Shown here: positions 1-64,000 of the stretch, one piece after another
Position numbering within the stretch: position 1 is the first letter of the stretch
How the letters are laid out: every line of letters starts with the position of its first letter
Assembly: GCA_963771045.1 (NCBI GenBank)
Contig: CAVYRW010000004.1
Coordinates: 1,984,001-2,048,000 of the forward strand
Reading direction: 5' to 3'
Origin: Waddliaceae bacterium
Lineage (GTDB): Bacteria > Chlamydiota > Chlamydiia > Chlamydiales > SLFE01
Length of the DNA: 64,000 nt
Notes under the pieces: model-generated
What the model saw: only the letters and a program-made list of their open reading frames with translations
Database searches by the model: none
What the model was told of the DNA's origin: nothing
Translations under genes and position numbers: made by a program

Positions 1-319
1 TGAAGCCACTGAATGCGTTTTTATCATGCTGCAAATTAAGAATTGCCATTTCCAGATTTTGAAACAGATCCTTTGTATTCTTTAGCAGGAAGCTTCCCTC
101 GGGAAGTTCCTGAAGCCAAAGATTTTTAACTCCGACAATATTTTCAGGAAGCTCATACTTTTGCTTAGGATTTTTTTCATCCGGAGGCAAAATGCAAACT
201 AGAGTAAATGATCGCTCTTTATGCGCTTTCACAAGATCATGAGCCCATCCGGCCACCCCTCCTGAAACATAAGGGTAGGTTCCTTCCAAAATCAGACAGA
301 TATCAGCTTCATCATCCAT
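1..319 (-). CDS. pelF: PelF-like GT4 glycosyltransferase, 5' part (runs off window)
   Basis: Hand translation from ATG at 319: MDDEADICLILEGTYPYVSGGVAGWAHDLV...YELPENI. EGTYPYVSGGV is the PelF N-terminal signature. The start overlaps the pelE stop. Confidence 0.9.
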   Translation of the reverse strand, partial: MDDEADICLILEGTYPYVSGGVAGWAHDLVKAHKERSFTLVCILPPDEKNPKQKYELPENIVGVKNLWLQELPEGSFLLKNTKDLFQNLEMAILNLQHDKNAFSGF

Positions 320-1406
320 TTGCATCCTCTAAAAACTTTGCAGCAACAGAAGCTCCGCCCCATGCAAAAAGCACGTCCTCGAATTCGTGATATCCCCCGG
401 CTTCCGCAAGTTCGCTAAGGCGGACATAGTGGCCACCGGTAAGACGATGCATCCTGGAAAACTCCTTTTTCTCATAATATATACGCATCAGAAGAATATA
501 GACATCCCTTGTCAGGGTCTCATCGGACTCGGACAGTTTTTTCACCGCATTTTCCGCAGAATCATAGTCCCCAAGTTCAAAATACAGTTGTCCTGCTTTC
601 ATCAAAGCCTGTCCATTGCCGGGTCTGAATTTCAAATATTCTTCATATTTTCCGGCTGCAATGCGTTTCATCTTATTTAGGCGATTTTCATCAAAAACTG
701 CAGCGTGCGCATACTCATAGCAATGATCTGCCAAAGCCAAAATGATATCCGGATCTTCGGGGTCGTTTGTATATTTATTCTCCAGTTCCACATAAACTTT
801 GTGAAAGCGGTCTTCAAGACTCGATATGGCAGTAGCGGCCATAACCCTCACTGAATTATTGGAGTCGGCCAAAGCCAGCTTCAACACGGGAATGAATTCT
901 GGATGATAAAATCTCAGCATTTTTTCAATCGCCGATAATTTTTGCTTGACTGACCCGAATTTAACCACTTCATGAAGAGGAATCGGATCGGCTGAAATAT
1001 CGTAATTTTCCATCCCGTATTGAATCCTGTCATAGTGCTCCTCGCTTTTTGTTTTGGTGATTGAAGGCATAAGCATTTTCATCAAACCGGCAATAGGATC
1101 GACAAAGAAAACAGTGCTGCCATACAAAATAATGATGGAAAGAGACATGGCCGCCCCGAATGGTCCCATCAAAGCCAAAAACAGAGTTGTGATCATGATG
1201 AGTCTGATTCCCCACCCGATCTTGACAAAAAAGAAAAGCAGCCCCACGGAAAGAATGGTTAAAAGGATATGCAAACCTAAAAGAACTCCAAAGGAAATCT
1301 CTCCTAAAATATATTCCCACCAAATATAGAGTTCGATAAACAGAAAAAATGCCGTAAAAATAAAAGACGTTTTGAAATATCTCAATGGATTGACCTGTTC
1401 ACGCAT
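312..1406 (-). CDS. pelE: PelE-like inner-membrane protein with HEAT/TPR repeats
   Basis: N-terminal TM helices, HEAT-like LKLALADSNNSVRVMAATAI and C-terminal TPR; lies between pelD and pelF. Confidence 0.75.
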   Translation of the reverse strand: MREQVNPLRYFKTSFIFTAFFLFIELYIWWEYILGEISFGVLLGLHILLTILSVGLLFFFVKIGWGIRLIMITTLFLALMGPFGAAMSLSIIILYGSTVFFVDPIAGLMKMLMPSITKTKSEEHYDRIQYGMENYDISADPIPLHEVVKFGSVKQKLSAIEKMLRFYHPEFIPVLKLALADSNNSVRVMAATAISSLEDRFHKVYVELENKYTNDPEDPDIILALADHCYEYAHAAVFDENRLNKMKRIAAGKYEEYLKFRPGNGQALMKAGQLYFELGDYDSAENAVKKLSESDETLTRDVYILLMRIYYEKKEFSRMHRLTGGHYVRLSELAEAGGYHEFEDVLFAWGGASVAAKFLEDANG

Positions 1407-2770
1407 TTTCTGCCGCTCCTTTGCCCGAAGATGTGATTTTTATAGCGACTTTTTTATCGGAAAGATAAGGATTTTGACCGGCCTGCTTTTCGATGTCCCG
1501 TTTTATTTTTTCGGCATCATCGGCCGATGCCAATGGCAGTAGAATCGCGTAGTGCAGCTCGTCTCTGCCCATCTGATAAAGAGTGTCCAAATGCGAAAGA
1601 GGACGTTTCAAAATCTGAATTAGAGAAGGCCGCAGGCTCAAAAAATCCTTATCAGGGCGCCTCGTTTTGGTTTCAACCACCACATCGATTTCCATTAAAG
1701 TCCGGCCGGCTTTCGATAAAATTTTTGCAAGGAGTTCTTTATTCAGCTGATAAAGAAAATAAGAATAAGCTGCCTCTTCTGTTGAAGCGTATATCGAATG
1801 CCTCTTTAGCCGGGTGTACTTTTGCGCATTGGAAAAAGCCGTGCCGACAAGTTCTGCCAATGTTTCTGTCAATTCCAGGTTGCTGATGTTCAGCTCGGTA
1901 AAATCGATTTCTTCAATTTTCAGCATCCCATAAATCTCGCCGCTATCGGCATCGAGTATCGGCGTTGCTAGATACCCCTCTCCGGAAAGTACGGCCTCAT
2001 CTTCTTCGTTGATCACACAAACAACCCTTTTCCTCGCTGCAATGGTCAGGCAAAGAGGGTGTTCTGAGGGAAAGCGGCGCAAGTATTTGTCCTCCTTATC
2101 CCATCCCTTGCAGACCATGGCCTCAAAACCGGCAGAAGAAAATGAATAGATGGAAAATTTCCGAGGATCGAGAATTTCTTTGACCATGTCTGTCATCGAG
2201 AGCAAAATCTGTGCCGGATTCATCGACTCCAGATGCCTCAAAGCCCTGTAGGTAAAAGCAATGCTCCTCATTTGCGACGCAAGGCGAACTTCAATTCGCT
2301 CTTTCTTTTCCTTTAAATCGGTATAATTATCGGCTATCTTTTCTGCTTCATTTTGAGCATCGATTGCCATTTCCTTGTATTTTTTCCGTTCATTGTCGAT
2401 CCGCATTCTCATTTCTCCCAAAACAACAGCGGCGATAAGCCAAAGTGTGGGCGTCAGGGCGAGGCGCACGCGATAATCAAACAACGTTTCATCGAATTTA
2501 ATTTCGGGAATATAGCCCGCATAGAGGGCAATAGTGCACAAAAAGACAGCAATGACCCCTTCGGCAGTACCGTATTGTACGGAAATAACCAGAACAACGA
2601 TCCAGAAAGGGTGGGGGTTGACGTCGGTAAAATGCTTGCGCTCCCCTAAAATATAATCGAAAAAAAGCAATATCGTCAAAAAGATAATCGTTTCAATTAT
2701 CGCTGAAACACGGACTCTGAATATCGTCCAATGCTTCACTTCTTCTATTCCTTCTGTCACCTCTGCCACC
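1399..2770 (-). CDS. pelD: PelD-like protein: N-terminal TM domain, coiled coil, GAF and degenerate GGDEF
   Basis: NPHPFWIVVLVISVQYG TM domain, GAF region (YLATPILD..GEIYGMLKIE), C-terminal SHLDTLYQMGRDELHYAILLP. Real start is probably GTG at 2770 or 2761, just after the pelB stop. Confidence 0.75.
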
Positions 2771-2773
2771 TCA

Positions 2774-5700
2774 TTAATAAGGGATTTTAAAGTCGGCAAT
2801 AAAACGATCCACCGACTGGTTTTCAAACTGCGAACTGAATGTACGGAAGTATTGGAAACGGAGCTGAGGGCCGCATTTGGTACCGATATAGGTCACAAAG
2901 CCGCCTATAGGGGCAACATCGCCATTAAAAGCTCTGTCCCACGATGCTCCGGCAAACCCTTCCATCCAAAATGTCGGGCAAAAAATCTTGTTAAAACTCA
3001 TCTGCCACACCCACGTTTCGCGCTTTTCGACATCAAGAGGAATCACTTCCTGTCCAAGCACCGGACTGAACACCTTTTTTTCGAATGTCGGATACTGGGC
3101 ATCGACATAAAAATTCAAATAAACGTTCGCCCCGTCCCCAAACTGCCGGGCGACAATATTTCTCTTATTCAAACGATAATTCACGCCGGTTGTGAACGTA
3201 TAAGTTGTTGCAGAAAGCCCAAAATGCGCCAGGTAATACCACCGATACCCCCCTTCGCCAAAAATTTCCGTCCTGGGTCCTAAGTTGAAAGAGCGGTAGA
3301 AATCGATCCTGTCTTCCAGGCCGAAATCGATGATCGACTGGACAAATTCCCACGTCTGCCTGTGATACCAAAGCTGCATGCGCGAGATGCCGTAAAAATC
3401 TGTTTTTGTTGTATCCAGCCCCGCTCCCAAGCCCTCTCTTGCCAAAAATCCCCTAAACTCGGCAACCAGACCGCTCAAAAAATCGCACTCGAGGGCAATC
3501 TCTGTTCGATAGCGGGTGCCAAGGAAGCGGAAGGTCTCCCCCGTGAAGGGATTAAAAGTATCAGGCAAAGACAGCTGATCGGAATCGGCTCTGAATTTAA
3601 ACACAAATTGCTGGTTGATTCTGTGATAAACGAGCAAGAGGTCTTTGATTTCCCTTTGTGTTGTCCCTGTCAGCTTATACTCCTTCTGCATGAATATATG
3701 CCTGGCCTTGTCGCAAAAAATTTCCCTGCGGATTTTTTTCCATGTATCATTTTGCGGCTCCCTTTGCAAGGCCGCGTCAAACCACCCCGCCGCCAGCTGC
3801 CATCTACCGAGAAGAAGTTCCAGCTGAGCCTGCATTGCCATGATTCTCGGTTCTTCCGGATATTGACGAAGCAGTTTTCCGACAAGCCTCCAGGCCGCTC
3901 TTAATCGGTTAAGTTCCTGCAAAAGTTGAGATTCTGTCAGCTCCAGATCAATCATCTGATCTTTTAACTGCTCCGGGTCGAGATCTTTATCATATTCAGG
4001 ATGCGCGGTCCGCAAGAGATAGTTCGCCCGGCAGTATTTCTCCAGGATAATTAAAATATTGGCGTAATTCACCCGGAAGGAGGCGTTCTTAGGATATCTT
4101 TCAATTAATTTCTCAAAGAGGCAAAGAGCCCTAGTCACGCAGCCCATTCGATAATAAAGTTCCGCTTCGATTAATTCGGAGAAAGGATCGAGATTCTCTT
4201 TTTCTGTCAGCAGATGCAAAGCCGTGTGAAAATACTTCCTGGCGCATTGCCAGTGGTTATAAGTCCAGTAGATTTCCCCGTAATAATAGTATCCTAAATA
4301 ACCGGGCTCCTCGGTTTGCAAATATCTTTGCAAATAGAAACGAGCGGCGTGAAAATTGCTCTCGGCGAACTTGATCATTCCCAGATATTTCCAAGGATCG
4401 GCCTTTTCGGGTTCGATATTCAGGACTTTCAAATAAGCTTTTTCCGCTGTGGGATAGATGCCAAGCCCGAAAGAGAGATTTCCTATTTTGCCGAGACGCT
4501 CGGGATTATCTTCCCTATCGACCATAACAACCAGCGCCTTCTTCAGCTTTTGCCTCTCCTTCGTCCCTTCCAAAGCTTCCAGATAAATTTCGGCGACTTT
4601 CGGGTTATCCCATCCCATTTTTTCTGCAAGAAGAGCCCCTTCTGCAGGATGTTTATTATAGACAAGATGGGCGATCCATCCCGCAAGTTCTTCGCCATAC
4701 GATTTTTCCGCCTGCTTCACGATCCATGCGGCCTGGCGGTCTGAAAGGTCTTTTCCCCAGAGGTCCAGCAATGTTTGGACATCGCCGCTGCTAAAGTTTT
4801 TTCCCTCTGCAAGGACCTGAAAAATCGGCACCGCCAAATCACGCAGATGATCGCCTATCAGAACGTAGCCCCAATTGCGTTTCTTATTTTCCTGAATCGA
4901 CTTATCAGCTATGGCTCTCTTGATAAACTCTTTGAGCTCCATTTTATAAAGCTCGTCTTGCTCTGCGGCCAAAACAAGAACGTAAAAATAATTGTCCTGA
5001 ATATCTACGCCATCCCTTTTCAGTCTTCTGATGATCTTCAAGGCTTCTTTGGGTCTGCCGTTTAGAGCAAGCGCCCTAGCCATCAGCATTTCGTTCAAAG
5101 ATGACGGATAAAGCCTATTGAGACGCTGGGCCAACTGATATGCGGTATTTTTTTTCTTCGCTTTCTCGGCAATAGAAAAAAGTTCTTGAAGAAGCGAATT
5201 CGGCACTTTACCCATGAAAAGAAAACGCCTTTTCAATTCCTCGATATCCCCTTTTGCCGCCAGAATATAAAGCTCTGATCTTATATAAGCGTCTTTGGAA
5301 TCGCCCGGCTGCAGCTTGTATGCGGCAAGCATCCCTTCAACTTGATTAAGAAGACCCAAATCTAGATAAAGCTCCACAACATTATCCAGATTTTCCACAT
5401 CGATGCCCTCCAGGGTTTTTACCGATCCGGCGAGATTTTCTCGAAATATCCTGATTTCCCGATGAAAAAAGAAATTGAGCCAGCTGAATTCGGTCTCGTG
5501 GAGAATATTTCTCTTCTAATTCGGCTATATTCAATTCACTGATATTTTCCTTCTCTGCAAGGACAAGCCCCAGTTCTATAACAGGGTGATTTCGGATGTA
5601 GTCTTCGCCCAGATTTTTTTGCAGCTCTTTGGCAAGCGCTGTCTTTTTTAATGCGATCAGGCTGTCTATGAGGTTGACCAGGTCGGTCTGAGAAACTTTT

Positions 5701-6683
5701 GCATATTTGAGTTCTTTGAGCATCTTTTGCGGCAGCCGCTCGTTTTTAAATGTTATGGCCAAAAGAATTAAACGGGTGTAAAACGCCGGTAGGAGCCTGC
5801 CGTTGTCAAATGCCGTTTCGAGAATCTCATAAACCCCTCTCTCGTCTTCTTGCGAGACTAAAATCGTCATCATCAGCTCCATAACTTCCGGCTTTCTTTT
5901 TTGAGAGTCGGGTATCAGATCGGCAAGAAATTTTGCTTCGTCATAATTTCCTGTCTCCAGAATTTTATAGGAGAGTGCGAGGATGACTTCCAGATCTGTC
6001 GGGTGGGCTGTCGCATACTTTGACGTGAACAAAAACGCTTCGGAATTGAGCTGATTGTCGAGTAAAAGGCCGGCAACGAAGATTGTTGTCCGGTCGTCTA
6101 GCTTTGCCGGCGCAAACCGTTTTAGCATCTCCCGAATCGTCTTAAGAGCAAGGGCCATGTTATCCCTTGCAGCATAAAGCTGGGCCAGCGTGCGGAAATC
6201 GTCAACAGTAGCCTCTTTTTGATTGACTAGTTGCTGCAAAGCCCGAAGCTGGCTTGTTGTCTTGTTGAGATTCTTGTAGGATTCTTGCAACTCCCTTAGG
6301 ATTTTAACATCGGGAGTCAGACTGTATAGGACTTCCAGATTGCGAAGGTAAGCATAGGGGCGGCTGGCTTTTTTATATAGCTCTCCGAGAAATATGCGCG
6401 CTTCCAAATCCTTCGGATTTTCTTTCACATAGGCCTCGACAGTATCAATGGCCTGATCGACATTGGCAAACTCAAGGTCCAGCATAACTTTTGGAACAAT
6501 AGCTTTTTTAGTCCCGCTTTTCTGCATAAAAAATTCATAAAATTTTTTGGAGGATCTGGCATATTGCCGATCGTAAAAATACATCCAGGCAACATCTTCG
6601 GAGGAGGGAAAGTATATGTAGCTTAAAATCAAGGCTGCACAAACAAATACCGAGACAACAATATAATAAGTCTTGCGATCCAT
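2774..6683 (-). CDS. pelB: PelB-like TPR + C-terminal outer-membrane beta-barrel protein, split by a +1 frameshift at ~5400-5460
   Basis: ORFs 5382..6683 and 2774..5398 overlap and join with a +1 shift. N-terminal hydrophobic anchor, many TPRs, amphipathic beta-strand C-terminus ending DFKIPY; pel context. Confidence 0.7.
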
Positions 6684-6835
6684 AAAGCCAAGCTTATTTT
6701 ATAATCAAAATTTTATTATTGCTTAATTATGAATAATGTAAAGAGGAAATGAGAGTAGAATACTACATTTGTCTTACATTGGAAAGGCTGTTTAGGCAGA
6801 TACCAAATACTTCTCGGTTGACACGGTATGCATTG

Positions 6836-8092
6836 TCACGCTGATTTTTCCAAATTAATCACCTTGTTAAACACCTCTTCAACCTTGCTTTCAAGATTTT
6901 GCAAGACTTTATCGCTTGCGGTAGAAGAACGTAAGATATAAACGCGATCGTCAGGGGCCAAATCCGGGTTCGGAATTAGCATGGGAGCGAAAACCCTGAC
7001 CTGCGGAGCCTGATTGCCTCCTGCATATTTGGTGGCGGGAATGCCGGAATTTTTTTGACGAGGATCTATTCCTTTCTGCATCTTTTCCAAATGCTCTTCT
7101 GTATACTTCTCACGGACAGGAACACCCCGCGGTTTGGATAGGTAGCAGGTTTTCTCAAAATCTTTCTTGGGAATTGCTATGGTGTACAAATTCCCCCCTC
7201 CTCGGGGTAATTCTTTTGCAGCTTTTAGGCATCCTCTCACAAATCGAGATCGAGCTTTTTTGGTGAAGAAATACTGTTTTGTGATACTTTTTAAGACACT
7301 TTTTATAAACCTTGACAAAAGTGATGACATATTCGGTGTCGTTAAGAAGTCTATGGCTGATTCGCCAAAAATTACGTTCTTTAAAAAAACATCTCCGCAA
7401 ATAACATCGTTTCTGATTAATACATCTATTTCTTTACTTCTTTTAATCCGATCAATGTCTCGATCGGCGAACTCAAATCCCGACGGATGCCTTAACCATC
7501 TATAATGATCCCAACAATTCGGTTCAAAATGTCTTTTAAAAAGAGTTATGACTACATTAAAGATCTCTAAACCCAAATTCTGACCATGATTGATACAATA
7601 ATGGGTTTTCTCCAGAGCCTCCTGGAATTCCAGCGAATGACCGATGGCTATTTTTTTCCTTGTGGTCAAACTTCTTTTAACTATTTGCTGGTTAATTTCT
7701 TTGGAAATATCTTTAAAGGCTTGCTTTATCCTTGGGTTTTTTTGAAGCCGTTTCAATTCGTCAGCAGATTTGGGGAGTCTTTTCTTAAGCACTTTTGAAA
7801 TTTTTCGGTGTTTATATGATTCTTTTTTCTTACTGCTCGATTTCCAAAGATTAAAGCGATAGTCGATCTGCTTTTTCTGTTTTTTTGCCCGTTTCTCTTG
7901 GAACTTCCGATAAAGACCCAGAGTACAAACCGTAGAAACGGTGCCAGCGGGTTTTTCCATCAGTGTCAAAAAAAGCTGTTCACTTCTTTCTTTAATCGCT
8001 TCATTAACTTCAGAGGTATTGGAGTAAATCTCTTCAGTGTTCATAGAGCGAAATTCATTTCGAAGATCTTGAATATTAGAAGAACAATCCAT
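6836..8092 (-). CDS. hypothetical protein (Lys-rich, orphan-like) inserted in the pel cluster
   Basis: 418-aa ORF with AT-rich flanks; no family recognised. Confidence 0.6.
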   Translation of the reverse strand: MDCSSNIQDLRNEFRSMNTEEIYSNTSEVNEAIKERSEQLFLTLMEKPAGTVSTVCTLGLYRKFQEKRAKKQKKQIDYRFNLWKSSSKKKESYKHRKISKVLKKRLPKSADELKRLQKNPRIKQAFKDISKEINQQIVKRSLTTRKKIAIGHSLEFQEALEKTHYCINHGQNLGLEIFNVVITLFKRHFEPNCWDHYRWLRHPSGFEFADRDIDRIKRSKEIDVLIRNDVICGDVFLKNVIFGESAIDFLTTPNMSSLLSRFIKSVLKSITKQYFFTKKARSRFVRGCLKAAKELPRGGGNLYTIAIPKKDFEKTCYLSKPRGVPVREKYTEEHLEKMQKGIDPRQKNSGIPATKYAGGNQAPQVRVFAPMLIPNPDLAPDDRVYILRSSTASDKVLQNLESKVEEVFNKVINLEKSA

Positions 8093-8267
8093 AAAAAACC
8101 TATTATTTGTTAATAACTAATTATAGAATATATTTACATAAAAATCAATGCTTATATTTTTAAATAAATGTTTATAAATAAAACTATTATTAAGCATTCA
8201 ACCCGTGATTGTGCCGAATGCTGAGATTTCATCTGTCAATATTGTTCGAAATAGTCGCAAATCTTTC

Positions 8268-10544
8268 TCAGAGAGCCTCTTGCTGAAGGCTGATTTTTAT
8301 CGCAACCGGCTCTATTGCCGACTGATCAATCACAAAATTGATCTTCCGTCTGTCAGAAGGAACAAGAAGATTCTCTCCTTTGTCCACGCTCACCTCGTAT
8401 TTACCTTCGCTCGGAACGTTCCAGGTCATCTCTGCGGGTCCAAAGCCTGTGGCTGTAAACTCGATGCCCTGCCCGCTTGTTTGCAAGTTCGAAATTTGCC
8501 AGCGGCTTTCGATGAGATAAAATAGAGGTTCTTTTGGCAAAGCATAATAATTTTTGTTGTCCTTCAAAGCGATAAGAGCATCGTCGATTTTCGAATCGAG
8601 ATAAACATACAGGCTTCCTTGCAAATACCTCTGCCCAATAACTCCTCGGGATTTGGAAAAGTCGACCGACTCCAGGGTCGCGCGATCGAAGCGGATCGTC
8701 TGTAAATCGCCCCGGCCAAGAAATTCCCATGCACGCTGGCCTTTTTGAACGATATCGGCAGAGTAAAATCCATAAACAATCGAGGAAAACTCGCTGGTTC
8801 TAATCGGAGAGGGATTTTGCGTCTCCACATAGTCCAAATTTTGCTGTACTGCTTTTAGACTGGGGTATTTTTGGGCGCTGTAGATGTGATAATACACATC
8901 CATAGGCCGTATGCGAATCGGAATTTCGGTATTCTTAAATGTCTGAGGAAGGAGGTTGAACCCGAAAAAATTGCTTCTCCAAAGGTTCGTATAAAGATTT
9001 TCATTGGCATTTGAAGAATAAATCTGCCTCAGATTGCGGACCTGGCGGCCAAGGGGCGCTACCCACCCATAAGATGAATAGACATTGTCAAACCGAGTAT
9101 CGCCTCCATTAATGTTCATAACGTCGGAATGGATCACATCTCTTAATGCCGCGTAAAAAGGGCGGCAGTTGCCAGACCATTGGTAAAGAGCGACCTTTTT
9201 TCCTTTTGGGGCAAGCGAGTCGATTAAATGAATCGCTCCCTTCACTTCAAGCTCCAAATTAAATGGCTGTAAGGCAAATGCCCTCGGGACTTCGTAGCTG
9301 TCGTCAAACGCTTTTGCTTCTTGATTTTTCCCTTTAACTTCTTCATCTTCAATCGTATTATCCTTTCTTGTAAAAAAACTGTATCCGTTAAAAGCGCTTC
9401 GAATCCTCGCGATGAACCCTTTGCCGAGCCAGCTGCCGTTGGGATATCGGGATAAAAATGGAATTTCATCTTCAGGGCGGTAATCTTTAAAAAAGTCCCA
9501 GTCGAACGGATGGGTAAAGGTATGGCATCCCACTTCGACATTGGAAAAGCTAAATATCCTCTTCGCCTCATTCTGCGAATCGCTAAGGGCGACCCAGTCG
9601 GGATCGACATCAGCGCCGATCGGTGCGACAGTCACCGGCAAATCGGGGTATTTTTTAATGATACTTTCGGCCAGGACTTTGGCAGAGATCGTTCCAAAAG
9701 GGAATTCTTTGATTTCGGTTTGATTGTTCCATCCGTCGCCGTCGACTTGACTGTAGTAAATCCTTCTTCCCGCGATTGTAGTCGTATCGGGCTTGGGAAT
9801 ATTATTACGATCAAAGACCTTTTGAAAAAATAAAAAAGGGTTAATGTACCATTTTCGGGTGCTTTTCCCCTTCTCAAACAAGAAAAAAACAGCATAATCA
9901 TTGGCCGCATACCCGCCGTTTGGAGCTGTCGCAATCAAAACAGATTTGGGATACTCGCGCCCATCGGCACTAGCGGTGAGGTAGCTGGTCGTTTTATCGG
10001 AAATTTTGAGCACTTCAACATAAGTGTCATAAGGCTCCCTATACGATCGCTCGAAGTCGGTCATGGGAGGGTGGGGCCGGATAAGCTTTACAGAGTACGT
10101 TTTCTCCACCCAATCACCTGTAATTCTAAGACCGAGCTTTTCCCAAAATGTGTTCATCTTTTTTAAAGGCAGGCCTGTATTTTCGGGAATGAAAATCGGC
10201 TGCCCCATGACAAGGATTTTTTTTTCTAAATCAAAACAACGCATAGACCAATTGAACAACTTTTCCGAAACATCTCCGGACAATTTTGTCTCTTCGTCAA
10301 GCCAAGTGATAACCCCGACGACATCTTCACGGCCTCCCATGTCGGGAAGCTCTCTTTGAATATCGTGATATTCAACAATGTAGCCCAAATGATTCAGCGG
10401 CATCTCGGCAAGCTGATGCGTTTTGGTAAAATAAAGATCTGTATGAACCTTGCTGTCGTAGAGCGCAATAATCTTTCGGGGAACGCTCTGCCCAAACAAG
10501 GCAAAAGGAAGCATGAGGCAAATGAATATGAAATTTTTGTTCAT
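8268..10544 (-). CDS. pelA: PelA-like polysaccharide deacetylase (CE4-like), signal peptide
   Basis: PDTTTIAGRRIYYSQVDGDGW and HTFTHPFDW metal motifs, YQWSGNC, NENLYTNLW, P(M)DVYYHIYS, typical of the PelA deacetylase half. Confidence 0.85.
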   Translation of the reverse strand: MNKNFIFICLMLPFALFGQSVPRKIIALYDSKVHTDLYFTKTHQLAEMPLNHLGYIVEYHDIQRELPDMGGREDVVGVITWLDEETKLSGDVSEKLFNWSMRCFDLEKKILVMGQPIFIPENTGLPLKKMNTFWEKLGLRITGDWVEKTYSVKLIRPHPPMTDFERSYREPYDTYVEVLKISDKTTSYLTASADGREYPKSVLIATAPNGGYAANDYAVFFLFEKGKSTRKWYINPFLFFQKVFDRNNIPKPDTTTIAGRRIYYSQVDGDGWNNQTEIKEFPFGTISAKVLAESIIKKYPDLPVTVAPIGADVDPDWVALSDSQNEAKRIFSFSNVEVGCHTFTHPFDWDFFKDYRPEDEIPFLSRYPNGSWLGKGFIARIRSAFNGYSFFTRKDNTIEDEEVKGKNQEAKAFDDSYEVPRAFALQPFNLELEVKGAIHLIDSLAPKGKKVALYQWSGNCRPFYAALRDVIHSDVMNINGGDTRFDNVYSSYGWVAPLGRQVRNLRQIYSSNANENLYTNLWRSNFFGFNLLPQTFKNTEIPIRIRPMDVYYHIYSAQKYPSLKAVQQNLDYVETQNPSPIRTSEFSSIVYGFYSADIVQKGQRAWEFLGRGDLQTIRFDRATLESVDFSKSRGVIGQRYLQGSLYVYLDSKIDDALIALKDNKNYYALPKEPLFYLIESRWQISNLQTSGQGIEFTATGFGPAEMTWNVPSEGKYEVSVDKGENLLVPSDRRKINFVIDQSAIEPVAIKISLQQEAL

Positions 10545-11371
10545 TTCGGCTCCGGGATAATTTTATCCAGATCGATGGTACCGACATAAGGGATAAAACC
10601 GTTTTCCCTCTCTCTCTGATAAATTTCCTTAATATATTCGGACTTGTCGGGATACCAATAATCCAAAGTATAAACTTTTAGTTTTGGATTGCTCTTCTCC
10701 GCTTCCTTAAGCAGCTTTACTTGTTCATCGTAAATATCTTTGGGCTGCTTGAGGTATTTTTTCTTCTTAAAATCATAAGTCGTCATCATATCCTCGCCAA
10801 GCGCCATATCGATGATACCCGCAGTCTCAGGAAGAAGAAAATAGGCCCTGTTCACCATGACAGGAATGTGGGGATAGTGCATTTTGATTGCCATAACAAG
10901 ATGGGCCGCTGCCTGAGTCATTCCCTGATACGCAGCGGGATTCTCATGTTCCAGCATCTCTGCGTTGTCAAGAGTATCCAACAATAATCCGTCGAATCCC
11001 AGCTGAAGCAGACAAGGTATCAACTCTTCGATCACTCTTTTGACCCATCTGGGATCGCGCAGGTCGACAAAATAAGCCCCGGGCCAATTTTTATTCTCAT
11101 GGAGTAAGATCCCTTCATTTTTAACATCGGGATACCACCACCGATCATTTTCAACCTCCCCTAAGCTGAGATATCCCAATAGAGTCTTGCCCCCTTCCTT
11201 CAGGGCTTCAATGGAGGGGTGGTTATCGGGATCCAAAGCGATAAGAGAATAAGGCTCAAAAACTTCGATAGGAGCTTTATCGGAATAGTAGGCCACCCAC
11301 TTTTCCTTGTCCTCTGCAAAAAGTCCTGAGGTAAATAAAATTACTGCCAGAAAAAGAACAAAACTTCTCAT
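10541..11371 (-). CDS. endo-alpha-1,4-polygalactosaminidase (GH114/GH166; PelA hydrolase-like), signal peptide
   Basis: GYLSLGEVE, GFDGLLLDTLD, VNRAY, YTLDYW motifs; 4-bp overlap with the deacetylase gene. Confidence 0.85.
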   Translation of the reverse strand: MRSFVLFLAVILFTSGLFAEDKEKWVAYYSDKAPIEVFEPYSLIALDPDNHPSIEALKEGGKTLLGYLSLGEVENDRWWYPDVKNEGILLHENKNWPGAYFVDLRDPRWVKRVIEELIPCLLQLGFDGLLLDTLDNAEMLEHENPAAYQGMTQAAAHLVMAIKMHYPHIPVMVNRAYFLLPETAGIIDMALGEDMMTTYDFKKKKYLKQPKDIYDEQVKLLKEAEKSNPKLKVYTLDYWYPDKSEYIKEIYQRERENGFIPYVGTIDLDKIIPEPK

Positions 11372-11457
11372 ACCTACTCCAAATCAAATTCCTTTTATAC
11401 AAATTTGAGAATTAAAGTTCATTTTAATGTCGGAATCGACTATGATTTTAACCAAAT

Positions 11458-14074
<2,617 letters not shown>

Positions 14075-14078
<4 letters not shown>

Positions 14079-17000
14079 CCGTAGACTTATTTTCTTTAGC
14101 TGTACTCAAACCTTTTCGAAAGGCTTTGAGTGAAAATCATGATATATTAATTGAAGAGCTCTGGGATTCTCCCAAAGCTTTCCTCTCTTCCTTTGCGCAA
14201 AAAATTACGGGAAAGCACATTTTGATCCTTACAGGAGCCAGCCGCGAAGAAGCCGTCCTTTTCCACGACTTCGGCTATTTTACAGATGTTCCTGTAGTCG
14301 ACTTTCCCGCATGGGAAACCCTCCCCTCGGAAAAAGTTCCCCCGAGTCCCGACATTGTCGGCGAACGTTATGAAATCCTGGAAAAAATTGTCAACACACA
14401 AAAGCCCCACATCATCCTCACCAGCCTTCAAGCCTCTTTGCAAAAGCTGATAGACCCGTCTCTTTTCTACTCCCTTCATTTCCAATTGCAGACCGGCGAA
14501 GCCCTCCCTTTCGACGACCTCCTCGAACACTTTGAGCGCATGGGTTACGAAAGGCGCCCCGTCGCCTCCGACAAAGGAGAATATGCCGTTCGGGGCGGGA
14601 TCATCGACATCTTCCCTGTCTCATCCCCCGATCCCTACCGCATCGAATTCTGGGGAGACGAAATCGAATCGCTGCGCATTTACGACCCAATTGGGCAAAA
14701 ATCAATCAAAAAAATCGACAGCATCAGCATCAACCCCGCAAAAGAGCTCGAGCTGCTTGAAAACGCTCCCAAACTCAGTACGATCCTCGACTATTTGGGC
14801 AAAGATACGATCGTCATTCTCGATAACCTCGCCGCCCTTGAGGACCGCTACGCCAAACTGACCGGCATGGCAAGCAGAAGCTCGTCCTATTTTTGCAGCA
14901 TCGAAGAATTTCTTGAGGAATTGAATTCCTTTCAAAAAATTTTCCTGACACAGACAAATATTGAGCAGCTAAGCGAAATTGAAATCCTCGAAAACGTCTC
15001 CGGAAGCCTCTACTCGAAACAAAATCCTATCTATGCGATCGGTTTTGAAATGTTTCTCAGAAAATTCAAAGCCAAAAGATTCCAGTCCCCTTTTGTCAAA
15101 TTTTCCGAGGAGGGCACCTCAGAAGAAGAGGTTCTGGAAACCCTTTCCGACCCGCACCTCGTCAATACTTGGCAAATACTCTGCTCTGGCGAAGTGGAAA
15201 AACACTTATTTGAAAAAAAGCTTGCCGAAAGAAACATTTCACTTAACAAAGTCTCTTTAGGCTATCTCTCATCAGGGTTTATCATTCCCCAAGAAAAAAG
15301 AGTAATTTTTCCCCTCACAGAGATTACCCACCGCTACAAAATCCGGAGACAAAAACACCGCAGCACCTACCACACACCCCCGACCGAATCCTATGAGCTC
15401 ACTCCCGGCGATATGGTGGTCCACCTGCAAAACGGCATCGGCAGATATCTGGGAATGGAGAAGCGCCCCGACGCAAGCGGCGCCATAAACGAATACTTCC
15501 TTCTCGAATATGCCGACAGTGCCCGCCTTTACGTTCCCATGAATCAAGCTCATTTCCTTACCAAGTATATCGGCACGTCCGAAGAAGCGCCAAAAATGCA
15601 CACGCTGGGAAGCACCAAATGGAAACGGGCCAAAGAAAAAACCCAGGCGGCCATCATGGGCTACGCTTCCGACCTGCTCGAACTTTATGCCAACCGCTCC
15701 ATCACCCCCGGTTTTGAATATCCCGAAGGCAGCGAAGATCTGGACGCTTTCGAAGACGAGTTTCCCTTCATTGAAACCAAAGACCAGATTGACGCCATTG
15801 CCTCTGTCAAACAGGACATGTCTTCAAGCAAAGCTATGGACCGCCTTGTCTGCGGCGATGTGGGATACGGCAAAACCGAAGTAGCCATGAGGGCCGCCTT
15901 CAAAGCCGTTGTCGACGGCGGAAAGCAAGTCGCCATTTTGGTGCCGACAACCGTTTTAGCTATGCAGCACTTTGACAACTTCTCCGAAAGGATGCGCGAC
16001 TTTCCTATCAATGTCCAGGTGCTCTCTCGTTTTCAAAAGACAAAAAAAACAAAAGAAGTCCTGGAAGGAGTGGAAAAGGGAACCGTCGATATTTTGATCG
16101 GCACCCACCGCATTACCAGTCCCGACATTATTTTCAAGGATTTGGGCCTTATCGTTATCGACGAAGAGCAGCGTTTTGGCGTCAGGACGAAAGAACACCT
16201 AAAAAAGATCAAAACCGGGGTCGATTGCCTCACCTTAACAGCAACGCCTATACCGAGGACGCTCTACATGTCTCTGATGGGGGCCCGCGACCTATCTGTC
16301 ATCAACACTCCGCCTCAGGACCGTATCCCGATAAAAACCGTCATCTCCGAGCTTAGCGACGATCTGCTCAAAAGCGCCCTTTTACGCGAGCTATCCCGCG
16401 ACGGCCAGGCTTTTGTGATCCACAACCGCGTCGATACAATTTACAATCTCGCAACCCGCATAAAAAAAATTCTGCCCCACGCCCGCGTCATCGTCGGCCA
16501 CGGACAGATGAGCGCCCAGGAAATCGACACCGTCTTCCACACATTCAAAAGCGGAAAAGCCGATATATTGCTGGCGACAACAATCGTCGAAAACGGCGTT
16601 GACATTCCCAATGCCAATACCATTCTTATCGACCGCGCCGACCGCTTCGGCATTGCCGAGCTCTACCAGCTAAGAGGCCGCGTCGGCCGCTGGAACCGCC
16701 AGGCCTACGCCTACTTCATGGTTCCCAAACTCAGCACCCTCCCCGCCCTCTCGCGCCGCCGCCTCGCCGCCCTTGCCGAAACATCCGGATACGGCGGAGG
16801 GATGAAAGTAGCCCTTCGCGACTTAGAAATTCGGGGAGCGGGAAACATCCTGGGAGAAGAGCAGTCGGGCCAGGTCGCAACAATCGGCTTCCATCAATAC
16901 TGCAAGTGGCTCAAGAGAGCCGTTCAAACCCTCAAAGGGAAAACCCCCGCCACATTCGCTGAAACCAGAATCGAGGCCCCGATCGACGCCCGCCTTCCCG

Positions 17001-17314
17001 AAACATACGTGAATGAACCATCGCTTCGCATGGAGTTTTACCAGCGCCTCGGCGAAGCCGCCTCCCTCGAAGAAGTCGACGCCATTTCTGAAGAGCTTAT
17101 CGACCGTTTTGGCCCCCTTCCCGAACCAGCCGAGTGGCTTATCCACATGTCCCGCGTCAAAACCACCGCCGCCCTTAAAGGGATCAACACTATCAAAGTC
17201 TCCAAAGTCTCTGTCCGCATAGAAAAGAAAAAGCAAGTCTCGCAAAAGCTCTTCAAACCCGTCAGCACTCCCAAAGAATGGGAAAATCAGCTGATGGAAA
17301 TGCTGTCTGAATGA
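14075..17314 (+). CDS. mfd: transcription-repair coupling factor
   Basis: UvrB-like region, MDRLVCGDVGYGKTEVA, DEEQRFG, TATPIPRTL, QLRGRVGR, TRCF C-terminus. Confidence 0.97.
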
Positions 17315-17347
17315 TTTTATTTATCCCGAAGAGTTTTGCACCACGTC

Positions 17348-17622
17348 TTAAATAACGAGAAATAGTAAGGAGGGAACACCCCAAGCGGCTAACCACGAAA
17401 TCGCTTCGTCCACGTTCATGAGATCTCCTTTGAAATAATTAGACATTTTATAATAAAATGGGGATGATAAAAAACCTTTAGGTGTTTGAATAAATCCTAA
17501 ATTTCGTCCATGGCGATCATTATTGCCAAGAAGACTATCTGCCAAGGTTAGATGCACAAATTTTTCCTGTTCTACCCTCCTGCCAGTTTTTTCTCCAATT
17601 ATTTGAACAATTGATTCACAAT
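17348..17622 (-). pseudogene. HipA-like kinase, 3' fragment
   Basis: ...FVHLTLADSLLGNNDRHGRNLGFI...SPFY resembles the HipA catalytic loop; joins in frame with 19187..19567 when the IS is removed. Confidence 0.75.
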
Positions 17623-17687
17623 GGCTTTGTTGCGTAATTAACCACAGAGCTCACAAGAGCGCACAGAGAGAATATGAGAGATTTGAT

Positions 17688-18632
17688 TTAAGCTGCTATT
17701 AATTCACTTTCAGGCATTCCCAGCTTTGTCATTATATTTAGTGCTTCACATTTTGCCCTTGATTCAGCCCTTTGGGTTTCCAGAGTTCTACTTCTTAAAT
17801 CATTTCCAAAGAATCGTTTAAATCTAAACATGGCTGTTTCTGCAAGTGATCGACGATGATAACCTTTCAACTTTTTCCATAATTTTCTTGCATCATCATC
17901 ACCTCCTAAACCTGAAATTTCCAGCAAACTGATATTCCGCATCTTCCAAGAAGGAGATATGTTTTCTCGAAAAACAGCATTCCTATTGGGTGGAATAATA
18001 GGAATTGAGCCGTGAACTACATTTGCAGCATAGCATCGCTTAGTATCATAAGCCCCATCTCCATATGTGCGCTTAACTGATTTCGGCATTACCTCGAGAA
18101 GTTTTGGATACACTTCACAATCTGCAACGTTATTTTCAGTAAGAATTTCGAAAATAATTTCGTGAGAGTCAGGGCAGACTGCCAGATGGAGCTTTCTCCA
18201 TGTTCGCCTTTTACTGATTCCATGCTGCCTAACTTTCCATTCACCCTCTCCGTACACTTTCAAACCGGTTGAATCGATTACAATATTGGTGACTTTTTTT
18301 TTCGAAAGTTTCTTCAACTCTTGCCCCAACAACTTAGCTCTCCGACAAATTTGAGTATAAGAAGGAATCGATAAACCAACAGATAAAATCATAACAAGAG
18401 ATGTCAAAAATCCTTCGAGTGCTCTCAATGGAAGATGAAAAACCGATCGAATAATGAGCGCGGTGAGAATAGCGTCATCAGAATAGAGTTTTGGACGCCC
18501 CTTTTTTCCTATTTCTTTTGGAGCCATCCACTTATTGATAGCATCTTCAGAAAACCAAACAGTTATGCTTCCCCTTTGAATAAGAGATTTGTTATAGTCG
18601 TTCCAGTTGCGAATGCGATATTTTGCCTTCAT
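17688..18632 (-). CDS. IS5 family (IS903 group) DDE transposase
   Basis: YRIRNWNDYNKSLIQRGSIT, IDSTGLKVYGEGEW, RRTWRKLHLAV, GDGAYD, GYHRRSLAETAMFRFK. Confidence 0.95.
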   Translation of the reverse strand: MKAKYRIRNWNDYNKSLIQRGSITVWFSEDAINKWMAPKEIGKKGRPKLYSDDAILTALIIRSVFHLPLRALEGFLTSLVMILSVGLSIPSYTQICRRAKLLGQELKKLSKKKVTNIVIDSTGLKVYGEGEWKVRQHGISKRRTWRKLHLAVCPDSHEIIFEILTENNVADCEVYPKLLEVMPKSVKRTYGDGAYDTKRCYAANVVHGSIPIIPPNRNAVFRENISPSWKMRNISLLEISGLGGDDDARKLWKKLKGYHRRSLAETAMFRFKRFFGNDLRSRTLETQRAESRAKCEALNIMTKLGMPESELIAA

Positions 18633-18716
18633 CTTGATCCTCCAATTTGTTGCAACTAAAAATTAGAGTATTAGGTATTTGTCGGCAAGCTCGCATTCGC
18701 CCTTTTTGGAGAAAAG

Positions 18717-19124
18717 ATGACTAGTACCCACACAACTGAAGAAGCCAACCAAAAAAGAAATGACCTTTTAACAGGGGAAATCATAGGTGCTGCGATTGAA
18801 GTTCATCGAAGATTAGGTCCAGGCTTGCTTGAATCGACATACGAAACTTGTCTTTGCTACGAGTTGAACCTTGCGGGTTTGAAAGTTAACCGGCAGATAC
18901 CAGTACCTATTATTTATCGTGATAAAAAGCTAGACTCAGGCTACCGGATCGATATGATAGTGGAAGATAAGGTTATTTTGGAGATAAAATCTGTGGCCAA
19001 TTTCTTGCCTGTTCATGAGGCCCAACTTCTATCCTATCTTAAGCATAATGGTGGTGGCAGAGGTTTGCTCATCAATTTCAATGTAAAACTTCTAAAAAAT
19101 GGGATTAGGCGTCTAATCATTTAA
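18717..19124 (+). CDS. GxxExxY protein (PD-(D/E)XK nuclease superfamily)
   Basis: IIGAAIEVHRRLGPGLLESTYE, YRIDMIVEDKVILEIKS, QLLSYLK..GLLINF. Confidence 0.92.
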   Translation: MTSTHTTEEANQKRNDLLTGEIIGAAIEVHRRLGPGLLESTYETCLCYELNLAGLKVNRQIPVPIIYRDKKLDSGYRIDMIVEDKVILEIKSVANFLPVHEAQLLSYLKHNGGGRGLLINFNVKLLKNGIRRLII

Positions 19125-19186
19125 TTCCTCTCTCATAATCTCTCAGTGAGCTCGGTGGTCTCAGTGGTGATTTATGCAACAACGCC

Positions 19187-19567
19187 ATCATACGGTTGAC
19201 CTGACTCAAAAAAATGATAAATATGAACAAGAGACGAACTTTTGAAATCTGACATAAAGTTTTTCGTAACAAAGCAAAGTTCATTTTCAGGCAATCGAAC
19301 TAAATAGTAACACGGAACATTGATTCCTAAAGCCTGAAGTATTTGATTACTAACAAATTCTGTTGATGACAATTCGGGATATTCTTTTTGCTTAACTTTT
19401 AAAATATAATTTACATCTCCAAGAGAAGCGGAATATTTTCGAAATTTTCCATGGAAAAAACTCGAATTGATTGGTTTAATTTGATTCGGTGATTGAGACT
19501 GCGACCTCACTCTAATATCAGCAAACTCTATAAATATGACACAAGTTTGTGTCACAAAAAGTCTCAA
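19187..19567 (-). pseudogene. HipA-like kinase, 5' fragment interrupted by the IS
   Basis: SSFFHGKFRKYS..YILKVKQKEYPELSSTEFVSNQILQALGINVP...FVTKNF, a HipA N-lobe pattern; ends at the IS right IR. Confidence 0.75.
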
Positions 19568-19604
19568 ATCTTTTTCAGATAAGACATTGATATTGAAATC
19601 TTTA

Positions 19605-19811
19605 TCAATCGTAGTCCCAGATGGGGCCGAATTTGTGGCGGTGGAATCTTTTGACCGTGAAGCTGTGCCTACAGCGGGCGCATGTGATTTCCTTGACGTA
19701 TTCGCCTATTTCATAACGGTATTTCTGCCGGTCTTCATTGATATAGCCGCACTCAGGACATGCCCTGTAGTCGATAACGATATCCCATGTGTGCGATCCC
19801 CTGCTGCTCAA
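19605..19811 (-). CDS. small zinc-ribbon protein
   Basis: CPEC...CARC; 68 aa. Confidence 0.65.
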   Translation of the reverse strand: MSSRGSHTWDIVIDYRACPECGYINEDRQKYRYEIGEYVKEITCARCRHSFTVKRFHRHKFGPIWDYD

Positions 19812-19814
19812 AAG

Positions 19815-19997
19815 CTATTTCCTCCTGCCGAATAGACGGGCAAAAAGCCCCTTTTTCCGCTTCCGATAGACATGCTGCTCCTCACCCCAGCCGTTGATGT
19901 CTTGCATTTCAGCACCAATGATTCCCTTGCCGGGCTCGACTGCCTGATGCCTAAGCGGAGTATCTACAGGGTAATCCTTATACTTCTTTGGCCACAT
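19815..19997 (-). CDS. small hypothetical protein
   Basis: 60-aa ORF with AAGGA upstream, 3 bp from the zinc-ribbon gene, divergent from efp. Confidence 0.45.
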   Translation of the reverse strand: MWPKKYKDYPVDTPLRHQAVEPGKGIIGAEMQDINGWGEEQHVYRKRKKGLFARLFGRRK

Positions 19998-20059
19998 TTG
20001 AAATAAATCCTTTTTCTGCTATAGTGTTTTCTTAATATAAAAAACTCAAGGACAAATTT

Positions 20060-20632
20060 ATGGCACAGGTCACCACCAACGAAATCAGACCCGGATTTAA
20101 AATCGAACTCGAATCCCAGCCTTTTGTCGTTGTCGCCAACGAATTTGTCAAGCCCGGAAAAGGGCAGGCTTTTAACCGGATTAAATTAAAAAATTTGCTC
20201 ACTAGCCGGGTTGTTGAAAAAACTTTCAAGTCCGGCGAAAAACTGGATCTTGCCGATATCGAGGAAACCTACAAACGGCTGCTCTACACAGACCAGCACG
20301 GCGCTGTTTTCATGGATGACGAAACTTACGACCAAGTCACCGTCACTTTCGAGCAGCTGGGTGAATCCAAAAAATGGCTCAAAGAAGAAGTCGTCTACGA
20401 CATCGTCTTCTATAAAGGAGCTCCCATCGCCGTCGAGCCGCCGACATTCATGGAACTGAAGGTCACAGAAACAGCACCCGGAGTGAGAGGCGATACAGCA
20501 TCGGGGAGGGTGATGAAACCCGCAACGCTGGAAACCGGCGCCCAGGTGCAAATCCCGATATTCGTCAATGAAGGCGAAACCGTCAAGATCGATACCAGAA
20601 CCGGCGCTTACGACTCCCGTGTCTCGTCTTGA
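20060..20632 (+). CDS. efp: elongation factor P
   Basis: VKPGKGQAF, PGVRGDTA, KPATLETG. Confidence 0.97.
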   Translation: MAQVTTNEIRPGFKIELESQPFVVVANEFVKPGKGQAFNRIKLKNLLTSRVVEKTFKSGEKLDLADIEETYKRLLYTDQHGAVFMDDETYDQVTVTFEQLGESKKWLKEEVVYDIVFYKGAPIAVEPPTFMELKVTETAPGVRGDTASGRVMKPATLETGAQVQIPIFVNEGETVKIDTRTGAYDSRVSS

Positions 20633-21515
20633 TATTTTGCTAGACCGCGCGGGCATGCTGGCCAAATGCCGCCAGTATTTCGCCGAGCGGGACATTCTTG
20701 AAGTCGACTGCCCCATACTCAGCAAGGAAGCGTCCGTCGATGCCCACATAGACCTCATCACAGCCACTTATGACAAACACCATACTTATTATCTGCATTC
20801 CTCACCGGAATATGGAATGAAACGGCTCCTTTCAGAAGGAATCGGAGATATCTATCAGCTCTCGCACGTATTTCGAGATAGGGAACTCGGCCCCAAACAC
20901 AATCCGGAATTCATGATGGCCGAATGGTACCGCGTCGGGTTTTCCTATCAGCAGATGATCGATGAAACGTGCAGCTTTATCCGCCTGTTTCTCGGAGATC
21001 TTGAACAAGAGCAATTAACCTATCGGGAAGCGATGATCGATTATATCGACGCACCTGAAGAGGAACTGCAAAAGCTTGCAGAGCTAAGCAGCAACATTTA
21101 TAGCCGAGACGATCTTCTGACTATCATTCTCGGCTTGAAGGTCGAACCACATCTTGGAAAAAATAAACTCACCGTCATCACCGATTACCCGAAAGCGCAA
21201 GCGGCACTTGCCAAAATAGAAAACGGCAGCGCCAAACGTTTTGAGGTGTATTATCAGGGAATGGAGCTTGCAAACGGCTACGATGAACTTTGCGATGCCG
21301 AGGTCCAAAAACAACGATTTATCGAAGCCAATAAAATTCGGAAGGAAATGGGAAAGGAACCCCTTTCCATGGACAATCATTTTCTTAAGGCCCTTAAACA
21401 AGGTCTTCCTCCCTGCTCCGGAGTCGCCGTCGGCTTTGACCGTCTGATGATGCTCCGCCACGGAAAAACAACCATTTCTGATGTGATGCCTTTTTCTATT
21501 TTTCTTGACGATTGA
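20619..21515 (+). CDS. epmA: EF-P lysine aminoacylase (EpmA/GenX)
   Basis: YLHSSPEYGMKRLL, HNPEFMMAEWY, ELANGYDEL, SGVAVGFDRL. Start probably GTG 20619, overlapping efp. Confidence 0.93.
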   Translation: MSRLDILLDRAGMLAKCRQYFAERDILEVDCPILSKEASVDAHIDLITATYDKHHTYYLHSSPEYGMKRLLSEGIGDIYQLSHVFRDRELGPKHNPEFMMAEWYRVGFSYQQMIDETCSFIRLFLGDLEQEQLTYREAMIDYIDAPEEELQKLAELSSNIYSRDDLLTIILGLKVEPHLGKNKLTVITDYPKAQAALAKIENGSAKRFEVYYQGMELANGYDELCDAEVQKQRFIEANKIRKEMGKEPLSMDNHFLKALKQGLPPCSGVAVGFDRLMMLRHGKTTISDVMPFSIFLDD

Positions 21516-21576
21516 GAAAGATCGGATTATAAGTTCGTGAAACATTGAAAATGTGCAATTCAAAAGGTATTTAGAA

Positions 21577-22236
21577 ATGAATGTTGAAAACAACCAACTA
21601 ACGAAAATCTATTTTCATAGAGACATAAACCCTTTTAGGGGAAAGTCGGGCCGTCTGACAGAATTATTTTTCCGCGTAATGAAAGTTATCCAAGAAGACT
21701 AGAAGAAAACAGGACTTACATTCAGTTGCGGGATCATCAATTTCTTCTCTTTCTTTTATGAAGCTTTGCCAAAAGTCAGGACTCTAAAGCCCGACGAATG
21801 TATCCCCACTGATCTTTATCCCGAAGAAAGAGTCTATATGATAAAAACCGCGATCATACTTCTTCATTGTGGCTTAGCAATTCCTAGTTACTTAGCACAT
21901 AAGTCACTTATTTCTTGCTCAGAGAGCCCCTCTCCGCTTCTGTTAAAAATCAATAGATTTTTTAAAGAGGCAGGAACCATATTGCCAACGGCTGCTTTGA
22001 CCTTGTACAACCAGGTAGACGAAAGCCCAATTTTGCGATCCTACAATCCGGTTCTTCTGGGAATGATCTCGATGACTGTCGCCACTTTTTCCCAAATCCT
22101 CTATGCAACGCTTAAAGGCAATGATTCTCAAAAAAAAATCCTACCTTTTTTTGGGAGGAGCTGCCTTATGGTATCTGTTGACAACCTATCTTGTCGCATC
22201 TATCTGTCTGGAACGCGGAAATATTGGCGTTTTTGA
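21577..22236 (+). pseudogene. hypothetical membrane protein with in-frame TAG at 21700
   Basis: ATG 21577 is in frame with ORF 21766..22236, with a single TAG between them. Confidence 0.4.
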
Positions 22237-22239
22237 TAT

Positions 22240-23874
22240 TTAAACCCATTTTTGAACAATGGGAAAGCGGCGGCCGATGGAAAAGGCCTTCTCTGAGACT
22301 CTGAGGCCGGGAGGACTTTGCCGCCTTTTATATTCATTGAGATGGATCCGCTGAATCAAGCTTTCCACAAGATCAAGTGGGTACTCGTGCTTATCGGCAA
22401 TTTCCTCCGGCGGCAGGTGATCAATAATGTAATCGTTGAGAACAGCATCGACAATGGCATAGTCGGGCAGGCTGTCGGAATCTTTTTGCTCCGGGCGCAG
22501 TTCGGCAGAAGGGGGTTTCTCAATAATATTTTTCGGAATCACTTCCTCTTTTCGATTGATCCAGCCGGCAAGAGCATAGACCTGCTCTTTTGTCACGTCG
22601 CTCAGTACCCCGAGCCCGCCGCTCATATCGCCGTACAGCGTTGAATACCCCATTGCCATTTCACTTTTGTTTCCTGTGCTAAGCACGATGTAGCCATGTT
22701 TGTTGGAGAGGGCCATGAGAATCATCGACCGGATGCGCGCCTGTATGTTTTCCTCTGCGGCATCGGGTTCTTTCCCCTCAAAATACGGACCGAGCAAATT
22801 GAGGTAAGCCTTGAAAGGTTCTTCAATTTCAATCCATTTGACCTCGATTCCTAAATTTTCCACAAGGGCTATAGCGTCATCGCTGCTTGCCTTTGAAGAG
22901 TAGCGAGACGGCATGCAGACGGCCAAAACATTTTCCGGGCCAAGCGCCTCTTTAGCTATGCAGGCTGTGACAGCTGAGTCAATGCCTCCTGAAAGTCCAA
23001 AACAAGCCTTTTTAAATCCTAGTTTGGCAAAATAATCTTTCAAGCCCAAAACCAAAGCGTGAAAAAGATCTTCATAGGCATCGCTATGCCACTGTTTCGG
23101 CTCGCGCTTTTTCTCAAGATCCAAAAATAATGAATCCTCGCAAAATCCTTTGGCATTTTCAACAAGCTGGCCCTGTTCATTAACAAATAAGCTGTATCCA
23201 TCGAAAATCAGGCTGTCATTTCCCCCAACCTGATTGCATATCAGGACCGGACATTTAAGAGTTTGCGCGGCTTTTCTACACACCGCAAACCTTCTGGCGG
23301 GCTTATTGAAGCTGTAAGGAGACGAGGAGAGATTAATCAATATCTGAGGAGAGAGCTTGTCATAAAGAATCACGGGATCGCTCCCATATGAAGTGTCTTT
23401 CACAGCTTCGGCATGCTGCCAAATATCTTCGCAGATAGTGATTCCTACTTTTTTTCCCGCGATATTCCAGAGAGCGGCGTCCTTTCCGGGCTCAAAATAA
23501 CGCCTCTCACTGAAAACATCGTAAGTCGGAAGCAAAATCTTGTCATGAAAGCCGATAATCTCTTCATCGGTTAAGACTGCCGCGCTGTTGCAAAGGGATT
23601 TCTCCCCTTCCCTGTTATTTTTTCTCGGAAAACCAATGAGAGCGGTGATCCCACGGGTTTCTTTGAGAATTAAGTGAAGCTGATACTCGGTCTCATCAAT
23701 AAACTGAGGCAAGAGAAGCAGATCTTCAGGAGGATAGCCTGTCAATGCCAGTTCGGGAAAAACGACAAGGTCGGCGCCTCTTTTTTTCGCAGAACGTATC
23801 TGATCTACGATCTTGGTTCTATTCCCTTCCAGGTCGCCTACTGTAGGATCAATCTGGGCAAGTTGAATTTTCAT
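22240..23874 (-). CDS. nadE: glutamine-dependent NAD+ synthetase
   Basis: Nitrilase domain (FPEL, ICEDIW) plus GLSGGIDSA, ENIQAR, STGNKSE, PPSAELRP. Confidence 0.97.
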   Translation of the reverse strand: MKIQLAQIDPTVGDLEGNRTKIVDQIRSAKKRGADLVVFPELALTGYPPEDLLLLPQFIDETEYQLHLILKETRGITALIGFPRKNNREGEKSLCNSAAVLTDEEIIGFHDKILLPTYDVFSERRYFEPGKDAALWNIAGKKVGITICEDIWQHAEAVKDTSYGSDPVILYDKLSPQILINLSSSPYSFNKPARRFAVCRKAAQTLKCPVLICNQVGGNDSLIFDGYSLFVNEQGQLVENAKGFCEDSLFLDLEKKREPKQWHSDAYEDLFHALVLGLKDYFAKLGFKKACFGLSGGIDSAVTACIAKEALGPENVLAVCMPSRYSSKASSDDAIALVENLGIEVKWIEIEEPFKAYLNLLGPYFEGKEPDAAEENIQARIRSMILMALSNKHGYIVLSTGNKSEMAMGYSTLYGDMSGGLGVLSDVTKEQVYALAGWINRKEEVIPKNIIEKPPSAELRPEQKDSDSLPDYAIVDAVLNDYIIDHLPPEEIADKHEYPLDLVESLIQRIHLNEYKRRQSPPGLRVSEKAFSIGRRFPIVQKWV

Positions 23875-23877
23875 ATA

Positions 23878-25194
23878 TTAGCTGCCGAAGTCATCGAGGA
23901 TGATATTTTCCCGCGGGACGCCATAGTCGTCAAGCAATTTCATCACCGAAGAGTTGTGAAGAGGCGGCCCGCAGACATAATACAGACACTCTTCAGGCTC
24001 TTCCATATCTTTAAGCTGCCCCTCTTTGAAAGCCAGGTAAAGGTAGTTGGTCTTCAAAGGGTCGTCTTTGGGCCACCCGCCTTCAATATCTTCTTTTGTC
24101 GGCTCGGACAAAACCAGCTTGTAGGTGAAATTCTCATGCTTTTTATCCAGCTCTTCATATTCTTCCTGATAAATATTTTCTTTCAGCGATCTGGCTCCGT
24201 ACCAAAAAGCGACGTTTCGCTTCGTCTTATCCGTATTGAATAGATGCAGGATATGGCTTCGGCCAAACGAAGATCCCGCCCCGCCGATTAAGAAGATCAG
24301 ATCCCTGTGATCTTCAATCATAAATGATTCGCCATAGGGCCCGGAAAGTCGGATTTTATCTCCGGGTTTTAACATAAACGTATAGGAAGAACAAATCCCC
24401 CAAGGAATATTTTCCGCAAGTTTTCCTTTGGTAAAAGGGGGAGACGCTATCCGGATGTTGAACTTAAGCTTTTTCTCCTCATCGGGATACGAAGCAAACG
24501 AATAAGCCCTGATCACTTCTTCACCGAGGCCGCTAAAGTCGATTTCGCGGTCGAACAGTCCGAATTTTTCCCAATCTTCGAAATATTCCGGGCTCATCGT
24601 CTCCTTCCAATCAGTAGTGTTCGTTTTGAAAGGAGGAACATGAAATTGCATGTATCCGCCCGACTGATAGGGAATCTTTTCCTCAACTTCGACCACAAGT
24701 TCCTTAATAAATGTCGCAACGTTTTCGTTGCTGATGACTTTCGCCTTCACTTCCTGAACGGAAAGGTACTTCTCTTCGATATGCAAGTGCATGTCGTGCT
24801 TTACCTTGCACTGGCAGGAAAGGCGCCACCCTTCTTTCAGCTCCCTTTTAGTAAATGTGTCGACATCGGTCTGCAGAGGTATTCCGGCCCCTTCGAGAAC
24901 CTGCACTTTGCACTGCTTGCAGGTGGCCTTTCCCCCGCAGGGGGAGGGAACAGGGATGCCATGAACAGAGAGGGCGTTCAAAAGAGTCGTGCCGGCGCGG
25001 TGATGGATCGTCAGGTCGGGATCGTCGTTAATCTTAAGCTCAATTTCTTCAGAGCTAACCAGCTTGGCCCGAGTGAATAAAATCATGGTCGCCAGGCCCA
25101 CTCCGACAAAAATAAAGGCCACAATCGCATAAATGATCAACTTGAAATCGACATCCAAAGGAAGCTGGGCAAGTATTTGAAAATCAATCATCAT
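23878..25194 (-). CDS. nqrF: Na+-translocating NADH:quinone reductase subunit F
   Basis: CGGKATCKQC 2Fe-2S motif, RLSCQ, RAYS, GGAG, YYVCGPP, DDFGS. Confidence 0.95.
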   Translation of the reverse strand: MMIDFQILAQLPLDVDFKLIIYAIVAFIFVGVGLATMILFTRAKLVSSEEIELKINDDPDLTIHHRAGTTLLNALSVHGIPVPSPCGGKATCKQCKVQVLEGAGIPLQTDVDTFTKRELKEGWRLSCQCKVKHDMHLHIEEKYLSVQEVKAKVISNENVATFIKELVVEVEEKIPYQSGGYMQFHVPPFKTNTTDWKETMSPEYFEDWEKFGLFDREIDFSGLGEEVIRAYSFASYPDEEKKLKFNIRIASPPFTKGKLAENIPWGICSSYTFMLKPGDKIRLSGPYGESFMIEDHRDLIFLIGGAGSSFGRSHILHLFNTDKTKRNVAFWYGARSLKENIYQEEYEELDKKHENFTYKLVLSEPTKEDIEGGWPKDDPLKTNYLYLAFKEGQLKDMEEPEECLYYVCGPPLHNSSVMKLLDDYGVPRENIILDDFGS

Positions 25195-25309
25195 GGCTGG
25201 CCTCTCATCACTAATATATCACCTTTAAGATATAGCTTGAAACGCTTTTCCTATCAAGATCCCGCCTCTTCTTTGCATTTAATTCTTAATCGACCTATCA
25301 TCCATCGAA

Positions 25310-27109
25310 ATGTCTCTTGAAAGTACAATTAATCGATTATCTGAGGCCCACAGCGTCAGGGCTTTCAAACAAATTCCGCGCTTCCGTGGAAAATCGCAAG
25401 AGGTGGTTCCAAAGATCGAATCGTGGTTAAACGATCACCGAAATGAATTCCAAATCGGCCATTTCGAGAAACTCAAAAAAATGAACTGCCGAGTGACCCT
25501 TCTCTGGAATCAAGACCTCGGCGCCGTAATCAATCGCATTTTCCTCAAGTGCCTCCTTCCTGATGAGGATTCTATAGCCAAAACCCTCTCGCCGTTTGTC
25601 AACCGATCAATGAAACGAGAAGACCTCGAAATTCTTATCAGAACCATCAAGGAAATTCCTGACTCTCACCCTACTTATCACTTCTGGCAAATCGTCAAAT
25701 TTTTCGATCCTTCGGAAAAAGTGAAAGTACCCCTTCTCTGCTCTTGCTTGACCCGAGAGGATATGCGCGGGATAGATATCAAAATTATTTTCTTTGCCGT
25801 CCACCGGTTAAACCTGGAAGTCCGTTCAAACGCGATAGCACTTACCTCGTCCCTTATGGCTGACGATCCAAAAATCACTAATGGATACGAAGTGACGCGT
25901 TTTTTAAAATTGACCTCTGAAATTCTTCAGGCAGAGGGAGATTCCTCCATAAAGTTTAACCTCCTCAAAATCGAATTGGATGAAAACAAAACCCTCAAAT
26001 CTCTCCGACAACTCCCCCTGCCGCAAAGAGCTGTCGTCATTGACGCGGCCCACCGCCTTTCAACCCCTTCCCATTATGATTGGTGGTCGGACGAAATGAT
26101 TAACACACTGATAAGCATACCGGCACAACATTTTTCGCGCGTACTGAAACTAACAATGCCGTTTAGCAAAGTAATTCATCAAAATTGTTCCTACTATGCC
26201 AACACCTTCGATAAAATCATTCTCATCTTATGTATCATGAGGGACTTCCAACTCAGAGAGCCTCTCTCGTTAAAAGCAGTAGAATCTGCTGCAAGTAAGT
26301 ATTTTTCATATAATAGTAGCAACCTTACTTCCTATTTAAAACTTATCGCATCATTTTCCATCGACGAGCAAGAAAAGATTTGCCCATTCATCGCTGAAAT
26401 CTCCGAAAATCTCGAACGTTTCGCTGTATATTTGGAGGTATTTCAAAGCATTGACAAAGAGAAAAGACTCTTAGCCCTTAAACTATTGAAAGATTACACG
26501 GACGGCAAAGATTCGCCAATTGTTAACTTTGCCAATGATCTAAAGAAACGATTGCTTTGGGGTGATTCCTCTTCACTTCCAGTCCTTCTTCTGTCTGCTT
26601 ATGAACGCGGCCCCTCTTTTCGCAAGAAGTACACAACCAAGTTATCCCCGGCGTCCAATAGATTAGAATCCCGCACTCCACTGCATGCTTTATGTCAAGC
26701 GATTTCCGAAATTCCCCCTGTCGATATCGACTCGTTAATCAAAGCCCTCAATGTTAATCCAAACGAATCCGCACCACATAGGATTAAAGAAGTTCGCCTA
26801 GACCTAATCCGTTATGATTTGGAACTTTTGCTAAAAGCCTATAACCATATTGGCCTGATTGAAAACGACAAGAACAGAATCACTATGATGGAGAGGGCAA
26901 AGTTTATTCCACAGCATCGGTGGGAGGATTATTTCAAGCTCTTTCGGGACGATAGGGTTTGGAGAAAAAACTTTTATTCGTTTAATTGGAAAATAATTTT
27001 TACTATCCATCCAGATCTTAAAGAAGACTGTTTGAAATTTCTCTCCCATAACCCTGAAATGAAAAAAGAATTTTTAACATATCTTGACACAAAAAAAGGA
27101 AGCGGTTAA
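25310..27109 (+). CDS. hypothetical helical protein
   Basis: 599-aa ORF; no family recognised. Confidence 0.6.
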   Translation: MSLESTINRLSEAHSVRAFKQIPRFRGKSQEVVPKIESWLNDHRNEFQIGHFEKLKKMNCRVTLLWNQDLGAVINRIFLKCLLPDEDSIAKTLSPFVNRSMKREDLEILIRTIKEIPDSHPTYHFWQIVKFFDPSEKVKVPLLCSCLTREDMRGIDIKIIFFAVHRLNLEVRSNAIALTSSLMADDPKITNGYEVTRFLKLTSEILQAEGDSSIKFNLLKIELDENKTLKSLRQLPLPQRAVVIDAAHRLSTPSHYDWWSDEMINTLISIPAQHFSRVLKLTMPFSKVIHQNCSYYANTFDKIILILCIMRDFQLREPLSLKAVESAASKYFSYNSSNLTSYLKLIASFSIDEQEKICPFIAEISENLERFAVYLEVFQSIDKEKRLLALKLLKDYTDGKDSPIVNFANDLKKRLLWGDSSSLPVLLLSAYERGPSFRKKYTTKLSPASNRLESRTPLHALCQAISEIPPVDIDSLIKALNVNPNESAPHRIKEVRLDLIRYDLELLLKAYNHIGLIENDKNRITMMERAKFIPQHRWEDYFKLFRDDRVWRKNFYSFNWKIIFTIHPDLKEDCLKFLSHNPEMKKEFLTYLDTKKGSG

Positions 27110-27131
27110 ATTAGTTGTCTAACTAATTTAA
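27084..27131 (+). promoter_or_regulatory. sigma-66/70-type promoter of htpG with an overlapping palindromic operator
   Basis: TTGACA(27084)-17 bp-TAAATT(27107); perfect IR TTAAATTAGTT-gtct-AACTAATTTAA at 27106-27131. Confidence 0.6.
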
Positions 27132-27143
27132 AGGTAATAAGAT

Positions 27144-28979
27144 ATGACTATAGGCAAACTCAAGATTCATAGCGAAAACATTCTTCCCATTATTAAAAAA
27201 TGGCTTTACTCCGATAGAGACATCTTCGCAAGAGAGCTCATTTCCAACGCAAATGACGCTATCCACAAATTAAAAATTTTACGCGATAAAGGAGAGGCGG
27301 AAGCCAAAGATGATGAGTTCCGCATCGATATCGATATCAAGAAAGATGAAAAGACCCTCGTCTTCAGCGACACCGGGATCGGTATGGACGAAGAAGAAGT
27401 GGAAAAATATATCGCCCAGATCGCTTTTTCCGGAGCCGAAGATTTTATCGAAAAATACCAGACGCAAAATGAACAGGATCAATTCATCGGCCACTTTGGA
27501 TTGGGATTTTATTCAGCCTACATGGTTGCAGACAAAGTGGAAATTCAAACGCTTTCCTACAAACCGGAAGCCAAACCCGTACGCTGGCTTTGCGACGGCT
27601 CGTCCGAATACACTCTGGAGGCAGGACAACGCGAAAAAAGAGGCACCCAAGTCATTCTCCATATCTCGCAGGATAATGAAGACTTTCTTGACGCCCATCA
27701 CTTGAAGCAAGTTTTGAAGCAGTACTGCGAGTTCCTCCCCCACCCTATCTATCTGAACGGAGAGCGCCTCAATGAAAAAGAGCCCCTCTGGATCAGATCC
27801 CCGTCGGAACTGACAGACAATGACTATCTCGAATTTTACCGCCACCTCTATCCGATGCAGGAAGATCCCCTTTTCTGGGTTCATCTCAATGTCGACTATC
27901 CGTTTCACTTAAAAGGCATCCTCTACTTTCCCAAACTGCAAAAAAATATCGACCTCAGCAAAAGTTCAATCAAGCTTTTTTGCAACCGCGTCTTCGTGTC
28001 GGATAACTGCAAAGATGTTATCCCTGAGTTTCTTATGCCGTTAAGAGGGGCGATCGATAGTCCCGACATTCCCCTGAATGTCTCCCGCAGCTATCTGCAA
28101 ATGGACCGCACCGTCAGGCAGCTCTCGGGCCACATCTCCAAAAAAGTCGCCGACAGCCTGATCCAGCTCTATCGAAACAGCCGGGATAAATTCTTAAGCT
28201 GCTGGAAAGATCTTGCCGTCGTCGTGAAAATCGGCGCAGTCGAAAATGAGAAATTCTACCAAAAGGTCAAAGAATGCCTCATCTGGAAAAAAGCCGATAA
28301 AGAGTGGACGATAATCGAAGATTATCTCGAGCTGAACAAAGAAAAAACCAATGACAAAATCCTTTATACAATAGACGCTTCGCAAAACACTCATCTAATC
28401 GACATCTACAAACAAAAAGGAATCGATGTTCTGATTGCCGACCATCCCGTCGACCCCTACCTCATCAATTTTCTCGAGCAGCATATTGCTCCCGCAGCCT
28501 TCAAGCGCCTGGACGCCGATATCGATGAAACCCTCATCGACAAGGACAGGGAAAAGACGGTTCTCGATTCAGAAGGAAAAACAGAAGCATCGCGCCTTGC
28601 GGACTTTATTCAATCCCAATTTAATGATGGAAGCATTGTCGTGCAGGCGAAAAGCCTGGCGGCCGATCAAATTCCCGCCATCATCACAATGGATGAAAGC
28701 CAGCGCCGCTTGAGGGATTATATGCGTGCTGTCGACCCTTCCCACCAGACGCATCTGATGGACAAGAAGACATTTGTGGTCAACACGAACAACCCCCTCA
28801 TAGCCTCCATTGAGAAGCTAAGCGGTAAAAATCCGGAGCTTGCCAGGGATCTTGTCCACCAGGTTTTCGATCTCGCCCTCCTCTCCCAAAAAGAGATGGA
28901 CGCCGAATCATTCAGCCTGTTTATTGAGAGGAGCAGCCGCATCCTGGAGAAGCTGACCGGCGAGGCCGCTGAAAAATAA
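27144..28979 (+). CDS. htpG: molecular chaperone HtpG (Hsp90)
   Basis: LYSDRDIFARELISNA, DTGIGM, IGHFGLGFYSA, DSPDIPLNVSRS. Confidence 0.97.
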   Translation: MTIGKLKIHSENILPIIKKWLYSDRDIFARELISNANDAIHKLKILRDKGEAEAKDDEFRIDIDIKKDEKTLVFSDTGIGMDEEEVEKYIAQIAFSGAEDFIEKYQTQNEQDQFIGHFGLGFYSAYMVADKVEIQTLSYKPEAKPVRWLCDGSSEYTLEAGQREKRGTQVILHISQDNEDFLDAHHLKQVLKQYCEFLPHPIYLNGERLNEKEPLWIRSPSELTDNDYLEFYRHLYPMQEDPLFWVHLNVDYPFHLKGILYFPKLQKNIDLSKSSIKLFCNRVFVSDNCKDVIPEFLMPLRGAIDSPDIPLNVSRSYLQMDRTVRQLSGHISKKVADSLIQLYRNSRDKFLSCWKDLAVVVKIGAVENEKFYQKVKECLIWKKADKEWTIIEDYLELNKEKTNDKILYTIDASQNTHLIDIYKQKGIDVLIADHPVDPYLINFLEQHIAPAAFKRLDADIDETLIDKDREKTVLDSEGKTEASRLADFIQSQFNDGSIVVQAKSLAADQIPAIITMDESQRRLRDYMRAVDPSHQTHLMDKKTFVVNTNNPLIASIEKLSGKNPELARDLVHQVFDLALLSQKEMDAESFSLFIERSSRILEKLTGEAAEK

Positions 28980-28998
28980 AGATTTTCATACAACTTCG

Positions 28999-29035
28999 CC
29001 AGTATGTCCTAAATTTAGGACATACTGGTTTTTTT
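28999..29035 (+). terminator. intrinsic terminator after htpG
   Basis: Perfect 30-bp palindrome CCAGTATGTCCTAAATTTAGGACATACTGG followed by a T-tract. Confidence 0.8.
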
Positions 29036-29042
29036 AAATCAA

Positions 29043-29435
29043 TCACAGAAGGTTAAGATCACCTATATCAACTGAGTGTCCGATGATTCCGACCACGGTG
29101 TGATTATCATCGTACAGCGGCGCCTTAACTGATAAAACAGTCTTTGTTTCGCCGCCTATTTTGGCTTTTTCGATAAAAACTATTTGTTTTTTACTGTTCA
29201 TCACCTTCTTATCATTTTCTCTAAACGCTTCGGTCCCTTCTTTCCAAGGCATATCGGAATCTTTCTTACCGATCAGGTTTGTCCTTGCATCTTGTTTTAG
29301 AGCATCATTTGCATAAAGAAAAACCCCTTCCTTGTCTTTAATATAGATAGACCCGGGAATGAGGCTAATCGACCCCTGAAAGTCCAAACCAGAAAACAAC
29401 TGGTTCAGTGCCAAACTTTTAGATTTACTAACCAT
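29043..29435 (-). CDS. stand-alone PAS-domain protein
   Basis: IYIKDKEGVFLYAN...IGKKD...KAPLYDD..VVGIIG (PAS_4-like); AGGAGG upstream of ATG 29435. Confidence 0.85.
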   Translation of the reverse strand: MVSKSKSLALNQLFSGLDFQGSISLIPGSIYIKDKEGVFLYANDALKQDARTNLIGKKDSDMPWKEGTEAFRENDKKVMNSKKQIVFIEKAKIGGETKTVLSVKAPLYDDNHTVVGIIGHSVDIGDLNLL

Positions 29436-29609
29436 AGAAGACCTCCTTGTCCTCATCTGCATCAAGTCACAAGGCCTTCTTGTTGTCAAACATTCTTAAC
29501 ACGCTAATAGTCAGATATATTCACTTTGAGACTTACAATTTGGTAAAAATTTACATATACTTAACATAAAAGAACTATATTGTTTTAAAATGTTAAGGAC
29601 CGACAAATT

Positions 29610-30818
29610 TTGATGAAAAAATATTTTTTAATTTCCATTTTTTCCTTGTTTCTCTCGATTTCCACTTCTTTTGCCCAAGAGCAGCCCCTTGCAGTTTATT
29701 TAACCTGGCAGCATCGTCCCGAATCAACGATGACCATTCAATGGATTTCCAAGGCAAGCAATCCGCTGGGCGACATTTTCTATCACGAATGTCCCTGTCA
29801 CCTATGGGACGTCGAACAGGCGTCCCATAAAAAACTTCCCGAAGGAAAAGACGATCTCCTTATCCATACCGCCGAGCTAAAGGACCTAAAACCGGACACC
29901 GAGTATTATTTCAGAGTCGAGGGTGACGAGACGGTCTATAAATTCCGCACCATGCCAAGCCGGATGACAAGGCCCGTTCGATTTATCGCCGGCGGGGATA
30001 TGTACCACGATTCTATCAAAGTTCTCGATAAAACAAACCGTGCCGCCGCAAGGTTCGATCCGATGTTCGCTTTAGTCGGGGGAGACATCGCCTACACTGC
30101 CGATAAATATGGAGAAAAGCCGGAAGATTTTAACCGCTGGCTGGCTTTCCTTCAATCCTGGCAACACAATATGATTACCTCCGACGGCAGAATGGTTCCC
30201 ATGCTTCCAGTGATCAGCAATGAGGACACAAAAGGAAGATATGATCAATCGCCGAGCCAAGCTCCTTTCTTCTATGCCCTGTTCGCCATGCCGGGAAAGC
30301 AGGGTTATAATGTGCTGGATTTCGACTCATATTTAAGCATCATCCTTCTCGATTCAGGCCATACACACCCCGTCTATGGCGACCAAGCGCGCTGGCTTGA
30401 TAAAATTCTAAAAGACCGGCAAAATATTTTGCACAAAATCGCCATCTACCATGTCCCTGCATTTCCAAGCGTTCGGACTCCGTATAAACCTGTCAGCATA
30501 TTAATTAGAAAATATTGGGTCCCTCTTTTTGAAAAGTACAACCTCAATGTCGCTTTTGAAAATCACGACCATGCCTACAAACGTTCAAAACTTATCCGAA
30601 ACGGAAAAGTCGATCCTACGGGGGTACTTTATTTGGGAGACGGGGGTTATGGCGTGGGCGACCCGAGAAAACCGGTGCAGCCCCGTGAAAGGTGGTATTT
30701 AGCCAAAACCGCCCAAAAAACCAACTTTGTTGTCGGCACGCTCTTTCCTTCGGGCAAGCGGCAATTTCAGGCAGTCGACCAAGACGGGAACATTTTTGAC
30801 GAATACAGAACAGATTAA
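29610..30818 (+). CDS. secreted purple-acid-phosphatase-like metallophosphoesterase (FN3 + MPE)
   Basis: Signal peptide; LKPDTEYYFRV; GD, GGDIAY, NED, ENHDHAY metal motifs. Confidence 0.85.
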   Translation: MMKKYFLISIFSLFLSISTSFAQEQPLAVYLTWQHRPESTMTIQWISKASNPLGDIFYHECPCHLWDVEQASHKKLPEGKDDLLIHTAELKDLKPDTEYYFRVEGDETVYKFRTMPSRMTRPVRFIAGGDMYHDSIKVLDKTNRAAARFDPMFALVGGDIAYTADKYGEKPEDFNRWLAFLQSWQHNMITSDGRMVPMLPVISNEDTKGRYDQSPSQAPFFYALFAMPGKQGYNVLDFDSYLSIILLDSGHTHPVYGDQARWLDKILKDRQNILHKIAIYHVPAFPSVRTPYKPVSILIRKYWVPLFEKYNLNVAFENHDHAYKRSKLIRNGKVDPTGVLYLGDGGYGVGDPRKPVQPRERWYLAKTAQKTNFVVGTLFPSGKRQFQAVDQDGNIFDEYRTD

Positions 30819-31186
30819 GTTTTTTTCGGAGCTTCTGGCTCTTTTTCCTCTTCTGTCATCACATCGGAAATCGCGGCTTTCAACACCTCGATTTTTGATC
30901 CGTCAATCATTTTCAGAATCACGGTATTCTCTTTGATCGTATCCACGAGACCGACAATACCGACTGCAGTGACTTTGTCCCCTTTTTTCAGACTTGACCT
31001 TTGCTCTTCCAGGGCTTTCCGTCTTTTTTGCTCAGGACGCCAAAGAATGAAATACATGAAAACAACGCCAACTAAGATAATGACCAGCCCCTGATAGCTG
31101 CTCCAATCGCTTGGCGGGGGCGCCTCGCCGTTTTCAGCGGCCAGCCCCTGAAGGGTAAGAAGAAATGGAATTAAATATTTAAACAT
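30815..31186 (-). CDS. yajC: preprotein translocase subunit YajC
   Basis: FMYFILWRPEQKRRK, LKKGDKVTAVGIVG. Confidence 0.92.
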   Translation of the reverse strand: MFKYLIPFLLTLQGLAAENGEAPPPSDWSSYQGLVIILVGVVFMYFILWRPEQKRRKALEEQRSSLKKGDKVTAVGIVGLVDTIKENTVILKMIDGSKIEVLKAAISDVMTEEEKEPEAPKKT

Positions 31187-31257
31187 GTGTTTTGTTCCTT
31201 TTAAATGGTTTTCTAAAATTTTAACTGAATTTCCTTTTTAAGGCAAAAAATCGGGAG

Positions 31258-32352
31258 TTAATCGGGATAGATTTGACAGATACGGTCGTAAAAGCTGTCG
31301 AAGGAACCATCCCGAATAGAGGCGCGGAGCTTGTTCATAAAATCGATGTAAAAGGCGACATTCTGAATAGTGACAAGCGTCAAGCCGGTGATCTCGTCGA
31401 CATTGATCAGATGTCTTAAATAGGCTTTGGAAAATTGCGAGGTATAACAGTCCAATTCCGGGTCAAGGGGAGAGAAATCATCTGAGTAGCGGCCGGCTTT
31501 GATATGGATCTTGCCTTTCCAGGTAAAGGCTGTTCCGTTGCGGGCATTGCGGGTAGGCATCACACAATCGAACATGTCAATGCCCCTTTTGACCGCCTGG
31601 ACGATATTGCGGGGAGTTCCGACGCCCATAAGGTATCTGGGCTTGCCTTTAGGAAGAAACGGCTCGGTTTCCTCAATCATCTCGTACATCATCTCGGCAG
31701 GTTCGCCGACGGAAAGCCCTCCGATCGCGTAGCCGTCGAAATTTAAAGCCAGAAGCTCTTTTGCCGACCGTTCGCGAAGGTGAGGATGCATGCCTCCCTG
31801 GACAATCCCAAAAAGACTCTGATGGCCTGAAAGGGGGTAATCTCGGCAAATTCTACCCCATTCGGTCGTCCTTTTAAGGGCCGCTTCGACCTCTTCGATG
31901 TCGCAGGGATAAGGGGCGCACTGATCAAAAGCCATGACAATATCGGACCCGAGAGTTTTTTGAATCCCCATGCTCTCGCTGGGGCCGATGAAATAAGATT
32001 TTCCGTCGATGTGGGATTGAAACTTGACGCCTTTATCCGTAATTTTATTGAGATTAGCCAATGAAAAAACCTGAAATCCGCCTGAATCGGTCAGAATGGG
32101 CCTTTGCCAATTCATAAACGCGTGAAGACCGCCTGCTTTTTCCAAAACGTCCATTCCGGGGCGCAGCAGCAAATGATACGTGTTGCCCAGTATGACGGCA
32201 ACGCCGATTTCATCCAGCTGGCGATTCGTGAGTGTTTTGACAACCCCCCTTGTGCCGACAGGCATAAAAACGGGAGTCTCGATATCCCCATGCAGGGTCT
32301 CGATAAGCCCCAGTCTGGCTTTTCCATGCTGCTTTAAAAGTTGGAACGGCAT
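31258..32352 (-). CDS. tgt: tRNA-guanine transglycosylase
   Basis: TPVFMPVGT, TDSGGFQVFSL, GGLSVGE, DMFDCVMPTRNARNG. Confidence 0.97.
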   Translation of the reverse strand: MPFQLLKQHGKARLGLIETLHGDIETPVFMPVGTRGVVKTLTNRQLDEIGVAVILGNTYHLLLRPGMDVLEKAGGLHAFMNWQRPILTDSGGFQVFSLANLNKITDKGVKFQSHIDGKSYFIGPSESMGIQKTLGSDIVMAFDQCAPYPCDIEEVEAALKRTTEWGRICRDYPLSGHQSLFGIVQGGMHPHLRERSAKELLALNFDGYAIGGLSVGEPAEMMYEMIEETEPFLPKGKPRYLMGVGTPRNIVQAVKRGIDMFDCVMPTRNARNGTAFTWKGKIHIKAGRYSDDFSPLDPELDCYTSQFSKAYLRHLINVDEITGLTLVTIQNVAFYIDFMNKLRASIRDGSFDSFYDRICQIYPD

Positions 32353-33728
32353 AACAAAACAATGTTTTCCATATGCAGGGTCTGGGGAAACTGATCCACA
32401 GGCTGAATGGCCTTCAAATGATAGCCCATTTTGATTAATTCATCAACACCCGCGGCCTGAGTGGCGGGGTTGCAGGAAACATATACAATTTTTTGAGCTT
32501 TGAGGGCACCGATTGCCTCCAGAGCCTTTTTATCCAAACCTGCCCGCGGAGGATCAACCATAACGATATCAGGGCTTGGCAATGTCCGGCCTGCCAGCAC
32601 TTTTCCGACATCCCCTTGAATGAACTCAATATTGGAGCATAGATTGTTTTTTGCGTTTTCGCGAGCATCAAGAAGCGCTTCCGGCGACAGCTCGATGCCG
32701 ACAACCTGTTTGGCCATTTTTGAGACAATGATCCCCAAAGTTCCTGTTCCGCAATAGAGGTCGTAAACAATATCGTTTAAAGAGACCGAGGCCATATCGA
32801 TAACTTGTTGATAAATTTTCTCCGCCTGACAGGTATTAGGCTGAAAAAATGCCCGCGGGCTGATCTGAAAAATCCACTGCCGATCTTTAGTCTCCAATCT
32901 TTCCTGAATAAACTCTTCTCCGCTAAGATGCACTTCATAAAACTGCGTCGGCTTTCCCTTATTGATTTGATGGATGACTAAAAATATGCTGGGGTCCTCA
33001 TTGGGTAGCGCCTCCTGCACAGCTTTGACAAAACCGTTTAAATGGGTATTTTCCAAGGCGTATTCGGGATTGCCGGAAACTGTCAATATTGCCATCTTTT
33101 GACCGCTTCGCAATCCTTCCCTTAAGGTAAGAGTTCTTAAAGAACCCTCATTTTTATGTGCGTGGTAAGCGTTAAGGCCGCTCTTCTTCCACCACGTTCG
33201 GACAAAGGTTAAAACTCTGGCAAACCACGGAGAAGGAAGATGACATTCGGTCAGATTAAATACCTTCCCCCGTCCGCTGTCCATCATCAGCCCCAAATAA
33301 TGGTTTCCCATAGAATCGGAAGAGAATGAAAACTCCATCTTATTGCGGTAATTCCAGGGAGGGTCACAAGGAACAATGGGGTGCAAAACCGATTCAGAAA
33401 GCCATGGCCCAAAGAGTTTTTCAATGATTGCCTGCTTTTTACAAAGCTGCATCGAGTAAGGAACATGCTGCCAGCGGCAGCCTCCGCAAAGGCCAAAATG
33501 GACGCATTTTGGAGGGATTCGATCAAATGAAGGTTGGATAATTTCGGAAAGGATGCCTTTCAACCTTCCCGAACGCTTTTGAATAATCTTCGCCAGCACC
33601 TTATCGCCGGGCATGGTAAAAGGAACTTCGACTACTGTCTCATATCCATCGTCTGACAAACCGTTCCCCTTATTGGAGAATCGGGTTATCACAGTTTCGA
33701 CAACTTTATTTTTATACTTTCTAGCCAT
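32334..33728 (-). CDS. rlmD: 23S rRNA (uracil-5-)-methyltransferase RlmD/TrmA family
   Basis: TRAM domain, CVHFGLCGGC Fe-S motif, FFQPN, DLYCGTG, DPPRAG, YVSCNP. Confidence 0.92.
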   Translation of the reverse strand: MARKYKNKVVETVITRFSNKGNGLSDDGYETVVEVPFTMPGDKVLAKIIQKRSGRLKGILSEIIQPSFDRIPPKCVHFGLCGGCRWQHVPYSMQLCKKQAIIEKLFGPWLSESVLHPIVPCDPPWNYRNKMEFSFSSDSMGNHYLGLMMDSGRGKVFNLTECHLPSPWFARVLTFVRTWWKKSGLNAYHAHKNEGSLRTLTLREGLRSGQKMAILTVSGNPEYALENTHLNGFVKAVQEALPNEDPSIFLVIHQINKGKPTQFYEVHLSGEEFIQERLETKDRQWIFQISPRAFFQPNTCQAEKIYQQVIDMASVSLNDIVYDLYCGTGTLGIIVSKMAKQVVGIELSPEALLDARENAKNNLCSNIEFIQGDVGKVLAGRTLPSPDIVMVDPPRAGLDKKALEAIGALKAQKIVYVSCNPATQAAGVDELIKMGYHLKAIQPVDQFPQTLHMENIVLLCRSNF

Positions 33729-33756
33729 AGGATATAAGCATATCCTATTGATAATT

Positions 33757-33781
33757 AAAAAGGGAGGTCTTGACCTCCCTT
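33757..33781 (-). terminator. intrinsic terminator after hctA
   Basis: AAGGGAGGTC-aa-GACCTCCCTT hairpin followed by T residues on the minus strand. Confidence 0.7.
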
Positions 33782-33808
33782 ATAATGACTGGTGAAAATG
33801 TGCCAAGA

Positions 33809-34612
33809 TTATCTTGCGGCAGCGCGACGGCGTGTGGGAAGCTTAGCAGTAGGACGACGTTGTGAAAGAGTGCTTGTCTTTGCACGAGTTGTCTTACGCT
33901 TAGCTGATTTCTTAGCTGTAGATTTCTTCGCAGCTTTTTTCTTCGCAGGTTTTTTCTTAGCTGTTGTTGTTTTCTTAGCCGCTGTCTTTCTCTTAGCAGG
34001 CTTTTTCTTAGCGGCTGCTTTTCTCTTAGCAGGCTTTTTCTTAGCGGCTGTCTTTTTCTTAGCAGCAGGCTTTTTCTTAGCGGCTGCCTTTCTCTTAGCA
34101 GGCTTTTTCTTAGCAGCTGTCTTTTTCTTAGCAGGCTTTTTCTTAGCTGCTGTCTTTTTCTTAGCAGCAGGCTTTTTCTTAGCTGCTGTCTTTTTCTTAG
34201 CAGCTGTCTTTTTCTTAGCAGGCTTTTTCTTAGCTGCTGTCTTTTTCTTAGCTGCTGTCTTTTTCTTAGCTGCTGTCTTTTTCTTAGCTACTGTCTTTTT
34301 CTTAGCAGCAGGCTTTTTCTTAGCAGCAGGCTTTTTCTTGGCCGCTGTTTTCTTTTTAGCTGTTTTTTTCATAGCTTTTCTTTTAACCCCTTTACTCTTT
34401 TTTGCAGATTTTTTCTTTTTAGCGCCAGTTGACGACCTCTTGGACTTAACTGACTGTTTGCGGAACTGTTTTGCAAGTTTTTCCAACTTGATTGTTCCAG
34501 TTCTAACTCGCTGCGATGCGGATTTGTTCCCGGTACGCGCAGCTTTGGCAAGATCGTCCGAGATTGTAGTAAGAAGATCCTGCATATTTTTTTGGATGGT
34601 TGCTAATGCCAT
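33809..34612 (-). CDS. hctA: histone H1-like protein Hc1 with an extended Lys/Ala repeat tail
   Basis: MALATIQKNMQDLL...GNKSASQRVRTGTIKLEKLAKQFRKQSV (Hc1 N-terminus); synteny yajC-rlmD-hctA-TPR; AGGAG before ATG 34612. Confidence 0.85.
   Translation of the reverse strand: MALATIQKNMQDLLTTISDDLAKAARTGNKSASQRVRTGTIKLEKLAKQFRKQSVKSKRSSTGAKKKKSAKKSKGVKRKAMKKTAKKKTAAKKKPAAKKKPAAKKKTVAKKKTAAKKKTAAKKKTAAKKKPAKKKTAAKKKTAAKKKPAAKKKTAAKKKPAKKKTAAKKKPAKRKAAAKKKPAAKKKTAAKKKPAKRKAAAKKKPAKRKTAAKKTTTAKKKPAKKKAAKKSTAKKSAKRKTTRAKTSTLSQRRPTAKLPTRRRAAAR
33935..34365 (-). repeat. degenerate 15/18-bp tandem coding repeats (KKKTAA/KKKPA)
   Basis: Many copies of ttcttagcagc(tg/agg)ctttt on the + strand. Confidence 0.9.
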
Positions 34613-34939
34613 GTTAGAACTCCTTCTAAATTTGAGTTGCATAGCTAATTCTCTGAATAATTCACTTTACAGAATTTGTGCAAGATTTTTTTTGAATTAT
34701 TTTTTTATTTTTTCTTTCTAATTCAAAAAAAACCTTCCCAAAACGATGTTTGAATATGTATTTCCCGGTATTTCCGGTAGCGAATCATTGAGATTCTTTT
34801 GTGTGATTTTTTAAATTTTTTAAGATATTGTAGGCTTTTAAAAGGGCTCAAAAAATGGAAAAAAACGTTGCTTTTTCAAGAAGTCCAAAGCAAAAAAAAA
34901 GTACACAAAGCCCTTGCTATTAAATAGATGGAATAAAAA

Positions 34940-37561
34940 ATGAAGTTTTTTTATCGGTTGTTATTTTACTTGGTATTCATGCAAGCTATTGTTGTATCCG
35001 CCTCTGAAAAAAAGACCACGCGAATAGACCCCAAGTCACTGAAAAAGAGTTATAAAGAGCTAATTCAACAGGGTCATAGACTCTATGAGGAAGGGGCGCT
35101 TCCTGAAGCTTTAATCCGGTATGAAAAAGCATCGCAGTTAAAAACCAAAATATCACCAAACCTCCGATATAGAATGGCCTCTTTGTATTATCTCATGGAT
35201 GACGACGAGAAAGTGATCGACTTGTTGAAACATAAAATCACCCTCAGTAAAATCCCTGAAACTTATTATCTTTTAGCCTTGTCTTACAAGGACTTAGAGC
35301 AGATTGACCTTGCCAGAAGCTCATTCAAAAAGTATCTGAAAAAAGAAAATATAAAGAAAAGGAATGAAGCTCTCTATGAACTTGCGGACATCGAGTTCAA
35401 TGCGGGAAAATTCGATGAATCCGCCTCCATACTCTCTCGTTTAGCAGAAGAAGAGGCCGGCAATAGGATTTTATTGGCTCTTGCCAAGGTATTTATCAGG
35501 CAAGGAAATCTAGACAAAGCCGAACGTATTCTAAGAGAAAATGTCTATCATGAAACCGAATTATACGAATATGCTCGTTTAATGGGGGAAATTACAATCA
35601 ACCGAGGCCAGTATCAAAAGGCCCTCGACTACTTTTCCGAAGCCAAAAATCGTGCAAGTTCCTATGATTTTGAGCTTTTGGAAGCTGAATTTGAGGCATT
35701 TCTAATTCTGGCTGATGACTTTACCCTGAATCCTTCTAAACGAATCCACTATTGGCAGCAGCTTCATCAGCCATTAAAAGTCCTTATTGGAAAGCAAAAC
35801 TGTTCAACTATTTATTTAGCTCACTACTATCAGACCACTTATAATTTGCTTGGCGATCCTGCTTGTCTCAAAAGAGCCAACTGGCTCCTGAGCGATATTG
35901 AATCCCTTAGCAAGAAGAACAAAACAAAAGCCCTCATATTACAGGCTCAGCTTGCTTTAACCTATGAGGAAAAAGACAGACTCTTTCGGCTTCTCACCGC
36001 AGAAAATATTAATTCTCCCTATGTACTAAAGGGTTGGTATTTAAGAGGGTTGAATGATTTGAAATATGGAGAAAAACACCAGGCACCAGAGGCTTTAAAC
36101 CGAGCCTGCTGCGAGTTTGAAATTGTATGGAGGCGCTGCTTGAACGTTAACAAGCATTTTGCCGGACTGGCGCTCAAATCACATCTGCAGGCCCTACTTG
36201 CCCGCAAGACAAAAAAATCAAAGGAAAGCTCGATTGAACTGATTGCCGCCATTCTTTCACGAAATGACCTAAACCTCCCCAATCTCGATGATATTTTCTA
36301 TCTCAGAGGCCTTGCCGCTTTTGACCTCGATCCCGATTTAGCCGTTGAGTCTTTTGAAAAAGCAATTGAATACAATCAGACTCCGGCAGCGAAAGAGGCG
36401 CTGTTTGCTCTTGGTGCGCTGCACTATCAAAATAACCGACTTGAGACAGCGGAAAAATTATTCTTGGAGTTTGCCAAAAAAAACCCCGACCTTCCAAAAG
36501 CCCCGGAAGCGCTCTTTTTTGCCGCGGAGTGCTCCTCAAAACGAGACATCAAAAAACAGCTGTTCGAAAATTACCCCCTCTCTCCCCATGCTGCCGAAGC
36601 TTACCTTTCCTACTACCCGCAACAAAGGTATATTATGGGAGGCAAGGAAGCCATCGATCATTTGGCCGGGATGCCGGGCCGGTTTCCTGAATCTCCGTGG
36701 TGCATCGAGGCCTATTACTTGCTGGGAATGGACCTCAAACAAGACCGCCGCACAAGCTCGGGCAGCTTATCGAGGCCCAAAGATCCAGCCAAAGCCATGA
36801 AAATGTTTCAACATGCCGAAACGATCTACAGCCAGCTTCAGGAAAAGGGATTCCTATCGGAGCAGCAGCCATATTTTTATACCCTGCGATGCCATGCGGT
36901 CATTGAAAGGGCCCTGACGTATATGCAAATAGCTGAAAATAGCAAAGGGACGAAACTGAAGATTTATTTAGAATACACCAAAGACCTGCTCCAAGGAATG
37001 ATAAAGGAATTTAGGCAAAGCAGCTTTTTGGCAGCCGCGGGCCCTTATCCAAGCCTTTTAGAAGAGTGCGAATATCACCTTGCCATAGCGCATATTAAAA
37101 TGCATGAAGACAAGGAAGCGGAAACAATTTTATCTGAAATGCAAAAAGAATATCGAAAATCAAAAATTACAAGAGGCTATTACCTATCCCTTGTGTATTA
37201 TGAATCGGCCATGATTGAAAAACGAAGGGGCCAAACCTTAGAAGCACTCGATCTATTGAGGGAGGCCGAAGATGCGGCAAAAGGGAAGGTCGTCACCTCG
37301 GATCAGCTGCTCGATATTTGGATTCAACAAAGTTTGTGTTATCTTGATCTTTGCGATGACGAGATGGCTATGAAAATTTTGTCCCATGTCATCAATCAGG
37401 ATGTTGCCTCAACCCAGCGGTTAAAGGCCATGTTCTTGAGATCGAACATTTATGAAAGTCAAGGAAGAAAAGAACTTGCCTTAAGGCAGCTTGAAGCCCT
37501 GGCAAAACAGCAGGGAGAATGGGCGATAAAAGCAAAGGAAAAATTACAAATTTATGATTAA
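34940..37561 (+). CDS. large exported TPR protein (chlamydial conserved)
   Basis: Signal peptide, repeated TPR motifs, divergent from hctA. Confidence 0.8.
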   Translation: MKFFYRLLFYLVFMQAIVVSASEKKTTRIDPKSLKKSYKELIQQGHRLYEEGALPEALIRYEKASQLKTKISPNLRYRMASLYYLMDDDEKVIDLLKHKITLSKIPETYYLLALSYKDLEQIDLARSSFKKYLKKENIKKRNEALYELADIEFNAGKFDESASILSRLAEEEAGNRILLALAKVFIRQGNLDKAERILRENVYHETELYEYARLMGEITINRGQYQKALDYFSEAKNRASSYDFELLEAEFEAFLILADDFTLNPSKRIHYWQQLHQPLKVLIGKQNCSTIYLAHYYQTTYNLLGDPACLKRANWLLSDIESLSKKNKTKALILQAQLALTYEEKDRLFRLLTAENINSPYVLKGWYLRGLNDLKYGEKHQAPEALNRACCEFEIVWRRCLNVNKHFAGLALKSHLQALLARKTKKSKESSIELIAAILSRNDLNLPNLDDIFYLRGLAAFDLDPDLAVESFEKAIEYNQTPAAKEALFALGALHYQNNRLETAEKLFLEFAKKNPDLPKAPEALFFAAECSSKRDIKKQLFENYPLSPHAAEAYLSYYPQQRYIMGGKEAIDHLAGMPGRFPESPWCIEAYYLLGMDLKQDRRTSSGSLSRPKDPAKAMKMFQHAETIYSQLQEKGFLSEQQPYFYTLRCHAVIERALTYMQIAENSKGTKLKIYLEYTKDLLQGMIKEFRQSSFLAAAGPYPSLLEECEYHLAIAHIKMHEDKEAETILSEMQKEYRKSKITRGYYLSLVYYESAMIEKRRGQTLEALDLLREAEDAAKGKVVTSDQLLDIWIQQSLCYLDLCDDEMAMKILSHVINQDVASTQRLKAMFLRSNIYESQGRKELALRQLEALAKQQGEWAIKAKEKLQIYD

Positions 37562-38207
37562 CACTTTCATTTTAAATTATTTTGAAATTTTCACTACCAA
37601 CGCCAATTGGAATATTATTTTACTGATTATCCTTTTATGTTCCATTGTCGGCGTAACTATTTTTGTAGAAAGAATCCTCTTTCTCAGAAAATCCGAAATC
37701 AATACAAATCAGTTCATTATTCAGCTAAGACCTATTATCAGGGAAAAGAATATGGTCTCAGCCATTCAGCTTTGTGAAAACACCGGCGGAGCTATCGCCA
37801 ATATTATCAAACACGGCATCTGCAAACACAACCGCAGCCAAAACGAAATTGAAAATGCCATGGAGATAGCAGGGCTCATGGAAATTTCCAAATTGGAAAA
37901 AAATGCCAAAATATTATCCATACTTGCCCATGTCGCCCCCCTGATCGGACTGCTTGGAACAGTTTTGGGATTTATCCAGGCATTTGCTGAAATGAGGCTA
38001 AGCGGCCTTGTCGACATCTCTGCAACACGCATAGGAGAGGCCATGGAGTATGCGCTCATCACCACTGCTGCCGGGCTTGTCGTAGCCATACCCTGCGTTA
38101 TCGCTTATAATTATATTGTGAGCCGTATAGAAAATTTCATCCTTGAAATTCAGACTACATCATCGGAAGTGGTCGATCTGCTTGTGCATAATGAGGACGA
38201 TTATTGA
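37554..38207 (+). CDS. exbB: MotA/TolQ/ExbB proton channel protein
   Basis: APLIGLLGTVLG, ALITTAAGLVVAIP. Confidence 0.9.
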   Translation: MINTFILNYFEIFTTNANWNIILLIILLCSIVGVTIFVERILFLRKSEINTNQFIIQLRPIIREKNMVSAIQLCENTGGAIANIIKHGICKHNRSQNEIENAMEIAGLMEISKLEKNAKILSILAHVAPLIGLLGTVLGFIQAFAEMRLSGLVDISATRIGEAMEYALITTAAGLVVAIPCVIAYNYIVSRIENFILEIQTTSSEVVDLLVHNEDDY

Positions 38208-38644
38208 AATTCCAAACCCGACTGAAAAGTTCCTTCAGCCTGATAGACTTAACTCCGCTTGTCGACGTTGTCTTTCTCATGCTGATTTTTTTCATCGTCA
38301 CATCCGACATCCTCCCCTTAAAATCTTTAAATATTGAAAATCCAAGCCTTAAGGAAGACTCCTCCCCGCTGACAACACAGCTTTTAGTCGTCATGGATGC
38401 CCAAAACGTTATCTATATGGGATCAAAAAAAGCCATTGTCGATATGACAACTGTAAAACAACGTCTGGAAGAAGAGATCGGAAAAATTAAAAAACGGCAT
38501 CCCAAAGCAAATCCCTCAGTAGTTTTAAGCGTTGACCGGCGAGTCGATTATGGATCTTTTCTGAAACTATTTTCCATTGCTCAGGGATGCTGTCCCAAAA
38601 TAAGGCTGATCTATCAAATGGAAGAGTCCTATGCTCACGATTGA
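38204..38644 (+). CDS. exbD: ExbD/TolR biopolymer transport protein
   Basis: IDLTPLVDVVFLMLIFF. Confidence 0.9.
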   Translation: MKFQTRLKSSFSLIDLTPLVDVVFLMLIFFIVTSDILPLKSLNIENPSLKEDSSPLTTQLLVVMDAQNVIYMGSKKAIVDMTTVKQRLEEEIGKIKKRHPKANPSVVLSVDRRVDYGSFLKLFSIAQGCCPKIRLIYQMEESYAHD

Positions 38645-39278
38645 CCGCGACCGGAACTACTCTCTCAAAGTTCATCAACGTGGGAAATTTTGGAATAAAA
38701 CATTGATATTTTCATTGTGCTTTGCTTTATGCCTCCACTTCTCGGCATTTGTTCTCTTTAAAGTAAAACCGATAGCCGCAGCAAAGTCCAAAAAAATTCT
38801 CCCCCTCATTTCCGTTGCCTTAGAATCTTCGGGAATTGAGCAGGGTGATGTTTCCGCATCCATCCCTGAAGATCCCAAGCCTCTCTTTTCACTGCCTGCC
38901 CGCCCCAAACAGAAACCAAGACCCTTCAATCTTACATTAGGCCCTAAGACCAAGTTCATCGGCACAGAAAGCCGGCTTCTGACATCTCGAAGGAAAAATT
39001 CTCCATATATTCCCCCTGCTCCAAGCAAAGAAACCCCGTCGGTATCGTTTGTACTTCTTGGCACACTTGCCGATAGAACGATTGCAAAAACGATTCCTTC
39101 CTTAAAGGCAAACTCCATTAAAAATAGTCAATATTCAGTGACGGTCGACGATAAAACAGGCAGCATTATCTGGATTTACCCCTCGGACGACCTCGGTCTT
39201 CTCATAAGTAAAATCAAGTTAAATCAACTTCCAAGCCAAACACTGACAAAAGGAATTCTCGAGGTGCAGGTCAAATGA
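38631..39278 (+). CDS. membrane-anchored Pro-rich protein, possible TonB/TolA analogue
   Basis: Single TM containing His (ALCLH), Pro/Lys-rich linker, follows exbBD. Confidence 0.5.
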   Translation: MLTIDRDRNYSLKVHQRGKFWNKTLIFSLCFALCLHFSAFVLFKVKPIAAAKSKKILPLISVALESSGIEQGDVSASIPEDPKPLFSLPARPKQKPRPFNLTLGPKTKFIGTESRLLTSRRKNSPYIPPAPSKETPSVSFVLLGTLADRTIAKTIPSLKANSIKNSQYSVTVDDKTGSIIWIYPSDDLGLLISKIKLNQLPSQTLTKGILEVQVK

Positions 39279-39514
39279 TAGAACTTGCCCCGCACACTGC
39301 CGTTATGATCTATCTCGGACTGACGATACTCGCAATGCTCTCCATTTGGCTGACGAGCCATTTCCGCCTTCGGAAAAAAAACGTTGTTATCTCCAAGCAA
39401 AAACTCGTAGCCTGCGAGTACTGCAGCCAGGTGTATTTGTCAGCCATTGAAAAAAGAGTTTCCAAATGCCCCGTCTGCTCCTCTTTTAATGAATCTGAAG
39501 ACGTTGCAAAATAA
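39275..39514 (+). CDS. small TM + zinc-ribbon protein
   Basis: N-terminal TM, CEYC...CPVC; overlaps the previous stop. Confidence 0.65.
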   Translation: MIELAPHTAVMIYLGLTILAMLSIWLTSHFRLRKKNVVISKQKLVACEYCSQVYLSAIEKRVSKCPVCSSFNESEDVAK

Positions 39515-39538
39515 TCATCCATATGACATGGAAAAGTT

Positions 39539-40345
39539 ATGCAGGCGCCTGATGAAATAACAATCAAGGTCACTCAGAATCAACAAGAGATTCATATTCC
39601 AGAAAATATCAGAACTGAGCTTGAAGAAATCTGCAGACGGAAGTTGAAAGAACAGCAGCAAGAAAAGCAAAACAATGTTTATAAAGCTGAAATTATCAAC
39701 CATAAAATTCACCGGATTCTTCCGAATAATTCTTCCATCCCTAGGCAAATATTGAACTTAATCAAACAAAATTCCGTTTTTGACCAGTTCACCATTTTCC
39801 TAGATACATGTCATGGAATCAAAAGAACAACCGAGCAATGGAATCCGGAAGAAATCGATTTCAATCATGAAATCTTTTGCAGCCTTTCCTTTATCCACAA
39901 AGATCTTTCGGAAATAATAGTGCAACACTCTCAAGGCGATTGCAACGAAGTTTATGATCTGATAAAAAAACTTTTAGAACAAGCCTACATGCCTTCAAAT
40001 ATCAAATTCTTGATTAATGAAGCCAAAAACATCACAAAGCTCACCGAATTCGAATTCACTCAGGATTTAAAGGACCATTTGACCCGAGAATTAGCAAATA
40101 TCGAAAAATTTCGGAATTTTAAAGAATACATTAATTGCTGCAAACAAGCGCTAAAAATGAAAAAAGAAGGACAGGATTATCAAACCCGCTCAATAAAATT
40201 AAAACCGTCCTTTTTCCCATCTTCCATTTCGATTTTCCGAAAGAGAGAAAAGGAAAACGCACTTGTCATCATCCTGGCAAAAAAACTGTTAAAAATTGTC
40301 GAAACACCAATTTCAAAAAAATACTTCAGCCTTTTCTGGAGTTAG
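39539..40345 (+). CDS. hypothetical protein
   Basis: 268-aa AT-rich ORF. Confidence 0.5.
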   Translation: MQAPDEITIKVTQNQQEIHIPENIRTELEEICRRKLKEQQQEKQNNVYKAEIINHKIHRILPNNSSIPRQILNLIKQNSVFDQFTIFLDTCHGIKRTTEQWNPEEIDFNHEIFCSLSFIHKDLSEIIVQHSQGDCNEVYDLIKKLLEQAYMPSNIKFLINEAKNITKLTEFEFTQDLKDHLTRELANIEKFRNFKEYINCCKQALKMKKEGQDYQTRSIKLKPSFFPSSISIFRKREKENALVIILAKKLLKIVETPISKKYFSLFWS

Positions 40346-41543
40346 ATTAGGATTCATTGTACGGGCATAGATTTCCGCGGTCATATCAGGCATCATTTGC
40401 AGCAAAAGCTCAGCGCGGTTGTCCCAGGTGTGATCTCGTTTGACGATTTCTTTGCCGATGCTCGTCTTTTCGAGACGCGATGATTCATCGGACAAAATAT
40501 CTTGAATGAGGTCGCCTACAATCTCCCTTTGATCAAACCGATAATACTCAATTCCTTTATTTGTTCCGAACACCTCATGAGGATAAAGGTTTTCACTAGT
40601 AAGAACCGTGCATCCGGTGCTTAAACCGATAAATAGCCTTTCATGCGATCCGTTTTTGAAAAATGGCGTGCTGTTCAAACAGATTTTGCATCTTTTTAAG
40701 ATCTCATACGATTGATTGAAGGGAACCGGTTTATGAACTGTAATATTCGGCACTTCCGACAAATACTGGCTCCATCCTTTCAGATTCCTCCCTTCAAGCC
40801 AGAAAATATCACCAAAAACATGAACGTCTGCATCTTTGATGCTTTTCAAAAGCTCCAGCCTGTCATAGCCGCGCAAATAATAATCGATATAAGTGTAAAT
40901 CGTTTGAAAATCAAACGTTTTGGGATCGAGTCCCTCTTTCACCCACTCCTCGGGCAAAATTTGGACAAAAGAAGATTTGGGTTCTGCAAAAGTTCGTTCG
41001 ATAACCGCCTCGATCACCCTTCCCACAGGCTTCGGATACTGCCTTTCCCAGGCCGCTCTGACGCTTTCATGATCATAGCAGCTTCCCATCAAAACCACAT
41101 CATAGGGGCGCTCTGTCTCTAGCGACGCCTCTGCAAGAGACTTTTCTACTGCGTGAGGAAAGAAAAATCGGGTATTCAATCCTGCCGAGGCAAGGATCGC
41201 ATCATCGTTGCGATCGACGAAAGTCATCACCGAATAATCGCTTTTTGTTAAATGCAGGTAGTAAATCGCCGGATCGACCAAGAAAGAGACATGGGGCGTT
41301 TCCAAAGCATCCCAGATGAATGTCTCGTCCTCCATGCGGCATCATCGTATTGAATGTACACATGAAATTTGGACCAAATTGATAGAGAACCGATATTTGA
41401 TCTTTATTCAACTCCAGGTCCCGGATGTCAATGGTTTTTGTGTCAATGCCCAGTCGTTTAAAGGCACGCTCAAGACCTGCTGCGAACTCTCTTTTGGAGT
41501 TGTAAAGATTATCATGAACGAGAAAACAAACCTTGCCAATCAT
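40313..41543 (-). CDS. glycosyltransferase (CgeB/Glyco_trans_1_2-like), +1 frameshift at ~41336
   Basis: KICLNSTPFFKNGSHERLF..GC, HTWDNRA. ORFs 41202..41543 and 40313..41335 join as ...NTMMP-MEDETF when one C is removed. Confidence 0.8.
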
Positions 41544-42922
41544 AATTTTTTTATCCTGTCTAGCGCTTCAGCAGCAGTAATTCTTGCGCGCGGATCAGGA
41601 TTCATCATATCCTTGATCAAAAGTCCCTCCTTATCCTCTGGCTGAAAACTCTCATACCACTTTTGAATTGACTGGATAATACCATCTAACCTTTTAGGGC
41701 CGGCAATATCATTCTCATCTATCTGACGGCCATTAATATAACCCGGAAATTTAAGATACTTTAAACAATACAAACAAATCCCCGTGCTGTAAACGTCGGT
41801 TTTTTGTCCTATTAATTGTTCGTGCTCTGAGGTAAGCGATTCTGCTTGAATACGGGATTGAGACCCTTTAGGATAGCTATTTGCTTCAAAAGTGAATTTA
41901 CCGAATTTAAGAATTTCAGGAGACAGATAGGTCGGCGTTCCTCTGAATTTCACATTAGCATTTGCCGCATCCGTAGCAAAACCAAAATCGCCAATCTTTG
42001 CTTTTCCTTTGACAAGAAAAATATTGTCGAGCTTGATATCTAAGTGAATCACTCCTTCCTTATGGATATTATCGAGCCCTTGTAAAATATTTAGACTATA
42101 TTGAAGTCTTTTTGGATTGTTTTTCCATTCCTGCTGGACATCTTCAGCCTGATCGCTCAGACGTATCAGATAATCACAGAAATCATCTTCGGCGATTTCG
42201 AAAATCATATTAACTTTTGGCCTCTGCTCAACCGAATACCCTTTAACTGCATAAACCGTATACCCTTTGAGTTGAATAATGCCCTTTTTGCTTTTAAATC
42301 GTTTGAGCATCGCTATCTCTTTTTCAAATCGTTTTTTCGCTTTAAGCAAGTCATTTTGCTTTGGGTTAGGATTTATTTTTTTTGATGCTGCTATTGGTGT
42401 TCCGGTAGCAACATAAATAATTTCTTTATTTTTCATACCGAGGCAAAACGATAGCTTAATAAATTTTTCTCCCCCTTCATTAATCTCAGATTTTAAATGA
42501 ACATGAATGATCATATCGTTGGAATTCTTTGCATTTTTAGGAACTTGAACCTGTATCGTATTCGGCAAGCTAATCTCTTCTTTTCGATAAAGCCTGGGTT
42601 CTTCAAATAACTTTTCTCTGTTCTTATCTATATAATAGATAATCTTTTTCAAATCGTTATAAGAAATAGTATCTTTCCCCCGATAAGTTCCAACTCCTTC
42701 TTCCTTAAATACTTGTTTTGAAACAAGTGACACCTTATCTTTTTTAGTCCTGATTTTTTTACCATAACGTATTGAAGATGAAGTAGTTACTGTTTGTTTC
42801 TTACGATCTCTTCTGAAGTATCTTAAAATACTTATAAAGCGGTTTTTAAGTCCTTCTTCAGGTTTAATTTTTGAACATTGATAGGGATTTACTGAGCTGG
42901 TTTCATTTGAATGAACATCCAT
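41540..42922 (-). CDS. Hanks-type Ser/Thr protein kinase, probable effector
   Basis: IHLDIKLDN, IGDFG, GTPTYLSPE, DVYSTG, DPRARITA. Confidence 0.9.
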   Translation of the reverse strand: MDVHSNETSSVNPYQCSKIKPEEGLKNRFISILRYFRRDRKKQTVTTSSSIRYGKKIRTKKDKVSLVSKQVFKEEGVGTYRGKDTISYNDLKKIIYYIDKNREKLFEEPRLYRKEEISLPNTIQVQVPKNAKNSNDMIIHVHLKSEINEGGEKFIKLSFCLGMKNKEIIYVATGTPIAASKKINPNPKQNDLLKAKKRFEKEIAMLKRFKSKKGIIQLKGYTVYAVKGYSVEQRPKVNMIFEIAEDDFCDYLIRLSDQAEDVQQEWKNNPKRLQYSLNILQGLDNIHKEGVIHLDIKLDNIFLVKGKAKIGDFGFATDAANANVKFRGTPTYLSPEILKFGKFTFEANSYPKGSQSRIQAESLTSEHEQLIGQKTDVYSTGICLYCLKYLKFPGYINGRQIDENDIAGPKRLDGIIQSIQKWYESFQPEDKEGLLIKDMMNPDPRARITAAEALDRIKKL

Positions 42923-43201
42923 AATTATATCTCAACTAGTAAATAAAAATTTAAGTATAATATTATTATAACAAATAACAATATAAACAAACTAAAATTT
43001 TTAAATAAAAGTTAAAATATTTTTTTTAAGATAAAAACACCATTGATATTCAAAGAGATAGGAAAATTAAAGGGAAGAGAGTAGAAATTGGTAGTAAAAG
43101 CTGACGCTTACGGAAGTGGCGAAAGACTTAGTAGTCGATAGGGTACTAGATCATCCCTCACAAAGAACTAAGCCGGCAAATTGCAAAACGACAAAAAAAA
43201 A

Positions 43202-43316
43202 CCTGGCAGCGACCTACTCTTCCACACTCTTGCGTGCAGTACCATCGGCGATGGAGGGCTTGACTTCTGAGTTCGGTATGGGTTCAGGTATTTCCCCTCC
43301 TCTATTGCTGCCAGGA
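43202..43316 (-). rRNA. rrf: 5S rRNA
   Basis: Reverse complement CCTGGCAGCAATAG...CCGAACTCAGAAGTCAAG...GAGTAGGTCGCTGCCAGG. Confidence 0.93.
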
Positions 43317-43446
43317 TAAATTGATTCTTTCTTTAAGAAACTTGCAAAATACAGTTTTGCTAGCCTCTCTTATTGATAAAAAATAGCGCTTAAAGTCTCT
43401 TCTATAAGACTCGCAGCTCGGTTGCCCACTAGCTTTAAAAAAAAAG

Positions 43447-46398
<2,952 letters not shown>

Positions 46399-46599
46399 AA
46401 TTATATGATAAATGGAGAGCAGCTTGCATGCTGCTCATATAAAAAATAAGTCTTGGGTCAAGCTAGTGTTTCTCTTGAGCCACGATCGTCGTTATAGAAG
46501 ATTCTTCAAGCGCTAATTTTTATCAATAAATTGCGACTTGAATCTTTACTTATCTACTTTCTGTCCAAATAGCTTTTCTTCAACTCAAGGTTGATTAAT

Positions 46600-46676
46600 T
46601 GGTGCGGTTACCAAGACTTGAACTTGGGACCTCGACATTATCAGTGTCGCGCTCTAACCAACTGAGCTATAACCGC
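46600..46676 (-). tRNA. tRNA-Ile(GAT)
   Basis: GCGGTTATAGCTCAGTTGGTTAGAGCGCGACACTGATAATGTCG...GTAACCGCACCA. Confidence 0.95.
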
Positions 46677-46687
46677 ATATCTGATGT

Positions 46688-46760
46688 TGGAGGCTAGGAG
46701 ATTCGAACTCCTGACCTTCTGAATGCAAATCAGACGCTCTACCAACTGAGCTAAGCCCCC
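46688..46760 (-). tRNA. tRNA-Ala(TGC), CCA not encoded
   Basis: GGGGGCTTAGCTCAGTTGGTAGAGCGTCTGATTTGCATTCAGAAGG...CCTAGCCTCCA; G3:U70 pair. Confidence 0.95.
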
Positions 46761-46876
46761 AGATCGTCTTAGAGAAAATCTGAATAACAGCATTTGACAG
46801 TATAAAGAAGGTAATGTGTGCGGGCAAAGTTTGCTCAACCTAGTCTTACGGAAAAAATCCGTAAAAACTGTCCTTT

Positions 46877-48438
<1,562 letters not shown>

Positions 48439-48604
48439 AAAATAAACTTTGAAAAGTTGAAAAAAAATTTCTCGACGGTAGTTATACCATCGCACAAACT
48501 TCGCGTATCACACACATTACCTTGTCTATACTGTCAAAATACCAAAAAAATCGTTCTGAAGACGATTTATCCTTCGAGCGAATAGTTCGTCCGAAGAAGA
48601 AATG

Positions 48605-48634
48605 AATATACTTGTTTTACAGATATATTAGCAA
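48605..48634 (-). promoter_or_regulatory. putative rRNA operon promoter
   Basis: TTGCTA-18 bp-TATATT upstream of the 16S leader. Confidence 0.35.
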
Positions 48635-48777
48635 ACAGATTTTATCGAAAACGTAAAATTTTGTGATTTTTTTGAAAAAACCGCAGTGATTCACCCGATT
48701 GCCGTTCTATTATTGCTCAAACCATTGTGGATATGTGAGTCTTGACAAATCCCTGGCAAAGAGTTAAAAAAATTAAC

Positions 48778-49191
48778 ATGACAATGATTTGGAATTTTGA
48801 AAAAATTAGTATTTTCGCAATTTTTCTCGCATCAGTCGTCAGATTGGTCATCGGCATGATTTGGTATTCTCCAGGGGTCTTCGGCAGAAGGTGGCTCGAA
48901 TTAAAGGAAATGAAGCCCGGAGATCTTAAAAACAAAAATTTATCTATTTTATGGGGTTTTTTGAATGCTCTGGTTTTATCATTCATCCTTGCGGGCTTTA
49001 TCTCATTGATGGACGAGGTCTACTGGTGGACGGGAGCCTGGGTCGGCTTTTGGGCCTGGCTTGGCTTTTACGCCACCGGATCTATGATCGCGGTCATCTG
49101 GGAGGATCTCCCCTGGCCGCTCTATTTCCTTTATAATGCCGAAACGCTCTTAAGCTATGTCATAGCCGGAGTCATTCTCGGCGCAGTCTAA
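48778..49191 (+). CDS. DUF1761-like 4-TM membrane protein
   Basis: IGMIWYSPGVFGRRW, GFWAWLGF; start uncertain (48778/48784). Confidence 0.75.
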   Translation: MTMIWNFEKISIFAIFLASVVRLVIGMIWYSPGVFGRRWLELKEMKPGDLKNKNLSILWGFLNALVLSFILAGFISLMDEVYWWTGAWVGFWAWLGFYATGSMIAVIWEDLPWPLYFLYNAETLLSYVIAGVILGAV

Positions 49192-49261
49192 GTTATCTTT
49201 TGACAAAAACTCTCAACGCGATCAAAATTTCCACTAACTATTCTCACAAAATGGACAAATC

Positions 49262-50924
49262 ATGATAAAACCCACGCGATTTTTGCTCTTAATTCACCTT
49301 ATTCTGTTTAAATTTTACCGGACTATCAGCAGATGAAAACCTGCTCTACTTGCATGATCCACTCCCCAATAAACTGGTATTGCCTTTACCAAAAAAAGAT
49401 TTTGATCGATTTAAATTAGTTCATAAGGATTCAATCGATCAGATGTCCATCCACAAGTGGATTCCTAAAGGTCAAAATTTTCATGATTGGAAGGAAATGA
49501 TAACCGTTGCATTTCAAAAATGCGGCCCTATAGACATGACAGAGCTTGAAAAGAATTTAATCTCATCGTTTGATAAATATTCCGGCTATCCCTATACCGC
49601 TGAAACCATCAAAAAAGAATCCGATGAACTTGTCATTAAGATTTGCGTCCCTTATGGCCATGAAAGCATTCCTCGATTTTCTACCATTTATCGATATCTG
49701 GCATCAGCCGATGGGATCCACAGTGTTATATATGAAAAGCGATTCAAAAACATCGATGACGAAGAGCAAAAAACCTGGTTTAACAAACTCCAAAAAGCCT
49801 ATTTAGCCAGTAATTCAGAATTGAATCAGGTTTGTCAGGATACGTCTAAAGGGTGCATCCTTACGGATAATTTCAACCGGATTCTGAAAAATGATTTTGG
49901 AATCGATGAAAAAATGATCCTTGATATTCAGGAAAATGAGTTTAACCAGTATAAAATCATTGAAAACGATATTGATAAGAAAGAAGGTAGGATTCAGTTG
50001 ACTTGGGTTTCGAATAATCAAACAAAACGGAATTGCTCGGAAGAAATATCACTCTGTTTTTTACAAACTCCGAAAAATCGACAAACTCCAATTGCAATAG
50101 AATTCGCTGAAAGTTACGTCAATAGGATGAGGTCGAAAAGTAATCTTGATGACTTTACTGCTGAGATTTTTCCCAATGATATTGACGATGTGATGATACA
50201 GATGGCATTTTTTGGCACGCGGAGGCATGAGCCCCCAAGAGTGATTTTGATGCGTATGCTTCACACACAACAAGGGCACTATTCCATAATGTATACAAAA
50301 TATAAAAGCCATAATGGAATTTTTTATGGCGACCCGGCGCCGGATATCCAAAAATGGAACCTCATTATTGGAAATACATCATTAGCGAGTCTTGAGTATT
50401 TTCCCCAAAACATCGATGATAATACGCAGTGTTATTTTGAAAAGATTACTCCCAACCAAAAAAATAACTGGATTTTGGTTAAAAAAACCCCATCCAGAAA
50501 TGGTTATTATCTCAAAGAATGGATACCCGAAACTCAACAACCGAATCAGTTAAAAGATTCCCTTGTTATTGTTTGCAGTGCTCCCAAAGAGAATTTCGAA
50601 TTTTCCTTGGAAGAACCAGAACTTCAGGCGAAAGCTTTTGCCGAACATATAGCGCAAGGAAAACCCCACACGATAAATATCATTGATAAGGGAGTTGATT
50701 TCATTGCTTATGAAATTTATGCTCCTCAAGGCACCATCGACGGCGGTTTGAAATATTGCCTAAGATATGAATTTCTTTCAGAAGACAAATCCCATTGGTG
50801 CGTATCGGTTGGCAAGGACAGAGAAATGAGCCGTTCAGAGCAGCTTGGCTGGATTGAAAGGATACGCAAGGCGAATCGTGAACCCAAGAATAGCAAGTTG
50901 AGAAATCTAGCTGATTTATTTTGA
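49262..50924 (+). CDS. secreted protein with three tandem domains; +1 frameshift at ~49310
   Basis: Removing one A at 49310-12 gives the signal peptide MIKPTRFLLLIHLILFNFTGLSA|DE in frame with ORF 49350; repeated W-x-P-x-x-Q motif. Confidence 0.6.
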
Positions 50925-50943
50925 GAATTATGGGGGAATACAG

Positions 50944-51486
50944 TTAATAGTGCTTTTGTTCCTCGAGTATCCGCTTTGCTTCCTCGAATGACTCTTCAGT
51001 CGTTTCTTTGTACACCCATTTGTTTTCTCTGTCGTTGGTCTTATACCTAATATTCCCTCTGACAATAGAGACAGCTGCTAGCTGAGGATGATAGGTAGTT
51101 GTTCCATCAACGTTGAAAAATATTATTGAAACAACAATATTATCGAGATCCAATGGCCACTTGATTAAATATTTTGCAATATCTTTATTGTTATTGATTT
51201 TCTTTAGAAAAATATTTGCGGAATCGACAATGATCTTTCGTGCTTCATCTTTTTCTAAAGGTTTTTTAATACAGAACATCAATTTCAAACTTTCAATTTC
51301 ATACATCATAGCACCACCGCTGCCAATGCATGACATCCCATATTTATGACTAATTTCACTACAGGCTTCGTTTAATACGCAATTAGCAATCTGTTCTTTT
51401 TGCTTTGACATGTAAAATTTTCCTGAAAATAAATTACAGTTAACAATGAAAATCATTAGAAAAATAAAATAAAACTTTCTTACCAT
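50944..51486 (-). CDS. putative immunity protein (second allele)
   Basis: Paralogue of 53072..53602; signal peptide; directly downstream of the duplicated toxin tip. Confidence 0.7.
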   Translation of the reverse strand: MVRKFYFIFLMIFIVNCNLFSGKFYMSKQKEQIANCVLNEACSEISHKYGMSCIGSGGAMMYEIESLKLMFCIKKPLEKDEARKIIVDSANIFLKKINNNKDIAKYLIKWPLDLDNIVVSIIFFNVDGTTTYHPQLAAVSIVRGNIRYKTNDRENKWVYKETTEESFEEAKRILEEQKHY

Positions 51487-53026
51487 ATGGATCCCCTATA
51501 TTCCTCAATAAAATTATCTATTTCATGTTTTAAAGCTAACTGATAACACTGGTTGCTGAAGGAGTGGTCGAAGATTGATCCTGGAGTAGGATCTAGTAAT
51601 TTTACTGTGTCCCACGCTTCCTTTCTTCCTCGCCAGTCAATCCAAGTTACCGGATCCCTTTTGCTCACCAAGTGAGTGACCTCCTTGCACAGATGCTTGG
51701 GGATGTAGGTCGCGGGTCCGACGGCAATCACGACAATCCGATTCCGTATCTCCTCAGGGATTGAGTTCAGGGCTAATTTTGTATGTATCGCTCCCTGGCT
51801 ATGGCATATGTGAAATATAATACCGTCAGGGCCCAATTTTTCATACTTTTCTATCCAATCATTACGAATCAATATCGAAGGCTCGGTCGCGATATTAAAG
51901 TATAAACCAAGTGCGCATTCATATAAATCCCAAAAAAATCCGTGCGTCGCGTTGTAAACTCCATCAACAAAAGCGCCGCCAAGCATCTGGGACACTCCTG
52001 ATGCCAATTCATAACTATTTTCTAAAAAATTCTGCATGCCATTGATGGATAAGGTGTATAGCCGATTTTAGGCTGCATCGGGTGTGCCTTGGCCCAGCAG
52101 TTATAACACATGCCGTTTCTATGTTCTTCAGAGTCAAAGTAATTATATTCCCGTTGAGTATAATGCGTTCTGAAAAGGCCGAATTGATCGACGAAAGTCA
52201 GCGGGTTGTTACGGACATAGGCGTACAGGTTGAACCCGTCTGAATAGCCGGCGGGATCGCCTGTCGTCCAGCGGCCGAGGGAAGGATCATAGTAGCGCCT
52301 GCCGAAATAAATCCAGCCGCTTTCGGGGTCGTACCGTTTGCTTGAAAATTGATAGGGGGAATCGATGCCTGTGGATTTTTCAACTTGTCCGAATGAACTG
52401 TATCTTGCTGAATATATTGGGGTGTTTGTCGATGTATCGACAAGGACGGTGACGCTTCCGGCTTGATCATAGAAGGGAATGTATACATTTTCGTTGATTT
52501 CGATAGCAAACGCGGCGCCGATTTCGGCTCCCCTTCCTTCACCCAGGGGCCTGAAGGAAGTCACTTGACCATCTTCGATGCTTCCCACATCGCTATTGTC
52601 CTGATAAAGAAATTTTATGGTCCTCTCGAGTGACCACCCTTCGGCAGTTTTGCGATATTTCCTTTTGGCGATCCGCCTGTTTTGAGAGTCGTAAATGTAG
52701 CGGTATTTCTCTTCATTCTTGGTTACCGTAATTAGCCTGTCGAGCGCGTCGTAGGAATATTCACCAGTAGTATCGGACAGGATGTTGCCGGAGGGGTCGT
52801 ACGTGTATGATTTGCCATTTGCATGGGTGACCTGATTGAGGTCGTTGATCTGTATCTGCCTGCCATTATGCTCAACGCGGTTATAGAGGGAGTCATGGGT
52901 ATATGTGTGAAATGCCAGACCCTCTTCGGAGGCAAGCTGATTGAGATTGTCATAGGAATAACCGCAATCCTGCTCACCAAAGCAATCAGACACTCTTCGG
53001 GTAATGAGGTTGCCGTTTGCGTCGTA
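51480..53026 (-). pseudogene. orphan RHS 3' cassette, frameshifted by a 79-bp deletion
   Basis: 51541..53026 is a near-identical copy of 53667..55231 lacking 54177..54255. Confidence 0.85.
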
Positions 53027-53071
53027 ATCTCCTCCGGGATTGAGTTCAAGGCTAATAAAGAATCTGAATAA

Positions 53072-53602
53072 TTAGAATTGTTTTTGTTCCTCGAGTATCC
53101 GCTTCGCTTCCTCGAATGACTCTTCAGTCGTTTCTTTGTACACCCATTTGTTTTCTCTGTCATTGGTCGAATATCCAACATCACCTTTGACAATAGAGAC
53201 GGCTGATAATTGAGGATGATATCGCCTTGTACCGTCCAAATTATAAATCAATATTGACAAAGTTACATTATCAAGATCATATGGATATTTAATTAAATAC
53301 TTAGAAATATAATTATTATTATTTATCTTATTGAGAAAAATATTTACGGAATCGACAATGATCTTACGTGCTTCATCTTTTTCTAAAGGTTTTTTAATAC
53401 AAAACATCAAATTCAAGCTTTCAATTTCATACATCATAGCACCGCCACTTCCAATACATTGCATGCCGTATTTATGACTAATTTCACTACAGGCTTCGTT
53501 TAATACGCAATTAGCAATCTGTTCTTTTTGCTTTGACATATAAAATTTACCTGGAAATATAGGAGAATGAAGAACTAACAATATTAAGAATATAATTTTC
53601 AT
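53072..53602 (-). CDS. putative cognate immunity protein of the RHS toxin
   Basis: Starts 3 bp after the RHS stop; signal peptide; low GC. Confidence 0.7.
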   Translation of the reverse strand: MKIIFLILLVLHSPIFPGKFYMSKQKEQIANCVLNEACSEISHKYGMQCIGSGGAMMYEIESLNLMFCIKKPLEKDEARKIIVDSVNIFLNKINNNNYISKYLIKYPYDLDNVTLSILIYNLDGTRRYHPQLSAVSIVKGDVGYSTNDRENKWVYKETTEESFEEAKRILEEQKQF

Positions 53603-53605
53603 TTT

Positions 53606-56600
53606 TTACCTCATATACTCTTTATATTCTATCTTAAATGCCCTCACCTCCGCAATTAAAGCATCCTGATAACACTGGTTGCCGAAGGAGTGGTCAAATA
53701 ATGAACCCGGAGTAGGATCTAGTAATTTTACTGTGTCCCACGCTTCCTTTCTTCCTCGCCAGTCAATCCAGGTTACCGGATCCCTTTTGCTCACCAAGTG
53801 CGTCACTTTCTTGCACAGATGCTTGGGGATGTAGGTCGCGGGTCCGACGGCAATCACGACAATCCGATTCCGTATCTCCTCAGGGATTGAGTTCAGGGCT
53901 AATTTTGTATGTATCGCTCCCTGGCTATGGCATATGTGAAATATAATACCGTCAGGGCCCAATTTTTCATACTTTTCTATCCAATCATTACGAATCAATA
54001 TCGAAGGCTCGGTCGCGATATTAAAGTATAAACCAAGTGCGCATTCATATAAATCCCAAAAAAATCCGTGCGTCGCGTTGTAAACTCCATCAACAAAAGC
54101 GCCGCCAAGCATCTGGGACACTCCTGATGCCAATTCATAACTATTTTCTAAAAAATTCTGCATGCCATTGATGGATGTCGCAAAGAGATTTTCCAATTTA
54201 ATTCGACCGATAGTGAATAGTCTTGAAGGTTCGTATCGGGGGAACCGGCTATCAAAAGGTGTATAGCCGATTTTAGGCTGCATCGGGTGTGCCTTGGCCC
54301 AGCAGTTATAACACATGCCGTTTCTATGTTCTTCAGAGTCAAAGTAATTATATTCCCGTTGAGTATAATGCGTTCTGAAAAGGCCGAATTGATCGACGAA
54401 AGTCAGCGGGTTGTTACGGACATAGGCGTACAGGTTGAACCCGTCTGAATAGCCGGCGGGATCGCCTGTCGTCCAGCGGCCGAGGGAAGGATCATAGTAG
54501 CGCCTGCCGAAATAAATCCAGCCGCTTTCGGGGTCGTACCGTTTGCTTGAAAATTGATAGGGGGAATCGATGCCTGTGGATTTTTCAACTTGTCCGAATG
54601 AACTGTATCTTGCTGAATATATTGGGGTGTTTGTCGATGTATCGACAAGGACGGTGACGCTTCCGGCTTGATCATAGAAGGGAATGTATACATTTTCGTT
54701 GATTTCGATAGCAAACGCGGCGCCGATTTCGGCTCCCCTTCCTTCACCCAGGGGCCTGAAGGAAGTCACTTGACCATCTTCGATGCTTCCCACATCGCTA
54801 TTGTCCTGATAAAGAAATTTTATGGTCCTCTCGAGTGACCACCCTTCGGCAGTTTTGCGATATTTCCTTTTGGCGATCCGCCTGTTTTGAGAGTCGTAAA
54901 TGTAGCGGTATTTCTCTTCATTCTTGGTTACCGTAATTAGCCTGTCGAGCGCGTCGTAGGAATATTCACCAGTAGTATCGGACAGGATGTTGCCGGAGGG
55001 GTCGTACGTGTATGATTTGCCATTTGCATGGGTGACCTGATTGAGGTCGTTGATCTGTATCTGCCTGCCATTATGCTCAACGCGGTTATAGAGGGAGTCA
55101 TGGGTATATGTGTGAAATGCCAGACCCTCTTCGGAGGCAAGCTGATTGAGATTGTCATAGGAATAACCGCAATCCTGCTCACCAAAGCAATCAGACACTC
55201 TTCGGGTAATGAGGTTGCCGTTTGCGTCGTATTCAACATCGGTTTGTTGCCAAAAAAGCGAATCCCTGGCTATTTCCTGCCCTTTCAAATCGTAGCTGTA
55301 GCCAATCCTGTAGGTCATCCAAGGTCCCTTCAGTATGCTTTTTCTAAGCTTGCCTGACGCGTCGAATGAATAGGAGGCGTCGGTAATTTCTTCTTGGTTT
55401 AGAATATAAGCGGCTCGGGAAAGATGATCGCCTGTATATTGATAGCAGGCCTCGCGGTTTTCAGGAAAGAGTATCTTAATGGACCGCCCAAGCAAATCCC
55501 TTTGATAATCAATTTCAAGATCATTCCCGAGCTTTTCGAAAATCATTTCAGAGTGCTCGTTATAGCGCTTTTCGGAGATGAAATTATGGACGCGGTCGAT
55601 GACTGAAATGAGGTTGTTCAGTTTATCGTAAGTGTATTCATAGCATATCGAGCTTTCCCAAGATGCGTTTAAGGATTCAAGTTTTTCGACAAGGCCATGG
55701 TCATTATATGTATATTTAAGAATGGTTCCATCGGGTTTTATAACGGTTTCCTTCTCGCCGGACGGGGTGTATTCATATCGGGTCGTCCGTTGATTGATTG
55801 AATCTGCCGCTTCAATCAAACATGCAAGTTGATTTGCAGCATTATACTCCATCAGGGTTGTGACTGTCCGTTCATCTTGTTCGGGGGCAATCACGGTTTG
55901 CTCAAGTTTGACGAGGTTGCCGGCAAGATCATAAAATTTTTCTTCTTTGGAAAGAAGCTGACCGAATAGATCCTTTTTCTCAATTAAGACAACCCGCTCT
56001 GACACATCGTATGTTTCAACTGTCTGCATCCCTTTCGGATCTATTGTGGTTGTCTGCAGAACGCGCTGACCATATTCGTTGCAGTATTCATAATTGTAAT
56101 CGACATAGGTAGTGTGGCCTAACGGATCGGTAATTTTTGTCGGCTGATTAAAAACATTGTATTCGATATCGTTGACTGAGAGTCTTGAATCGGTATTGGT
56201 GATAACCGAAATTTTGTTCCCCGCTTCATCATAAATCGTCTGCACCTGGCCCCAAATGCTTCCTTCGGACCCCTCCCGGAATTCCTCGATCACTTGATCG
56301 CAAAAGTCGTAGACTTTTACAGTCGCCACAAAGCTGCCGCCGCCGGTCCATTCTTTGCGAGCCGCTTCTCTGCCGAGTGAGTCGTATTCGAAAGTTGTCA
56401 AGCGCTCCCCCCTTTTAATTGATGATACCCTGCTGGCACCGTCGTAAGTATAGCTTGTCTCAATGCCGGAAGCATCGATTTCATAAAGGAGCGACGAACG
56501 GTGGTATACCTTTTCCTCTACAGAAATAACTTCGCCGCCTTGTGATAGATCCGTTTTTCTTACAAGACGCTTCAAACAATCCCAATCGTATTGGGTAACA

Positions 56601-58933
56601 GAGCCGTTTTTGTGAACGTGTGTTTTTAAGGTTTTATTAAAATTATAGGTAAATTTTTCACACGTACCGTCCGGATAAGTGATTTGGATAGGCTGACCAT
56701 AGACATTGTATGTCATTTTAGTCTCTCTTCCAAGAGGATCTTCGACGCTCGTGACGTTTCCGAGGCAATCAAACTTCTGCTTGATGCACATATTGTGGCC
56801 GGGGAGGATTTTTTCAATATTTCGGCCAAAACTGTCGTAGTTATAAATCGTCTGCTCTCCAAATTCATTTCGTGAATGGGTCATATGTCCCATAGGATTG
56901 TAAGCATATGTTTCGATATGAGAGTTCCCCGATTCATCGATCACTTCTTTTCTGAGCGGCAGATTGAGGAAATTGTATTCATAAAGGGTCTCATAACCAG
57001 GCCTTGGCCCTTCCTCGCGGATCATATTTCCATAGATGTCATAATCTCTATAAATGATATGGCCAAACGCATTCACTTCCCTGGTCACCTTGCCGAAGCG
57101 ATTATATTCCCATTCCAGTGTATAGCAGTAGTTGTCATCGGCATCATAAACTTCTTGCTTTGTCAACCACCCCTCTCTAGTGTATTCGTTTATAAGGCGC
57201 TTGAGCTGTATTTCATCGCCTGTATCCAGGTCGAGGTAAACCTGTTTTACCTCAATTGGAAAACCCAAGCATGGGGCCTTTGATTTTGGGGTGAGATACG
57301 TGATGGTTCTTTGAGTAACTCCGCTTAAAACACCCGGATCCTTGGAATCGCCATCGTCAGCAATTTCATAGAGTAAAGTTCCATTATTATCGTAATCGCG
57401 AAATGTTCTGAGAAGGATATTTCCGCTGTGGGTAACGAATTCCTTAGTGCAGAGATCAGTATTATTTTTATATTCATACTTTCTCACAACATCGCCATCA
57501 TAGGCAGTGAGAAGGTTGTTGAATTTGTCATTAGTGTAAGTGTTTTTTTTAGAAAAATGCTCCAAAGAAACTTTCGTTCCGCTAAACCGACCTCGAATAT
57601 TCTCGAGAACGATATTTCCATGTTTATCATACACGTATTTGTGAGAAAATACCGTTCGACCCAGATCATTTTTTATTTCTTTAGAAACCAGCCTTTCTTG
57701 ATTCCATCGAAATAATTCCGTTTTTAGAAGTTGATCCTTGCTTTCATGCTCAATTTTAGTGATCTTTAAGTTGTTTCCATATTTAAAATTCCGACGATAC
57801 CCTAGAGCGTCTATAACCGATGTTTCGCAAGGCTCGTAATCGTAGATCCATCCGAAATAGTGATAATCGAATTTACCGTTTATTTTTTTGAACTTGTATT
57901 CAAATTTATAAAGCTCGCAGTCATTGAGTCCGCCGCCGATCACTTTGGCTATTGATTTCACACGCCCCTTGCGCGCGGTTTTTTCGCCGGGGTAGTTTTC
58001 ACCCGGCTCGCCTTTACCGTAATAACGGATCTCGGTCTGACGCCCCTTGCCGTTAAAAATTCTATAAAGTTTAGTTCCCAGAAAAGGTATATATTCAAAG
58101 TTATAATAGGGGAGGTTAGGATGCCCTATACCTTTCGGAAGCCATTCATCTTTAATCTTAACATACTCGATTCCCAGCTTTCTTCCATCGCTTGCCTCGA
58201 TAACCTGCGGTTTCTCGCCACAGAATGATTTAACTTGCAGGCTTGCGAAATTTTGATGATTATGAGCGTCTGCCGATCGTACACAAGAACACACTTCATT
58301 ATCATCCTTCACGTGGGTCGTCTCATATAATATTTGAGTTCCATTCGGCTTAAATTCACGGTTTAAATGAAAATAACCCGCTACGGTGTTGTTTATTTTT
58401 TTACACCACATTCGTTTATAGCTTTTCTTTTCCCCTCTTCCTGTTGTGATTATGGCATAACCGCTTCTTTCTCTGTCCGGAATTGTTATTGAAATATTCC
58501 TATGGCTGGTTTTTCCTGATATCTGCCCTTGTCCTAAATTGGTCATTCCCAGATTCTTTTCATCTTCAAGATCGACCTTGTACTTATAATCCTCAGAACC
58601 CTTGCTCGTTCTATCAAAAAATGCTCCTGTTCCGAACTGGTAATAAAAACACCACTGAAAATCATAATCAAAAAACAAGCGGTTATCAAGATTATCTTCC
58701 CAAAGCAATTCCGAAACGTAGCCGCATTGATAAACGACCGGCTGAGGTCCCGGTACGACAAAAGGTTCCATCATGAACGAATAGTTGCCCGTCATGACGT
58801 TAACCCCCTCGACCATGCATATGCTGCCTCCTTCAATATCAGACATAGGGAGCTGATGGCTGGCTTCTTGTGAAACTAGGGAAAAAATAGAAAAAATGAG
58901 AAGCAATGTCAGATATCGAGAAAACATTTGCAT
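53606..58933 (-). CDS. RHS/YD-repeat protein with a C-terminal alpha/beta-hydrolase (HSQG) domain
   Basis: YD repeats; core YFGRRYYDPSLGRWTTGDP...NLYAYVRNNPLTFVDQFGL; tip CHSQGA, DPV, DHSF; N-terminal signal peptide. Confidence 0.92.
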   Translation of the reverse strand: MQMFSRYLTLLLIFSIFSLVSQEASHQLPMSDIEGGSICMVEGVNVMTGNYSFMMEPFVVPGPQPVVYQCGYVSELLWEDNLDNRLFFDYDFQWCFYYQFGTGAFFDRTSKGSEDYKYKVDLEDEKNLGMTNLGQGQISGKTSHRNISITIPDRERSGYAIITTGRGEKKSYKRMWCKKINNTVAGYFHLNREFKPNGTQILYETTHVKDDNEVCSCVRSADAHNHQNFASLQVKSFCGEKPQVIEASDGRKLGIEYVKIKDEWLPKGIGHPNLPYYNFEYIPFLGTKLYRIFNGKGRQTEIRYYGKGEPGENYPGEKTARKGRVKSIAKVIGGGLNDCELYKFEYKFKKINGKFDYHYFGWIYDYEPCETSVIDALGYRRNFKYGNNLKITKIEHESKDQLLKTELFRWNQERLVSKEIKNDLGRTVFSHKYVYDKHGNIVLENIRGRFSGTKVSLEHFSKKNTYTNDKFNNLLTAYDGDVVRKYEYKNNTDLCTKEFVTHSGNILLRTFRDYDNNGTLLYEIADDGDSKDPGVLSGVTQRTITYLTPKSKAPCLGFPIEVKQVYLDLDTGDEIQLKRLINEYTREGWLTKQEVYDADDNYCYTLEWEYNRFGKVTREVNAFGHIIYRDYDIYGNMIREEGPRPGYETLYEYNFLNLPLRKEVIDESGNSHIETYAYNPMGHMTHSRNEFGEQTIYNYDSFGRNIEKILPGHNMCIKQKFDCLGNVTSVEDPLGRETKMTYNVYGQPIQITYPDGTCEKFTYNFNKTLKTHVHKNGSVTQYDWDCLKRLVRKTDLSQGGEVISVEEKVYHRSSLLYEIDASGIETSYTYDGASRVSSIKRGERLTTFEYDSLGREAARKEWTGGGSFVATVKVYDFCDQVIEEFREGSEGSIWGQVQTIYDEAGNKISVITNTDSRLSVNDIEYNVFNQPTKITDPLGHTTYVDYNYEYCNEYGQRVLQTTTIDPKGMQTVETYDVSERVVLIEKKDLFGQLLSKEEKFYDLAGNLVKLEQTVIAPEQDERTVTTLMEYNAANQLACLIEAADSINQRTTRYEYTPSGEKETVIKPDGTILKYTYNDHGLVEKLESLNASWESSICYEYTYDKLNNLISVIDRVHNFISEKRYNEHSEMIFEKLGNDLEIDYQRDLLGRSIKILFPENREACYQYTGDHLSRAAYILNQEEITDASYSFDASGKLRKSILKGPWMTYRIGYSYDLKGQEIARDSLFWQQTDVEYDANGNLITRRVSDCFGEQDCGYSYDNLNQLASEEGLAFHTYTHDSLYNRVEHNGRQIQINDLNQVTHANGKSYTYDPSGNILSDTTGEYSYDALDRLITVTKNEEKYRYIYDSQNRRIAKRKYRKTAEGWSLERTIKFLYQDNSDVGSIEDGQVTSFRPLGEGRGAEIGAAFAIEINENVYIPFYDQAGSVTVLVDTSTNTPIYSARYSSFGQVEKSTGIDSPYQFSSKRYDPESGWIYFGRRYYDPSLGRWTTGDPAGYSDGFNLYAYVRNNPLTFVDQFGLFRTHYTQREYNYFDSEEHRNGMCYNCWAKAHPMQPKIGYTPFDSRFPRYEPSRLFTIGRIKLENLFATSINGMQNFLENSYELASGVSQMLGGAFVDGVYNATHGFFWDLYECALGLYFNIATEPSILIRNDWIEKYEKLGPDGIIFHICHSQGAIHTKLALNSIPEEIRNRIVVIAVGPATYIPKHLCKKVTHLVSKRDPVTWIDWRGRKEAWDTVKLLDPTPGSLFDHSFGNQCYQDALIAEVRAFKIEYKEYMR

Positions 58934-59207
58934 GTCCTTAGAATTTAAATTTTGGGCTAAAATTTATAGAGCTTTGAATTCTCTGTCAATAAAGAATTTC
59001 GATCTTGACATCCTTGCCGGTGGGGTCGCGGTGCCGGATTTTGTCCTGAGTTAGCAGAGATGTGGCGTTCTTTGCCGAATAGACTTGTATTTCAGATATA
59101 TATCCCTTCTGCCTAGTAGACGACCTCTTAAACTCCTCATACGAAACGGAAGCTGAACTGTAAACAGAAAGAGTTCAACTTACTTACTTCCAATAGTATA
59201 TATCCAG

Positions 59208-59546
59208 TTACTTATTTTCGGGGCTGGTAGAGCATTCGGTGACTTTTACCCATTCGTTGATATGAATATCAGAAATGTCTACACCTTCTTTGTAGAGCTT
59301 TTTTAAAGCGGGCTTGTCGATCTCTTCTCTTATGATAATACCATTGAGCTCTCGAGCGGTTTCGATTGACGTCTTAACACTGATCTGTTCAATTTTTGTG
59401 ACCTTATATAGGGATGTTGCAACATGCTTGCCTGTCATCAGGGCAAGAATTTGCGAGCTGATCTCCTTCTTTCGAGCAGCCAGCATTTCAACTTCTCTTG
59501 ATATGCGGCGATACTCTTCGCAAAGCCTGTCAAAAGCTTCATCCAT
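59208..59546 (-). CDS. hypothetical protein
   Basis: 112 aa with N-terminal coiled coil. Confidence 0.5.
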   Translation of the reverse strand: MDEAFDRLCEEYRRISREVEMLAARKKEISSQILALMTGKHVATSLYKVTKIEQISVKTSIETARELNGIIIREEIDKPALKKLYKEGVDISDIHINEWVKVTECSTSPENK

Positions 59547-59587
59547 AATTATTTTATCGAGGTAAATGCAAAAGTTTACTGTCTCTC

Positions 59588-59797
59588 TTAAACACTTTGA
59601 TTATTGATTCTTAGCCACGAAAAACGTGCCATTTTTTCATTCTCATCATATGAATGCCAGGCAACATGACCATCAGGCCTAACTAAAACAGCCCCATGGT
59701 TGGAGATTTCATACTTTTCAAGAAAATCATGATCTTTATCTAGGCATTCACCGCCCTTACCAATAGTCACAATTTTACAAGGGAATTGACGATTCAA
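59588..59797 (-). pseudogene. C-terminal remnant of an FAD-dependent monooxygenase
   Basis: GAVLVRPDGHVAW motif without the catalytic domains. Confidence 0.65.
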
Positions 59798-59860
59798 TTT
59801 TGTGTAGGTTCAGATGTAAGTATTCGGTTTCAGGACCAGGTCCTGAATTTGGAATAATTT

Positions 59861-60553
59861 TTAGTTAAGTTCTTTGAATTTCCACTCTTCACCATCAATG
59901 ATTTCACCCAAGATGATTGGACGAATAAAACCATCAATTTTTTTATCAGGATCAAAGTCAGTTTTTTGATCGCCTGTGTATAAACAGTTTTTTGTATAAT
60001 TAAGAACTTGAGAAAATTCGTATGTAATGCTTTTATCATACTGCTTAAGTTCGTTAAGTGCAATAATCCCGAATGAATAGCCATTCATTCCTTTAACTTT
60101 CTGAGAACAAGCTTTTTTAAACATATTTTCAAAATTTACTTTATCCTCGGTAGAAAACTCAAGATTTTTGATGATGCATCTATGGACTAAAGGCTCAACT
60201 TTAGAGTCTTTGTTAATCAATGCGGCTTGCAGGCAAATAGCTTTTGAATTGAACCAATACAACTTTGTATCCTTTAGAGCTTCTAAATCTCTCATAAAAA
60301 ATTTCTTCAAATATAGTTCTTGAACAGCTGTCGATTTCCCAAAAAGATACAGAACTTTTGCCAAGATATATAAAGAAGCATGCAAAGTAGTATGGATCAA
60401 TAATGCGAAGTTTCGCTTTGCGACGGAAGCTGTCTTTGCAAGTAGATTGGAATGATCTTTGTTAATTTCAGCTTTATTGAAATTAACCAACTTTTCATCG
60501 ACTGATGCAAGAGCTTTTCCGACAGAACACAAAGTATTATATGTAAAAATCAT
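59861..60553 (-). CDS. hypothetical protein
   Basis: 230-aa AT-rich ORF. Confidence 0.5.
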   Translation of the reverse strand: MIFTYNTLCSVGKALASVDEKLVNFNKAEINKDHSNLLAKTASVAKRNFALLIHTTLHASLYILAKVLYLFGKSTAVQELYLKKFFMRDLEALKDTKLYWFNSKAICLQAALINKDSKVEPLVHRCIIKNLEFSTEDKVNFENMFKKACSQKVKGMNGYSFGIIALNELKQYDKSITYEFSQVLNYTKNCLYTGDQKTDFDPDKKIDGFIRPIILGEIIDGEEWKFKELN

Positions 60554-60783
60554 TGATCTTTTCTTCTATTTTTGGAATTAAAAAAATCATTTTATACAAT
60601 AAAATAATATTAATTCAATTAGATTTTTTTTTATCAATTAGAGTATCAGGTGCGGTAAAGTTACAACAGAGAACATGAGCTTTTTGCATCGGAACTTTCT
60701 GGAGCTGTCACAATAGGTGCTGTCTTAATCATCTCTTAACATCGATTGAATAAGTTTATCCCCTAACAAACGAGGATAGAACC

Positions 60784-61251
60784 ATGAATGTTGAAACTGC
60801 TAAACTTTCGCAAGATTCCCTAACCTACCGCGGCATTCAAAAACTACCGGACAGTATAAAAAATACGGCTGAAAAAATTGGCCTGTTTATACAAGAACAC
60901 AAGGTGCTGATTGGATTTTCTATTTTTGCCGCCTCCCTGGCAGTGTCGGCACCCTTCACTCTGCAAACCACTGTGATCTCATTGCTCACAGTAGCAAGCC
61001 TTAGGATTGCCGTAAGGATTTTACCTGAAAACGCCGCAAAAACATTAAGGCCTATCGCATATATGGAGCCTGTTGACAGAGGCGTGGCTGCAATTGCGGG
61101 GACGATTGCAGCTATTGTCACCTTAAATCCTATTCTACTGTGCATAGGGCTGGATATCGACGGCTCCCAAGGGCTATGCAACTTGGCTGAGGATACCTTC
61201 TCCTATCTCTTTAGGAAAGCCTCTTCCCATAAAACCGTTTGTCAGGCATAA
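60784..61251 (+). CDS. hypothetical membrane protein (Inc-like hydrophobic hairpins)
   Basis: GAGG RBS; two long hydrophobic segments. Confidence 0.55.
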   Translation: MNVETAKLSQDSLTYRGIQKLPDSIKNTAEKIGLFIQEHKVLIGFSIFAASLAVSAPFTLQTTVISLLTVASLRIAVRILPENAAKTLRPIAYMEPVDRGVAAIAGTIAAIVTLNPILLCIGLDIDGSQGLCNLAEDTFSYLFRKASSHKTVCQA

Positions 61252-61266
61252 TGATGTTCCATTGTT

Positions 61267-62226
61267 ATGAAATACTCGATTCTTGCCTATTACCGCTTTT
61301 GCGCTATTTCCGACCCTCAAAAGGAAGTAGCCGGCCATAAGGATTTCCTCGCTTCGCTCGACGCCCGGGGGCGAATTTATATCTCCGAAGAGGGAATCAA
61401 CGGCCAGATGAGCATTTCGAAGGAAGACGCAAAAACCTACCTCGAATGGATGCAAAGCCGTGATGAATTTCGGGATATGCCAATAAAAGTTCATGACTAT
61501 CACCAGCACGCTTTCGAAAAGCTGAAAATCAAATACCGCAAACAGCTTGTCGCCCTGGACTCTTTCGTTGATATGGCCAAAACCGGTAAGCACCTCGCAC
61601 CTGAAAAATGGCGGGAAATGCTGGACAATGGAGAGGATCATATCCTGATCGATGTCCGCAATGATTACGAATGGAAAGTCGGCCATTTCGAAGGAGCGGT
61701 GACTCCGCCATGCCGCACCTTTAGGGAATTCAAAGAATACGCTGAAGGTCTTCAAAAAAAAATCAATCCTCAAAATACTCCCGTGATGATGTACTGCACA
61801 GGAGGCATCAGATGCGAACTTTATTCAGCTTTATTAAAAGAGCAAGGATTTGAAAAAGTCTACCAGCTCGACGGCGGCGTGATAAATTACGGCCTGAAAG
61901 AAGGAAGTAAACACTGGAAGGGCAAGCTTTTTGTCTTTGACGATAGGATGACGGTTCCAATTAGCGATGAAGACTCATCTGTTATCAGCCATTGCCATCG
62001 ATGCGAAGCTTTAGCTGAAGACTACTACAACTGCGCCAATATGGACTGCAATCACTTATTCATATGCTGCAAAAATTGCCTTGCCGATTTAAAGGGATGC
62101 TGTTCAGAAGATTGTATGGAAGCCCCGAGGGTCCGTCCTTTTAAGCATCAAAATCCTCATAAGCCGTTTCGCAAAAGACATCATTATGAGAGCAGAAATG
62201 TCGTGACCTGTACCACTGACAACTGA
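61267..62226 (+). CDS. trhO: rhodanese-related tRNA uridine(34) hydroxylase (UPF0176)
   Basis: GRIYISEEGING, DVRNDYE..GHF, MYCTGGIRCE, GKLFVFDDR, Cys-rich tail. Confidence 0.9.
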   Translation: MKYSILAYYRFCAISDPQKEVAGHKDFLASLDARGRIYISEEGINGQMSISKEDAKTYLEWMQSRDEFRDMPIKVHDYHQHAFEKLKIKYRKQLVALDSFVDMAKTGKHLAPEKWREMLDNGEDHILIDVRNDYEWKVGHFEGAVTPPCRTFREFKEYAEGLQKKINPQNTPVMMYCTGGIRCELYSALLKEQGFEKVYQLDGGVINYGLKEGSKHWKGKLFVFDDRMTVPISDEDSSVISHCHRCEALAEDYYNCANMDCNHLFICCKNCLADLKGCCSEDCMEAPRVRPFKHQNPHKPFRKRHHYESRNVVTCTTDN

Positions 62227-62305
62227 AGGATAAGCATCTAAAACTCTGTTAATAATCATAACGGTTTAATCTCTGACCATCTCTGCTTTCTGCTTTCTGA
62301 TCTAT

Positions 62306-62331
62306 AAAAAAGCCCGGCGAGGGGCCGGGCT
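62306..62331 (-). terminator. intrinsic terminator for the convergent small genes
   Basis: AGCCCGGC-ccctc-GCCGGGCT followed by a T-tract on the minus strand. Confidence 0.7.
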
Positions 62332-62386
62332 CCGTGGATCAGTTCCAAAAATCCACTTAAGGAAGGCACTTTAGGTAACACATTTT

Positions 62387-62587
62387 TTACGCTGCATAAT
62401 CCTCTTCGGGTAAATCCAGCTCTTCTTTATGTCTGACAAGCTCCTGAGCGGTTGCTTTCACTGTCTCCAAACCATTGGAAAATCCTGCCAGCCTCATCAG
62501 TTGATCCACTTCGATCAACTCTCTGACAAGCTGCTCGTTTTCCTCTTCCAAATGCTGTCTTCTTTTAAGTAATTGCTGTTTGTCCAT
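62387..62587 (-). CDS. small coiled-coil protein, paralogue A
   Basis: LEEENEQL..EL..VDQLMRLAGFSNGLETVKATA; GGGGG RBS. Confidence 0.75.
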   Translation of the reverse strand: MDKQQLLKRRQHLEEENEQLVRELIEVDQLMRLAGFSNGLETVKATAQELVRHKEELDLPEEDYAA

Positions 62588-62619
62588 CTTAACCCCCCAG
62601 TCTTTGGCTTTTAACATAA

Positions 62620-62634
62620 GCAATTCGCATGCCA
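62620..62634 (-). promoter_or_regulatory. sigma-54 promoter
   Basis: TGGCATGCGAATTGC, exact -24/-12 spacing. Confidence 0.75.
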
Positions 62635-62685
62635 AAATTTGAGCTATCGGACGGTTATTATCAGGCTATTATTATGCCCGATAGC

Positions 62686-62877
62686 TCACAGTTCATAATC
62701 CTCTCCCTCGCAATCGGGATATTCAATCATCTCAATTGCAACTTCCTTGAGCGATTCCAACCCTCGGGAAAAACCGCTGAGCTTTAAGAGTTCGTTAATG
62801 TAGGAGATCTCGGTCATCAGCTGGTCATTTAAAGATTCCAGCCTGGCTATCTCTTTTTCCAACTCTCTGTTTTCCAT
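62686..62877 (-). CDS. small coiled-coil protein, paralogue B
   Basis: LESLNDQL..EI..INELLKLSGFSRGLESLKEVA; AAGGAG RBS. Confidence 0.75.
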   Translation of the reverse strand: MENRELEKEIARLESLNDQLMTEISYINELLKLSGFSRGLESLKEVAIEMIEYPDCEGEDYEL

Positions 62878-62915
62878 AAGAGACTCCTTATTTGTAATTT
62901 CACCTTGTGGAGTAA

Positions 62916-62930
62916 GCTAATTGCATGCCA
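62916..62930 (-). promoter_or_regulatory. sigma-54 promoter
   Basis: TGGCATGCAATTAGC, exact -24/-12 spacing. Confidence 0.65.
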
Positions 62931-62970
62931 AACTTGTGAAAAACCCAAATAAAAGAGTAAGATTTTTTCG

Positions 62971-63762
62971 ATGCCTCTTTCTAAAATCGCTCGCGCTCTT
63001 GTTGTTATTCAACTTTGCATCGCGTTTATGATGCTGATGTGGTATGTCTGCTACCCTTTTATGGGGGAACTCTATTACTGGCGCTCCCGCCTTTTTTTGA
63101 CACAAACTGTTGTTGGAGACACACAACTTCTTGATTATGTGAAGGATACAGGATTGGCACATTCAAGGGAGAAATTAGAGGCTAATCAGAAACTATTTTC
63201 TAAACTCCCTAAAAATGAACAAGATAGTATTCTTAAAGACTTAAGGCATTATCAGTCAAAACTTAAGAAAGATTTGAGACAAAAACTCGCCTCTTCTTTC
63301 GATATTTTCCTAAGCCGCCTACCCCCTTTCAAAGAGGCATGGCTTATCTTTACCTTTATCGTGTGCTTTTCCCTTTTATATCGTGTTGAAGGGGCCCATT
63401 TGGTCGTATGGGCCTTGCCTATCCTAACTCTCGGCTATATAATTTCAAGCAGCTTATACCCTTCGGGACTTCCTCCCGATGCCCATCTATTTCCCGCAGA
63501 AAGCACCATGAACGAGGCGACTCCAAAGGCCTTTTCAAAGGCCTGGAACGATTATATGGAAAAGGAGTGGGGGGGAGACTTTTTTTTCAATCTGGCAAGG
63601 CTGAAGGAATACCGATCCCACCCAGGATACCACTCGGCCTACCTTTTCAAACACCAAGAACCCCTCGCTCTTTTGCTTCTATACTTTGCATGGAATCTCT
63701 CTTTCACCTATATTTGCTGTAAATGCAAAAAACGATTGAAAACTGCCTCTATACAGCCCTGA
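62971..63762 (+). CDS. hypothetical multi-pass membrane protein
   Basis: 263 aa, about 4 TM segments. Confidence 0.65.
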   Translation: MPLSKIARALVVIQLCIAFMMLMWYVCYPFMGELYYWRSRLFLTQTVVGDTQLLDYVKDTGLAHSREKLEANQKLFSKLPKNEQDSILKDLRHYQSKLKKDLRQKLASSFDIFLSRLPPFKEAWLIFTFIVCFSLLYRVEGAHLVVWALPILTLGYIISSSLYPSGLPPDAHLFPAESTMNEATPKAFSKAWNDYMEKEWGGDFFFNLARLKEYRSHPGYHSAYLFKHQEPLALLLLYFAWNLSFTYICCKCKKRLKTASIQP

Positions 63763-64000
63763 TTACACCCTTCGACCACCGAGGGCAGATTGACTTTGAC
63801 AGTTTAATCACTCTTCTTGAAAAACAGCAGGAAGCCGAAAATGGCATTTTGCTTTTGGGCAGCACCGGCGAAGGATTGGCGGCAGGCGATGACGACAAAA
63901 AAAGAATCGTGGATTTTGTCTGCAGCCAAAACCTCAAGGTTCCTTTAATGGCCGGCGTGGGCGGCCACGATCTGCCCAAACAGCTTGAGTGGATCTCCTT
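63723..64000 (+). CDS. dapA: 4-hydroxy-tetrahydrodipicolinate synthase, 5' part
   Basis: Hand translation MQKTIENCLYTALITPFD...GILLLGSTGEG. Confidence 0.88.
   Translation, partial: MQKTIENCLYTALITPFDHRGQIDFDSLITLLEKQQEAENGILLLGSTGEGLAAGDDDKKRIVDFVCSQNLKVPLMAGVGGHDLPKQLEWIS

What the first reader, a model, noticed from the sequence alone, without database searches (positions are those of the whole stretch)
17623..19186. IS903-type transposon carrying a GxxExxY nuclease gene inside long repeat-bearing inverted ends
Seen: IS903-like termini (GGCTTTGTTGC / GGCGTTGTTGC) enclose both the transposase (minus strand) and a divergent, intact GxxExxY gene (plus strand). I see no second IR between the two genes. 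The element is 1564 bp. Known: IS903-group elements are about 1.0-1.2 kb and encode only a transposase; GxxExxY proteins are PD-(D/E)XK-fold proteins of unknown function. Inference: this is a transposase-plus-nuclease unit that moves as one, loosely analogous to IS200/605-TnpB, where the nuclease could aid maintenance, target choice or defence.
Basis: partly seen in the sequence, partly recalled or inferred. Interest (0 to 1): 0.8.

Follow-up and report, generated by a model that had tools for sequence, protein, structure and literature searches.

The report
Jumping gene fused to nuclease cassette
A 1,564-base jumping gene in an environmental chlamydia moves as one piece with a conserved, nuclease-like gene of unknown function and with the short mirror-image repeats that surround that gene elsewhere, so it is a natural test case for what this widespread protein family likely does to its repeats.

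Summary
Confirmed. The 1,564-bp unit has 16 full copies in the genome, 12 with 9-bp target duplications; all 18 GxxExxY matches lie in it. The transposase is IS903-group (44% identical to IS903B). The 'long ends' have two layers: a ~17-bp IS903 inverted repeat, then three CACNGAG-type words. These words also flank free GxxExxY genes (both sides in 52 of 80 loci). Plain relatives (62% identity or less) lack the passenger (0 of 24). The composite end occurs in 17 of 401 phylum genomes, with miniature derivatives. The passenger is under purifying selection inside the element (dN/dS about 0.1) and keeps its PD-(D/E)XK residues. Best reading: an IS903 element absorbed a GxxExxY gene-plus-arms cassette; the transposase moves it, and the nuclease likely nicks the arms and helps the element persist (untested). 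The TnpB analogy and a defence role have no direct support. I found no paper on it; ISfinder was not searchable. This scan reported the same element before on other copies and in another genome (e1-5049701, e1-7083719, e1-7318145).

The parts
17623..19186 (.). Whole mobile element, 1,564 bp (IS903-group transposon carrying a GxxExxY cassette)
   Evidence: 16 full copies in G000, 12 with 9-bp target duplication; same ends in other sequencing runs
17623..17639 (+). IS903-type terminal inverted repeat at the transposase 3' end (about 17 bp; 11-bp core)
   Evidence: Matches the terminus consensus built from plain relatives only
17643..17681 (+). GxxExxY-type arm: three words (CACAGAG, CACAAGAG, CACAGAG) plus purine-rich tail
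   Evidence: Sequence; same word arrays flank free GxxExxY genes; absent from plain IS903 relatives
17688..18632 (-). DDE transposase, 314 aa, IS5 family, IS903 group
   Evidence: NF033579, PF13737, PF01609; 44% identity over 312 aa to IS903B transposases
18660..18688 (-). Likely transposase promoter (TTGCCG, 17 nt, TAATTT), inherited from the plain IS903 ancestor
   Evidence: Conserved columns in 4 armed and 5 plain elements; not called by the consensus scan; inferred
18717..19124 (+). GxxExxY (PDDEXK_3) protein, 135 aa, predicted nuclease with D79, E89, K91 and Q103-x3-Y107
   Evidence: purifying selection in the element
19129..19166 (-). GxxExxY-type arm in inverted orientation: three words (CACTGAG, CACCGAG, CACTGAG on the minus strand) plus tail
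   Evidence: Sequence; end-to-end alignment
19170..19186 (-). IS903-type terminal inverted repeat at the GxxExxY end
   Evidence: Top score (26.1 bits) on the profile made from plain IS903 relatives
17348..17620 (-). 3' part of the hipA-like host gene split by the insertion (not part of the element)
   Evidence: PF07804 E 3e-4; continuous with an intact 305-aa frame in G001
19187..19567 (-). 5' part of the hipA-like host gene split by the insertion (not part of the element)
   Evidence: PF07804 E 4e-5

Best explanation
This is an IS903-group insertion sequence that has absorbed a GxxExxY gene together with its repeat arms: the whole 1,564 bp moves as one unit, and the conserved passenger protein likely recognises and nicks the CACNGAG arms, which would help gene-bearing copies persist and establish in new hosts. 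Shown: the unit, its 9-bp target duplications, the two-layer ends, the family of both genes, and selection on the passenger. Inferred from the IS903 group: the transposase acts on the outer ~17 bp and is enough for movement, since short derivatives without either intact gene carry 9-bp duplications. Inferred history: the GxxExxY gene and its downstream arm entered just inside the 5' IR, leaving the old transposase promoter in place, and a second arm came to lie just inside the 3' IR. The transposase gene now sits in the 'loop' of the cassette, where a free cassette holds only its own gene. Inferred and untested mechanism: the nuclease, probably a dimer, nicks the arms when they pair as single-stranded hairpins. 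Repair from an intact copy then copies arm-bounded DNA, as proposed for Ssn/SRM and REP/RAYT units; this fits the matched arms and the mosaic copies. Selection would act mostly after horizontal transfer, when one copy must supply its own enzyme. Odds: unit mobility 0.98; arms are the nuclease's site about 0.6; this persistence role about 0.4.
For: Unit mobility. Arms belong to the GxxExxY family: at least 2 words on both sides in 52 of 80 free relatives; with a narrower word 26 of 80, against 5 and 7 in the wrong orientation. An IS terminus lies outside the arm in only 1 of 57 scorable loci, and that one is this element. Plain IS903 relatives lack both: 0 of 24 transposase loci at 62% identity or less carry the gene or a 3' arm of 2 or more words, while 4 of 6 at 68% or more carry the gene; one of the other two has only 158 bp upstream, one keeps a remnant. 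The spacer between IR core and first word varies from 7 to 31 nt, unlike a fixed transposase site. A copy's two arms match each other better than the average foreign arm in 10 of 11 elements. Selection: 17 synonymous against 6 non-synonymous changes over 135 codons (dN 0.020, dS 0.209, p 1e-7; L293); dN 0.085, dS about 3 in G255; dN 0.045, dS 0.82 over 30 codons in the diverged G000 copy. D79, E89, Y107 are invariant and K91, Q103 nearly so in 69 sequences. The fold is PD-(D/E)XK. 100 of 120 long relatives are tandem two-domain proteins, 98 of them with the D..ExK motif in the first domain only, which suggests a dimer that can work with one active site. Mosaics: in G255 transposase dS is 0.44 but passenger dS about 3; in the diverged G000 copy transposase dS is 1.6 but the passenger 3' part is identical. 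A copy with 93% transposase identity in another family (G255) points to horizontal transfer.
Against: No activity, binding or expression was shown. No arm-bounded copy without IS ends was found in G000, so there is no sign that the cassette layer moves the cargo by itself. G000 holds only two clear free arm arrays, one of them a complete hairpin, so there are few targets in trans. G011 holds intact passenger genes and many minis at once, which argues against efficient conversion of minis. One 98.7%-identical copy has 0 synonymous and 3 non-synonymous changes in the passenger (L290; too few to test). The spacer mode is 9 nt in 28 of 60 ends (ends not independent), so a fixed geometry is not excluded in the main lineage. 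Mosaicism can arise from ordinary homologous recombination between IS copies. The window's own arms are only modestly matched (8 of 40 foreign comparisons score as high).
Confidence: 0.45

Rival explanations
1. The GxxExxY protein is an accessory of transposition itself: it binds the arms next to both IRs and helps to pair the ends, process donor or target DNA (for example branch or flap cleavage), or damp transposase activity.
For: Arms sit directly inside both IRs in all armed lineages and in all minis seen. Both genes are under similar purifying selection. Fold neighbours include junction resolvases and Cas4. The genes are divergent around one 84-bp spacer.
Against: Plain IS903 relatives, some multi-copy, lack gene and arms. 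IR-to-arm spacing varies 7-31 nt. Target duplication length is the ordinary 9 bp. Free GxxExxY genes are almost never next to a transposase (1 of 134 neighbour frames, 39 of which had no Pfam hit).
Confidence: 0.22
2. The passenger gives the host cell a benefit (repair, control of incoming single-stranded DNA as with Ssn, or phage defence), and the IS is only its vehicle, as in transporter IS elements.
For: In G000 all 18 family matches are in the element, so the host's supply depends on it. An intact relative without transposase and with decayed IS-like ends persists in G002 (L004). SsnA modulates natural transformation in Neisseria (PMC11893778, abstract and Discussion).
Against: PADLOC gives only Cas4 at E 0.01. 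Neighbours of free relatives are mostly housekeeping operon genes. A host benefit does not explain why arms are kept at both IS ends, nor selection on each of 16 redundant copies.
Confidence: 0.17
3. The passenger is an addiction or toxin-like module: it cuts unprotected DNA or harms cells that lose the element.
For: Restriction-enzyme-like fold (best Z 7.8, SwaI). Toxin-antitoxin passengers are known in Tn3 elements (PMC9330008, passage).
Against: No methylase, antitoxin or third gene fits in the element. Broken passengers are tolerated in several genomes. Z under 8 reflects the common fold only.
Confidence: 0.08
4. Neutral hitch-hiker: a cassette was caught once by chance and is carried passively.
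For: A single capture is compatible with the trees if two IR-less genes are allowed inside the group (p-AU 0.44, grouping chosen after seeing the tree). Many derivatives have deleted the gene.
Against: dN/dS about 0.1 or lower at unsaturated and saturated distances inside the element; frames and catalytic residues are intact across lineages whose synonymous sites are saturated.
Confidence: 0.05

Closest known systems
IS903 group of the IS5 family (IS903B; ISPam1, ISPko1, ISPpa8 in PMC3281130, table passage)
   Same: Transposase 44% identical to IS903B over its whole length; short terminal IRs; 9-bp target duplication (PMC13618097 passage); multi-copy.
   Different: The IS903-group rows in that table are 1,050-1,054 bp. 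This element is 1,564 bp with a divergent second gene and a second layer of repeats inside both IRs.
Transporter IS (tIS): IS derivatives with passenger genes (PMC9330008 and PMC10132070, passages)
   Same: One transposase, one pair of IRs and an extra ORF that moves with them.
   Different: The passenger brings its own cis repeats, which are split to both ends and enclose the transposase; it is kept under selection across many host families. The tIS passengers in PMC10132070 were unrelated ORFs of no known family.
Ssn/SRM (SsnA-NTS; PMC11893778, abstract and Discussion)
   Same: Small single-domain nuclease gene flanked by its own inverted repeats, which also occur without the gene.
   Different: Ssn is GIY-YIG; this is PD-(D/E)XK. 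Ssn cleavage of single-stranded repeats is shown, here nothing is. The sections read describe no unit fused to a DDE transposase.
REP/REPIN with RAYT (PMC3116915, abstract)
   Same: Inverted doublets of short words forming hairpins, linked to a cognate enzyme gene.
   Different: RAYT is a tyrosine transposase; here the cognate enzyme has a restriction/Cas4-like fold, and movement is by a separate DDE transposase.
IS200/IS605 with TnpB (bioRxiv 10.1101/2023.03.14.532601, abstract)
   Same: Transposase plus accessory nuclease in one small IS; the nuclease may favour retention.
   Different: TnpB is RNA-guided and cuts the re-ligated donor joint left by peel-and-paste transposition. Here the fold differs, there is little room for a guide, and the element makes 9-bp duplications.
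GxxExxY / PDDEXK_3 family (TIGR04256, PF13366)
   Same: Clear member. PMC3424549 (table passage) lists it as function unknown, with multiple horizontal transfers.
   Different: In 79 of 80 metagenome loci no IS903-type transposase is near the gene; here it is fixed inside a transposon.

Membership tests
IS5 family, IS903 group | DDE transposase homologous to IS903 over its full length | tested here: met
   NF033579 289 bits against a cut-off of 140; 44% to IS903B, residues 2-313
IS5 family, IS903 group | Short terminal IRs (15-27 bp in PMC3281130) | tested here: met
   About 17-bp outer repeat with top score on a profile from plain relatives
IS5 family, IS903 group | 9-bp target duplication | tested here: met
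   12 of 16 copies; the window copy shows 2 bp only
IS5 family, IS903 group | About 1.05 kb, transposase as the only gene | tested here: not met
   1,564 bp with a second intact gene: a passenger-bearing derivative, not a plain member
Transporter IS (tIS) | Passenger gene inside a single IR pair, moved with the transposase | tested here: met
GxxExxY / PDDEXK_3 | Family profile above cut-off, GxxExxY motif | tested here: met
   TIGR04256 147 bits against 35; PF13366 141 against 22; G36, E39, Y42
PD-(D/E)XK nucleases | Fold and D..(D/E)xK residues | tested here: met
   Model pLDDT 91.7; the top matches are mostly PD-(D/E)XK proteins, best Z 7.8, no Foldseek E at or under 0.001; D79, E89, K91 conserved
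PD-(D/E)XK nucleases | Metal-dependent cleavage of nucleic acid | not testable with these tools
   Needs an assay
Cas4 | Cas4 profile match and Fe-S cysteines (feature recalled) | tested here: not met
   PADLOC Cas4 E 0.014-0.017 over about 40 residues only; one conserved cysteine at 90% or more
Ssn/SRM | GIY-YIG nuclease domain | tested here: not met
   Pfam gives PDDEXK_3 only
Ssn/SRM | Gene flanked by cognate inverted repeats | tested here: met
   52 of 80 free relatives
Ssn/SRM | Site-specific cleavage of single-stranded repeat DNA | not testable with these tools
   Needs an assay
IS200/IS605-TnpB | TnpA tyrosine transposase and RuvC-type TnpB | tested here: not met
   DDE transposase and PDDEXK_3 passenger
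IS200/IS605-TnpB | Guide RNA at the element end | not tested
   No RNA-family search was run; 62 bp lie between the passenger stop and the terminus
REP/RAYT | RAYT tyrosine transposase | tested here: not met

The most novel reading that the evidence does not exclude
Two selfish systems have merged into one nested element with two modes of spread. The IS903 transposase moves it to new sites. The GxxExxY dimer, a protein-guided hairpin nickase, cuts arm-to-arm hairpins such as the element's own miniature deletion derivatives and free empty hairpins, so that repair copies the full two-gene element into them. That would be a homing, anti-cheater function with no RNA guide, and it would reveal the mechanism of a cassette family spread across prokaryotes and give a small programmable-by-repeat single-strand nickase.
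Probability: 0.2. Interest if true: 0.88.

Novelty: new variant of a known kind. Interest (0 to 1): 0.62.

Why it matters
GxxExxY proteins are widespread, have no known function and are hardly mentioned in the searchable literature (3 papers hold the word). Their link to inverted word arrays points to an undescribed enzyme-plus-repeat system. Here that system is packed, with its presumed sites, into a recently active 1.5-kb transposon whose close relatives move in laboratory bacteria. That makes the function testable with standard transposition and cleavage assays, with natural controls at hand: plain sister elements, minis and broken copies. It also adds a second kind of accessory nuclease kept by selection in an insertion sequence, beside TnpB/IscB.

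Tried and rejected
Homodimer prediction: no verdict (score 0.01); not used. Sequence search of solved structures with the 69-row profile: 0 hits at E up to 1. PHROGs: only E 0.11 and 0.53. Promoter and terminator scan: at chance level. Plasmid collection by DNA: only short transposase matches, none covering the element. One metatranscriptome gave a 217-bp contig at 97% identity inside the GxxExxY gene, depth 3.8; this is no evidence of expression. First GxxExxY tree: five element-borne rows were mislabelled as free and L245 as element-borne, so I discarded its group table and redid it. G214_L245 was among the 8 genes but is not shown to be element-borne. I first read (one clade rejected, p-AU 0.0013) as proof of passenger swapping with free cassettes; L004 has decayed IS-like ends by eye, and adding L004 and L117 removes the rejection, so swapping against escape from the element stays open. 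The window's own transposase row was left out of the tree by a selection slip; its 80%-identical paralogue from G000 stood in. An empty allele for the end-less piece at C4:997659-998663 was not found in 3 related genomes. A search of PMC11893778 for this family was not completed; only its abstract and Discussion were read. No supplements were read; those of bioRxiv preprints are closed, and tables of IS passengers or of repeat-linked genes there could mention this family.

Full report
Observation. The stretch 17623-19186 begins GGCTTTGTTGC and ends GCAACAACGCC. It holds a 314-aa ORF on the minus strand (18632-17688) and a 135-aa ORF on the plus strand (18717-19124), 84 bp apart and divergent. 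The first is an IS5-family DDE transposase (NF033579, 289 bits), 44% identical over residues 2-313 to transposases annotated IS903B. The second is a GxxExxY / PDDEXK_3 protein. The ends are about 80% complementary over about 60 bp. No terminus-like 11-mer with at most one mismatch lies between the genes. The host is inferred to be a Waddliaceae-like environmental chlamydia, because the identical transposase occurs in a record so named.

It moves as one unit. The genome has 16 copies with both ends (15 of 1,564 bp, one of 1,563 bp). The 1,564-bp copies differ from the window copy by 0-2 bases, and 12 of 16 have a perfect 9-bp target duplication. All 18 TIGR04256 matches in the genome lie in the element: 16 full genes and two pieces of a seventeenth, diverged copy that is split by another 1.4-kb multi-copy IS and has its own 9-bp duplication. 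A same-genus genome holds at least 8 full copies. A salt-marsh metagenome covers the element at about 99% identity in overlapping contigs and covers none of the window's flanks; a soil run holds it in one contig but may not be independent of the source. The 12 targets are AT-rich with a weak symmetric preference; 4 of 12 interrupt frames of 120 codons or more. The window copy is one of the four without a 9-bp duplication. It splits a hipA-like gene whose two parts match consecutive residues of an intact relative, with 2 bases repeated. This may be a normal 9-bp duplication that later lost 7 bases between AT dinucleotides (inference).

The long ends have two layers. The outer ~17 bp match the termini of plain IS903-group relatives (profile built from plain elements only, top score 26.1). 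Inside lie three words of the type CACNGAG at a period of 8-9 and a purine-rich tail. These arrays are a feature of the GxxExxY family. Among the 80 best metagenome relatives, 57 have at least two words upstream, 65 at least two inverted words downstream and 52 both (wide word, no control run). With a narrower word the counts are 29, 28 and 26, against 5 and 7 in the wrong orientation. Only 1 of the 80 has an IS903 transposase beside it, and that one (L118) is another member of this element. An IS terminus lies outside the arm in 1 of 57 scorable loci, again L118. Of 134 neighbouring frames, 95 had a Pfam hit, one a transposase and most of the rest housekeeping genes. In 10 plain IS903 relatives the two ends show no likeness beyond the IR (scores -11 to 0, against 16-31 for the arms of 10 of 11 armed elements).

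A lineage, not an accident. The composite end pattern occurs in 17 of 401 genomes of the phylum, in 9 families, with 0 matches of the reversed pattern (kin are not independent). Of 30 transposase loci from the phylum, the 6 at 68% identity or more include 4 with the GxxExxY gene; one more has only 158 bp upstream and one keeps a remnant. The 24 at 62% or less have no such gene, and 19 of them show a 5' IR 112-179 bp above the aligned start. Among the 80 best GTDB transposase loci, 5 have the gene (four from one assembly, plus L041). One exception to the identity split is a broken 56%-identical transposase in G147 with an armed 3' end. Five armed transposases form a clade (100/99) and the G147 one is unresolved (p-AU 0.097; the window's own row was replaced by its 80%-identical paralogue). 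Non-autonomous derivatives of 125-659 bp keep IR plus arm at both ends, and at least 12 have 9-bp duplications. Some keep only the passenger or part of it (L210, L027).

How it was built. An alignment of four armed and five plain elements shows the same promoter-like block above the transposase; in armed elements the place of the 5' IR is taken by the start of the GxxExxY gene. So the gene and its downstream arm entered just inside the 5' IR, and a second arm lies just inside the 3' IR. The arm that precedes free GxxExxY genes is missing between the two genes. The order of events is not shown. The element-borne passengers are not a clade under strict labels (p-AU 0.0013), but are compatible with one if two IR-less genes, L004 and L117, are counted in (p-AU 0.44, chosen after seeing the tree). 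So there is traffic between element and free-standing state, in one direction or both. Copies are also mosaics of each other.

The passenger is under selection. Against a diverged element copy in G001 (L293) it shows 17 synonymous and 6 non-synonymous changes over 135 codons (dN 0.020, dS 0.209, p 1e-7); transposase segments give dN/dS of about 0.06-0.2 in most comparisons. In G255, from another family, dN is 0.085 and dS about 3; that copy now has a stop in each gene. Between lineages synonymous sites are saturated while pN is 0.16-0.29 (28 pairs, one of the 8 genes later found not to be element-borne). One near-identical copy shows 0 synonymous and 3 non-synonymous changes (L290). D79, E89 and Y107 are invariant and K91 and Q103 nearly so in 69 sequences. 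The model (pLDDT 91.7) matches mostly PD-(D/E)XK proteins at modest scores: Cas4 SSO0001, AdnA, lambda exonuclease and Hjc by Foldseek (none at E 0.001 or better), and SwaI Z 7.8, Cas4 Z 6.4 by VIA-align. These give the fold, not the substrate. Of 120 longer relatives, 100 are tandem duplications and 98 of those keep the D..ExK motif in the first domain only, which suggests a dimer able to act as a nickase (inference).

Mechanism. Movement is explained by the IS903 transposase on the outer IRs. The arms are unlikely to be transposase sites: plain relatives lack them and the IR-to-arm spacer runs from 7 to 31 nt, although 28 of 60 ends have 9. Something keeps the words at both ends across saturated divergence, and a copy's arms resemble each other more than the average foreign arm in 10 of 11 cases. 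The simplest agent is the passenger protein, by analogy with SsnA, a small nuclease flanked by and cutting its own single-stranded hairpin repeats (PMC11893778, abstract and Discussion read), and with REP/RAYT (PMC3116915, abstract read). Five minis fold into long DNA hairpins below the best of 50 mononucleotide shuffles, as expected of inverted repeats. I therefore think it most likely that the nuclease nicks paired arms and that repair from intact copies favours gene-bearing elements (about 0.45). Rivals are an accessory role in transposition (0.22), a host benefit (0.17), addiction (0.08) and neutral carriage (0.05). Against the preferred role: no arm-bounded copy without IS ends was found, G000 has only two clear free arm arrays, and G011 has both intact passengers and many minis.

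Known and new. IS903-group elements in PMC3281130 (table passage) are 1,050-1,054 bp with 9-bp duplications. IS elements with passengers are a known class (tIS; PMC9330008 and PMC10132070, passages). The element is thus a tIS of the IS903 group. The passenger family is listed as function unknown (PMC3424549, table passage). Searches for GxxExxY (3 papers, 2 listed, listing only), PDDEXK_3, PF13366/TIGR04256, IS903 with passenger genes, tIS and IS903 in Chlamydiae showed no paper on this element or on the word arrays by title or abstract start; most hits were not read, subscription journals and ISfinder were not searchable, and no supplements were read. The TnpB comparison (bioRxiv 10.1101/2023.03.14.532601, abstract read) holds only as 'transposase plus retained nuclease'. 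This scan's own notes describe the same element on other copies and in another genome, and the free cassettes in several genomes; these are unchecked notes and not independent support.

Verdict. Real, recently active and well bounded; a new variant of a known kind (IS903-group tIS) whose passenger is an undescribed nuclease-plus-repeat cassette kept by selection. Interest 0.62.

Noticed in passing
G000:C4:997659-998663 (L272): A 1,005-bp piece identical to window 17694-18698: transposase frame plus its promoter region, with no IR, no arm and no GxxExxY gene, and no target duplication. Its upstream edge lies about where the ancestral plain IS body would begin. Origin unexplained.
   Followed up: partly
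window 17348-17620 and 19187-19567: hipA-like toxin-antitoxin gene split by the element with only 2 bases repeated; a short ORF at 19815-19997 upstream may be its partner (no family hit).
   Followed up: partly
G000:C4:1701314-1704285 (L273): Mosaic copy: transposase side 78% identical in DNA, GxxExxY 3' side identical to the main family, split by a 1.4-kb multi-copy IS with an 8-bp duplication (looks like IS256 family by recall, not tested).
   Followed up: partly
P0001-P0100: A large subfamily of tandem two-domain GxxExxY proteins (about 260-335 aa) with a catalytic motif in the first domain only; other long relatives are in-frame fusions to housekeeping genes.
   Followed up: partly
L225, L216, L200 (G186) and L032 (G028): Miniature derivatives that hold a further complete arm hairpin inside, suggesting continued rearrangement at the arms; G186 has 20 pattern matches.
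   Followed up: partly
L210 (G267) 1501-2230; L027 (G011) 1071-1550: Passenger-only forms: IR, arm, GxxExxY gene (whole or part), arm, IR-like end, without transposase; either ancestors or deletion products.
   Followed up: partly
G000:C4:1320138 (L274): One free, gene-less arm hairpin without IS ends, between host genes.
   Followed up: no
L281 (G001:C8:55849-57409): In the same-genus genome a copy of the element sits 65 bp from the end of the mfd-like gene, near but not at the window's insertion site: an independent insertion in the same region.
   Followed up: no
L132, L141, L165, L196: Free GxxExxY genes downstream of methylmalonyl-CoA mutase genes with the arms in the opposite orientation.
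   Followed up: no
G000:C4:48248-49138, 400009-400899, 956428-957318, 2230311-2231192: A second IS5-type family (44-46% identical transposase) without GxxExxY gene and without this terminus.
   Followed up: no
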